A stretch of DNA of 49,967 nucleotides, taken from a virus. Taxonomy: Duplodnaviria > Caudoviricetes. A model generated the notes under the pieces. The model was not told the origin of the DNA, did no database searches, and saw nothing but the letters and a program-made list of their open reading frames with translations. The translations under genes were made by a program, and so were the position numbers. The DNA is taken from the IMG/VR virus record IMGVR_UViG_3300026123_000400, positions 1-49,967 of that record; one strand, 5' to 3'. Of this stretch, positions 1-49,967 are shown piece after piece. Position 1 is the first letter of the stretch, and every line of letters begins with the position of its first letter.

Positions 1-228
1 TCTCCTGTTTCTAATCGAATGGCACTCACCGCTATATACTGCGAAATACTTTATGGTCACTGTGTGGAACGAGGTTACACATATGTTGCTGCAAATCAAA
101 GTATAGTAAAGCACGGTTCTGTATTACCTGAATTCTTGGGCACTGACCCTTCTTCCGCGCTGTTAAGTGACAATGTAGTTCCGGTATGGGGCAAACATCT
201 TACAACTGCGATAAATAATATTAGATAA
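1..228 (+). CDS. hypothetical protein, 3' part (probably starts upstream of window)
   Basis: Frame is open from base 1 to TAA at 228; no motif recognised. Confidence 0.5.
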   Translation, partial: SPVSNRMALTAIYCEILYGHCVERGYTYVAANQSIVKHGSVLPEFLGTDPSSALLSDNVVPVWGKHLTTAINNIR

Positions 229-231
229 TAC

Positions 232-261
232 TTGACTAAAATAGTCGGGTAATGATATACT
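232..261 (+). promoter_or_regulatory. sigma70-like early promoter for iscU
   Basis: TTGACT-N18-TATACT, followed by SD GGAGA before ATG 292. Confidence 0.55.
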
Positions 262-291
262 TAAATATAAAACTAATATAGGAGATATACG

Positions 292-405
292 ATGGCTTAT
301 TCCGAGAAAGTGTTAGACCATTACGAAAATCCACGCAATGTAGGCAAACTAGACCGCAATGATGACAGTGTTGGTACTGGCATGGTGGGTGCTCCAGCGT
401 GTTAA
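292..405 (+). pseudogene. iscU: IscU N-terminal fragment (37 aa), cut off by an endonuclease insertion
   Basis: Manual translation gives MAYSEKVLDHYENPRNVGKLDRNDDSVGTGMVGAPAC*, the canonical IscU N-terminus; not in the ORF track. Confidence 0.9.
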
Positions 406-421
406 TTTGATAAATAATAGT

Positions 422-1018
422 ATGAGTAAAAAATACGGCATACTAAAAAATTGTAAGCATTGCGGAACTGAATTTGAAACCAAGCCAAGATATGTAGATT
501 ACTGTTCGACAGCCTGCAAAAATCCTATTAATAGACCAGGTAATACTGCTTGGAATAAAGGATTAACAATGACAGAAGAACAAAAATCTAAAATGAACTT
601 GGATGGGCTTAATAGGGGAAGAGGCTGGAACAAAGGATTAAAAAATCCCGAGCAGTCAAAAAAGTGGACGGGTGAAAATAATCCTAATTGGGACGGTAAA
701 CTCAATAATCAACGCCCACATAAACCAAAAGATTCCGCTTTTGAAAAGTACAAAGCAGAATGCAAGAAAGTTACATATCGCTCTGTTAAAGTATTAAAGG
801 AGCAAAACAAGGTACCTAATAACACAGGTAAACGTAAAACAGATATGCAACTGGATCATATAATACCCTACAAACAAGGGTATGAATTAGGGCTAGCACC
901 GGAAATTATTGGAGGGATTTCAAACCTACAATATATTACAGGTGCAGAAAATAGAAAAAAGTGGGATAAATTTCAACCACAACACATAATAGACGAGGTA
1001 ATTAAAAATGGCATATAG
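422..1018 (+). CDS. HNH homing endonuclease with Zn-ribbon and NUMOD3-like repeats
   Basis: CKHC..YCSTAC, WNKG repeats, GENNPNW, LDHIIP..NLQYITGAENRKK; ATAAATA at 410-416 just before ATG 422. Confidence 0.85.
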   Translation: MSKKYGILKNCKHCGTEFETKPRYVDYCSTACKNPINRPGNTAWNKGLTMTEEQKSKMNLDGLNRGRGWNKGLKNPEQSKKWTGENNPNWDGKLNNQRPHKPKDSAFEKYKAECKKVTYRSVKVLKEQNKVPNNTGKRKTDMQLDHIIPYKQGYELGLAPEIIGGISNLQYITGAENRKKWDKFQPQHIIDEVIKNGI

Positions 1019-1440
1019 TGCGAAAGTTCTAGATCATTATGAAAATCCGCGTAACGTTGGTAAACTCGATAAGGAGGATTTGCAAGTGGGAACCGGCATG
1101 GTCGGCGCTCCTGCTTGCGGTAGGCGATGTTATGCAGTTACAAATCAAAGTAAATGACGATGGTATCATTGAGGATGCTAAGTTTTTAACGTATGGCTGT
1201 GGATCGGCGATTGCTTCAAGTTCACTTGTGACAGAGTGGATTAAAGGGATGAACCTTGACCAAGCAGGCGAACTAAAAAATAGTGATATTGCTCAAGAGT
1301 TGGCTTTGCCACCAGTGAAAATCCACTGTTCGGTATTGGCAGAAGATGCTATTAAAGCGGCTATTGCTGACTATAAAACCAAACACGAAGGCAAAGAAAC
1401 ACAATCAGGTGCCGTTGGTAGTTATGAACCTAACGCATAA
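1008..1440 (+). CDS. iscU: IscU Fe-S scaffold: second 5' copy joined to the 3' part with a 4-nt frameshift at 1119-1125
   Basis: 1008-1118 gives MAYSAKVLDHYENPRNVGKLDKEDLQVGTGMVGAPAC; 1123-1440 gives GDVMQLQIKV..YGCGSAIASSS..LPPVKIHCSVLAEDAIKAA in the +1 frame. Confidence 0.85.
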
Positions 1441-1455
1441 GGAGAATACTATTAA

Positions 1456-1665
1456 ATGTCACCTTATGAGTTAGATTCATTAGTCACCGCAAGCATGGTT
1501 TTTCTGCTGGCAGGTTATCTTGCTAGTATTGTTATTTTTGATTTGATTAAACCTAGCGGAATGAGCAATTTCGGCATATTTGTTATTTGCGGTGTGTTGC
1601 TTACTGCGCCCACCGCATATTTAATAAAAAACTTATATGTACTTTTCGCTACATTCTATATATAA
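1456..1665 (+). CDS. small two-TM membrane protein
   Basis: SD AAGGAG; two hydrophobic segments. Confidence 0.7.
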   Translation: MSPYELDSLVTASMVFLLAGYLASIVIFDLIKPSGMSNFGIFVICGVLLTAPTAYLIKNLYVLFATFYI

Positions 1666-1674
1666 AGGAGTGAT

Positions 1675-2388
1675 ATGATACTAAAGACCAGTCTATATCG
1701 TTATCATCCCGAGCATGATGAAAAACCGTATATGGAAGATATTGATGTTGAGATTCCAGACGGCAAAGATATCATGGTCTTGGATGTATTACATTTAATA
1801 AAAGAACAAAATCCATCTGTGACATTTCGCAGAAGTTGTCGTGAAGGTGTCTGTGGTTCAGATGGCATGAATATCAACGGCACTAACGGTTTAGCATGTA
1901 TCACACCACTGTCAAAGGCAATGGGTAAAAGCGATAAACTAATACTTCGTCCATTGCCTGGACTGCCTGTCATTCGTGATTTGGTTGTAGATATGACTCA
2001 GTTTTATGCTCAGTATGAGCGCATTAAACCATGGCTACAAAACAATACACCTGCTCCTGCTATTGAACGATTACAAAGTGAAGAGGAACGAGCCGAACTA
2101 GATGGATTATATGAATGTATCATGTGTGCTTGTTGCTCAACAGCGTGTCCGTCATTCTGGTGGAATCCTGACAAGTTTTTGGGTCCACAAGCAAGTTTGG
2201 CAGCGGCACGATTCTTGTTAGATAGCAGAGATACCGCAACAAAAGAACGACTACAAGAATTGGATGACCCATTCTCAGTATTTCGTTGTCATGGCATAAT
2301 GAATTGTGTGAATGTGTGTCCTAAAGGTCTTAATCCAACTAAAGCAATTGGTAAAATAAAAACCATGCTACTTCAACAGGCGACTTGA
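1675..2388 (+). CDS. sdhB: succinate dehydrogenase iron-sulfur subunit
   Basis: SCREGVCGSD, PLPGLPVIRDLVVD, ECIMCACCSTACPSFWWN, RCHGIMNCVNVCPKGLNP. Confidence 0.97.
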   Translation: MILKTSLYRYHPEHDEKPYMEDIDVEIPDGKDIMVLDVLHLIKEQNPSVTFRRSCREGVCGSDGMNINGTNGLACITPLSKAMGKSDKLILRPLPGLPVIRDLVVDMTQFYAQYERIKPWLQNNTPAPAIERLQSEEERAELDGLYECIMCACCSTACPSFWWNPDKFLGPQASLAAARFLLDSRDTATKERLQELDDPFSVFRCHGIMNCVNVCPKGLNPTKAIGKIKTMLLQQAT

Positions 2389-2390
2389 TT

Positions 2391-2567
2391 ATGATGCGTG
2401 ATTTATTTGCTCGTTTATTGGCAACAGATGATGAAAAAATAAAAGAGCGTAAAGAGCGCATCCAACATCCTCACCATGTAAAATCAAAAAGTCATTGGGA
2501 CTGGGATTCTGGATATTATGACCCAGAATCACCTATAACTAAAGACGATAAGAATATAACAAAATAA
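2391..2567 (+). CDS. hypothetical protein
   Basis: Short ORF immediately after sdhB. Confidence 0.5.
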   Translation: MMRDLFARLLATDDEKIKERKERIQHPHHVKSKSHWDWDSGYYDPESPITKDDKNITK

Positions 2568-2654
2568 TCTAACTCTATTGTACTGGAGTACAATGTGTAC
2601 AAGCGCCATTTATGATTAAATAATAGTATGAAGACATTTATAGGAGAATAAAGA

Positions 2655-5495
2655 ATGGCTACAGTAGTACAAAGATTTGCCGAAGGCGCATATGTTATCA
2701 CCGCAGATGGTGAAGAGATTCCAGTATATGAGGGTATGGAGATATACCCTGATGACATTATTGTTGGTGAAGTCGCCACAATAGAAATCGCTGATGAGGC
2801 AGTGGCAGCACAAGACCCAGGTGCTGACCCATCAACTATCCCAATAGATGATATTGCCGCATTACAACAAGCAATCTTAGAGGGTGCTGACCCTACTCAA
2901 GTAGGTGAAAGAACAGCCGCAGGTGCGCCGGCAGCAGGAGGACCAACAGCAGATGGTGGTGGTTCATCATTCGTTACGCTTGACAGAAGCGGAGCAGAAG
3001 TTGACCCTACTGCTGGCTACGAAACAACTACTTTTAATGCTGAAGTTCAGCAAACGCAAGAAGAACCACCAGCGCTAGTTGAACCAGAAGTAGTTGAACC
3101 AACACCTGAACCAATCGTAACAGTTACCACAGAAACTCGCACTGATGTTCGTACTGAAACTGAAACAAAAACAGTGGTCGGTGACGAATATGAAACTGGT
3201 CGTACAACTGAAACAAGTAGTGAAACAACTACAGATGAAACTGGTACAACTGTTACCACAACAACTGTAACAACAATCACATACGATAAAGAAACTAACA
3301 CCGTTACAACAACCACAACGATTACAGAAACATACGAGCGTGAAGTAACCACTACAGAATATCCAAGTGGTCAAACAACTGTAACGCTTGGTGAATGGAC
3401 ACTAACGGATACACAGACTGATACTCAAACTGAAACAACAACCACTAACGAACCTCGTGAGCAAGTTGTTGAAGATGTTGACACTGAGTTTACGCCAGTT
3501 GAGCCAGAAGAGCCTACTGTTACTGTAACTAAAGAATACGATGTTGTTACTAATACAGAATCTACCGTAGAAACTGTGGTTGGTGATGAGTACGAAACAG
3601 GTCGTAATACAACAACTGATGTATCAGAAGTTGCGACAGACCGTGGTCAGTTGGTAACAACAACTACCACAACTACAACTACAATCACATACAACCAAGA
3701 AACAAACACAATCACAACTAATGTAACTACAACGGAATACTATGAGCGTGATGTAACTACGACTACATATCCAGATGGAACAACCGAAGTAGTTAATAGT
3801 GAATGGACAATGTATGATTCTGCTACAGACACAAGTTCAACTACAGACACCGTAGAAACACCACGCACTGAGGTTCTAACTGATGTAGCAGTGGATGAGG
3901 TACGATTTGAGCCTACAGTAGAGACTGTCACAGAGACTAAAGAAGAGGTTGATGTACAAACCACAACTGAAACTGTTGTAGGTGATGAATATGAAACTGG
4001 TCGTACAACTGATACTGATGTAAATGAAGAAACAACAGACCGTGGTCAACTTGTTACTAAGACAACTACCACGACTACAACTGTTTCGTACAACCAAGAA
4101 ACTGACACAGTTGAAACCACGACTACTACCACGACTACATACAGTAGAGATATTACAACCACTACTTACCCTGACGGTACAACTGATGTAGTAACAACTG
4201 ATTGGGAACAAACAGGTCAAACAAGTGATGTTACTGAATCAACTGATACAGTAGAAACACCTCGTACCGAAGTACTAACTGATGTAGCGGTAGAAGAAAC
4301 TCGTTTTGAGCCTACTGTTGAGACTATCACCGAGACCAAAGAAGAAGTTGATGTACAAACTAAAACTGAAACAAATGTAGGTGATGAATACGAAACTGGT
4401 CGTACAACTGAAACAACTTCAAATAAAGTAACAAGCGAAGATGGTACAAAAGAAACTACTACCACTACAACTACTACAACCGTTTCGTACAATCAAGTTA
4501 CAGACACGTTAACAACTACAACGACTACCACTACGGCATACAGTAGAGATATTACAACCACTACATATCCAGATGGTAGCAAAGATGTAGCAACAACTGA
4601 TTGGGCACAAACAGGACAAACAACTGATGTTGATACAGTAACAGACACAGTAGAAACTCCACGCCAAGAAGTACTAACAGAGGATGTGGTTGATGTAAAT
4701 CTTCTACCAGTTGCTGAAGATGACACATACGAAACAGACGAAGATACACCAGTAAGCGGTGATGTTTCTGACAACGATACAGACGGTGACGGCACAAGCA
4801 CATTCTCGTTAATTGGTGAAGATATACCAGGACTGGTGTTTAGCGACAATGGTGAATTCACATATACGCCAAGTGACGAAGATGGTGACCAGATTGTAAC
4901 ATTTGATTATCGTATTACGGATGAAGACGGTGAATACAGTGACGCTACTGTGACTATTAATGTTGAAGATGTACTTGCTCCAGAAGAGCCAGAAGAGTTA
5001 GGTCAATGGTTTTTCTCACAAGGAGGCAACGAAGTACAACCTGGTTACGACTATGAGTTAGTAACAGATGGCAAGAAAAATGACCACATGGAAATCAATG
5101 TACAGAACAAGCAACTTGGTGAGCACCGTGTTGATATAGGTGATGCTGTTAAGTTTACTATTGCGGTATCCGGTGATGCTGAATATGAAACAGATTACAC
5201 ATTAAACATGGTTAGTAAGTCACCACAAGTTAATATTGATAGTTGGTCACTTGACAGCGGCACTCTTTCGGTAGTAATATCAACCACTAAAGATGGCTTT
5301 AACTTGTCGGGCAGCACATTTGCTATTGAAGTAACTTCTGTTAACGAAGGCGCTGATGTAGGTGTTGAGTTTGATATTACAAGTGTAGTACATTATGATG
5401 CGAGTGCGAACCAAGACATTGTGATGGGCACATGGGAATCAAACGATGATGTGTTGATTGGATTGATTGACCCTAACTTTACTGATAGCGTGTAA
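2655..5495 (+). CDS. LapA-like retention-module protein with four Thr-rich repeats and a cadherin/Ig-like domain
   Basis: DIAALQQAILEGADPT..TAAG..GGSSFVTLDR..PTAGYET; VGDEYETGR x4; PVAEDDTYETDEDTPVSGDVSDND..GEFTYTP..ATVTINV. Confidence 0.85.
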   Translation: MATVVQRFAEGAYVITADGEEIPVYEGMEIYPDDIIVGEVATIEIADEAVAAQDPGADPSTIPIDDIAALQQAILEGADPTQVGERTAAGAPAAGGPTADGGGSSFVTLDRSGAEVDPTAGYETTTFNAEVQQTQEEPPALVEPEVVEPTPEPIVTVTTETRTDVRTETETKTVVGDEYETGRTTETSSETTTDETGTTVTTTTVTTITYDKETNTVTTTTTITETYEREVTTTEYPSGQTTVTLGEWTLTDTQTDTQTETTTTNEPREQVVEDVDTEFTPVEPEEPTVTVTKEYDVVTNTESTVETVVGDEYETGRNTTTDVSEVATDRGQLVTTTTTTTTTITYNQETNTITTNVTTTEYYERDVTTTTYPDGTTEVVNSEWTMYDSATDTSSTTDTVETPRTEVLTDVAVDEVRFEPTVETVTETKEEVDVQTTTETVVGDEYETGRTTDTDVNEETTDRGQLVTKTTTTTTTVSYNQETDTVETTTTTTTTYSRDITTTTYPDGTTDVVTTDWEQTGQTSDVTESTDTVETPRTEVLTDVAVEETRFEPTVETITETKEEVDVQTKTETNVGDEYETGRTTETTSNKVTSEDGTKETTTTTTTTTVSYNQVTDTLTTTTTTTTAYSRDITTTTYPDGSKDVATTDWAQTGQTTDVDTVTDTVETPRQEVLTEDVVDVNLLPVAEDDTYETDEDTPVSGDVSDNDTDGDGTSTFSLIGEDIPGLVFSDNGEFTYTPSDEDGDQIVTFDYRITDEDGEYSDATVTINVEDVLAPEEPEELGQWFFSQGGNEVQPGYDYELVTDGKKNDHMEINVQNKQLGEHRVDIGDAVKFTIAVSGDAEYETDYTLNMVSKSPQVNIDSWSLDSGTLSVVISTTKDGFNLSGSTFAIEVTSVNEGADVGVEFDITSVVHYDASANQDIVMGTWESNDDVLIGLIDPNFTDSV
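3110..4700 (+). repeat. four tandem ~400-nt (133-134 aa) intragenic repeats
   Basis: GDEYETGR codons start at 3180, 3582, 3981 and 4380 (spacing 402/399/399); outer boundaries are approximate. Confidence 0.9.
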
Positions 5496-5523
5496 CTAAC
5501 ACTGGTGCAAAAGTATTGAAATT

Positions 5524-5567
5524 TGTCTCCTAGTATAAATATATGTAGGGATATGTTGTAGGAGACA
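5524..5567 (+). promoter_or_regulatory. late promoter inside an SD-sequestering hairpin
   Basis: TGTCTCCTA (5524-5532) pairs with TAGGAGACA (5559-5567); TATAAATA at 5534-5541 lies in the loop. Confidence 0.7.
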
Positions 5568-5572
5568 GTTCA

Positions 5573-5680
5573 ATGATAAAAACAGTAATAGATTTTTTAC
5601 TTTCGCCGCCAATAACTGAAATTGTATTAACTATTTTCACTGGTTCTATGCTTATTTTAAGTGGGATGGTTACACTATGA
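5573..5680 (+). CDS. 35-aa hydrophobic peptide
   Basis: MIKTVIDFLLSPPITEIVLTIFTGSMLILSGMVTL*; SD AGGAG; below the ORF-track cutoff. Confidence 0.6.
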   Translation: MIKTVIDFLLSPPITEIVLTIFTGSMLILSGMVTL

Positions 5681-5862
5681 ATGATTCGACCAGTGAAAGT
5701 TTTAACATTATGAATAAATCGACCGATATAATAACTCGGTCGTTAGATACCATTATGAAAATAAATTCTGTATTAGAAAAATCAGAATATGTAAATAGTG
5801 ATAAGAAAATACATATTGACAAAAAATATCAGGGAGGTCTTCATGGGCCCGGGCAAAGTTAA
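5677..5862 (+). CDS. hypothetical protein
   Basis: ATGA overlap with the upstream peptide gene. Confidence 0.5.
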   Translation: MNDSTSESFNIMNKSTDIITRSLDTIMKINSVLEKSEYVNSDKKIHIDKKYQGGLHGPGQS

Positions 5863-6295
5863 GTTGCAATTGATAGACTGCGAGATTGACGAAACAAAAA
5901 ATGGTCACTATGTTAATGGTGACCAAGAGGTATGGCTCAAAAACGGCAAACTACACCGTGAAGATGGTCCTGCTTTGATTTGGAATAATCATGTAGAAGA
6001 ATGGTATTATGAAGATGTATTGCACCGTGAAGATGGTCCTGCGCTAACATTTCCAGACGGTACCACGATGTGGTATAAACACGGAAGCAAACACCGTGAA
6101 GATGGTCCTGCTGTTATTTGGGGCGATAGTTCATGTGAATGGTGGCATGATAACATGGAATACAGATTTTCAGATTGGTGTGATGCTGTGGGATTGTTGG
6201 AAGAGCAAGAAGCAGTATTAATAATGACGTATGATACGTCCGATCGTTATTTTCAAAAGTCTTATGTTTCGCAAATAAACATGCGTAAAGCATAA
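5843..6295 (+). CDS. HREDGPA-repeat protein
   Basis: Three (L/K)HREDGPA..WY repeats; SD GGAGG. Confidence 0.8.
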   Translation: MGPGKVKLQLIDCEIDETKNGHYVNGDQEVWLKNGKLHREDGPALIWNNHVEEWYYEDVLHREDGPALTFPDGTTMWYKHGSKHREDGPAVIWGDSSCEWWHDNMEYRFSDWCDAVGLLEEQEAVLIMTYDTSDRYFQKSYVSQINMRKA

Positions 6296-6303
6296 ATAAT
6301 AAT

Positions 6304-6669
6304 ATGAGATTTAAAGAATTACAAGAGTCCGAATTTAAGGGCCATTCAAAGAAAACCAACTTGGGAAGAGACTTCAAGGACATGCACACAGCAGTCCAAC
6401 GAAAAGTAGATGGAGTTGTCGAAATGGCATCTTACGATGGAAATATCGGGTTCATGGAAGTAATGAAATTTTTCAAAAAGGCAAAAGATAACGGCGACAA
6501 TAAGTTGGTATCTAAAGTCAAGAAACTTATTGCCAAAGATACCCCGAATTCTAACAAATACGCATGGAACATTATACAACAGTACACTGACACTAAATTA
6601 GTCGGTAAACAGTTTGAAAGTTCTATTGCGCAAATGTTTGAACGAAAACTAAAAAATATTAAAAAATAG
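6304..6669 (+). CDS. late hypothetical protein, putative head-internal protein
   Basis: ATAAATA at 6292-6298 just upstream; N-terminus MRFKELQE. Confidence 0.7.
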   Translation: MRFKELQESEFKGHSKKTNLGRDFKDMHTAVQRKVDGVVEMASYDGNIGFMEVMKFFKKAKDNGDNKLVSKVKKLIAKDTPNSNKYAWNIIQQYTDTKLVGKQFESSIAQMFERKLKNIKK

Positions 6670-6680
6670 TCAAGTTTTTC

Positions 6681-6709
6681 TTGACTATTCCTACCTTAGC
6701 GTCTATAAT
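6681..6709 (+). promoter_or_regulatory. sigma70-like early promoter
   Basis: TTGACT-N17-TATAAT. Confidence 0.75.
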
Positions 6710-6762
6710 ATGTAACATAGACATAATGTTCTACAACCTAAACAATATATTTGAGGTAATTT

Positions 6763-7119
6763 ATGATGGGATACTCGGCTCAGGCTATTACAGATTCACT
6801 TGGTCGTATCACTGACGGCGGATTTGACCTAACTAACCTATCACCAGCAGAAGCAGGTGAGCGCATGGATCCTTGGGTTCGTGAGGTTACTCTACGGGGA
6901 ACTACTACTCTAAACGAAGTTCTAACCAAAGACAAATACCTGAAATACGATTTGTTAGCGTCTATTCTGGTAAACGAAGAAAAAGTACCGCTGGATACTC
7001 AAGTACAGTTGCTAACTTCTGGTCACATTAAAGAAATACGCACTCTAAAAAGTAACGGCGAAACTGTAATCCGTCGATACCGTTGCAATGGCACTACATA
7101 TCTAGGAAGTAAAAAATAA
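6763..7119 (+). CDS. hypothetical protein
   Basis: SD GAGGT; ORF track. Confidence 0.75.
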   Translation: MMGYSAQAITDSLGRITDGGFDLTNLSPAEAGERMDPWVREVTLRGTTTLNEVLTKDKYLKYDLLASILVNEEKVPLDTQVQLLTSGHIKEIRTLKSNGETVIRRYRCNGTTYLGSKK

Positions 7120-7218
7120 CTATCATATGTATTAAAAAATACAATCAAAAATCACCTCCAAATTGCTTGAAACTATTATAAATAATATGTACAATAGATA
7201 AAGTAAAGGAGGTAATAA

Positions 7219-7482
7219 ATGATTAAACATGAACTAGACTTTAGTAACGGCGCCGTCGTAGTAGGACACTACAAATATCCAAAATGTCCATCCTGCGACA
7301 GCGCCAAAGAACTCTTAAAAGAGAACGATATACAGTACACATTTGTACAAGCAGACAAAAAACTATTTGGCAAGGTTATGGGTGTAACCAAGCAAATTAC
7401 TGTACCACAAATATTTATCAATGGTGAATTTATTGGTGGTTACGAAGAACTAGAAACTAAACTAAAAGGAGAAAAACAATGA
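7219..7482 (+). CDS. glutaredoxin
   Basis: [19 protein letters not shown]. Confidence 0.93.
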
Positions 7483-8030
7483 TAGGCAAACAAGTACCAC
7501 AAGTAACATTTAAATACCGTGTTCGTACAGACGGACATGATATCTGCTACGTAAACCCAGACAATGGTGGTGAAAACCCTTTTGAATGGAAAGACGTAAC
7601 AACTGATGATATCTTTGCAGGCAAGAAAGTAATCGTATTCTCACTACCAGGAGCATACACTCCAACTTGCTCTGCTTCGCACTTACCTAGATACGAAGAA
7701 TTGTATTCTGAATTTAAAGAACTGGGAGTAGATGAAATCTACGTTCTATCAGTAAACGATACATTCGTTATGCGTAAGTGGATGATTGATCAAAAAGCAA
7801 CCAACGTAAAATTTATTCCCGATGGTTCTGGAATATTCACTGAAGGAATGGGAATGCTGGTAGATAAAGATAATCTAGGTTTTGGTAAACGATCTTGGAG
7901 ATATTCTATGTTAGTTGATGATAGAGTAGTTGAGAAGATGTTCATTGAAGATGGTAAAATGGATAATTGTCCGACAGATCCATATGAGGTATCTGACGCA
8001 GACACAATGTTATCATATTTAAAATCTTAA
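7479..8030 (+). CDS. peroxiredoxin (Prx5/redoxin type)
   Basis: [31 protein letters not shown]. Confidence 0.95.
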
Positions 8031-8038
8031 TGTTTGGC

Positions 8039-8067
8039 AATAGAGAGGCTATCTAAGCCTCTCTATT
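8039..8067. terminator. hairpin between the convergent prx and endonuclease genes
   Basis: AATAGAGAGGCT-atcta-AGCCTCTCTATT, 12-bp stem. Confidence 0.7.
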
Positions 8068-8951
8068 TGTTCATTTATCCAATCATCTGATTTATTCGGC
8101 CAACCCTTTCCTAATTTTACTTTTTTTCTTTTTGCCAAAGCACGTAACTCCACGACATTATCTCTATTTCGTAATTTAGTAACAGAGTTAGTCATTGCTT
8201 CAACTGCGGTCGTCCAAACATTTTCTTGCCAATCTGTGCGACTCTTTGTTTCCAATTCTTTTTGCTTTGCCTCTGAACCTATAGTCTCCTTCCACAATGG
8301 GTCATTTTTTGTGTCGGACACTTTTTGGTTTCTAACCAATCCAACATTTTTCATCCAGTCTGAATCGGAGTAGCATTCTTTTTGCTTTCTAATTCTCTCT
8401 ATTCCTTTAGATGCTTTCCACTCAGAAGAATTTACTGTTTCCTTAATTTTTCTCAATGCCTCCTTTCCAGTAGTTTCTTTCCACAATGGGTCGTTTTTTG
8501 TGTCAGATATTTTTTGATTTATATGTAATTGTTTTACTTTCCATTGGTTTGAAGATTTTGTTTCCATTAGTCGTTGGTATTGTAAGTCTGAACATCCGCC
8601 GTCCAATCCATTTTCAATTTTGAGATTTGCCCATATAATCGAGTTAACAATATCGTTTTCTATACTGAATCTTATTGCTACTTTTTGTAATGTTATTGGG
8701 CAACAGTAAGGTTCAGAGACCCAGAGTAATTCTGGGTTACCATGGTGCTTGATAAAATCTTTCCATACTTTGCCAGACCCGTGATAGTTTTCATAATCAT
8801 CTTGCGTAGTTTTATGGAAATAAAACACACTTGAACCATCATTTCTGATAATTCTTCTTATCATAAGTCGCGTTGGTTTGAATAATGAGTTATTATATGT
8901 ATAATTTACTTGACTTTCCACAAGTGTGGATATACTATTATAAATAGACAT
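8049..8951 (-). CDS. GIY-YIG/Seg-like homing endonuclease with helical DNA-binding repeats
   Basis: FYFHKT..YHGSGKVW..WANLKIENGLDGG; repeated SDTKNDPLWKET; antisense orientation within a + strand operon. Confidence 0.75.
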   Translation of the reverse strand: MSIYNSISTLVESQVNYTYNNSLFKPTRLMIRRIIRNDGSSVFYFHKTTQDDYENYHGSGKVWKDFIKHHGNPELLWVSEPYCCPITLQKVAIRFSIENDIVNSIIWANLKIENGLDGGCSDLQYQRLMETKSSNQWKVKQLHINQKISDTKNDPLWKETTGKEALRKIKETVNSSEWKASKGIERIRKQKECYSDSDWMKNVGLVRNQKVSDTKNDPLWKETIGSEAKQKELETKSRTDWQENVWTTAVEAMTNSVTKLRNRDNVVELRALAKRKKVKLGKGWPNKSDDWINEQIERLR

Positions 8952-9020
8952 GCTGATAGTTCCTTATTAACTGTTAGAGTAGTCGGATATTGGCGTATCG
9001 CGGGCTACACTTTTATTTAT
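8910..9020 (+). ncRNA. conserved antisense promoter and two-hairpin RNA module, copy 1
   Basis: TTGACT-N17-TACTAT, TATAAATA, two stems that need G-U pairs on the + strand, U-rich tail; near-identical to 27341-27448. Confidence 0.65.
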
Positions 9021-9022
9021 CT

Positions 9023-9166
9023 TTCGGCAAACGTTCATGGCGTTACGCTATGGTGGTAGAAGACGGTGTAGTAACACACATGTTTGAAGAGCCAGGCAAG
9101 TCTGACAATCATCCAGAAGACCCATACGGTGTATCAGCACCAGAAAACGTACTAGCAAATATTTAA
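9023..9166 (+). pseudogene. orphan alternative peroxiredoxin C-terminus (47 aa)
   Basis: [47 protein letters not shown] parallels 7881-8030 but lacks the N-terminal catalytic part. Confidence 0.9.
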
Positions 9167-9178
9167 TAGGAGTATAAC

Positions 9179-9583
9179 ATGAATCAACTACGCATAGCAT
9201 TAGGCTTATTCTTCGTACTATTCGGTATCACTAAAATCATTCCATTGTTTGGCTTTGGTTACGGTTTCGGTGGCACCGTGTGGTTTGTTGGTGAAGCAAT
9301 GGGTTACCCAGCACCAGCATTTATGGTAGTAGTGGCAATCGTTGTAGAAATTCTACTAGGTTTGGCATTGTTGCTACCACAGTTCAATGGTGAATGCCAT
9401 AAGCGTCAACGATTGGCAGCATACGGGCTTGGACTGTTTACAGCACTAGCAACACTAATGTTCCACGTACCAGGCATTTCAGGTGAGACACTAACACCAG
9501 AAATGACAAACTCGTTGAAGAACCTAATGATTATTTCTGCACTATTCGCAGTAGGTAGTTCAGTAGAAAACGAAAAATCATAG
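9179..9583 (+). CDS. DoxX-family membrane protein
   Basis: LRIALGLFF..G..K, E..LGL.LLL, FH, KNL; four TM segments. Confidence 0.85.
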   Translation: MNQLRIALGLFFVLFGITKIIPLFGFGYGFGGTVWFVGEAMGYPAPAFMVVVAIVVEILLGLALLLPQFNGECHKRQRLAAYGLGLFTALATLMFHVPGISGETLTPEMTNSLKNLMIISALFAVGSSVENEKS

Positions 9584-9618
9584 GTGAGTTATTAGGGAGA
9601 AACCACGTGGTGTTGTTT

Positions 9619-9645
9619 GGGCGTCTTTTTAGGCGCCCTTTTTTT
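9619..9645 (+). terminator. intrinsic terminator
   Basis: GGGCGTCT-tttt-AGGCGCCC followed by a T-run. Confidence 0.8.
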
Positions 9646-9657
9646 ACTAAAAAAAGG

Positions 9658-9685
9658 TTGACAAATATCCGTGCGGATGTATAAT
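9658..9685 (+). promoter_or_regulatory. early promoter
   Basis: A-tract, then TTGACA-N16-TATAAT; leader AAGGGTAAGTT shared with the promoter at 24731. Confidence 0.8.
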
Positions 9686-9715
9686 ATAAGGGTAAGTTGA
9701 TGAGAGAGAGAAAAA

Positions 9716-9997
9716 ATGATGAATGTTAAAGCGGGTGATCTGATTAAGTCTTACGATTTTTCTAAAGAGATGCAGCCTGGTTGTTACATGGTTGGTCTTG
9801 TTAAGTCGTTATCAGGAGAGATTGTTCATTGTGAGATGATCAAGTCATTCTTTGACGGTGAAGAATATGAACATCCTAACAAAGACGGTGGTTTTCGTAC
9901 AATGGTACAGGGTGCTGGCTTTTTTGATGACCGTGATACTCGTATTGAAGTTATTGCTACAAAAGAAGAACTTGAACTTGTAATGGAGGCAGTATAA
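9716..9997 (+). CDS. early hypothetical protein
   Basis: ORF downstream of the early promoter. Confidence 0.75.
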   Translation: MMNVKAGDLIKSYDFSKEMQPGCYMVGLVKSLSGEIVHCEMIKSFFDGEEYEHPNKDGGFRTMVQGAGFFDDRDTRIEVIATKEELELVMEAV

Positions 9998-10224
9998 TGA
10001 TTGATTACAAAATGGGCACTGAAGAAGGCAACATACTAATTGAACGTATTGTTGATGCGTCTGTTAAACTATACAAAAATAATGGCGCAAGTTTGCTAGA
10101 CGTTGAAGGTTTTGTTGAAGCGAATCTAACACGATTACAGGATGCAGGATACGAAAAGGCGGCAACACTTCCGGTAGTCAAGAGTATCTTGTTACAGTTT
10201 GCAGTTCGTGCTGAGGAATTGTAA
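9997..10224 (+). CDS. hypothetical protein
   Basis: SD GGAGG; TAATG coupling. Confidence 0.7.
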   Translation: MIDYKMGTEEGNILIERIVDASVKLYKNNGASLLDVEGFVEANLTRLQDAGYEKAATLPVVKSILLQFAVRAEEL

Positions 10225-10376
10225 TGCTTTTACTAATTGGTTTAATTTTTATGGGATTGGGCACATACTTTTTAGTTAAGCCCTCCCGTTCGTTTATTGG
10301 TAATTTCGGTTTGGGTCTACTAGGGACCCCGTTTTTACTTTTAGGCTTATTGTTCGTGTATTCTGGGGTTGAGTGA
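10224..10376 (+). CDS. 50-aa two-TM protein (holin candidate)
   Basis: MLLLIGLIFMGLGTYFLVKPSRSFIGNFGLGLLGTPFLLLGLLFVYSGVE*; SD GAGGA; directly before the endolysin. Confidence 0.6.
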   Translation: MLLLIGLIFMGLGTYFLVKPSRSFIGNFGLGLLGTPFLLLGLLFVYSGVE

Positions 10377-10406
10377 TAAATACCTATATAAATATAGGAG
10401 GTTATT

Positions 10407-11252
10407 ATGTCACTACCGATGAACGAACAACAGTTACAAGCAATATTCCCAAGAAATCCCAACATACCAAAATGGTATAAGGCAATGCAAGAACTATTGC
10501 CAAAATATGGTATTGACACCCCATTAAGATTGTCAGCCTTCTTGTCACAATGCGGACATGAAAGTATGGGGTTAATGGCGATTGAAGAAAATCTAAACTA
10601 TTCACAGTCTGCCCTCCTTAATGTATTCGGTAAATACTTTACAGCAGAACTTGCAGCAAACTACGCCAGAAAGCCTGAACTTATTGCTAACCGTGTATAT
10701 GCTAATCGCATGGGAAACGGTCCAGAAAAGTCAGGTGATGGTTGGAGGTACCGAGGTCGAGGTGTTATACAACTTACAGGTAAAAATAATTACCAAAAGT
10801 TTGCTGAATTTTTAGGTCAAGACTTAGATTATGTTATGGGGTATCTCACCACATACAAAGGTGCGTTAGAGTCTGCATGTTGGTATTGGCATACGAACGG
10901 GTTAAATCGTTTCGCTGATGAACAAGATATGCGTGAACTTACCAGGCGTATTAATGGTGGGTATAATGGGTTAGAAGACCGTATAAATCACTATGAGCAT
11001 ATTAATCATGTATTTGGTTTAGTAACGGAACAGCATACACTAACACAGTCACAAGTTAATATGCGTACCCTACGCAAAGGTGATCACGGAGAAGAAGTAG
11101 AACAATTACAACGTGCCTTAGGATTAAGTCCAGTAGATGGTATCTTTGGTCAGGGAACTGAAAGAGCAGTGATGGCATTTCAAGCACGAAATGGGCTATC
11201 ACCTGATGGTATCGCAGGACGTAGAACACTAACACGATTGTTTGGAAAGTAG
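10407..11252 (+). CDS. GH19 endolysin with C-terminal peptidoglycan-binding domain
   Basis: FLSQCGHES, ENLNYS, YRGRGVIQLTGKNNY, INGGYNGLEDR; DGIFGQGTERAVMAFQ..GL..DGIAG. Confidence 0.93.
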   Translation: MSLPMNEQQLQAIFPRNPNIPKWYKAMQELLPKYGIDTPLRLSAFLSQCGHESMGLMAIEENLNYSQSALLNVFGKYFTAELAANYARKPELIANRVYANRMGNGPEKSGDGWRYRGRGVIQLTGKNNYQKFAEFLGQDLDYVMGYLTTYKGALESACWYWHTNGLNRFADEQDMRELTRRINGGYNGLEDRINHYEHINHVFGLVTEQHTLTQSQVNMRTLRKGDHGEEVEQLQRALGLSPVDGIFGQGTERAVMAFQARNGLSPDGIAGRRTLTRLFGK

Positions 11253-11318
11253 ATTGACAATCGTGGCACAAACAGTGTATAATGAAAGTTATACACACCA
11301 TAGATGGGGAGACACGGT

Positions 11319-11573
11319 ATGAGTAATTTGTTTTTCGATTCAGCATATGAAGAGGCAGAAGTAGAATTTTTAGATATGTTGGATACCAGTCAACTTGTTC
11401 GTTTCAATACGGTAGTAGAATGTATTGATTTCGACAAAGAACAATTGAAATGTATATTAGAAGCATTATATGCAGAACGATTAGGATATGATGACACAGT
11501 AGAAGAACTTGCCAACAATAATGCTGAAATTGCAGGTGACTTAGAATACATAGTGTACGGCGTACTACACTAA
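11319..11573 (+). CDS. acidic hypothetical protein
   Basis: SD GGAGA; promoter TTGACA-N18-TATAAT at 11254-11283. Confidence 0.65.
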   Translation: MSNLFFDSAYEEAEVEFLDMLDTSQLVRFNTVVECIDFDKEQLKCILEALYAERLGYDDTVEELANNNAEIAGDLEYIVYGVLH

Positions 11574-11612
11574 AGCATAAATACTCTTGTAGGATACAAG
11601 AGGAGACACAAC

Positions 11613-11951
11613 ATGGATTCGTTGATTAATGATATGTCTATGAACCTAAGCGATTTAATACAGCCGTGGTTCATGATACTATTTTCTATTGTATTTGTTA
11701 TATGGTTCAAAGACCTAGCAACTAATATAGCAAAAGGAATAAGTTTTAAAATGAAGCCTGGATTTGAACCAGGTGACAGTGTGATATTAGATGGTGAAGA
11801 TGCCCTAATAATTAACATAGGTATATGGGAAACCGTATTTGAGATACGTAGAGAAGGCAAGACTTGCTGGCGATATGTACCTAACACTCGCATAGATTAC
11901 ATAAGATTGGAAAAAGTTGTTCACACTCGCAGGAGAGAAGAACGACAATAA
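11613..11951 (+). CDS. MscS-like small membrane protein
   Basis: TM segment then KDLATNIAKG..FEPGDSVILDG..IGIWET..VPN; late promoter at 11577. Confidence 0.7.
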   Translation: MDSLINDMSMNLSDLIQPWFMILFSIVFVIWFKDLATNIAKGISFKMKPGFEPGDSVILDGEDALIINIGIWETVFEIRREGKTCWRYVPNTRIDYIRLEKVVHTRRREERQ

Positions 11952-11967
11952 CCTAAAAGGATAAACA

Positions 11968-12729
11968 ATGCAAAACTACGAAACTATTTTGGAAGTGGAA
12001 CATTTCACGGATGATTTGTTTTGGTTTAAAACGACTAAGAGTGATGCATGGAATAAGCGTAATTTTATCGCAGGCGAATTCACAATGATCGGTATGCCAG
12101 ATAACGATATACAAAGAGCATACAGCATTGCGACTAGCCCAAAAAATGACTTTCTTGAATTTTTCAGTATCAAAGTTCAAGATGGTCCACTAACTAAAGA
12201 ACTACAAAACGTAAAGGTAGGGGATGAAATAGAAGTAGGAAGTAGACCTGTTGGTACACTGACTACCAAACTACTAAGCCCCACCACAGCAGACAAAAGC
12301 CGTTTATGGTGTATCTCTACGGGTACAGGTCTCGCGCCGTTTTTGAGCATAGCAAGGGATTCAGATGCTTATGAACAATTTGACGAGGTTATTGTTACTC
12401 ATACCTGCCGTACTAATGCTGAACTCGTGTTCGGTGAAGATATCAAACGATACGGCGCTAGAATGTATCAAACAGTCACTAGAGAAGACCCTAAAGAAGG
12501 TCGATATAGAGGACGTATCACAGACAGAATACATAGCGGTGAGTTGTTCCGTGACCTGGAAATAGACCAAGACTTTTTTGATCCTGAACGTGACCGTATT
12601 ATGATATGTGGTGGTCCAGATTTTAACATAGAACTACGCAACATGTTTGAATCACAAGGATGGATTCACGGTACCAAAAAGGAACCCGGACAGTTCGTAC
12701 AAGAAAAAGCGTTTGTTGAGGTACTGTAA
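11968..12729 (+). CDS. fpr: ferredoxin-NADP+ reductase
   Basis: FIAGEFTMIG, RAYSIAT, LEFFSIKVQDGPLT, STGTGLAPFLS, GRIT, MICGGP. Confidence 0.93.
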   Translation: MQNYETILEVEHFTDDLFWFKTTKSDAWNKRNFIAGEFTMIGMPDNDIQRAYSIATSPKNDFLEFFSIKVQDGPLTKELQNVKVGDEIEVGSRPVGTLTTKLLSPTTADKSRLWCISTGTGLAPFLSIARDSDAYEQFDEVIVTHTCRTNAELVFGEDIKRYGARMYQTVTREDPKEGRYRGRITDRIHSGELFRDLEIDQDFFDPERDRIMICGGPDFNIELRNMFESQGWIHGTKKEPGQFVQEKAFVEVL

Positions 12730-12978
12730 TTGCATTTAGTAGGTCATCATATAATAGACAACTCCCAATACCACAACTATAGTATAAGAAATGTGTTGGT
12801 GGCGTTGTTGTATCTTGTCATGCTGACCTTTGATCCTCGTTCCGAAGTGTACTACTTGTTTGTTATGTTGTTACATAATACACCGTGCTTTGTGTTTGCA
12901 GTGTATTCATTATTCAATCAAATAGAATCACATTTTGAAGGCAGAAATTTATTTCAAAATTTTGACTCGAATGTATAA
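12730..12978 (+). CDS. possible membrane protein
   Basis: Hydrophobic ORF with a weak TTG start. Confidence 0.35.
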   Translation: MHLVGHHIIDNSQYHNYSIRNVLVALLYLVMLTFDPRSEVYYLFVMLLHNTPCFVFAVYSLFNQIESHFEGRNLFQNFDSNV

Positions 12979-12985
12979 AAAAGTG

Positions 12986-13013
12986 TTGACTTTATCCTCA
13001 AAGGAGTTATAAT
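12986..13013 (+). promoter_or_regulatory. early promoter
   Basis: TTGACT-N16-TATAAT after an A-tract. Confidence 0.75.
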
Positions 13014-13045
13014 TACAAAGTAACGTTGATTGAGAGGATACACAG

Positions 13046-13408
13046 ATGACTACACTGACTAATGAAATTGCTACTCTTGTTGAAGAAATCAAAAAAGACT
13101 ACGCTGGATTCAACGCAAATCTAGCAAAAGATGCGTCAGATGATGAAACTCGTGATCGAATCCGCGCTAATATGACTGAACGTTTCAACAATGGTATTGA
13201 AATATCAGAAGGTAAAAAATACATCAAGATTATCACCAATCGTTCTGTTTGGGGATTCATTGTCAAAGGTGACGATGATAAAAAGTTCCGTAAAGGAGAT
13301 ATTCTAAAAGCGGCAAGTTGGGCGACTCCCGCTCGTAATGCGGCTCGCGGAAACGTTATTGACGGTGGATACACCGTTCGATGGACTGGCCCTCTTTACC
13401 TTAAATAA
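13046..13408 (+). CDS. conserved phage early protein
   Basis: GKKYIKI..SVWGFI..GDILKAASW..PA.NAARGN, a motif familiar from large phages. Confidence 0.8.
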   Translation: MTTLTNEIATLVEEIKKDYAGFNANLAKDASDDETRDRIRANMTERFNNGIEISEGKKYIKIITNRSVWGFIVKGDDDKKFRKGDILKAASWATPARNAARGNVIDGGYTVRWTGPLYLK

Positions 13409-13476
13409 GGGTCATATGCAAATATTGGTAGGAAATTAAGTACGCATATCCATTTTCGTACTTAGTATATAAATAT

Positions 13477-13592
13477 TAGTGTAAGGAATTGAGATTTTTT
13501 CTTAGTTCCTTATACTACATGATAAAACTTTAAGTTTTATTATTTAGTCCTCTTCGCCAATATTTGCCCGGGACTCGTTCCCGGGTTTTTTT
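13477..13592 (+). ncRNA. candidate late small RNA
   Basis: TATAAATA at 13468; 18-bp stem, 10-bp stem, unpaired AGTCCTCTTCGCC, then CCCGGGA/TCCCGGG terminator with T-run; no ORF. Confidence 0.6.
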
Positions 13593-13611
13593 ATAACTAT
13601 AGGGATAATAT

Positions 13612-13965
13612 ATGGCAAATCTATTCAAAGACATTAACACGTTTCAAACAGCGTGTGACCAAGAACCAAACGAATCAAACTACAAAATGTACATTGACCT
13701 CATTCGTGAAGAGGTACAAGAACTAGAAGAAGCACTAGAAGCAAACGACCGCATAGAACAGTTAGATGCCCTTATTGATATTATGGTAGTAACATTGGGC
13801 GCTGTACGCACTGGCAATTTTGACGGAGAAGGAGCATGGGACGAAGTAATGAAAACCAATTTTGCGAAAATAGATCCGGAAACAGGAAAGGTACGGAAAC
13901 GAGAAGACGGAAAAGTTCTGAAACCAGAGGGATGGGTAGCACCGAATCTGAAACCGTTCGTGTAG
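13612..13965 (+). CDS. MazG-like NTP pyrophosphohydrolase
   Basis: LIREEVQEL..DALID..EVMKTNFAK..REDGKVLKPEGW. Confidence 0.88.
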   Translation: MANLFKDINTFQTACDQEPNESNYKMYIDLIREEVQELEEALEANDRIEQLDALIDIMVVTLGAVRTGNFDGEGAWDEVMKTNFAKIDPETGKVRKREDGKVLKPEGWVAPNLKPFV

Positions 13966-14051
13966 TGTGGCCAAAATTAAAGTTTCCACCAATCAATTTG
14001 TGGAACATGCCTAAGCGATAAATACAATTACAACAATAGCGAGGGTTTAAT

Positions 14052-14306
14052 ATGTATAATGATTACACTGGTTTGACAGAGGAAGAACTAGACGAAAAAA
14101 TCAATAGCATACAAGCAAAAATGAGTATTGCCTATCAACAAGGCCAAGAAGGTCTAGTGGAACAATTGAGGTTCCATTTAGATAATCTTAACTTGGAACT
14201 AATGGAGCGCATGGAACGCGCACGATTCGAAATTATATCTGAAAGGACACCCGAATCATATATCATAGGAGAAGACCCGGATGACGAAGATGCCGACGAA
14301 GATTAA
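14052..14306 (+). CDS. hypothetical protein
   Basis: Late promoter at 14018; SD GAGG. Confidence 0.75.
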   Translation: MYNDYTGLTEEELDEKINSIQAKMSIAYQQGQEGLVEQLRFHLDNLNLELMERMERARFEIISERTPESYIIGEDPDDEDADED

Positions 14307-14607
14307 CCATGTTATTCATCATTTAACTTTACAAGGCAGTGATTTAGATGTTACAATGTTTGTAGAGTACTTAAATAAGTATTGGTTCAATCAATGGAAA
14401 CCACTGTTAAAATTTGATGGAGTGCGTTATGATTTGGGAAGTGATACAGTTACATTCAATACATCTTGCGGCAAAACATCAATGCTAAATTTCGTAAAGG
14501 AATTTAGTCTTAAATTTGAACGAATGACGTTCATGTACCATTATTACACAACAGACAAAACAGAACAAAACTTAGTCTACGTCAGTAAAGGCGAAGAAAA
14601 AATTTAA
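14281..14607 (+). CDS. hypothetical protein
   Basis: ORF track; operon position. Confidence 0.65.
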   Translation: MTKMPTKINHVIHHLTLQGSDLDVTMFVEYLNKYWFNQWKPLLKFDGVRYDLGSDTVTFNTSCGKTSMLNFVKEFSLKFERMTFMYHYYTTDKTEQNLVYVSKGEEKI

Positions 14608-14631
14608 TATTGTCTATAAGAGGACTTACAA

Positions 14632-15318
14632 ATGGAATCATTCATTGTAGATAACTATTCAACGTATTCTACTACTATCCACACTACTGTAGTACAAACG
14701 GGTGAAAGTATCATAAGTGATGAATTTAATATCGATGTTGATTTTGCTTGGGTTAATCCTGACAGGAAAGAAGCAAACGTTTCATTTCTAAAAATGAAAA
14801 TGCTTATAGAAGAAGTTCTAGACCAAAGTATTATCACACACCGTAACGCAAAAATAGATACATCTATGCTTGCTAACAATACTATACTGTTGCCATACGT
14901 ACCATCGACTGATATATTAGCAATGGTACTTCATGCCAAACTCTGCGCAGTGGTAGGCGATGATATTTTTATTGCGAAAGTTAAAGTAACTAATGCGCTC
15001 CCTGATTTTTCTATGGCGTTCACATATTCGGATAGAGATTATTCGTTACTGCCCACAATCGAAGAATTTGCAGAAAATGACTTCACACACTATAAAACAC
15101 CTTGGTGGTTCCGAGATACATGCGAAACGTGCGACTACTTTTCAGATAATGAAGACGATGTTATTGAAGAGCCTCAATATTATGATGTGTATGAAGAAAT
15201 CAATACAATGGTCAACGAAATTGAAGCAGAAGTACGCGGTGAACTAGGCGAAGAACCAGAAGAAGATGGTGAAGTAATTGATTTCAAGGCGTGGAAACCA
15301 ACAGTTGTCGATGAATGA
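14632..15318 (+). CDS. hypothetical protein
   Basis: SD GAGGA; 228-aa ORF. Confidence 0.8.
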   Translation: MESFIVDNYSTYSTTIHTTVVQTGESIISDEFNIDVDFAWVNPDRKEANVSFLKMKMLIEEVLDQSIITHRNAKIDTSMLANNTILLPYVPSTDILAMVLHAKLCAVVGDDIFIAKVKVTNALPDFSMAFTYSDRDYSLLPTIEEFAENDFTHYKTPWWFRDTCETCDYFSDNEDDVIEEPQYYDVYEEINTMVNEIEAEVRGELGEEPEEDGEVIDFKAWKPTVVDE

Positions 15319-15835
15319 TTTGACCTTTGATAGGTACGGTCGTGTTGTCTACAACAAACAAGACTTGTATGATATGTTGATGGAAGGCATTGACATATCA
15401 CCTATCACCAATGTTGAATGGAATGAGGATATACACAAATACAACACTGCGATTGATGCTAACCATTTAGATTCAAGTAAAATTGCTCCATTGGCAAAGT
15501 ATGATTATGACGTTGAGGAGTTTGATGAGCATCAACAATCACAGTGGTTTATCCCTAATAAGTACAAAGAACTAGACATAATAAGATATGTGTGGGAACG
15601 TACACCAAAAGATAGGGAAGAGCGTGTAGAACAAGAGTTGTTCCTATATGCTAAATATGATTTACTGAATGTATTAAGAGCGTGTGTGTATCTTGTGGAC
15701 ACTATGCGAGAACATAATATAGTATGGGGTGTCGGTCGTGGCAGTTCTGTGTCCAGTTATGTTTTGTATGTATTAGGAATTCACAAGATAGATAGCGTAA
15801 AGTATGGATTGGATATTAGTGAGTTTTTAAAATAG
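15311..15835 (+). CDS. DNA polymerase III alpha (DnaE) stand-alone fragment
   Basis: RVEQEL..YLVDTMREHNIVWGVGRGSSVSSYVLYVLGIHKIDSVKYGL. Confidence 0.85.
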   Translation: MNDLTFDRYGRVVYNKQDLYDMLMEGIDISPITNVEWNEDIHKYNTAIDANHLDSSKIAPLAKYDYDVEEFDEHQQSQWFIPNKYKELDIIRYVWERTPKDREERVEQELFLYAKYDLLNVLRACVYLVDTMREHNIVWGVGRGSSVSSYVLYVLGIHKIDSVKYGLDISEFLK

Positions 15836-15836
15836 T

Positions 15837-16040
15837 ATGTCAGATGAAATAGTAAAATTTCCTGCTAGTAGACGGAAACTAAGTTCCAAAGAAGAAAAAG
15901 AAGTACGTTGCGCGGCGAATCTTATACATGAAATTTATAAGGATAAGAATCCTTTTCTAAGCGATAGTCACCGACTAACACAGTCAGAAGAGGTGATTAG
16001 AGAAATGCTTAAATATATATTTAAAATAAATGAGGAATAA
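15837..16040 (+). CDS. hypothetical protein
   Basis: ORF track. Confidence 0.55.
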   Translation: MSDEIVKFPASRRKLSSKEEKEVRCAANLIHEIYKDKNPFLSDSHRLTQSEEVIREMLKYIFKINEE

Positions 16041-16041
16041 C

Positions 16042-16449
16042 ATGGCAAAACATAGAAGTATGCGAGGCGAAATTATCGACCTAAACAAACTTGCCGCTAA
16101 AGCAGAAGATAGTATTACAGTGGGCAACACTAACACAAATGCTCGCGGAGATGAACTAGGACGCAGAGGTAAAGTGGTCAAGAAAGCAGACCAAGTTGCT
16201 CGTGACCATTACAACAATAATAATCCAAAGTCAGTCAAAATGGCAGGTCTTAAGGTAGATGATTGGGAAGAACCAGATGCTAACCCAGAACCTGCTCCTA
16301 AAAAGGCTCCAGAACCTGCTACTAAAAAGGCTCCGGATCCTGCTCCTAAAAAAGCACAGTCTAAAATTGTAAAAGAACAACCCCAAAAAAACGATGACCA
16401 ATGGGTAGAAGATGCTGAAGGAAACTTTGTAAGAAAAGAGGACAAGTAA
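16042..16449 (+). CDS. conserved phage protein with PEPAPKKA repeats
   Basis: SD GAGGA; VGNTNTNARGDELG; 24-nt unit x3 at 16285-16356. Confidence 0.8.
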   Translation: MAKHRSMRGEIIDLNKLAAKAEDSITVGNTNTNARGDELGRRGKVVKKADQVARDHYNNNNPKSVKMAGLKVDDWEEPDANPEPAPKKAPEPATKKAPDPAPKKAQSKIVKEQPQKNDDQWVEDAEGNFVRKEDK

Positions 16450-16787
16450 TGAGTTTAAAAGTACTAGGCGATAAAGTAATCGTACATAAAATGGAAGCAG
16501 GCGAACAACGCACAAAGAGCGGCATATTCATCAAAGACGATAGCACAGTTAATGCAGGTGAACGCGGTATTAAATCTCGTTGGGCACAGGTGTATGCCAT
16601 AGGTCCCGAACAAACCGAAGTCAAAGTTGGCGAATGGGTTCTTATGGAACATGGTCGTTGGACTGAAGGACAGTTGCTCGATTTAGGTGATGGTAGCGAA
16701 CCATTTAAAATTTGGCTTGCTGATAATAACGGATTGATGGCAGTTTCAGAAGAAAAACCAGAAGAAATTCAAATGCGAGGTCTATAA
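16449..16787 (+). CDS. groES: GroES-like co-chaperonin
   Basis: LKVLGDKVIV..EQRTKSGIFI..VYAIGP..VKVGEWVL. Confidence 0.88.
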   Translation: MSLKVLGDKVIVHKMEAGEQRTKSGIFIKDDSTVNAGERGIKSRWAQVYAIGPEQTEVKVGEWVLMEHGRWTEGQLLDLGDGSEPFKIWLADNNGLMAVSEEKPEEIQMRGL

Positions 16788-17026
16788 TGGAAGATCCAAA
16801 ACCATACACTAAACTAGACCACGTGGTGTTTGGTTTAGCAGATTCTACGCCCAACAACGTTGACGAAGCAACCGAACGTAGAATCTCAATGTGGTATACA
16901 ATTATTCGTGGCTTTGGTACAATATCAGAAGTTAAACAACTGGTCAAGATATTGACTATAGCAATGATAGGACTTACTATAGCCCAGATTACACTCACTG
17001 GTATCTTAATTTATTCGCTACTTTAA
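16787..17026 (+). CDS. small membrane protein
   Basis: C-terminal TM segment; TAATG coupling. Confidence 0.6.
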   Translation: MEDPKPYTKLDHVVFGLADSTPNNVDEATERRISMWYTIIRGFGTISEVKQLVKILTIAMIGLTIAQITLTGILIYSLL

Positions 17027-17030
17027 TATT

Positions 17031-17738
17031 ATGATTGACGTATTCTACTTAACATACGGTGACGATTTTAGTCAAGCAAACTTAAACCGTATTCGTGATA
17101 AACTCGCTCCGGGACAACAAGCATACGTAGTTAAAGATGTACCCGGAATCTATAACGCACACCGCGAATGTGCGCTATCATCCAACACAGACCACTTTTA
17201 TGTTATCGACGGCGATGCTTACCTAGTTGACGAGTTTGATTTGTCTTACGTTCCATCAGATACCATTGATGTATATCCAGGTGTCCCGCAATCACGTTGC
17301 GTACATGTATGGAGAGCATATAATCCTGTTATAGACATGACATATGGTTACGGCGGTGTTAAACTGTTACATAAGGAACTATTTCAAGAAGAGAATCCTG
17401 AGGGAATTGTGGACATGAGTACAACAATTGCCAAACACGATATGCCATATTGGGCAGTACCAGATTTGTCGTGTATTTCTAAATTTAACACTACACCATT
17501 CAATACATGGAAGGCAGCGTTTCGTGAAGTCGCAAAACTGGTATCAGGAAATCTTAGTCACGGAGTAGATGACAAAATAAAGCGATGGATGAACCCAACA
17601 CCATCTGCTATGCATTCTTCTTTTGCTTTACTAGGTGCAACCAAAGGTAAATACTTTGGTGAACAAGGTAAGGACCTATCACTACTTAACGATTTTGAAT
17701 GGTTAAAACAGGAGTTTGAAAATCATAATTATGTGTAA
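17031..17738 (+). CDS. glycosyltransferase-like protein (GT-A fold)
   Basis: DVFYLTY, GIYNAH, FYVIDGD (DxD), YGYGGVKL, WKAAFRE. Confidence 0.65.
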   Translation: MIDVFYLTYGDDFSQANLNRIRDKLAPGQQAYVVKDVPGIYNAHRECALSSNTDHFYVIDGDAYLVDEFDLSYVPSDTIDVYPGVPQSRCVHVWRAYNPVIDMTYGYGGVKLLHKELFQEENPEGIVDMSTTIAKHDMPYWAVPDLSCISKFNTTPFNTWKAAFREVAKLVSGNLSHGVDDKIKRWMNPTPSAMHSSFALLGATKGKYFGEQGKDLSLLNDFEWLKQEFENHNYV

Positions 17739-18624
17739 TACAATGTATATTATTGCCTATCATGGCAAACGAGAGAACGAAGAAGGCAGAAACAAAAGAC
17801 TAGAAAACCACAACAACCAAATAGAATGGTGGTTGGATTACGATCCTAAACTACAACTTAACATCTTAGCGATGGACTACGATGATAGCGACTACTACGA
17901 ACATGAACGTGTTACGTATGTAGACAAGTTAGATAGCCCTATCCCTCCAGCAAGCGCCCGTAACAGGTTATTAGAGTTATTCTATAATAGTGATGAAGAG
18001 TGGGCTATCTTTGCTGACAGTGATGCTATATTGAATCAGCATGAAAAATTCCCACATACACACGTAAACATTTGTGAAGCATTACAAAATTTCCCTGACA
18101 ATTTTAACGGTGTTGACTTGTTCTGGCCACATTGGGATGGTCGACCAGGCGATGGTGCGTTTTATGACAAGTTCAACAATGTTGACCCAAAATACAACCG
18201 TGTAAATTGGGAAGATACATTACGATTTGACCGCAAGTTTGGTTCAATGAAAGGAACGCTATTTTTCTTACGAAACAACAAACAACGTGTTATGATGGAC
18301 GAATCATTCAATGGTGATAGCAAAATAATCCCAGGAGAGGATGATGAATTTTCTATTGCATGTGCTGTAAATGGTTTAGGTACTTACATCTTGCGCAATA
18401 TTATGTTGAAAGAGTTTACTGCACCTAGTACACATGCTGGAGAACAGAATACTCGCAAAGAAGAAATGGCAAAAGGTGATGTTATCATATGTAACAAATA
18501 CAAGTTACCAAATGACCGAGGTAAGTGGTCTAAGGTGATAAAATCAGATAGAACAAATTCTCCTGCTACGGTAGAGATACCATTCACAAAAAAAGTTGAA
18601 AAAAACTTACTTTTTGACTTCTAA
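17731..18624 (+). CDS. glycosyltransferase-like protein (GT-A fold)
   Basis: PASARNRLL..WAIFADSD, MDESF..GEDDEF. Confidence 0.65.
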   Translation: MCNTMYIIAYHGKRENEEGRNKRLENHNNQIEWWLDYDPKLQLNILAMDYDDSDYYEHERVTYVDKLDSPIPPASARNRLLELFYNSDEEWAIFADSDAILNQHEKFPHTHVNICEALQNFPDNFNGVDLFWPHWDGRPGDGAFYDKFNNVDPKYNRVNWEDTLRFDRKFGSMKGTLFFLRNNKQRVMMDESFNGDSKIIPGEDDEFSIACAVNGLGTYILRNIMLKEFTAPSTHAGEQNTRKEEMAKGDVIICNKYKLPNDRGKWSKVIKSDRTNSPATVEIPFTKKVEKNLLFDF

Positions 18625-18628
18625 AGGC

Positions 18629-18656
18629 TTGACATTACTTTCGGATCTGCTATACT
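18629..18656 (+). promoter_or_regulatory. early promoter
   Basis: TTGACA-N16-TATACT with TG extension. Confidence 0.7.
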
Positions 18657-18714
18657 TTAAGGGAAATGAGGGAGAATTGCTCCCTCTACAACAGTATATT
18701 TTAGAGGGAACACG

Positions 18715-18993
18715 ATGAAATTTTATAGCATGGTCCAAGGTGGAATGAGTACGTTGTTAAACCGTCTTAAGTTATCAGATTACAATCGTAAAAATGGCTA
18801 CGAACCACAGTTACGAGATTTATTGGCTCAAAGAAAGTTTGGCGGAAAGATATTTACTAGGGATGATTTTGTAATAGAATTGGGAATTCTTCTCAATGAA
18901 ATAAATCCAAATCGTTCCGGTGAGTCATGTCTTGACGAGGCGCAAGCAGTTTTTGGATGGTGGGCACGCAGAGACGCAATTTACCAGGTCTAA
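18715..18993 (+). CDS. hypothetical protein
   Basis: SD GAGG; ORF track. Confidence 0.7.
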   Translation: MKFYSMVQGGMSTLLNRLKLSDYNRKNGYEPQLRDLLAQRKFGGKIFTRDDFVIELGILLNEINPNRSGESCLDEAQAVFGWWARRDAIYQV

Positions 18994-19009
18994 TATAGAG
19001 GTTAATACA

Positions 19010-20638
19010 ATGTTCCTTACAGACGCACAAAAAGATATTATCAATTCAGGCATGAATCAACGTAAAAAGGTTGCAGATGCCCTTCCTATGGATTCGATGG
19101 GTGAAATTGATATCAACGAATCACCTAACACTGCAAAATGTGTATCATTGCTGTTCTTTAATCTAGCAAAGTACAAGCCAAAAGATTTAGTACAGATGTA
19201 CAACAAAGCGCCTAAAGTAATCGAACTTTCACAACAAATGATGAAAGATAAAGGTCGCACAGAAGAAAATGTGACCAAAAATACTAATGATCCAGTAGGC
19301 CATATCGCAAACGTGCTAGATTGTTTTTGGTTTAGACCAGTCCGTGAGACAGCCTGGGATGCTCCAGGACAGCGGCTAGCGAATCCTGATGAACAGATTG
19401 AACACTTTATGAATTACGACCCTAAACAAGTACAGCCTGCTATAGGATTGCTTGTTTCTCCTAAAGTTGTTAATGCAGACAGCGATAAAGCGTATATCAT
19501 TGCTGATGGCGGCAATGGCACTGTATTGAATACACTGCCCGGTTTGATTCAGGGTTGGGTCAGTACGTTTTTCGACTTAGAAAAGATGAATCTAAAGCCA
19601 AACGCAACATTTGACAAGTCTGAAGAGTGGGTGACTCAACAATTGACGTTTAACCCAGTATTTGTGGAAGTATATCTTGACCATATTGGCGACTGTCCTA
19701 AATTGTGTGAAGAAGTTGAAAATGTTGAGCGTAGAGTTATTGAAATCTTCCAGAAAAATAACCGAGGCAATAAGGCATCTATCCCTAATCACATTAACAA
19801 CATTCACATGACTAAAATGGAACCTAATTCATACGACCGGGCAATCGGCGATACATTGAAGAACATATTTACTTCTGTAAACGTGACTACAGGTCCAGTT
19901 AATGATTGCGCGGGCGGCTTTTCAGGTGATTTCGAAAAGTTGATTTCTGTTATGATGAATAATGGAATGAACTTTAGATGGGCAGATGTTTGTGTAGGTA
20001 TGTCGGCTGCTGTTTCTAAACTACGTAATGAAATTTCAGGGTTCAACGATATGGATCCTATGATTTGGAATAATTTGTTCCAATACGTAGTGAGTGATTA
20101 CAATGTTCCTGGAGCAGAACTTAGTTTGGATGACGAGGCACTGATTGACGTACTAAAAGAGTTCACTTCAATCATTGAATTCTACAACAAGAACGGTGCA
20201 TTCCAAGGTATCAGCGGTATGGTTGATGTGAACAAGGAATTACCTGAAGGATGTACATACGTTAAGGGTAAACAGTATGACATAGCGGCGCGTGTGATAC
20301 TTGAATTGCACAATGCATGTTACGGTGAAGAAAGTTGGAACAAAGTATTTGGTGTTAGCGGAAGTATTAACAAGAATAAACTTCGTACTTATCAAGTAAC
20401 CGATGCTAACGGCAATCCATACTTTCATGTACTAGAAGAATTCAGTTTCTACACGGGCGATAAGAGCAAATCTTACTTCTTTAAAGATGGTAAGAAAGTA
20501 ATTGGTTCAATTGAACAACTTGCCAAAATTGTTAACCCTAAAGGCGTTGACAAAGTTAAGAAAGATGCTGAAATCGCAAAACGCCGTGCTGAACTTGAAC
20601 GACAACTAGCACAACTAGCAGAACTAGAGGAAGCATAA
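19010..20638 (+). CDS. large hypothetical protein (possible ParB/Srx-like N-domain)
   Basis: SD GAGGT before ATG 19010; YIIADG and IFQKNN motifs; coiled-coil C-terminus. Confidence 0.75.
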   Translation: MFLTDAQKDIINSGMNQRKKVADALPMDSMGEIDINESPNTAKCVSLLFFNLAKYKPKDLVQMYNKAPKVIELSQQMMKDKGRTEENVTKNTNDPVGHIANVLDCFWFRPVRETAWDAPGQRLANPDEQIEHFMNYDPKQVQPAIGLLVSPKVVNADSDKAYIIADGGNGTVLNTLPGLIQGWVSTFFDLEKMNLKPNATFDKSEEWVTQQLTFNPVFVEVYLDHIGDCPKLCEEVENVERRVIEIFQKNNRGNKASIPNHINNIHMTKMEPNSYDRAIGDTLKNIFTSVNVTTGPVNDCAGGFSGDFEKLISVMMNNGMNFRWADVCVGMSAAVSKLRNEISGFNDMDPMIWNNLFQYVVSDYNVPGAELSLDDEALIDVLKEFTSIIEFYNKNGAFQGISGMVDVNKELPEGCTYVKGKQYDIAARVILELHNACYGEESWNKVFGVSGSINKNKLRTYQVTDANGNPYFHVLEEFSFYTGDKSKSYFFKDGKKVIGSIEQLAKIVNPKGVDKVKKDAEIAKRRAELERQLAQLAELEEA

Positions 20639-20639
20639 T

Positions 20640-21314
20640 ATGGAACTGCTTAACACACAATACACTGTTGAGCAGCCGAATAAACGACTGTACGAGTCTG
20701 CTGGTCAGATTCGTTCGGTCGTCAACGGAAGACCATCATGCTGTTTTCCAGGCTGTAATCAAGAACCTAGTAAAGAAAAGGGTAAAATTGATGTAGAAAC
20801 TGGACAGCCTCTGTATAAATCATTATGTGAGGTACACGAACAAGTTTTTGCTGTGTCGAAACCCACATCATGGGGTGAACGCAAAAAATACTATGAACTG
20901 TGGGACCGAACACCATTGTTGGTAAAAGCGTTAGGTTCAAATGTTATAGTATGGGGAGATAAAAGTAAAGAATGGTTGTACAGCGAGTTTTATCCGACCA
21001 TTCAAAGATTGATTGACGAAGGAAATATTGAAGCAGCCTTTAACACCGCAAGATGGTTACGTGGCGAATTTGATTGTGATCACATTCTAGGCAGTAAAGA
21101 ATATGGTGACGAATATATTGTTCCTTTACATAAAGGCAATCATGCTGGTAAAACAACACTACTTAAAGATAACATTAGAAATACAAACACCCATACTAAG
21201 GCATCTCTCATTTACTCATGCTTGACAGACGATGTACTACAAGAAATGGGATTGGATTATACACAGGAAGACTTGTTCAAAGCCCTACGTAGAGAAATTG
21301 AACAGGTCGCATAA
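20640..21314 (+). CDS. HNH-like protein
   Basis: CCFPGC..LCEVH; FDCDHILG..VPLHKGNHAGKT. Confidence 0.6.
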   Translation: MELLNTQYTVEQPNKRLYESAGQIRSVVNGRPSCCFPGCNQEPSKEKGKIDVETGQPLYKSLCEVHEQVFAVSKPTSWGERKKYYELWDRTPLLVKALGSNVIVWGDKSKEWLYSEFYPTIQRLIDEGNIEAAFNTARWLRGEFDCDHILGSKEYGDEYIVPLHKGNHAGKTTLLKDNIRNTNTHTKASLIYSCLTDDVLQEMGLDYTQEDLFKALRREIEQVA

Positions 21315-21351
21315 ACATATCAAATAATAAAAAAGCCTCATAGAGACCACT

Positions 21352-21378
21352 AGAGGGACGAAAGTCCCTCTCTTTTTT
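21352..21378 (+). terminator. intrinsic terminator
   Basis: AGAGGGAC-GAAA-GTCCCTCT followed by a T-run. Confidence 0.85.
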
Positions 21379-21444
21379 CTTGACTACAATAAAGAAAATA
21401 GTGTATACTAATAAAAACATAACCGCAAAGAGGACTATTCAAGA

Positions 21445-22383
21445 ATGAAACAATTATGGACTGAAAAGTACAGGCCTAAAAATATTACAGATTATGTATT
21501 TCGTGACGATAAACAACGAAAGCAAGTACAAACATGGGTAGACTCCGGAGCAATACCACATCTTCTATTCAGTGGTGCGGCAGGTACCGGCAAAACAACA
21601 CTCGCTAAAGTTCTACTTAATGAACTAGATGTAGACGATGGCGACATAATGTTAATCAACGCATCAAACGAAAATAACGTTGATACAATGCGTACAAAGA
21701 TTAATGGATTCGCAAGTTCACTGCCGTTCTCTGGCGATTTCAAATTTGTGTTACTTGATGAGGCTGATTATCTATCGCCCAACGCACAAGCAATTCTACG
21801 TAACATGATGGAAACGTATAGTTCAACATGTCGTTTTATTTTAACATGCAACTATCCAAACAAAGTAATCCCAGCAATTCATTCACGTTGTCAAGGTTAT
21901 CATATTGAAAAACTTGACCAAACAGAATTTACAGTACGTATTGCTACCATTCTTCTAGAAGAGGGTATGGAGTTCCTACCTGATGATTTAGATGTGTACG
22001 TAAAAAGTACATACCCAGACCTTCGTAAATGTATAAATATGGTACAACAGAATATTGTAGATGGTGTATTACAGCAACCAAGTTCTGGTGAAGGCGGCGA
22101 AAGTGATTGGATTCTTGAATACGTAGCCAACTTTCAAATTGGTAAAATTGCTGAGGCTCGAAAATTAATTGTGTCGAAAGCACGACCGGAAGAGTATGAA
22201 GGAGTATTCCGCAAACTGTATGAAAATCTTGATTGGTTTGGTGAAGACAAACGAACACAAGGTAAAGCATTGATTACTATTCGTGATGGGCTTGTAAATC
22301 ATTCGCTTGTTGCAGACCCAGAGATTAATCTAAGTGCTACACTATTAGAATTACAATACATTGCAGGACAACCGGATGAGTGA
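21445..22383 (+). CDS. sliding-clamp loader AAA+ subunit (RFC/gp44-like)
   Basis: LWTEKYRP, GAAGTGKTT, INAS, LLDEADYL, SRC. Confidence 0.95.
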   Translation: MKQLWTEKYRPKNITDYVFRDDKQRKQVQTWVDSGAIPHLLFSGAAGTGKTTLAKVLLNELDVDDGDIMLINASNENNVDTMRTKINGFASSLPFSGDFKFVLLDEADYLSPNAQAILRNMMETYSSTCRFILTCNYPNKVIPAIHSRCQGYHIEKLDQTEFTVRIATILLEEGMEFLPDDLDVYVKSTYPDLRKCINMVQQNIVDGVLQQPSSGEGGESDWILEYVANFQIGKIAEARKLIVSKARPEEYEGVFRKLYENLDWFGEDKRTQGKALITIRDGLVNHSLVADPEINLSATLLELQYIAGQPDE

Positions 22384-22789
22384 TAGACAAGCGCCTACAA
22401 AATTGTATACCGACATTGAAATGTCAGAGTACGTAGCAAAAATGATGAACCATATTGGAACAATAGCAGAGTCTAATGATCCGCCGAATCCATTTCGTAA
22501 AGGGTATGAGGTTGACAAAAATATTAACTTAGTACTTAATTCGTTAAATGATTTAAAACAGACGCTAAGTTATTACTGTGACATTATTACCTACAATAAC
22601 GATTGGACGTATATTATAGTTTGTGAGTACAAAAACGGAGGATATTCCACTGAAGTGCTAAATAGAATTGCCGATGAATGTTCTTACCCAACACAACTTT
22701 TTGAATCTGAAGATTGGGCAGTGTTTTGTATTAACATGACCATAGGACAAAAACTTATATTAGATAACGGAATTTTGAGGATTAAATAA
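22376..22789 (+). CDS. hypothetical protein
   Basis: ORF track. Confidence 0.65.
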   Translation: MSDRQAPTKLYTDIEMSEYVAKMMNHIGTIAESNDPPNPFRKGYEVDKNINLVLNSLNDLKQTLSYYCDIITYNNDWTYIIVCEYKNGGYSTEVLNRIADECSYPTQLFESEDWAVFCINMTIGQKLILDNGILRIK

Positions 22790-22792
22790 CAT

Positions 22793-23122
22793 ATGAAAGC
22801 ATATATTGCCATTTCACACGAGTATAGACCGGCACCTGGAGTTAACACTTCAATCAAAGGATGGGAAACGCAACCTGAATCCATGAATAGATTTGAAACC
22901 ATTATGTTTCTTACTCGTGTACGTAAATCGTTATGGTCATCAGCGACAACTATTGTTAATGTAACCGACCGAAGAGTAGAAAAGAATAATGCAGAAACAC
23001 AAGGGTTTGATTCTATAATGCATTATGTGGCAAAACAGTACCCGGAACATTACCAAAGTTTTATTGAAGAATGTATACGAGAAGGTTTGGTAATACCTGA
23101 CGATGATGTAGTAGAAGCATGA
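22793..23122 (+). CDS. hypothetical protein
   Basis: SD GAGGA. Confidence 0.7.
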   Translation: MKAYIAISHEYRPAPGVNTSIKGWETQPESMNRFETIMFLTRVRKSLWSSATTIVNVTDRRVEKNNAETQGFDSIMHYVAKQYPEHYQSFIEECIREGLVIPDDDVVEA

Positions 23123-23937
23123 ACAAATTATTTATAGCCTTTGTTTCATTTTTAGTCGCAGTATCAGTATCGTTTGCTGACCATGACAATCTTATGTGGA
23201 GTCCAAGTGGTCTTCCACTTGATGATCACCGAGGCCCATGGTTCGCCACTATTGATTTGGAAGCAACACAATGGGCGTGGATTCGTCAATCTCAAAATAC
23301 CCGTAAAGGAGATACTGCATTACGTTTTGAAGTCCGTCCGGGTGATTGTTTTACCGCAAAACCTCACAACCCAGCATCAGGTTGGGACGATTGTACGCGT
23401 GACCGGGAACGTAGTGAAATTCGTGAAAGATGGTTACCACTACTCGACCAAGAAGTATGGTACGAGTGGAGTATGTTTATCCCCAATAACTACGAATATA
23501 TCTACCCAAAACAAATCTTCTTCCAGTGGCACGATGGTGAAGGGGGTCCAGTAGTTTATTTTCAGTTGAATCGTAATAACTTTCTGATTGACATTCTAAC
23601 TAAACCATCAGAAACTACACACCAATACAAAATAGGGGAACTGCCTAAGAACCAGTGGATTGATTTTACTGTTCGTGCTGTATGGTCAGACCGTAATAAC
23701 GGAAACTTTACGTTGTGGATTGATGACCAGTTTGTGATGGAACATGTTGGTCCAAATATGTACCCACAAGAAAAGTTGACTAAGTTTGGTCCATTTGTTA
23801 AGATGGGCATCTATCGTTCTCACCTGTTCCGTTGGAAAGAAGACAGACCATTACCTGTTCAAGTGTTATATTTTGACGAATATCGTAGAGGCGGTAGCCA
23901 AGAAGAAGTTGATATAAACAACCATCAAGGTGACTAA
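23119..23937 (+). CDS. secreted polysaccharide-lyase-like protein (heparinase I/jelly-roll type)
   Basis: Signal peptide; RFEVRPGDC, RERSE, WYEWSMFIP, FQWH, KMGIYR, YFDE. Confidence 0.78.
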   Translation: MNKLFIAFVSFLVAVSVSFADHDNLMWSPSGLPLDDHRGPWFATIDLEATQWAWIRQSQNTRKGDTALRFEVRPGDCFTAKPHNPASGWDDCTRDRERSEIRERWLPLLDQEVWYEWSMFIPNNYEYIYPKQIFFQWHDGEGGPVVYFQLNRNNFLIDILTKPSETTHQYKIGELPKNQWIDFTVRAVWSDRNNGNFTLWIDDQFVMEHVGPNMYPQEKLTKFGPFVKMGIYRSHLFRWKEDRPLPVQVLYFDEYRRGGSQEEVDINNHQGD

Positions 23938-24254
23938 TGAAAGGTGGTCGGCGCAAATACTCACTGAAAGCAACCATATATGACAAGCGAGGTCGGGTTC
24001 TTTCAGTGGGTAAAAACTCATATCAAAAAACGCATCCAATACAGTATCATTATGCTAAACGGGTTGGCAGAGAAGATGCTGTATTCTTACATGCCGAAAT
24101 GGCAGCACTAATCAAATTAGAAGACACAAATAAAGCATACCGTATTCATATAGAACGTTATGGTTCGGATGGTGAACCTCGACCTGCTGAACCATGTGAG
24201 ATATGTAGACTCGCATTAGAGGAGTCAGGCATAAAAGTTATAGAATTTACTTGA
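23937..24254 (+). CDS. cytidine/dCMP deaminase-like Zn protein
   Basis: LHAE..PCEIC. Confidence 0.85.
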   Translation: MKGGRRKYSLKATIYDKRGRVLSVGKNSYQKTHPIQYHYAKRVGREDAVFLHAEMAALIKLEDTNKAYRIHIERYGSDGEPRPAEPCEICRLALEESGIKVIEFT

Positions 24255-24278
24255 CTTTTGTCCTCCAGGCTGTATACT
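24251..24278 (+). promoter_or_regulatory. early promoter
   Basis: TTGACT-N16-TATACT. Confidence 0.7.
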
Positions 24279-24309
24279 ATGTGTATAGTCCAATTGAGAG
24301 GAAAACATT

Positions 24310-24723
24310 ATGTCTATGGCAATCACTACTCCAGCCGGTTCACATGCTCGTATTGAAGAAATGCAAGAAATGTGCTTCTCTGATTTCCACAAAGATGTAT
24401 ACGGTTATCGTCCACGTGGTGAAACATGGGATTTCTATGTTAACCTGGACATGGCAACCTTTGAGTTTGCATTAGACAACATGATGCGTCTCTTAGAAGA
24501 AAACGCAAAAATTCAGGAAGAACAAGAAGCCAAAGCATTGGTTGTATTCAAGAAAAAACTTGCTAATACTATGCGTGAATACAAATGCGATTGGAAAAAG
24601 GCATTGGACCGTTTAATGCTTGCTGAAGAGAATGAATTAAATGTTGGATTCTATCTTTGGAATCAGCAGATTTCATATGCTAAACAGCGTGAGATTGAAG
24701 ACCTTTACTACAATAAATCGTAA
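24310..24723 (+). CDS. early hypothetical protein
   Basis: SD GAGGA; FSDFHKDVYGYRPRG motif. Confidence 0.8.
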   Translation: MSMAITTPAGSHARIEEMQEMCFSDFHKDVYGYRPRGETWDFYVNLDMATFEFALDNMMRLLEENAKIQEEQEAKALVVFKKKLANTMREYKCDWKKALDRLMLAEENELNVGFYLWNQQISYAKQREIEDLYYNKS

Positions 24724-24730
24724 AAAAAGG

Positions 24731-24758
24731 TTGACACTGATCCTAATGGCTGTATACT
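24731..24758 (+). promoter_or_regulatory. early promoter
   Basis: A-tract, then TTGACA-N16-TATACT. Confidence 0.8.
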
Positions 24759-24790
24759 ATAAGGGTAAGTTAATGAGAGAGGATATGTAA

Positions 24791-25258
24791 ATGAGCACTA
24801 ATTCACGAATCGGTTACGAAATGTCAAATGGTTCAGTTCGTTCTATCTACGCTCACTGGGATGGCTACCCAGCAGGTGTTGGTTACACTGTTGTTGAAAA
24901 CTACAGCGACTACGACAAAATTAAAGAACTTGTTGAATTGGGCGATGTTAGCATTGTAGGCGACCGTGTTGGCGTCAAATGTAATTTTGATGACCGTGAT
25001 AGTATCCCTGAAGGTCAGTGTGTATTCTATGGTCGTGACCGCGGCGAGACTGGTGTAGATGCTCGTACTAGTAAAAGCATTGAAGAGTTCATTGACAGTG
25101 TAGGCGATTCAGGCGAAGAGTTTGGATATGTTTACACTACTGATGGTTTGTGGGTAATGTATGACCGTTACGGTAAGCGCACTGTATGGGATGCTGAATA
25201 CGACATCCGCGATGCTCGTGTCAAGATGGAAGAATACTACGCTTCGCGGGCAGCATAA
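24791..25258 (+). CDS. conserved phage early protein
   Basis: MSTNSRIG..SIYAHWDGYP motif; SD GAGGA. Confidence 0.8.
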   Translation: MSTNSRIGYEMSNGSVRSIYAHWDGYPAGVGYTVVENYSDYDKIKELVELGDVSIVGDRVGVKCNFDDRDSIPEGQCVFYGRDRGETGVDARTSKSIEEFIDSVGDSGEEFGYVYTTDGLWVMYDRYGKRTVWDAEYDIRDARVKMEEYYASRAA

Positions 25259-25265
25259 AAAACGG

Positions 25266-25305
25266 TTGACATACCTAACGAGTTATTGTATTATATACAT
25301 ATAGT
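25266..25305 (+). promoter_or_regulatory. orphan early promoter, duplicate of 26072
   Basis: TTGACA-N17-TATTAT then ATACATATAGT; no + strand gene follows. Confidence 0.65.
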
Positions 25306-25332
25306 TTGTTTTCGATAAAACAGTGTAGATGA

Positions 25333-26010
25333 TTACCATCTACACTTTTCTCCATTCAGACCATGCCACTTAGATATGTTTGCCTTTTGTCCTTCTTTGC
25401 CACATTTAGGACACACCGCAGATGCCCCAAATCCCGGATTACTATTCTTCGCTATATCTGACATTTTTTGTTTTGTTTCATCTGAATGAAATCGTGTGCT
25501 AGGGTCCCTCTTCTTCGCAGCATCAGATATGTTTCGTTTATGTTCTTCGGTGAATTTGATACCTTTGTTTCTTGAATGCCCTTTATTTGCTTCGGATATT
25601 CTTTGTTTTGTTTCTTCGGTATGTTTCTTTCCATAGAATGGATTGTCCGAACCTTTTCTTTTGGCTCCGTACATTCCATTTTTCTTTCCTTTCCTATCTT
25701 CGCTGTTAATCAGTCGATACTCGTCCTTATACTTTCCGTATGATCTAGAGTTATACAGTTTTCTTCCGGACATAAGAACATGAGCCGCAATCATCTTTCT
25801 ACGATGCTCCCCTTCCGTGAACTTAGGCAATAATAAATGACAAATGTAATGCTCTCTAGCAGTTAACGACACCAAGTTATCATCGGTGTCCTCTCCTCCT
25901 AGTGATCTTGGTATGATATGATGCCTCTCTGTGTAATCTTCAATAATACGATGCTTGGCGTTTTCTATGATTCTAAAATAACAATCATAATACTTATTTA
26001 ATATGAACAT
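25333..26010 (-). CDS. HNH homing endonuclease with NUMOD3 repeats
   Basis: YTERHHIIPRSLGG..NLVSLTAREHYICHLLL; NPFYGKKHTEETKQRIS; ATAAATA 5 nt before the ATG. Confidence 0.92.
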   Translation of the reverse strand: MFILNKYYDCYFRIIENAKHRIIEDYTERHHIIPRSLGGEDTDDNLVSLTAREHYICHLLLPKFTEGEHRRKMIAAHVLMSGRKLYNSRSYGKYKDEYRLINSEDRKGKKNGMYGAKRKGSDNPFYGKKHTEETKQRISEANKGHSRNKGIKFTEEHKRNISDAAKKRDPSTRFHSDETKQKMSDIAKNSNPGFGASAVCPKCGKEGQKANISKWHGLNGEKCRW

Positions 26011-26071
26011 AAATGTATTTATGTTAGAACTACTATTAGAGTGGGATACAGCAAAAAATTCAAAAAAACTG

Positions 26072-26111
26072 TTGACAACCAAGACGCCTTGTTATACACT
26101 ATACATATAGT
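26072..26111 (+). promoter_or_regulatory. early promoter of the HAD gene
   Basis: TTGACA-N17-TACACT then ATACATATAGT. Confidence 0.7.
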
Positions 26112-26130
26112 CAATGAGAAAGGTGTTTTA

Positions 26131-26706
26131 ATGAATAAAATAATTTTGAGTGACGTGGACGGTGTTCTCCTTGATTGGGAACTTGCTTTTCACAAGTGGA
26201 TGGAAGACAAAGGTTACACTGCTGCCGACAAATCACTTTACAAAATGAATGAAGCATACGACATTGAGAAAGCAGAAAGCAAACGACTTATTCGTGAGTT
26301 TAACGAAAGTGTGCGAATGCTTGACTTGCCTGCTTTTCGTGACGCTCGCAGTGGTGTTGCTCGGCTTGTCGAAGCGGGTTATCAGTTTATCGTTATCACT
26401 AGTATGAGCCTTGACCCAATGGCGAAGAAAGCCCGTGAGATTAACTTAGAAGCAGTGTTTGGTGAGAATGTGTTCGTAGAAGTTATCTGTTTAGACACAG
26501 GCGCTGACAAAGACGAAGCATTGATCCCATGGAAAGATAGTAACATCATCTTTATAGAAGATAAAGCAGAAAATGCTGTTACTGGTGCTGATATGGGTCT
26601 GCGAAGTATTCTGATTGAACACAAGCACAATGCTGAATGTGATGACCCGCGTATTGCTCGTTGTGCTGATTGGAAAGAAATTACTGACTTGATTCTCGCT
26701 GAATAA
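26131..26706 (+). CDS. HAD-family phosphatase (5'-nucleotidase-like)
   Basis: [21 protein letters not shown]. Confidence 0.88.
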
Positions 26707-27379
26707 TAATCCAATTACCTTTTTGCACACAACGATATCTAAACTGGGATACCGTCATGTTATTATATATGGCGGCTTCATTTACAGAATCAAACATTCT
26801 TCCGTCTGGTGATTTCACGTTCAATCTATTAGCAGGAATTTTGCCTTTTAGTGAGTTACTAATGTTCTCTCGTCCTTCTTTGCTGTGAGGTTTTCTTGTT
26901 TTTATTGTTCTTCCTGTGTAGTATTCTGGTGGATTCTCTCCTTCTGGAACATAAATGGTATTATCTCCATCTGTGTACCATTTTAGATTATTATCTGTTA
27001 CAGCACTTCTTCCATACATGCCATTTTTTTCTCCTGATCGGTCTAACTCTTTCATCGCTTTGATATAGTTAGGACTATGCGAGGTGTCCCCTCCCGTTCC
27101 TCCTTCTGTTATATTCAGCAAAATACCACCATCATCTATATTTTTTCTACCGTGAAGTTTTATGAGTCTTCTTTCAATTGCATATGCTCCAAGTTCTGTT
27201 AGCCATGATTCTAGTATGATTATGCGATTATGATCTGGTGGTAGATTAACTCTACCGTGTTTAACCCATGCTCGATCATCTTTACCTTTTCCTATGTAAT
27301 ATGGAGTTCCGTCTTTTCTTAGATACGCATAAACATAATATTGACATCCATGCGTGGAGGTGTTAGTATAAATACTCAT
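26681..27379 (-). CDS. GIY-YIG homing endonuclease with NUMOD motifs
   Basis: [35 protein letters not shown]; start MSIY with SD AGAGGA. Confidence 0.9.
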
Positions 27380-27448
27380 GCTGATAGTTCCTCTTAAACT
27401 GTTAGAGTAGTCAGATATTGGTGTATCGTGGACTACACTTTTATTTAT
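27341..27448 (+). ncRNA. conserved antisense promoter and two-hairpin RNA module, copy 2
   Basis: TTGACA-N17-TAGTAT overlapping TATAAATA; same stems as 8910-9020. Confidence 0.65.
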
Positions 27449-27549
27449 GCGTGGTGTACATAATGACTGTGAAGACAAGTTTGAAAATGCCATTACTGAC
27501 TTGATTCTCGCTGAATAATAAAAAATCTCTTTGTTAACTTTATCACATA

Positions 27550-27572
27550 GCCCACTAGTAGTGGGCATTTTT
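27550..27572 (+). terminator. terminator-like hairpin
   Basis: GCCCACT-agt-AGTGGGC followed by a T-run. Confidence 0.65.
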
Positions 27573-27584
27573 ATAAATAGTATT

Positions 27585-28274
27585 ATGAAATATATAGAAC
27601 TACTTGAAGCCAAAGTCCCACACGATGAAGAATTTTTACAAATTCTGTCTGGATATATTGATGAATCCAATGCTGAATATCAACATTATTTAGATAGTAA
27701 TGGTGATGTTGATGACATAGAAGAACTAGCAGACATTATCAATCATAACATTGACGATGATTTACCAATTGAATTCCACGTTAATCATGAGCCAAGACAA
27801 GATCCCACTGAATGGGCGTCTGCTATGGCGGATTATAATGACCGTGAAGGCGAGTTTGTCACAGTCATTTTACATGCTAAGAATCTTGAAGGAAAATGGG
27901 GACCTAAAACATTCAAAGATTTAGTCATAGATATGATTAAACATGAGACCATTCATTTGGGGCAATACAAGCGAATTCCAAAAGAAAAGTTCCCACAACT
28001 TAAGTCTGGTCATCAAAAAGGTATGGATAAGATCCGTGCTGGCGGTGATGAAAGTGATTGGACACGACACTATCTTGCTGATCCACATGAGTTGATGGCG
28101 TATGGTAATGACTTAGCAGGACAGATAAAGCGCACAGAAGACCCTGAAGACGCACTTCGTAATCCTGCTAAGTACATGGATGAACTATCGGTGTACAAAC
28201 GCTACAGTGGCGTATTTGGGAAGCATTCCAAAGAACTAAAGCAACTACTTCGTTATGCGGCTTCTTACATGTAA
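27585..28274 (+). CDS. late protein with HExxH motif, putative head-internal protein
   Basis: TATAAATA at 27572; MKYIELLE; [17 protein letters not shown]. Confidence 0.75.
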
Positions 28275-28317
28275 ATAGATACCGTATATATTTAATAAGG
28301 AGTATGGCGAAAACCAG

Positions 28318-28346
28318 AAAAAAGGGACTTTTCAGTCCCTTTTCTT
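28318..28346. terminator. bidirectional terminator
   Basis: AAAAGGGACT-tttc-AGTCCCTTTT between convergent genes. Confidence 0.8.
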
Positions 28347-29099
28347 TTATTCTTCGTCTCCGTAAATTTGTAATATTTCAATGACGGCCGGATGCCTTTC
28401 AACGTCCATCAGTTCAAAACGACTTGTAGTAATGTGTTTTAAATCTGCTGTTTCATAGGCTTCTACTAACTTCATAAAGTCGGAGAGACCATTTTCTGAA
28501 AATCCTCTATCGTGTTGCTTTAGGTCTCCTGTGACTACCATCTTAGTACCGTTGCCTATACGAGTCAGTAACATTTTCATTTGCTGTTTGGTTGCGTTTT
28601 GCATTTCATCAGCGATGATCCAGCAATTATGGAATGTTCGTCCGCGCATATATGCTAACGGTGCTATTTCAATAACTTTATTGTATAGCATATCCTCAAT
28701 TTGCTCCATCGTGTAATACTCTTGGAATACATCCATGATAGGTATTACCCATGGTGCCATTTTTTCATTTAAGTCTCCCGGTAAAAATCCATGTTCTTCG
28801 TCCACTGATACAGCAGGACGAGTGATAATGATTTTACTCACCTCCTTATTCATTAACTGTTTTATACCCATTTGTGTACATAGCAAGGTTTTACCGGTAC
28901 CCGCAGGTCCAATAGCAAATACTATATTGCGACCTGGGTCTGCAAGATCATATAGATAATCTTCTTGCGCTATGTTTCTGGGTAAGATTGTTGGAATGCG
29001 TTTTTTGTGGATTGGTACCACATTTCCTTGATAGACTTCGTGATTACGAGTGCTATCTACTCGTTGGGGTTGTTTCTCAATGCGTTTTTTACGCGCCAT
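28347..29099 (-). CDS. phoH: PhoH-like ATPase
   Basis: GPAGTGKT, TRPAV, GFLPG, APLAYMRGRT, DEMQN, GDLKQHD, VERH. Confidence 0.95.
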   Translation of the reverse strand: MARKKRIEKQPQRVDSTRNHEVYQGNVVPIHKKRIPTILPRNIAQEDYLYDLADPGRNIVFAIGPAGTGKTLLCTQMGIKQLMNKEVSKIIITRPAVSVDEEHGFLPGDLNEKMAPWVIPIMDVFQEYYTMEQIEDMLYNKVIEIAPLAYMRGRTFHNCWIIADEMQNATKQQMKMLLTRIGNGTKMVVTGDLKQHDRGFSENGLSDFMKLVEAYETADLKHITTSRFELMDVERHPAVIEILQIYGDEE

Positions 29100-29355
29100 T
29101 TTCGTTCCTCCAAATGGGGGATTTCAGAAATGAGAACCTCATGCTCTCATATATATACTTATCTTCGGAATTCATATTATGTCTGAAAATTAAGTATATC
29201 TCTTATATTACTATGTTATTAACGGTGTTGTCAATAGTAATAAAAATTATATTTCTATTGCGTACCCCTAAAATTTGTAGTATAATGTAAAGTACCAGCA
29301 TATTGTGTTCAAAAGATAAATACATTCATAAGACTATTAACGGAGAATTTACAGA

Positions 29356-29874
29356 ATGTCTACAATAGAAAACAATGAGATCCTAGATAATCTAAGACGC
29401 ATTGACAAGAATACAACATTGTTGGATATGCTACTTGAGTTTGAGCATGTATTAGATAAGCAGGGATTATACGTTTACAAACATTGGAAACTGGGTGAGG
29501 TTGTTGATGGACCAAATCTATCACGACACTGGCTGTATGTTAAACTAATGTACCCATACACCAAAATGCCTGAACCAGTTGGAGCAAGACGTTTGACTGA
29601 ATTAGGTTGTGAAGTGGAGTTTAACAAAGGCAAACTTAAAGTGCCAGTTGACCCTAAATCACCAGAAGATTTAGACGAAGAAGGCAAACCAATCTTGAAA
29701 GAACATAAGATATGGTTGATAGACATTTGGATGCCTCGCAAGTTCGTAGATGAATTTGCTGATGGTAAAGTATCACTAGGCGATGATGAGGTTGATACTG
29801 AAGAACTAAACCAAGCATACGATAGAGGCTTGGATGATGACACTAACGTGGCGCAACAGCAACAACAAGGGTAA
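29356..29874 (+). CDS. conserved phage late protein
   Basis: ATAAATA at 29316; SD GGAG. Confidence 0.8.
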   Translation: MSTIENNEILDNLRRIDKNTTLLDMLLEFEHVLDKQGLYVYKHWKLGEVVDGPNLSRHWLYVKLMYPYTKMPEPVGARRLTELGCEVEFNKGKLKVPVDPKSPEDLDEEGKPILKEHKIWLIDIWMPRKFVDEFADGKVSLGDDEVDTEELNQAYDRGLDDDTNVAQQQQQG

Positions 29875-29879
29875 CTGAC

Positions 29880-30290
29880 ATGAAAAGAAAGATTTACGAA
29901 GGAGTAGCAGAGGGTGACCTACAGTCACTTGTTAAAAATGTTGTAAGCATAGGCGAATATGAACCTAAAACTGGCACAAATAACGAAGTGATGGTTATAG
30001 GTTTCTATGTTGTAGACGAAGCGCCAGCAAATGATTTGGCAGTGTTTATTGAGCGTGGAACCTCAGGAGCACTAGACACAGAAGTTTCACCAAACCCTGA
30101 TGACGAAGGTTATTACATGGTGTTTGTTGAAGTTGACAACGACACAGACGCAATGACTAAAACATTTGAAATTATATGTGATGCGTCTAGGTTGACAAAC
30201 CTCGAAGAATGGACATTACAGTTCTATTCAGGTAAAGAAATAACATTAAAGGAGAAAGATATTAACGCATGGCTAAAGAGCAACCGTTAG
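29880..30290 (+). CDS. hypothetical protein
   Basis: ORF track; operon position. Confidence 0.78.
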   Translation: MKRKIYEGVAEGDLQSLVKNVVSIGEYEPKTGTNNEVMVIGFYVVDEAPANDLAVFIERGTSGALDTEVSPNPDDEGYYMVFVEVDNDTDAMTKTFEIICDASRLTNLEEWTLQFYSGKEITLKEKDINAWLKSNR

Positions 30291-30490
30291 AATTTGAAGG
30301 CATCGTAACTGATGTAATGGCAGGCGGAAGATTCACAGTAAAACTGGAAGATAACGACCACGAAATCTTGGCAACATTGTCGGGTAAAATGAGAACAAAC
30401 AATATTAAAGTCATAATGAGTGACAAGGTAAAAGTAGAAATGACTCCGTATGATTTGTCTCGAGGCAGAATAGTATTTAGGTACAAATAA
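30269..30490 (+). CDS. infA: translation initiation factor IF-1
   Basis: MAKEQPLEFEGIV..F.VKLE..SGKMR..I....DKVKVEMTPYDLSRGRIVFRYK. Confidence 0.95.
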   Translation: MAKEQPLEFEGIVTDVMAGGRFTVKLEDNDHEILATLSGKMRTNNIKVIMSDKVKVEMTPYDLSRGRIVFRYK

Positions 30491-30963
30491 TGTTTACAGC
30501 ACTAATAGGTAAGTACAAAGTGTACATGGTAATGGCCGCAGTATTTGGCACATTCGCATTGGTTGCTTACTTCTATTACAAAAACACACAAGCAGAACTA
30601 AAGGCGTATGCAGTTCAAACTGCTACGCTTGAATCAGCACTAGAACAACAAAAACAAACGACAGACGCACTAAAACGAGATATAAGATTGATGCAAGATA
30701 CGCTAACGTATCTAAACAACGAGTTTGAAAAATCTCGTCAGGCTGTTTCTGATATACAAGTCGCACTATCCGAAAATAGTGACGGCAGCAAACGGGACAT
30801 TGGTAAAAATGCCATCGAGGATCCCATAGGCGTTGAAGAAGCAATAAATATAGGCACAGATGAAGTGTTTAGTTGTATATCTTCACTAAGCCAAAACGGA
30901 GGTAATGAAGGTGATAAGGCTATTATTCGTTGTCCTAGCGACAATGCTACTGGCGGGATGTAG
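30490..30963 (+). CDS. i-spanin-like protein
   Basis: N-terminal TM plus coiled coil; overlaps the downstream lipoprotein gene. Confidence 0.65.
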   Translation: MFTALIGKYKVYMVMAAVFGTFALVAYFYYKNTQAELKAYAVQTATLESALEQQKQTTDALKRDIRLMQDTLTYLNNEFEKSRQAVSDIQVALSENSDGSKRDIGKNAIEDPIGVEEAINIGTDEVFSCISSLSQNGGNEGDKAIIRCPSDNATGGM

Positions 30964-31258
30964 TATATTTGACCGCATAATTAATGTTGATACTGCCCCA
31001 ATAGAACGTCCCCAACTTGTTGTTCCCGACATTGAGGAATTTAACTCTAGACCCATACAGTGGATTGTAGTAACCGAAGATAATGTCCAACAAATTTTTG
31101 ATGACCTTAAAGCACAGAATGTAGATATCGCATTATTTGCATTAACTGATGGTGATTATGAAAACCTTGCATTGAATATGGGTGATATCATAAAACTTAT
31201 TCAACAGCAAAAGGCAATCATAGCGGCATACAAACAGTACTATGAAACGCAAGAGTGA
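30905..31258 (+). CDS. o-spanin-like lipoprotein
   Basis: Lipobox LLAGC; SD GGAGGT; YENLALNM..IQQQKAII.Y. Confidence 0.7.
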   Translation: MKVIRLLFVVLATMLLAGCSIFDRIINVDTAPIERPQLVVPDIEEFNSRPIQWIVVTEDNVQQIFDDLKAQNVDIALFALTDGDYENLALNMGDIIKLIQQQKAIIAAYKQYYETQE

Positions 31259-31625
31259 CCCCCATAGCATATTAGGAGTTTCTAAATTTGCCACAATGAA
31301 CGAAATAACTCATGCGTATAGGAAGTTAGCGTCCGCGTTACATCCAGATAAAGGCGGTGATCCGGAGAAGTTTATGCGAGTGCATGAGGCGTACAACACA
31401 TTAAAGACGTTGCCAGAGAAACAAGGCATTATAAATATGGAAATTATTTCCACTCCAAAAGAACTTGTGTCTTTACTAGGAGAAAAAGTTGTGCTATCAT
31501 ATAAAGATATAGAGTTTGAAATTGTGATACCATACACTACACGAGTCGGCGACACAATCAAAGTACACAACATAATTGAAAATATAGATTTATCAGTTAA
31601 AATAAAGGACAGATATGAGCAATAA
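31242..31625 (+). CDS. J-domain (DnaJ-like) protein
   Basis: ILGVS..EI..AYRKLA..LHPDKGGD..KF..V.EAY. Confidence 0.9.
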   Translation: MKRKSDPHSILGVSKFATMNEITHAYRKLASALHPDKGGDPEKFMRVHEAYNTLKTLPEKQGIINMEIISTPKELVSLLGEKVVLSYKDIEFEIVIPYTTRVGDTIKVHNIIENIDLSVKIKDRYEQ

Positions 31626-33834
31626 TCAAGATAGAGTAAATGAAACAATAGACCGTGCAATCGATAAAGCGCAGTCACTATCACATGAATATGTTACATT
31701 GGAGCATTTGCTTTATGCTTTGATGGACGATGATGACGTATGTTCATTTTTAGGTGTGCTGGGTGTTGATTCTGACGCCGTGTATAACGATTTGGAACAG
31801 TACCTTGAACAACGCACTGATATCCCTACAGCACCGGATTCTCCGCCAAAGAAAACACTTGCTATGGACCGAGTATTCAATCGTGCTGTAACACAAGCAA
31901 TCTTTAATGGCAAGCAAATGTTGTATACTCGTGACATTCTAGTATCGCTTCTAAGTGAAAAAGATTCGTATGCTCATTTCATTCTAACTAAAAATGGTGC
32001 TACACGAGATAAAGCAATTGAAATTATTACACAAGAACATCAACAGCAGATGGGCGCACATGGTCAGCAAGGTCAGCAAGGACAACAGCCTGTTCGTTTT
32101 GAAGACTTTTGCACAAATCTAAATAAAGCAGCCGCCGAGGGTGCTATTGACCCCATCATTGGCAGACAAGAAGAACTCACAGAAGTAGCAGAAGTATTGG
32201 CTCGCCGTAAGAAAAACAACATTATCATTGTTGGTGAACCAGGCGTAGGTAAAACTGCTATCGCCGAAGGTCTTGCACTAATGATTGTTGAAGGCAATGT
32301 ACCGCATACACTTGAAAACAAGATTGTGTACTCACTTGATGTTACTGCAATGGTCGCAGGTACTAAGTTCCGAGGCGAATTTGAAGAACGTGCTAAAATT
32401 GTGTTTGACCAGTTGTCAGAAAAAGACAATGCTATTCTATTCATTGATGAAATTCATATGATTATGGGTGCAGGCAATGCAGGAAGTTCAAATATTGATA
32501 TTGCTAACTTGCTGAAACCTCTACTTGCGAGTGGCAAACTTCACTGTATTGGCGCAACAACATCCGAAGAGTATCGTGAAAACTTCGAAAAGGATCGTGC
32601 GCTTCAACGCCGATTCCAACGTCTAAACATTGACCAGCCAAATAACGCCGATACGAAATTGATTCTTCGTGGCATCAAAGAATACTATGAACACTTCCAC
32701 GAAATTGAATATACCGATGAAGCACTTGACGCTGCCGTAGACCTTGCTGAACGTTATATCTTCAACAAGTACAACCCGGACCGTGCTTTAGATGTAATCG
32801 ATGTAGCGGGCGCACAAGCGAAGTTACACCAAACAACAACTACTATCACAATAGATGAGGTTCGTAAGGCTGTTTCTAAGATTGCGGGTATCGCAATTGA
32901 TATGATAGATGCGAAACAAAATACAAACTATGAAAAACTAGAAGGCAACATCAAAGGCAAACTGTTTGGACAGGATGAAGCAGTAGAACAACTTACAGAG
33001 GCAATCTTCATTGCCAAAGCAGGTATGCGACCACGCAATAAACCCATTGGGTCATTCTTGTTTGTTGGGCCAACTGGCACAGGTAAGACAGAACTATGTC
33101 GCCAACTTGCTGATAACCTAAATGTTAAGTTGCGCAAATACGACATGTCTGAGTACATGGAATCGCATTCAAGTGCTAAACTTATTGGTGCTCCTCCAGG
33201 TTATGTTGGTCACGGTGAAGGCGGCACTGGTAGCGGCAAATTAATCAATGACATTGAGGAATCACCAAACTGTATTCTACTACTTGACGAAGTTGAAAAA
33301 GCACACCCTAGTGTAATGAACTTGTTACTACAAGTTATGGACGATGGTAAACTTACATCTTCCACTGGCAAAGCCGCAGACTTTAGTAATGTGATTCTTA
33401 TTATGACTTCAAACTTGGGTGCGGCACAGGCGGCTAAACAAGGCATTGGTTTTAGTAATGACCACGATGATGCGAGCACTGTGGCAGTAGAAAAGTTCTT
33501 TAGTCCTGAATTCCGTAACCGTCTTGATGCTGTGGTTCAGTTTAAAAATCTTGGTAAAGATCACATCACCATGATTGTAGATAAATCGATGGATGAACTA
33601 AATACATTACTGGAAGATAAAAATGTAACTATCTCACTAACTGATGAAGCAAAATCATGGTTATGCGATAAAGGTTATCAGAAGAATATGGGTGCTCGTC
33701 CTCTAGGACGAGTGATACACGACAGTATTAAGAAACCTGTTTCAAAAGAAATACTGTTTGGCAGACTGGCAGATGGAGGCACTGTGGCCGTAGGGGTCAC
33801 AAACGGAGAATTAACGTTTGAGTACAATACGTAA
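31615..33834 (+). CDS. clpA: ClpA-like AAA+ chaperone
   Basis: HEYVTLEHLL, GEPGVGKT, FIDEIH, GPTGTGKT, DMSEYME, LLDEVEKAH, IGF loop, GARPL. Confidence 0.93.
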   Translation: MSNNQDRVNETIDRAIDKAQSLSHEYVTLEHLLYALMDDDDVCSFLGVLGVDSDAVYNDLEQYLEQRTDIPTAPDSPPKKTLAMDRVFNRAVTQAIFNGKQMLYTRDILVSLLSEKDSYAHFILTKNGATRDKAIEIITQEHQQQMGAHGQQGQQGQQPVRFEDFCTNLNKAAAEGAIDPIIGRQEELTEVAEVLARRKKNNIIIVGEPGVGKTAIAEGLALMIVEGNVPHTLENKIVYSLDVTAMVAGTKFRGEFEERAKIVFDQLSEKDNAILFIDEIHMIMGAGNAGSSNIDIANLLKPLLASGKLHCIGATTSEEYRENFEKDRALQRRFQRLNIDQPNNADTKLILRGIKEYYEHFHEIEYTDEALDAAVDLAERYIFNKYNPDRALDVIDVAGAQAKLHQTTTTITIDEVRKAVSKIAGIAIDMIDAKQNTNYEKLEGNIKGKLFGQDEAVEQLTEAIFIAKAGMRPRNKPIGSFLFVGPTGTGKTELCRQLADNLNVKLRKYDMSEYMESHSSAKLIGAPPGYVGHGEGGTGSGKLINDIEESPNCILLLDEVEKAHPSVMNLLLQVMDDGKLTSSTGKAADFSNVILIMTSNLGAAQAAKQGIGFSNDHDDASTVAVEKFFSPEFRNRLDAVVQFKNLGKDHITMIVDKSMDELNTLLEDKNVTISLTDEAKSWLCDKGYQKNMGARPLGRVIHDSIKKPVSKEILFGRLADGGTVAVGVTNGELTFEYNT

Positions 33835-34540
33835 ATCAACAATTTATACACCGTATTTTGGCAAGTACGCATACAGAATACGGTTTATAAAACTTGCGAG
33901 ATTTGCTAATCGCTTGTTGGAGTACGCCATCCACGGTAAGGAAATAATAAAGTCGCATTGGATGTATCATAGTATACCGTACATCCATGAAGTTTATCCC
34001 AGAACGCAGGAAGAATTGGAATCAAGATTAGAGTTAGCCAATATACTACAAATAATGGCAGCCACTGACAAAGAAAACCAATTACTGGTACACCATACAA
34101 AAGCATCTTTTTTGTATTTGCGTAAGAAAGAAGACTACGACCAATACCTACAATCAATAGACCATAAATATATTTTAGATTGTACTGAACCGGAAAATGA
34201 TAGGGTACTAACCATACATGAATCATTACATAAGAATGACGATTTGCGTAAAACATTATACTTCAACAAGTACAAACACAAACTAACATTTGAAACAATA
34301 AACAACAATGTTTCACACCTGGATGTTAGCAAAATAGCCAGAACATTAGAATCAAACACTGATATCAAACTAAATAAACCTATGAGGGATGCTTTAGATT
34401 TTACTCACATGTTTTGGTGGAGATACCGAGAACATTGTATATATTGTTTGGACGAATCTGCACTTATGTACGCACTACTTATGGTAGGAGACGATGTTAA
34501 GCGCATTCAAAATGCTGTTCTATTTTCAGACCTAGTGTAA
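33818..34540 (+). CDS. hypothetical protein
   Basis: TTG start after SD GGAG. Confidence 0.65.
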   Translation: MSTIRKSTIYTPYFGKYAYRIRFIKLARFANRLLEYAIHGKEIIKSHWMYHSIPYIHEVYPRTQEELESRLELANILQIMAATDKENQLLVHHTKASFLYLRKKEDYDQYLQSIDHKYILDCTEPENDRVLTIHESLHKNDDLRKTLYFNKYKHKLTFETINNNVSHLDVSKIARTLESNTDIKLNKPMRDALDFTHMFWWRYREHCIYCLDESALMYALLMVGDDVKRIQNAVLFSDLV

Positions 34541-34602
34541 ATCTCGCATATCATTCCTATTTGATAAATAAGTATGTAACAGATAAAAGCGAGGATATAA
34601 TC

Positions 34603-34779
34603 ATGGCTAAAATCAAAGAAGAACTATTGTTGATTAAAGTTTCAACTATACACAAAGATAGTGCGGATAACGATGGTGTTATCACGGATGAAATCATTTC
34701 TACAATAGAGCAAGTTGTTTCCGAATTGATAGGTGACGGCGCAGTGATTGAAGTTGAAACAATATCAAACGAGGAATGA
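34603..34779 (+). CDS. small late protein
   Basis: ATAAATA at 34564; SD GAGGA. Confidence 0.7.
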   Translation: MAKIKEELLLIKVSTIHKDSADNDGVITDEIISTIEQVVSELIGDGAVIEVETISNEE

Positions 34780-34784
34780 ATTAA

Positions 34785-35153
34785 ATGGCACGTAAAACTA
34801 CGGTCCTAATGGGAAATAGTGGGACAAAATTGAACTTAATCGGAGATCCAGTCCCTGGAGATAGTTACTATGGATACACAGATGGAATACATACTGTTGC
34901 TATCTATGGTGAAAACTTAACCGGTCGCATTCGTATTCAAGGGACATTAGCGAAGCATCCGACCGAAGAAGATTGGTTTAACATTTTGTTAAGCGGTATT
35001 CCATACCGTGACTACACTGAGTTTACCGGTGTAGAAGGTTTTACTTTTACAGCCAATCTAGTATATTTAAGAGCCGTGTTAGACCGCGACTCTTTTGGTA
35101 TCACTGATGTAGCGGAAGCAGGGTACGTTGAAAAGATTTATATGAATTATTAA
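34785..35153 (+). CDS. putative virion structural protein
   Basis: Late operon; beta-rich sequence. Confidence 0.7.
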   Translation: MARKTTVLMGNSGTKLNLIGDPVPGDSYYGYTDGIHTVAIYGENLTGRIRIQGTLAKHPTEEDWFNILLSGIPYRDYTEFTGVEGFTFTANLVYLRAVLDRDSFGITDVAEAGYVEKIYMNY

Positions 35154-35165
35154 GGGGCAAAATAT

Positions 35166-37088
35166 ATGAGTATTAACGCACAACCATTTGACCCGGCTTT
35201 CAAACTAGTAGGAACATTAGAAGAAGGTCAGGTACTAGCATTTGATGTTAGTGAAAACGCATTTGTAAATGCGTACACTGACGGGACAACGGCAAACGCA
35301 AATGTTGCCACAATAACAACTATAACAAATACAGGCGCAGGTGCGGGAATATCAGCAGGTGTCGTTGGTAGTACACTTTCACTAAAATCACTAGTTGAAG
35401 GTCCAGGTATTACTATAACAGATAATGGCGACTCACTGGTAATCGAATCCGCCATAGTGGATCATCTTCAAACTGGTACTAACTTAGGTAGCGGCGCCCC
35501 TGTTTTTGCTCAAGTTAATACTAGTAATCAACTAGAATTCAAAAGTATCGCAGGCGGTACCGGTGTCAATATCACAGATAACGGTCAGACTATCACCGTA
35601 AATATCGATAGTCAATTTGGTCAAGGTACATTCTTAGAAATAAGCAATAACCTTTCTGATTTGACAGATATGAATGCGGCTCGTAATACGTTAGGCGTTA
35701 TGTCTATAGCCGAAGCACAAGGTTCATTTATTAGAACCGATGCATCTTCTCTACCTGAACAAGATAGATTATACGACATTGGTTCTCCTCTACGTAGATA
35801 CAATGATATCTATGCAGAAACATTCCAAGGTACTGCGACATTAGCAGACAACCTAACTATCACAGGCCCTACAGGTAGTGTGTTAGTATACGATGGTAAT
35901 CGTTGGGTAGCAGGCAATGTGCCTACTGTTTCTGGTAATACCGGTTCTACATTCAGCGGCGACTACAACGACTTGGCTAATACTCCTGACCTATCAGGGT
36001 ATCTTACTGCCGGCTCATTAACAAATGAATTCGTAAGTCTAACTAGTAATTCACACCCTGATGTTGACAAAGCATATGATATTGGTACTCCACAATACCG
36101 TTATAACGATATCTATGCAGAAACATTCCAAGGTACTGCGACACTAGCAGATAACCTAACTATTACAGGAAACGTAGGTGATTTCTTACGTTATGATGGT
36201 ACACGTTGGGAGGCGGGTCAAGGTCAAACACTAACTCTAAACGGCACAATCTTAGAACTATCTGAAGGCAACTCTGTTGACCTATCAACTATGGTAGCAG
36301 GTGATTGGGCAACAACAAGTTATGTTGATAACGCAATTTCTGATGTTGTAGGTCTTGCTCCGGCAACACTAGATACACTACAAGAACTTTCTGAAGCAAT
36401 TGGTAACGATCCTGCTTTCTTGAATAATATTACTTCTATCTCAAGTGACTTGCAGGATGAAATAGACCGTATTGAAGTTGGTGCAGGATTAGATGCTTCG
36501 GGCTCATATGTTGCTGACTTCACAACTAATTACTTACAAAGTGCCACTTCACTGAAAGATGCGGATAAGAAACTTGATGCTGAAATCAAAGCATTGAATG
36601 ATACTGTTGCTGGTCTATCAGGTGGTAGCACAGGTACATTAGCAAATGTTGCATACAGCGGCGATTATAATGATTTGATTAACAAACCAGTAGGTACCGG
36701 CGGCGGTTCTGCGATGGTAGAAACGTTCAAAATCAACTACGCAACTGACGGCACAGTTTCAAGCATTTCTGATGCGTCTACTGGGATTTCGGGCACAACA
36801 GTTGCGAGTAGTGCCGGCGGACTAGTTGAAATTGAATTCAACGGTTACAATTTCCCACCAGCAGGCACTATGATTTACGGTTACGTTAAGGCAACAAATG
36901 AATATGTTGTTACTCCAGTAACTAAAGATATGACTACGCGTAAATTGTCAGGCGGAACTAATGGCGACTCGTTTGGTAACCTAGGCAATGCGAAGTTTAC
37001 ACTAACACTAACAGAAGCAAACACCGGCGCGTCTCGTACATTCGGTAGTACAACACACGCTTGGGTCATGCTAACAATGGTAGGATAA
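35166..37088 (+). CDS. tail-fibre-like structural protein
   Basis: NNLSDL..AARNTLG, SGDYNDL x2, APATLDTLQEL..AIGNDPAF; ~101-aa internal duplication. Confidence 0.8.
   Translation: MSINAQPFDPAFKLVGTLEEGQVLAFDVSENAFVNAYTDGTTANANVATITTITNTGAGAGISAGVVGSTLSLKSLVEGPGITITDNGDSLVIESAIVDHLQTGTNLGSGAPVFAQVNTSNQLEFKSIAGGTGVNITDNGQTITVNIDSQFGQGTFLEISNNLSDLTDMNAARNTLGVMSIAEAQGSFIRTDASSLPEQDRLYDIGSPLRRYNDIYAETFQGTATLADNLTITGPTGSVLVYDGNRWVAGNVPTVSGNTGSTFSGDYNDLANTPDLSGYLTAGSLTNEFVSLTSNSHPDVDKAYDIGTPQYRYNDIYAETFQGTATLADNLTITGNVGDFLRYDGTRWEAGQGQTLTLNGTILELSEGNSVDLSTMVAGDWATTSYVDNAISDVVGLAPATLDTLQELSEAIGNDPAFLNNITSISSDLQDEIDRIEVGAGLDASGSYVADFTTNYLQSATSLKDADKKLDAEIKALNDTVAGLSGGSTGTLANVAYSGDYNDLINKPVGTGGGSAMVETFKINYATDGTVSSISDASTGISGTTVASSAGGLVEIEFNGYNFPPAGTMIYGYVKATNEYVVTPVTKDMTTRKLSGGTNGDSFGNLGNAKFTLTLTEANTGASRTFGSTTHAWVMLTMVG
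35805..36162 (+). repeat. internal duplication (DIYAETFQGTATLADNLTITG)
   Basis: Near-identical ~55 nt at 35805 and 36108, 303 nt apart. Confidence 0.85.
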
Positions 37089-37098
37089 GGATTATAAT

Positions 37099-39105
37099 AT
37101 GTCTACATTAAAAACAAGTTCACAGGATCTAAACGTCCCAGCAAAGGTTATGCCAGCAACTGTTAATACACTGGTAGCAACTGATTACTGGGAGCATGAC
37201 GATAATCTTGGTGACAAATGGTGGGAAGGCGGTGATAACCCCCAACCATACCGCTGGGAAATTACTGTAACACTAGTACCGGTAGAACATGGTTCTCACT
37301 TGACTAGAACACCTTATAGATTCAATGGACTTGACGTAATTGTAGGCGATTATATCGCAGGTTCGACTGACGGTAAAGCCGTTCAAATTGTTAGCATTTT
37401 AGAAAAAACTGATACACAAGTTCGTTGTATTGTAGAAGACGTATTACGTTACAACACTTTCCGTAACCCATCAGGTGTAGGTATATTCACTGTTCCAGGA
37501 CAAGTTGTAATATTCCAGTTGAATGAGTTTGGTGAACCAATGATTGATCCACTGCCTATTGGCGTGGTATCAGAAGACTTCTATCCTAACGTAAACTCAC
37601 GTTTTAAATATCTAAACCTACGTTCACACTTTGTACTAGATAAAGAAAACCACGGGTTTCAAGAAGGCGATGTTATTGCTATTTCAGATGATGGTGTATT
37701 TGAACTATCGGACAGTTCTAACTTAGACAAACTTATTGGTACCGTATCACACGCAGGTCCAGGACCAAATAAATTCATGCTTAGACCTCTAAATGGTTTG
37801 ATTGATTTTGTACCAACATTGCCAGGAAACGCAGGTGACTTTATATATGCATCATCAGATGGTAGCGGAGACCTTACTGTCAACAATAGCGGCGCTCCTA
37901 TATTTCTAAACATTCGTGCCGCAATCCCATCTACTGTATTGGGTGAAGTAGAAAATGCTACAACATCTGCCGGCAACGTTATTGAAATAAACGATGTACA
38001 AGTAACCATGAGTGGCACAACTCTAGCAACGGCAGCAAACGATATTAATTTGTTAGAAAGTTCACATGGTGTAATTGCTAGTGTTATACCATCGCCAACA
38101 ACTGCTTTTTCTGATAATGTATCCTACACATCAGCATATGGTCTAGTAGGCGGTTATGCACCGTTTTCTGCCTCATTCAACGGCACAGTTGTTAACTTTA
38201 CAACAACATCTGCTGGTCAATCAACATATAATCAGCCAGTAGCAATTGCGGAAGACATGGCGTATGACATTAATAACGCAAATATTCCTAACATTGATGC
38301 GAAAGCAATAGACAACAAACTGTACATCTATGAACGCACCGGGTCTGCTCTAACGATTGCCAATGTAACAAACGATACAAACAACAATCCATTCGCAGGT
38401 TCAGGTTCTATCGCTTCTGTAGGTTTATCATATGCGGCAACAACTAGCGAAAACTTATTATTGACTCGTTCAAATGGTGGTGAAATTTTGCTACGTAATA
38501 TTTCCGGTACATCATTAGAAGACTTTGGTATTGTATCAGGACACAACGGGCATTACCCTATTGGACTAAATGTTGAGCAAGGCATTCGTACTACTCACAT
38601 CGTAGTAGTCGCTAATATACCTGCTCGTGACGCACTTGATAATCTACTCGTTGGTGACCAAGCATATGTTATTGATGCAGGCGAAGGCGAATGGGGCATG
38701 TATCTATGGGATGGTACTAATTGGGTTGTTATTGCGACTCAGGATAGTGCGGCAACTGATGCCAACTCTCTGTCACATACATTTACAATGCCACTAAATA
38801 CAGGTAACGATTTAGATACGGTCTTAATGGGTCGTATCAGCGATAATTCTCGTGTAGTGAGTGTTCTGGTTGAGGTTATAGAACCATTAACCGGTGGCAC
38901 TTCTACTCCAGAATTTAATTGCGGCACAGCGGCGCAATTTGATATATTAGCCAATGATGAATGGTTCGACTTAGAACTTCAAGGATCTTATGCGGTCACT
39001 CCCGACTTCCACTATGCTGGGGCGACGGAACTTGAATTATTTTCGACACTATCCCATTATGGCGCTACCGCTGGCGAAATTAAAGTAACAATTTCTTACG
39101 TATAA
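37099..39105 (+). CDS. virion structural protein
   Basis: Late operon; G/T/N-rich beta content; fibre-like ARDAL..GDQAYV..YLWDG motif. Confidence 0.75.
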   Translation: MSTLKTSSQDLNVPAKVMPATVNTLVATDYWEHDDNLGDKWWEGGDNPQPYRWEITVTLVPVEHGSHLTRTPYRFNGLDVIVGDYIAGSTDGKAVQIVSILEKTDTQVRCIVEDVLRYNTFRNPSGVGIFTVPGQVVIFQLNEFGEPMIDPLPIGVVSEDFYPNVNSRFKYLNLRSHFVLDKENHGFQEGDVIAISDDGVFELSDSSNLDKLIGTVSHAGPGPNKFMLRPLNGLIDFVPTLPGNAGDFIYASSDGSGDLTVNNSGAPIFLNIRAAIPSTVLGEVENATTSAGNVIEINDVQVTMSGTTLATAANDINLLESSHGVIASVIPSPTTAFSDNVSYTSAYGLVGGYAPFSASFNGTVVNFTTTSAGQSTYNQPVAIAEDMAYDINNANIPNIDAKAIDNKLYIYERTGSALTIANVTNDTNNNPFAGSGSIASVGLSYAATTSENLLLTRSNGGEILLRNISGTSLEDFGIVSGHNGHYPIGLNVEQGIRTTHIVVVANIPARDALDNLLVGDQAYVIDAGEGEWGMYLWDGTNWVVIATQDSAATDANSLSHTFTMPLNTGNDLDTVLMGRISDNSRVVSVLVEVIEPLTGGTSTPEFNCGTAAQFDILANDEWFDLELQGSYAVTPDFHYAGATELELFSTLSHYGATAGEIKVTISYV

Positions 39106-39259
39106 TTAACGTATTAGATAACTATTTTGATTTCGTGTATAAATAGATATAACAGAGTTTTTGAGGGAATTAACTCTGTTTTAATTTTCACCCTGATGTA
39201 CAATTCCAGGAAAAATTTTTTAACATCCATTAATTAATAATATTTAAGGAGATTTAATA

Positions 39260-41299
39260 ATGGCTTCAATTAAAAATTTCGGTATTTCAGGCGTTTCATC
39301 GGACGTACAATTTGGTAAGGGCAATGGTCGCGTAGTATACAACGCAAACCAAGAAGCAGGCGACACAGGTGACACGGGTCGTTTCCGTATTACCGCTGAC
39401 GGTTCTTCGCTAATGAAACTACAAGTTGCTGAGCCGTTTGCTAACACAGACGCCGCGACAAAATTTTATGTAGATGACGCTATCTCAGCAATTTCAGGTG
39501 CTGGTTCAATTGCTGATATCGAATCTGATATCGCTGCAATCACTGCTTCAGTTGGTCTAACAACTGATGCTAACGGTCGCGTAGAAACTTACAATGCTGC
39601 CACAGTATTCTCTGGTGACACTTACCTATCTGGTACTGACACTGACATTCTAACTGCTCTAGGTACTCTAGATTCAGCGGCTGCTGGTATTGATACTAAC
39701 GTAAGCAACATTGAAACTTCAATGGGTTCTATGATCGATGCAAACGGTAACTTCGTTACTACTGACCTATTGAATAGTAACTCTATGACTAGTGCTACTA
39801 ACGTTACAGAAGCACTACTTGCTCTTGACTCTGACCTACAAGCATACCAAAATGCAGTTTCTACATCTGCTGGCAGCATCATCGATGCTACAGGTGCATG
39901 GTCGGCTGCAGGTCTAGCAGGTACTTCTATGGACGGCGCTGTTTCTCTAGAGGCTGCTCTTGTTGCACTAGATACTGCTATCGAAGGTAAAGATACTCTA
40001 GCAGAACTACTAGATACAGAAATCACTGCTGTTGCTGACAACCAAGTTCTAACTTGGGATGCTACTGCTAACGCTAACGCTGGTGCATGGGTTAACTCTG
40101 ATGACCTATTCCTAAACGGTGAACTAGTTGTAACTGGTAACGTTTCTGCTCTAGCAAACCTAGTACTAAACGCTGATGCGACTGGTGCGGCTACTGATGA
40201 TGCTATCATCATGGTAGAACGTGGTGATGATCCAAACGTTGACATTCGTTACAACGAAACTGACAACCAGTGGGAATTCACTAACGATGGTACTACTTAC
40301 TACCCATTCCTATCTACTGCGGATGTGTTTGGTGGTCTATCTGTAACAAACAGCGAAGGTTCACTATCTTCACTAGCATTCAACTCTACTACTGGCGTAT
40401 TCACTTACGACGGTGTAACTGATGCTGAAGTTCGTAACCTACTAAGTGCTACTAACGTTACTGCTGATGCTGGTGGTTCTATCGGTTCACTAACTTACAA
40501 TGCTACTACTGGTGTATTCAACCTAGACTTATCTGCTACTGATATCGGTGGTGCGATGGTCGGTGGTGTTGGTGTAACTCTAACTGATGATTCACCTAAC
40601 GACGGTGTATTCGAAATCAACATCGGTCAAGACGTTTCTACAACTTCTGATGTTACTTTCGCTAACGTTTCAGTTAACGGTACTCTATTCACTGATGACG
40701 TAACTGCGGCTACTGTTACTGCTTCTGGTGACGTTGTTGTTCAAGGTAACCTAACAGTTTCTGGTACAACTACTACAGTTAACACTGAAACTATCAACCT
40801 AGCAGACAACATCATTACTCTAAACAGTAATGAAGCAGGTACTCCATCTCAGAACGGTGGTATTGAAATTGAACGTGGTACTGAAACAAACGTTGCTCTA
40901 CGTTGGAACGAAACTTCTGACAAGTGGGAAGTAACCACTGACGGTACTAACTACTTCGAAATCGGCACCGACGCTGACAAAGATGTATACGTTGAACGTG
41001 CGGCTCTAACAAATGCAGGCGGTTCTATCGGTACTATTGCTAACGTTTCTGGTCGTACTTACTACGCTTCTAAAGTAACTGTTACCGTTACTACTGCGTT
41101 TGACGGTACTGGTCTAACTGTTACTGGTGGTGGTCAAACTCTAGCAACTTCGTCTGACATTGACGAAGCAACTGTAGGTACTTACGTAATCGAACAAGAT
41201 TACCAAACTGCAATGACTGCTGGTGGTGCTATCGCTCTAGCGACTGGTTCTGCTACTGCAGGTGCTGCAATCGTAACTGTTGAGTACGTTGCTGTCTAA
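39260..41299 (+). CDS. abundant virion fibre or decoration protein
   Basis: TATAAATA at 39138; SD AAGGAG; strong codon bias; DAATKFYVD, GNLTVSGTTTTVNT..DNIITLN..GIEIERG. Confidence 0.82.
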   Translation: MASIKNFGISGVSSDVQFGKGNGRVVYNANQEAGDTGDTGRFRITADGSSLMKLQVAEPFANTDAATKFYVDDAISAISGAGSIADIESDIAAITASVGLTTDANGRVETYNAATVFSGDTYLSGTDTDILTALGTLDSAAAGIDTNVSNIETSMGSMIDANGNFVTTDLLNSNSMTSATNVTEALLALDSDLQAYQNAVSTSAGSIIDATGAWSAAGLAGTSMDGAVSLEAALVALDTAIEGKDTLAELLDTEITAVADNQVLTWDATANANAGAWVNSDDLFLNGELVVTGNVSALANLVLNADATGAATDDAIIMVERGDDPNVDIRYNETDNQWEFTNDGTTYYPFLSTADVFGGLSVTNSEGSLSSLAFNSTTGVFTYDGVTDAEVRNLLSATNVTADAGGSIGSLTYNATTGVFNLDLSATDIGGAMVGGVGVTLTDDSPNDGVFEINIGQDVSTTSDVTFANVSVNGTLFTDDVTAATVTASGDVVVQGNLTVSGTTTTVNTETINLADNIITLNSNEAGTPSQNGGIEIERGTETNVALRWNETSDKWEVTTDGTNYFEIGTDADKDVYVERAALTNAGGSIGTIANVSGRTYYASKVTVTVTTAFDGTGLTVTGGGQTLATSSDIDEATVGTYVIEQDYQTAMTAGGAIALATGSATAGAAIVTVEYVAV

Positions 41300-41324
41300 T
41301 TTTATTAGATAGATAATATCGACT

Positions 41325-41351
41325 AAAAGAGACCTTCGGGTCTCTTTTTTT
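41325..41351 (+). terminator. intrinsic terminator
   Basis: AAAAGAGACC-TTCG-GGTCTCTTTT. Confidence 0.92.
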
Positions 41352-41404
41352 GCCTCTTTTTTCTTTACAAAGATAAATAGATATAGTATAATGAGGGAAT
41401 ACGT

Positions 41405-41722
41405 ATGACTTATATGTGGGAAAGAGCACCGGAATATTTTAGCAGATGGAGAATTTTTCCGAGAATATTTATTAGCATGTACATTTATTTGCTATGGAAA
41501 GTATCTGTATGGTTTATGAATTTGCCCGCCCCAACAATGGAACAAGCAGGTTTTGTTTCTGTTATAGTAGGTTCAGGTGCGGCATGGTTTGGCTTATATG
41601 TTAATAGCGGTAATGGGTTTAAGGTGGATGCACAACAATCCTATAACGTACCGAACCAAAGTGAACCAAAATACACTCAGTATACAGGGTCGTTTGGTGG
41701 TAACAAAAACTCGCCGGGATAA
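41405..41722 (+). CDS. two-TM membrane protein (holin-like)
   Basis: WRIFPRIF..WFM.LP.PT.EQAGFVS..GAAWFGLY; late promoter at 41373. Confidence 0.7.
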   Translation: MTYMWERAPEYFSRWRIFPRIFISMYIYLLWKVSVWFMNLPAPTMEQAGFVSVIVGSGAAWFGLYVNSGNGFKVDAQQSYNVPNQSEPKYTQYTGSFGGNKNSPG

Positions 41723-41746
41723 CACTTATATAGGAAACAACAAGTA

Positions 41747-42208
41747 ATGAACAAAAATAAGTTCAGACATTATCTACGATTAAGAATGGATGAAGAATTG
41801 GATAAACATGCTATCCGAGGTCTAATTACAGTATTGCGTAAAACAATACCTAATATATTCAGCCCACTTATCGAAGGTGCAGTTGTACTACATCGTGTTA
41901 ATACCGACGGACATGCATATGATTTTAAAATGGATCGTAATGTAACCTCAGACGAAGCAGAAGTTATCTTAGAGTTAATTAATGAATGGACTCAATTTGA
42001 TTACATCATGGAAATTACAACTAGCGAAGCATACGATTTGCCATGCGGGGAAGACGAACAAGATATTACTGCAATGAACCACAATCGTTGGGTTCAAAAA
42101 CAAGTGAACGGCGGATGGAGATATGGATTGGTATTTAATGAAGAATTGAAAACAGATCCTAGACTAAGACCTTATCACGAGTTATCCGAACGATTGAAAA
42201 ACTTATAA
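41747..42208 (+). CDS. RyR-domain protein
   Basis: HNRWV..GWRYG..KTDPRLRPYHEL. Confidence 0.75.
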   Translation: MNKNKFRHYLRLRMDEELDKHAIRGLITVLRKTIPNIFSPLIEGAVVLHRVNTDGHAYDFKMDRNVTSDEAEVILELINEWTQFDYIMEITTSEAYDLPCGEDEQDITAMNHNRWVQKQVNGGWRYGLVFNEELKTDPRLRPYHELSERLKNL

Positions 42209-42221
42209 AGGCGACCATATT

Positions 42222-42758
42222 ATGTCTGGAACAAAAAGAGTATACGACATTGATTCAAGTGAGTATTACAAATTTTTCGGCATAGAACAAAAATTTTCAA
42301 TCAGTGTACGAAGTCTAACTTCCCACTATAAACGTATATGTGGCATACTTTCAAAAGAAGGCGATGTTATTAAAAACAACAAACTATCGTTTGCGAAAAC
42401 AGGATTTGAAACACTACTAAATCCCATATCAAGAGCCAAATACATTTTGAAGTTGAAAGGGTTCGATGATTTTAATGACACTAACCCAACTACTGATATA
42501 TCTATTGCCAGTCAATTGAAATTACAACTAAAAAATTCAAATGACATAGAAAGTATAAACTTATTGATAGGCGAACTAAAAGAACAGTCTGATTTCATTA
42601 TAGAACAAATTAGAAAAAACATTGATGTGAAACAAAACTATAGAGTTGCGTCAAGTTTTGTGACTAGATGGTATGAATTGCAAAAAATATATAAACTTGC
42701 AAAAGAGAAACGTAAACTCATTGGTGTCAATGCAAAATTAATACCAATAGAAACTTAA
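42222..42758 (+). CDS. HscB-like co-chaperone lacking the HPD motif
   Basis: YYKFFGI..F.I..L..HY; F.TLLNPISRAKYILKLKG; C-terminal A..V.R..L.K helix. Confidence 0.7.
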   Translation: MSGTKRVYDIDSSEYYKFFGIEQKFSISVRSLTSHYKRICGILSKEGDVIKNNKLSFAKTGFETLLNPISRAKYILKLKGFDDFNDTNPTTDISIASQLKLQLKNSNDIESINLLIGELKEQSDFIIEQIRKNIDVKQNYRVASSFVTRWYELQKIYKLAKEKRKLIGVNAKLIPIET

Positions 42759-42771
42759 GTCGGGAGATGGT

Positions 42772-43248
42772 ATGACAATATTTTTAAAATGGTGGTTAAT
42801 ATTTTGCTTATCTATAGCAACTATAGTAACCTCTCACTTTCTGGGTATGACCCAAGAACTATTAGACAGCGATATAACAAGACTCAGTTTTGTAATTGTA
42901 GGTCTTTTTGTAATAACAAGTATGTATATGGGCAAAGCCGCGTACAACAAGCAACATGACCAAGACTATCAAACTGGATTGTGGGTAGGAAATTACGTAT
43001 ATGAACTACTACCTATATTAGGTCTAATAGGGACAGTTATCGGTTTCATCTATATGTTTGGTGGTAGTTTCAGTACGATGGACCCGAGCGACCAAGATTC
43101 TGTCAAAGACGCACTGATAGCAATGGCCGCAGGCATAAGTACAGCATTGTACACTACACTGTTAGGTATGATTACGAGTGAAGTGTTAAAACTACAGGTT
43201 ATAAACTTAGAAGGTCGTTACGATGCAACCGAAAAAACTGACACCTAA
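42772..43248 (+). CDS. MotA/TolQ/ExbB-family membrane protein
   Basis: LPILGLIGTVIG..GISTALYTTLLG. Confidence 0.85.
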   Translation: MTIFLKWWLIFCLSIATIVTSHFLGMTQELLDSDITRLSFVIVGLFVITSMYMGKAAYNKQHDQDYQTGLWVGNYVYELLPILGLIGTVIGFIYMFGGSFSTMDPSDQDSVKDALIAMAAGISTALYTTLLGMITSEVLKLQVINLEGRYDATEKTDT

Positions 43249-43936
43249 AATAAACGATACCAGTATAAAAGATGTACTGTTTATTATTGTTATTGGACTG
43301 GCGTCACTATTTGTTATTGCATTCTTACTAATCAATCCGCCAACCAAGAAACATGATGCCCCTAAGAAAGCAGAATATCTTTTTACTCTTGAATGGCATA
43401 AAGATTCAACTGATGATTTAGATATATGGGTTCTTGGACCTCAAGGAAATGTTCTTTCGTTCCGTGATAAATCAGTAGGCCTATTACATCTTGAACGTGA
43501 TGATTTGGGCATGTCTAATGACAAATACAAAGAAGATGATGGAACTGTACATTATGTAAGGTTTAACCGTGAAGTTGTTACTATGCGAGGACTGCAACCA
43601 GGTAAGTATACTATAGCAGTTGGTGTATATCAAAACACGTTTACGCTGTTAGAATCTATACAAAAAGGCGGTAAATCAGAAAGAGTTAATTACTCTCCCA
43701 ATGACCAAAAGTTGTTGGATACCAAACAATTTACAGTGAACATAATTAAAATGAATCCTTCATACAAAGAAGTATATTCAGTCACGTTGCCATACAGACT
43801 AAAAGGACAGGAACTAACTATAGCAAACTTTGAAATAAATGATAACGGTGACATAGTATCTTTGGATACTTACGACAATCCTTTCATCTACCGCAATACC
43901 AAAGGCGGTGGGGTTGAACGCGCATCTGAGAATTAG
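43223..43936 (+). CDS. single-TM partner of the MotA/ExbB-like protein
   Basis: Asp in the N-terminal TM (KDVLF); W..DDLDIWV.GPQG..LERDD..NRE. Confidence 0.7.
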   Translation: MQPKKLTPKINDTSIKDVLFIIVIGLASLFVIAFLLINPPTKKHDAPKKAEYLFTLEWHKDSTDDLDIWVLGPQGNVLSFRDKSVGLLHLERDDLGMSNDKYKEDDGTVHYVRFNREVVTMRGLQPGKYTIAVGVYQNTFTLLESIQKGGKSERVNYSPNDQKLLDTKQFTVNIIKMNPSYKEVYSVTLPYRLKGQELTIANFEINDNGDIVSLDTYDNPFIYRNTKGGGVERASEN

Positions 43937-43944
43937 AGGACGAC

Positions 43945-44430
43945 ATGAATTTACTAGAACTAACACCCATACTAATATCACTAGGATTTCTAAGTCTATT
44001 ACTGTTATGGATTGCCATAACAAATCGAAAGAATCCAAAATTACTAATGGTTATTATACCAGTAACTATACTGGCAAACCTAACGGTATTTTTTACATTT
44101 GACCGATTGTTAGGTTACCCAGTTGTGGGTAAAATACCTGATGGTAGTTTATACATACATCATGTTGGTAGTATGGACAAAGAGTGGATGCATGTTTGGG
44201 TCTATGAAAAAAATGATGACAACAATATTTCTCCAAGAGCATACAGCATTCCAAACACAAAGAACAATCGTAAACAAATGGAACAGGCTCGCAAAAAAGG
44301 GGAGCAAGGAGTACCACAACAAGTTCAGGAACAACAAGTTAAAGGTTCCAATGTGGATACAGAAAAAACAGAATACGAAATGTACGACTTTGATCCTGTG
44401 CAGGCAATGTCAAAAAATGGAACAGAATAA
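43945..44430 (+). CDS. membrane protein
   Basis: Two TM segments, LGYP, PRAY; SD GAGGA. Confidence 0.75.
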   Translation: MNLLELTPILISLGFLSLLLLWIAITNRKNPKLLMVIIPVTILANLTVFFTFDRLLGYPVVGKIPDGSLYIHHVGSMDKEWMHVWVYEKNDDNNISPRAYSIPNTKNNRKQMEQARKKGEQGVPQQVQEQQVKGSNVDTEKTEYEMYDFDPVQAMSKNGTE

Positions 44431-44486
44431 TAGTTGACTGATAACCTTTAGGATGCTATTATTAGAATAATAAAGAGTGAAATACT

Positions 44487-44777
44487 ATGCATAAACTAAT
44501 ACAAAAACACGACGGCGAAAAACTAGTTTACATATGGCAAGATAATAATCTCAACCATTTAAGTCCTCCATTCGATACACTTGAAGAGGCTGAAAATTGG
44601 TTTATAAAGTCAAAACACTATGACGATAAAAATACTGAATCTAGAAGAATTAGACACCACGATGTTGACAGACGACATCCCAACGACCGTAGAAAACGAA
44701 TATCTATGATGCCTGATAGACGAACAAGTCCATACGGTAGACGCTGGCGAGACGAAATAAACAAGTTTAGGAAATAA
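44487..44777 (+). CDS. Arg-rich hypothetical protein
   Basis: DRR repeats; promoter-like TTGACT..TATTAT upstream. Confidence 0.65.
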   Translation: MHKLIQKHDGEKLVYIWQDNNLNHLSPPFDTLEEAENWFIKSKHYDDKNTESRRIRHHDVDRRHPNDRRKRISMMPDRRTSPYGRRWRDEINKFRK

Positions 44778-44779
44778 GC

Positions 44780-44804
44780 AAAAGCGGGATTGTCCCGCTT
44801 TTTT
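44780..44804 (+). terminator. intrinsic terminator
   Basis: AAAAGCGGGA-ttg-TCCCGCTTTT. Confidence 0.85.
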
Positions 44805-44876
44805 CTCGGATAGACATTTCTCACCTAAAAGATAAATACAATAAAGACAAACTTTAACTAGGATTTGATTTTGTAA

Positions 44877-46016
44877 ATGAAAATAGCAGAAATTATAACA
44901 GAGAGTGTACTATTCGAAGCAAAGCAACTAGGCAGAGCATTCAATCACCTCGAAGACCTTGTATTTTTTCACGGTAGTCAAGGAACGATTGAAGCATTGG
45001 ATCACCTAAGAGACATTGCTACAGAAGAAGGTGCAAAGTCTATTCGTATGAAATGGGATGGTTCACCTCAAGTATATTGGGGTCGTGAACAAGCAGGCGG
45101 GCCTCTTGTATTGGCAGGACACAATGGTTGGGCACGAGGTGCTAAACACAGTAATCCAGCAGACATAGAAGATTTTATCGCAAATCAATCTGGTAACCCT
45201 AAGACGCCAGAAGAGAAAGCAGAACGTGGAGCATTTGCTAAACAATTTGCTAATCTATATCCACTATTTGATGCCGCAACACCAAAAGACTTTGTTGGTT
45301 ATGTATATGCGGATGCGCTGTTCTTGACTAGACCAGAACTAAAAGATGGGATATATACATTCTGTCCCAACCCTAAATCACAAACTTGCTATCATGTAAG
45401 ACAAGACAGTGAACTAGGTAGAAGAATAGCACAATCAGAGGTTATGGTTGTGGCACATGCTTTCTTCCCAGAGTTTGGTATGCCTGACCATGAACAACAA
45501 CCACTATCTGACTTTAGTGAATTCAACAAAACAAGTAAACTTATCGTGCAAGGACCTATATACAACAGCAAACCTGTTAAAGTACAGACTACCGCAATTG
45601 ACAAAGTAGAAACATTCCTAAAGTCTCATGCTAATAACATTGATAAGTTCCTAGAAAGTATGAAAGGTCTAGGAGATTTAAAAGAAATACTGTACAGATT
45701 CGTAAACCAAACAGCAAAAGCAAAACGTTTGGACCATCTGAGTGATGCAGAGTTTTGGAAGTGGCTAGAAACAAGTAAAGTTAGTTTGCCGAAACAACAA
45801 CGAATTAAAGAACTAAATGACAATACAAAAGCATTACCAGCAATCTTTACACTAATCAAAATGATTCAACGAATGAAAGACGATATTATTGACCAAGTGG
45901 AAGGCGAGCAAGGTGATATTTGGGATACCAACGGTGAAGGCCGTGTACGTTATGCCGACGATAGAAAACAATTCGGCAATGTTAAACTAGTACCAAGAAA
46001 AAGGTGGACACCATAA
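44877..46016 (+). CDS. RNA-ligase/nucleotidyltransferase-like phage protein (DUF6267-like)
   Basis: HLEDL, KWDGSP (KxDG), GEGRV, VKLV.R; late promoter at 44832. Confidence 0.7.
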   Translation: MKIAEIITESVLFEAKQLGRAFNHLEDLVFFHGSQGTIEALDHLRDIATEEGAKSIRMKWDGSPQVYWGREQAGGPLVLAGHNGWARGAKHSNPADIEDFIANQSGNPKTPEEKAERGAFAKQFANLYPLFDAATPKDFVGYVYADALFLTRPELKDGIYTFCPNPKSQTCYHVRQDSELGRRIAQSEVMVVAHAFFPEFGMPDHEQQPLSDFSEFNKTSKLIVQGPIYNSKPVKVQTTAIDKVETFLKSHANNIDKFLESMKGLGDLKEILYRFVNQTAKAKRLDHLSDAEFWKWLETSKVSLPKQQRIKELNDNTKALPAIFTLIKMIQRMKDDIIDQVEGEQGDIWDTNGEGRVRYADDRKQFGNVKLVPRKRWTP

Positions 46017-46606
46017 TGAGAATATATAATCTATTTGAAGGTAAAGAAAACACTGTTGGTATTATATTTGGCAGGTTTAATCCGCCACATAAAGGGCACG
46101 TTGCTGCTTGGGAACTGGCGAGTCAAAATGACGAATGGTATGTAAGTACTAACCCAAGTACTGTGGGACCAAAAGATCCACTACCACTAGAAGTTAAAAA
46201 GCAAGCAATGTTTGCTATGATGCCAGAGATTAAAAATCATTTTGTAACAGAACAAAGTTGGTTAACATTGGCAGCAATGGTATACAAGAAACACGGATCT
46301 GTATCATTAATAGTATACACAGACGAAGATTGGGTAACGAAAACATTACAGAAGTACAATGGTGATGAAGGTGCGCATGGTAAATATGCGTTTAAAGACA
46401 TTATACAGCACCCTACGCCACGATTAAGTAGTGCAACAGATGTACGTGAAGCAGTATTAAATCAAGACCCTAAGGCATTTGAAAAAGCAACGGGTGTGCC
46501 TGCCAGCACTAAAGTTGGAGGTAAATCATATTTTGATGTGGTATCAGAATACTTGTTACCATATAAAGAATTAATTGACGCAAAAGCAAAAAAAGCGAGG
46601 AAATAA
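46016..46606 (+). CDS. cytidylyltransferase-like (HxGH) protein
   Basis: FGRFNPPHKGH, KDPL, SSATDVR. Confidence 0.85.
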   Translation: MRIYNLFEGKENTVGIIFGRFNPPHKGHVAAWELASQNDEWYVSTNPSTVGPKDPLPLEVKKQAMFAMMPEIKNHFVTEQSWLTLAAMVYKKHGSVSLIVYTDEDWVTKTLQKYNGDEGAHGKYAFKDIIQHPTPRLSSATDVREAVLNQDPKAFEKATGVPASTKVGGKSYFDVVSEYLLPYKELIDAKAKKARK

Positions 46607-46609
46607 ACA

Positions 46610-46894
46610 ATGGCAATTTTCAGTAATGGCGCATTCAAGCCATACAAAACATACAACATTACAGCAGGTACATCACCTGTTAGTACACCAGCGTTTGAAC
46701 ATATCGGCGGTGTTATACGAATAGCGGCAATGACTGATATATATGTTGCTGTTGGTTTAAATCCAGTAGCAACAAAAGAATCAATGATTATACCAAAAGG
46801 TAAAGTTGAGTATCTAATTGCGAAAGAAAATGAAAAGTTATCAGTACTACAGGTCAGTCAGTCTGGCATAGTATCTGTATCGGAAATACAATAA
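46610..46894 (+). CDS. small putative structural protein
   Basis: SD GAGGA; beta-rich. Confidence 0.7.
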   Translation: MAIFSNGAFKPYKTYNITAGTSPVSTPAFEHIGGVIRIAAMTDIYVAVGLNPVATKESMIIPKGKVEYLIAKENEKLSVLQVSQSGIVSVSEIQ

Positions 46895-46906
46895 GGAGAG
46901 AGAACG

Positions 46907-48247
46907 ATGGCATACGAACACGACAACGGAGATAGAATCCTACAAAACTTACACAACACAATGAAATACGATGCAGATGGTGAACCTGTACTACGTGTAA
47001 GTATTGAAAATATAGAGTCAAATGCAGGCACTTTAGAGGTCACAGGTGGTAGTTCAATTAACTTGATTACGCAAGGACCGCCTAGTACACCACTAAAAAC
47101 TGTATGGGGGACGCCTAAATACGCACAAGACTACAGTATCTACAGTGGTATTTGGACATATAACATCCCTATTCGTAAATGGTTAACATACATTGACGGA
47201 TCAGAACTACTTGATCCTAACGATGCTCCCGCCCGAGCATATTCCAATCAAGGCGCATTGTTTATTAAGAGCGGAACAACAATTGGAAATCGTACTCGTG
47301 TATCCTCTCGCCGTCACGCTCGTTACCAAGCAAACCGCGGTATGTACTACTCTTCTTCTGTAGGTCTTCCCGATCCCACTGCAACTGGTATTAGAATGTG
47401 GGGACTATTCAACCCGGTACCCGACACTGATGGTTTTTATTTTAAACTAGAAGATGGTGTACTATACGCATGTCAGGCGTATGCAGGGATAGAACGTGCC
47501 GAAGAAATCACTATCCCGTTTGATATTGATTTGAGTCTTGGTAACATCTATGATATTCAAGCAATGTGGCGTGGTGTCGGTAACATTCACTTCTTTATTG
47601 GTAATCCAGAGACAGGTAAAATTGAACATGTTCACACTCTTTACAACTTGAACATGCTAGACCAACGTGTATCAGTTCGCACTCCTGCACTGCCATTGGC
47701 ACAAGCGTCTGAAAATAAAGATGGAACGGAAGTTACTATGTGGGTAGGTTGTGTTGACGTATCAGCAGAAGGCGGTCGTGATATTCAGGAACAATATGCA
47801 TCTGCGGTTATAACTGACTATTTGACTGCTTCACAGGCAGTAGTTAGTGCAATTCGTATTCCAGAATCAATAAACGGCATACACAATACTCGTGACGTAG
47901 ACTTATCTCGTGTTACAGTAGCAACAGACAAACGCTGTGTAGTCAATATATGGATTACACGCGATCCAACTTCTATCACAACAACAAACGGAGATGCTGA
48001 CTGGACACGAACAGGGTTAGGATCGTTTGTAGAATCCGTTGACATTGCTCAAATAACTGCATATGACAAAACAAAAATGAATCTACTATCAACATTCCCT
48101 GTATCTGCGAACAGTTCAAAAGAACTTATTTCGCCACAGCAGAATCTAATTCAATACTTTTTGATTCACGGAGATTACTTGATAGTTGAAACTACAGGTG
48201 CTAACCCAACTGTTGACTGTATCATTGAATGGGGTGAGGAGGTATAA
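46907..48247 (+). CDS. putative structural protein (lectin-like beta fold)
   Basis: SD AAGGAG; RYQ..G, DGFYF, W.GVG motifs. Confidence 0.7.
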   Translation: MAYEHDNGDRILQNLHNTMKYDADGEPVLRVSIENIESNAGTLEVTGGSSINLITQGPPSTPLKTVWGTPKYAQDYSIYSGIWTYNIPIRKWLTYIDGSELLDPNDAPARAYSNQGALFIKSGTTIGNRTRVSSRRHARYQANRGMYYSSSVGLPDPTATGIRMWGLFNPVPDTDGFYFKLEDGVLYACQAYAGIERAEEITIPFDIDLSLGNIYDIQAMWRGVGNIHFFIGNPETGKIEHVHTLYNLNMLDQRVSVRTPALPLAQASENKDGTEVTMWVGCVDVSAEGGRDIQEQYASAVITDYLTASQAVVSAIRIPESINGIHNTRDVDLSRVTVATDKRCVVNIWITRDPTSITTTNGDADWTRTGLGSFVESVDIAQITAYDKTKMNLLSTFPVSANSSKELISPQQNLIQYFLIHGDYLIVETTGANPTVDCIIEWGEEV

Positions 48248-49967
48248 TGAGAATTAGTAAACTTTATGAGTATAGTGACGAAGACTACTTGACTCAAGAT
48301 GATTTAAACAGACTTGACAAATTCGCAGACCGCGAGTTTGCCGAGTTTGGTATTGATGTTCAGTTTACACGACACTTTTTAGACCGTGTTAATGATGAAA
48401 GGAATCGCCGTCAAATTACGGCAGCAGAACTTGAAGAACTATTCCAAAAAGAGGCAGACAATTGGGGTAAACCCATTGCGCAAATGGGTCCCGGACAAGA
48501 TGGCGTGATGAAAGACCGCAGTTCTAAGATTAACTTACCGTTCGCTCTTAACTGGGACGGTAAGAAACTTAAACTAGTAGCAAAAACAGTAATGCGCAAG
48601 CCTAACTTTAAAACTACTAGTAAAGAATTCCCAGTAGAATCGGTAGAAAATTCATTAGATGCTATTACGCCAACAATAGATGAACTTATAGACAAGTACG
48701 AAGTAAGTATTTCAATTCTTAATCGCCAAATCAAAAAAGGCATTGATGTAGAAATGGAACACACTTCTGATCCTAAAGTTGCACTAGAAATTGCACTAGA
48801 CCACATCAATGAAGACTTGTTTTATTATGAAAAACTTGCTAAAGTAGAAGAGGGGAGTGATCCTTTTGCGGCAAGTAGATCACAAGCCGTTAATCGTGCT
48901 AGAAGACTTGACGTTGAACGCCAAGCAATTATCCTTGACCGTATCGGCAAAGCAAAGACTATGGATGATATGGAAAAGATACATACAGAACTCGACAACA
49001 TTAGAGAAGACGTTGCGGGTCCTGTTAAAATGTTGAAGAAAGGTGCTGCCGCAATGTTAGGCGGTAAAAACTACAAAATAGCACTAGACATGCTTCACAA
49101 AGCAGTATCAAAGGTAAAGTCTCGCGGCAAACCAAGACATTCAATCGAATATTATGCTGATATGATTGCTAGACAATTTGCAGAGGGTCACATAAACCGC
49201 AATAAACTTGTCAATCTGTATGTTAAAAAATACGGCGAGATCACAGAAGACAAAGATGCATCAGTGCCGAAAACTCAAACTGACATAGGATTCGATCCGA
49301 AAACCATAGAGGCATTGTCGTATCTACGTGTTAAGTACCCACAAGCAGAAAACGTTATTGCTGCCCTTATCGCAGATATAGAAGATTCACAAAGTATCAG
49401 CCTTAAGAATGATATCAAACATGATATTGACATAAAATCACTGGACAAAAAAGTTGGCGACATTGAAAAGAAAATAAAAAGTTTCAAAGGCGAAAGCAAA
49501 TCTAATGTAGGCAAAGTCGTTAATGAGATTTCACCCGACAAACTTAAAAAAGCGGCTGCCGCTGCTGATGCTGACTGGAACAATGAATTTGAGAAAGGTG
49601 TAAGCAATATAGGCAAAGATGCAAGCGAAATTGAAGCAAGTCGTAAAAAGATGGATAAACGCCGCAAACAAGGTCTGAAGTTCCGTCATAAGGCAGCCGA
49701 CAAAGAGTTTGCCAAGAAGGAAGTAACAGAAGGTGTTGACGATAAAGTACCAGCACCAGTACAAAAGTTACTCAGTGATTTGTTCTTTATTCATTGGCAA
49801 TCAAATGGTCGTGTAGAAGACCAAGGTCACTTCATTGTATTCAAAATGGGCGGCGCGGGTAGCGCGGCTGATGTATTTGATAGAGCACAAGAACTTGGTT
49901 ATGAAACAAAAGATTCTAGCATTGTAGTTGACGGCATGGAAATAAGTGTCAGAGATGGCATGAGTAA
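48247..49967 (+). CDS. large multi-module late protein, truncated by the window end
   Basis: Not in the ORF track because it has no stop; SD GGAGG; MRISKLYE..FTRHFLDRVND..; GIDVEMEHT..IALDH..E..YYEKL (DUF5661-like). Confidence 0.85.
   Translation, partial: MRISKLYEYSDEDYLTQDDLNRLDKFADREFAEFGIDVQFTRHFLDRVNDERNRRQITAAELEELFQKEADNWGKPIAQMGPGQDGVMKDRSSKINLPFALNWDGKKLKLVAKTVMRKPNFKTTSKEFPVESVENSLDAITPTIDELIDKYEVSISILNRQIKKGIDVEMEHTSDPKVALEIALDHINEDLFYYEKLAKVEEGSDPFAASRSQAVNRARRLDVERQAIILDRIGKAKTMDDMEKIHTELDNIREDVAGPVKMLKKGAAAMLGGKNYKIALDMLHKAVSKVKSRGKPRHSIEYYADMIARQFAEGHINRNKLVNLYVKKYGEITEDKDASVPKTQTDIGFDPKTIEALSYLRVKYPQAENVIAALIADIEDSQSISLKNDIKHDIDIKSLDKKVGDIEKKIKSFKGESKSNVGKVVNEISPDKLKKAAAAADADWNNEFEKGVSNIGKDASEIEASRKKMDKRRKQGLKFRHKAADKEFAKKEVTEGVDDKVPAPVQKLLSDLFFIHWQSNGRVEDQGHFIVFKMGGAGSAADVFDRAQELGYETKDSSIVVDGMEISVRDGMS

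Follow-up and report, generated by a model that had tools for sequence, protein, structure and literature searches.

Why do two phage nucleases that have little in common as proteins begin with nearly the same stretch of DNA? The question is raised by a 49,967-nt fragment of a tailed phage genome (Caudoviricetes; IMG/VR record IMGVR_UViG_3300026123_000400), here called the window, which encodes a clamp loader, an endolysin, PhoH, a peroxiredoxin and tail proteins. Among public sequencing runs its sequence was recovered in three freshwater DNA runs and in no listed RNA run; it belongs to an uncultured freshwater phage. An initial annotation noticed that 8949–9020 and 27377–27448 are near-identical, and proposed that both hold a structured cis-antisense RNA that covers the ribosome site of a nuclease gene, in the manner of IS10 RNA-OUT. 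More speculatively, it suggested that read-through into flanking DNA would give a guide RNA with a layout like that of TnpB.

Two Dissimilar Nucleases Share One Module

The two repeats agree at 65 of 72 bases, and a longer comparison (8921–9020 versus 27349–27448) gives 84% identity across 100 nt. A covariance model of the module (R1), run over the whole window, matches these two copies only. The proteins encoded beside them (Table 1) are as dissimilar as the annotation held: there is no BLASTP match between them at E 1e-3, and their profile probability is 9%. The family of nuclease 2 matches GIY-YIG chains at E 1.4e-5, and an N-terminal model of nuclease 1 matches viral GIY-YIG/Seg homing endonucleases. 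Nuclease 1 itself had no classifying match in Pfam, PHROGs, NCBIfam, PDB sequences or PDB Foldseek, and Foldseek against the PDB with both nucleases gave none at E 0.001. By these comparisons both proteins appear GIY-YIG-like, with an N-terminal GIY-YIG domain and a variable C-terminal part predicted to bind DNA. Near relatives of the two proteins in IMG/VR were limited to one near-identical contig.

Table 1. Features of the two nuclease elements and their modules in the window.
Feature	Position	Strand	Remarks
Peroxiredoxin (prx) gene	7479..8030	+	Present 3′ end arrived with the element
Perfect hairpin between prx stop and nuclease 1 stop	8039..8068		Putative, probable shared terminator
Nuclease 1, 300 aa, begins MSIY	8049..8951	-	Divergent GIY-YIG/Seg-like N-terminal domain, repeated C-terminal helical motifs
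Sigma70-like promoter, TTGACT-N17-TACTAT	8910..8938	+	Within 5′ codons of nuclease 1; 5-bp inverted repeat TCCAC/GTGGA in spacer
TATAAATA late-promoter-like box, copy 1	8939..8946	+	Predicted antisense start G8952 (-13..-6 rule)
Folded core, copy 1, 57 nt	8952..9008	+	Exact complement of predicted nuclease 1 5′ UTR
P1 of copy 1	8953-8977	+	Anti-SD UUCCUU 8960-8965 (AAGGAA on -); linker A 8978
P2 of copy 1	8979-9008	+	R / G-Y-G internal loop; loop UUGGCG
ATAAATA late-promoter-like box of nuclease 1	9014..9020	-	Predicted mRNA start 9008
Stranded old 3′ end of prx gene	9020..9169	+	Directly (2 nt) after copy 1 module
30-nt direct repeat, left copy	26680..26709	+	End of NT5C-like gene
Nuclease 2, 232 aa, begins MSIY	26681..27379	-	GIY-YIG family, YVYAY...YYIGKG
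Sigma70-like promoter, TTGACA-N17-TAGTAT	27341..27369	+	TCCA/TGGA in spacer
TATAAATA late-promoter-like box, copy 2	27367..27374	+	Predicted antisense start G27380
Folded core, copy 2, 57 nt	27380..27436	+	Internal loop A / G-U-G; P2 loop UUGGUG
ATAAATA box of nuclease 2	27442..27448	-	Predicted mRNA start 27436
30-nt direct repeat, right copy	27492..27521	+	

At copy 1, a contig in two freshwater DNA runs joins 7666 to 9035, that is, the 5′ part of the peroxiredoxin gene to its former end. Copy 2 sits between 30-nt direct repeats that are exact; the stretch from module to right repeat (27449–27491) leads, with no shift of frame, to the same C-terminal peptide. In each of the three runs contig depth drops at copy 2 relative to its flanks (14 versus 23, 18 versus 31 and 9 versus 14). 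The drop hints weakly at an allele free of the element, although contig depth gives no share of cells; no element-free joint at copy 2 was listed in these runs. The flank duplications and the replaced gene end are consistent with ordinary homing by a protein-targeted nuclease.

Other genes of the window deserve mention. A third nuclease, HNH/NUMOD3 (25333–26030, - strand), has no module, though its family has one elsewhere; ahead of it ATAAATA is followed after 5 nt by ATG, within a palindrome, which would give a leaderless late mRNA. An HNH-like ORF splits an iscU-like gene (359–1018 and 1039–1440, + strand, named by sequence resemblance), whose 5′ part lies near 291–405 and the rest after 1039, and an sdhB-like gene adjoins at 1675–2388. 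The + strand also encodes a Thr-rich protein of 946 aa with 133-aa repeats and no PHROG match (2655–5495).

The Module Heads Many Unrelated Phage Nuclease Genes

A first pattern search of IMG/VR returned one unrelated copy, ahead of a GIY-YIG gene. The core pattern was then found at 124 loci in 7 of the 64 parts of IMG/VR, from which about 1,200 stretches are estimated for the whole; looser patterns give estimates of 2,100 and 1,900. An ORF on the opposite strand is headed by 174 of 189 unique modules, and 3 of the other 15 have no flank. The complete genomes of three large phages contain 4, 4 and 13 copies, and 12 of the 13 module-headed ORFs in the last of these (G002) match nuclease clusters. 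Among 185,579 prokaryote species genomes there were five matches, all on MAG contigs, four of them shorter than 3 kb; these are probably mis-binned phage DNA. Diverged copies precede nuclease-like genes in the cultured phages OLIVR5/6, IG49, LG08 and RHph_I1_18 (MN988519, about 80290–80390). Three other module variants yielded no usable BLASTN match among cultured phages. The annotation had noted that a characterised Rfam family would remove the novelty: no match to Rfam 15 reaches the gathering score (0 in the window), the best near copy 1 has E 3.2, and none falls on the module in 20 related loci.

The N-terminal domains of the module-headed proteins form five larger clusters plus singletons. 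A profile scan of 40 of 104 proteins found HNH in 8, GIY-YIG/SegE in 7, NUMOD3 in 18 and nothing in 10, as well as one TnsA-like match that is weak and below the cut-off. For 25 of 95 modules the most similar other module heads a nuclease of the same family (22.9 expected by chance), and identical P2 sequences head both HNH and GIY-YIG genes. By these figures the module passes freely between nuclease families, HNH and GIY-YIG alike, and does not track them. Within the genomes G003 and G002 (loci L389–L409), modules ahead of different nuclease families share private variants, such as GTAGTC/GACTAC in all four G003 copies, which points to exchange or homogenisation of module copies inside a genome. 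Some ORFs are short, with NUMOD3 alone or no recognised catalytic domain (L060, L066, L134, L311 and L387); they are possible DNA-binding-only derivatives.

A Conserved Fold on the Antisense Strand

The hairpins had been said to pair fully on the + strand only, and they do favour it (-17.2 and -18.9 kcal/mol for the two copies on +, -8.9 and -12.1 on -). Because single-sequence folding z-scores are weak for both copies (-1.25 and -1.35), support for the fold was taken from relatives. In a blind scan that left the five-base arms of P2 free (123 unique matches, 50 of them overlapping the first set), all five positions paired in 121 of 123, with 35 different arm sequences; with shuffled partners the mean was 30 and the maximum 44. 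Read on the antisense strand, the non-Watson–Crick pairs were G-U in 26 cases and A-C in none. The single R:Y pair between two unpaired G followed the same rule (n = 121): G-C 87, G-U 24, A-U 10, A-C 0.

A second blind scan left the whole of P2 free. It yielded 123 matches, 116 of them canonical, with a 6-bp stem, an R / G-Y-G internal loop and an upper stem. Both unpaired G are present in all 116, the pair above the unpaired G covaries (G-C/C-G/A-U), and most of the other seven show the same fold by eye. Pair 5 of P1 is U-G in 48, U-A in 35, C-G in 10 and C-A in none of 109 anchored copies (9 of 118 were unanchored and excluded). Two-sided changes occur at 13 of 19 pairs and the covariation score was reached by 0 of 500 shuffles, these counts being inflated by the related sequences they take in. 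Covariation, for which the annotation had proposed a search, is present and is specific to the strand antisense to the nuclease, which is also the strand with the more stable fold in 177 of 182 copies. The excess of G-U over A-C would equally fit single-stranded DNA, not RNA alone.

Two features of the loops bear on function. UCC/CCU lies within P1 in 174 of 182 copies, with a mean unpaired probability of 0.78. The P2 loops are 6–7 nt long in 162 of 197, richer in GC than the flank (56 versus 36%) and mostly carried on a 4-bp stem; in 85 of 197 neither P2 loop has a YUNR motif. Some loops occur at similar frequency as reverse complements (TTGGCG 12 and CGCCAA 11, TTGCCG 8 and CGGCAA 7, TTCCCG 7 and CGGGAA 4), nine such pairs being found among related loci, which suggests frequent inversion of the hairpin loop.

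Facing Late-Promoter-Like Boxes

As the annotation had it, TATAAATA lies inside the MSIY codons of both nucleases, and ATAAATA, reading TATTTAT on the + strand, lies at the other end of each fold. The T4 late promoter box is described as occupying -13 to -6 relative to the start (PMC1524935). Facing TAAATA boxes and this rule together predict starts at both ends of the 57-nt core, so the RNA would complement the whole nuclease 5′ UTR, ribosome site included; the predicted leader is 52–66 nt, with the antisense core complementary throughout. The spacing recurs in the family. An antisense TAA[AG]TA, not part of the search pattern, stands 4–6 nt before the core in 106 of 121 copies (5 nt in 84). 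On the other side the base that follows TATTT after P2 is A in 120 of 121, and the gap between P2 and the sense box measures 5 nt in 74 and 3–4 nt in 43 of 121. At 104 loci with a complete ORF and flanks, the orientation of the right neighbour was assigned by a simple heuristic based on ORFs. The antisense box persists at all 24 loci with the neighbour co-oriented with the nuclease, so that the box has no host gene downstream, at 66 of 73 with it inverted and at all 7 unassigned. The motif [AT]TAAATA is enriched ahead of ORF starts in the window, with 16 of 30 cases on + no more than 130 nt upstream of an ORF on that strand (19% expected) and 2 of 15 on -; a Sigma70_r2 search for a late sigma factor gave 0 of 4 phage records. 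The cultured-phage copies are atypical, with the antisense box displaced or missing: OLIVR5 keeps the fold with no TAAATA ahead of it and in RHph_I1_18 12 nt separate box and core, their genomes holding one and three TATAAATA, respectively.

Two further elements of the original proposal survive as local features. The U-rich tract at the 3′ end is present in the window, but what the family conserves there is the TAAATA box and not a U-run, the longest T run after P2 being three or fewer in 91 of 123; an intrinsic U-tract terminator probably does not end the antisense RNA. Likewise, the + strand TTGAC-N-N17-TAnnnT promoter with an inverted repeat in its spacer is found at both copies, but among relatives just 10 of 104 have a sigma70 promoter, against 7 of 569 background windows, and as a family-wide feature it was rejected. 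In the window, the sigma70-like promoters at 8910, 26072 and 27341, three of nine on the + strand, have inverted repeats of 4–5 bp in the spacer.

A Proposed Cis-Antisense Brake and Its Alternatives

On balance we lean towards the view that the cassette makes a cis-antisense RNA of about 57 nt that restrains translation of the nuclease. Covariation, the facing boxes, the anti-SD and the retention of the antisense box speak for it; the U-tract end and the sigma70 promoter of the original claim do not stand for the family. Both TAAATA boxes would act as late promoters, presumably in dependence on gp55. Antisense transcription would begin a single base ahead of the nuclease start codon, and transcription of the nuclease at hairpin 2, at its far base; the predicted overlap of the two RNAs includes the ribosome-binding site, which faces the anti-SD in P1. 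The first contact may be made by the anti-SD loop that P1 exposes, or by kissing of the complementary, GC-richer P2 loops, with help from the two unpaired G. The resulting duplex would block initiation at the nuclease ribosome site, RNase III may cut it, and collision of facing polymerases may add to repression. In the window phage the sigma70 promoter could supply antisense RNA ahead of late transcription, and in inverted insertions read-through past the antisense RNA would probably serve downstream host genes too. With such a cassette, any toxic free-standing nuclease could be made late and in small amounts, and this would explain the cassette's spread and its homogenisation within genomes. 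Several observations weigh against this brake. Simple cis pairing needs neither the invariant G-Y-G loop, nor the CUG/UAG base, nor the one-A linker; there is no conserved terminator; many copies have no YUNR motif in either P2 loop; and the cultured examples are atypical.

Alternatively, an embedded replacement promoter could drive late read-through transcription of downstream host genes, the + strand fold shielding the 5′ end of that mRNA as its leader; the nuclease would then be affected, if at all, by collision of facing polymerases and not by RNA pairing. T4 homing endonucleases are described as holding embedded promoters for downstream genes (PMC2988022), the right neighbour lies on the + strand in 73 of 104 loci, and P1 begins one base past the predicted +1 with no conserved terminator to follow. 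A leader of this kind is hard to reconcile with retention of box and fold at all 24 loci with an opposite-pointing right neighbour, although that could still reflect inertia after recent insertion, and a 5′ stabiliser has no need of the fixed internal loop of P2. We consider this explanation unlikely, though it is the strongest of the competitors.

In another reading the antisense RNA is a ribonucleoprotein handle, in which a conserved phage or host protein on the G-Y-G loop and the base of P1 silences or processes nuclease leaders, possibly those of all cassette-bearing genes of one genome. The unpaired G are present in every canonical copy and the linker is near-fixed while adjacent pairs covary freely; genomes hold up to 13 copies; and each window RNA pairs with the leader of the other copy at -90 to -93 kcal/mol, compared with -111 to -116 for the cognate leader. 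However, bulges are known to speed antisense pairing without any protein, and we judge a protein partner distinctly unlikely. A bolder version, improbable to the same degree, sees a new phage small-RNA family in which a clade-wide protein on the G-Y-G loop polices resident and incoming homing endonucleases, the P2 loops being specificity groups; the complex would act through anti-Shine–Dalgarno and loop–loop pairing.

Still less probable is a role as DNA. The attC site is a folded single-stranded DNA recombination signal with an extrahelical G, and a similar signal might shuffle the cassette between nuclease genes. The G-T asymmetry is compatible with DNA, the module sits at the element edge with the old prx tail 2 nt beyond, P2 loops in both orientations would be a sign of DNA-hairpin inversion, and copies are homogenised within genomes. 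Yet predicted transcription starts fall at either end of the fold, and the far end of the elements has no conserved motif (best 8-mer in 6 of 104, 5 when shuffled).

Least probable of all, and rejected as very unlikely, is a guide scaffold for the nuclease with the read-through flank as spacer. TnpB reRNA is a structured RNA at the element end followed by flanking DNA, and a scaffold-then-flank layout is real at window copy 1, where the former prx end follows the module and read-through is plausible; the same junction is also expected for protein-targeted homing. Here the module lies on the opposite strand and at the opposite end relative to the ORF, and the proteins have DNA-binding modules of their own, including NUMOD3, a motif of protein-targeted homing endonucleases. 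The free swapping of the module among HNH genes, several GIY-YIG families and one TnsA-like gene argues against co-evolution with one RNA-binding nuclease family; the window has a related HNH gene with no module; and a duplicated flank is rare, found by DNA comparison at 4 of 104 loci and by protein comparison at about 5 of 106 (the script gave 6, one on the nuclease strand).

Comparison With Known Controls of Nuclease Genes

On comparison of sequence and structure, the module appears homologous to none of the known systems so compared, and no description of it was found in the literature searched. The closest in arrangement is RNA-OUT of IS10, described as a short cis-antisense hairpin RNA from a facing promoter that pairs with the 5′ end of the mRNA for a mobile element's enzyme and blocks its ribosome site (PMC4737173). 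Facing promoters and overlap with the 5′ end of such an mRNA, both predicted here, would be common to the two. Unlike RNA-OUT, the module has two hairpins and phage late-type boxes and is portable on many unrelated nuclease genes; its predicted overlap is confined to the 5′ UTR.

Antisense RNA is also recorded for a phage homing endonuclease. In the T4-like cyanophage S-PM2, CfrI overlaps the beginning of such a gene, one that encodes a free-standing homing endonuclease (PMC2984593). At about 200 nt it covers the end of psbA and the first codons of the nuclease, unlike the ~57-nt core of the module; model R1 had no match in the 25-kb CfrI region, and the CfrI sequence is without the module motif. 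In the EcoRI (Rna0) and Eco29kI systems, a reverse promoter in the endonuclease gene makes an antisense RNA in a convergent promoter loop (PMC3874152). The reverse promoter and antisense restraint on a toxic nuclease, predicted here, resemble the module, whereas the two systems, as PMC3874152 presents them, are single-system cases with host sigma70 promoters and no conserved portable fold.

Other controls act on the mRNA itself. The genes for I-TevI, I-TevII, I-TevIII, segB and Aeh1 mobE are described as having mRNA hairpins that sequester a late promoter or RBS (PMC2988022), and fractured-gene nucleases of the GOS data as having 5′ UTR hairpins with TATAAATA (PMC2677866). A structured leader, a late promoter and late, low expression are features that the module would share with both (PMC2988022, PMC2677866). 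In the descriptions given there, these hairpins form in the mRNA and include the promoter, whereas the module favours the opposite strand and its boxes flank the fold. Some motifs of PMC2677866 may overlap the module. A motif search of supplements 3–6 of PMC10690425 found none, and the module may be among the unnamed candidates of that study.

Significance for Phage Homing Endonucleases

The module is a real, abundant and strand-specific structured element, absent from Rfam and apparently undescribed. Cis-antisense control is itself known; a portable cassette for it is apparently undescribed. The known controls of phage homing endonucleases are mRNA hairpins, autorepression and one antisense RNA, CfrI, whose function is unknown. 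If the cis-antisense brake is correct, a cassette of about 80 bp would be a general means by which large phages tolerate toxic selfish nucleases, and an abundant RNA family, with up to 13 copies per genome, would have been missing from Rfam.
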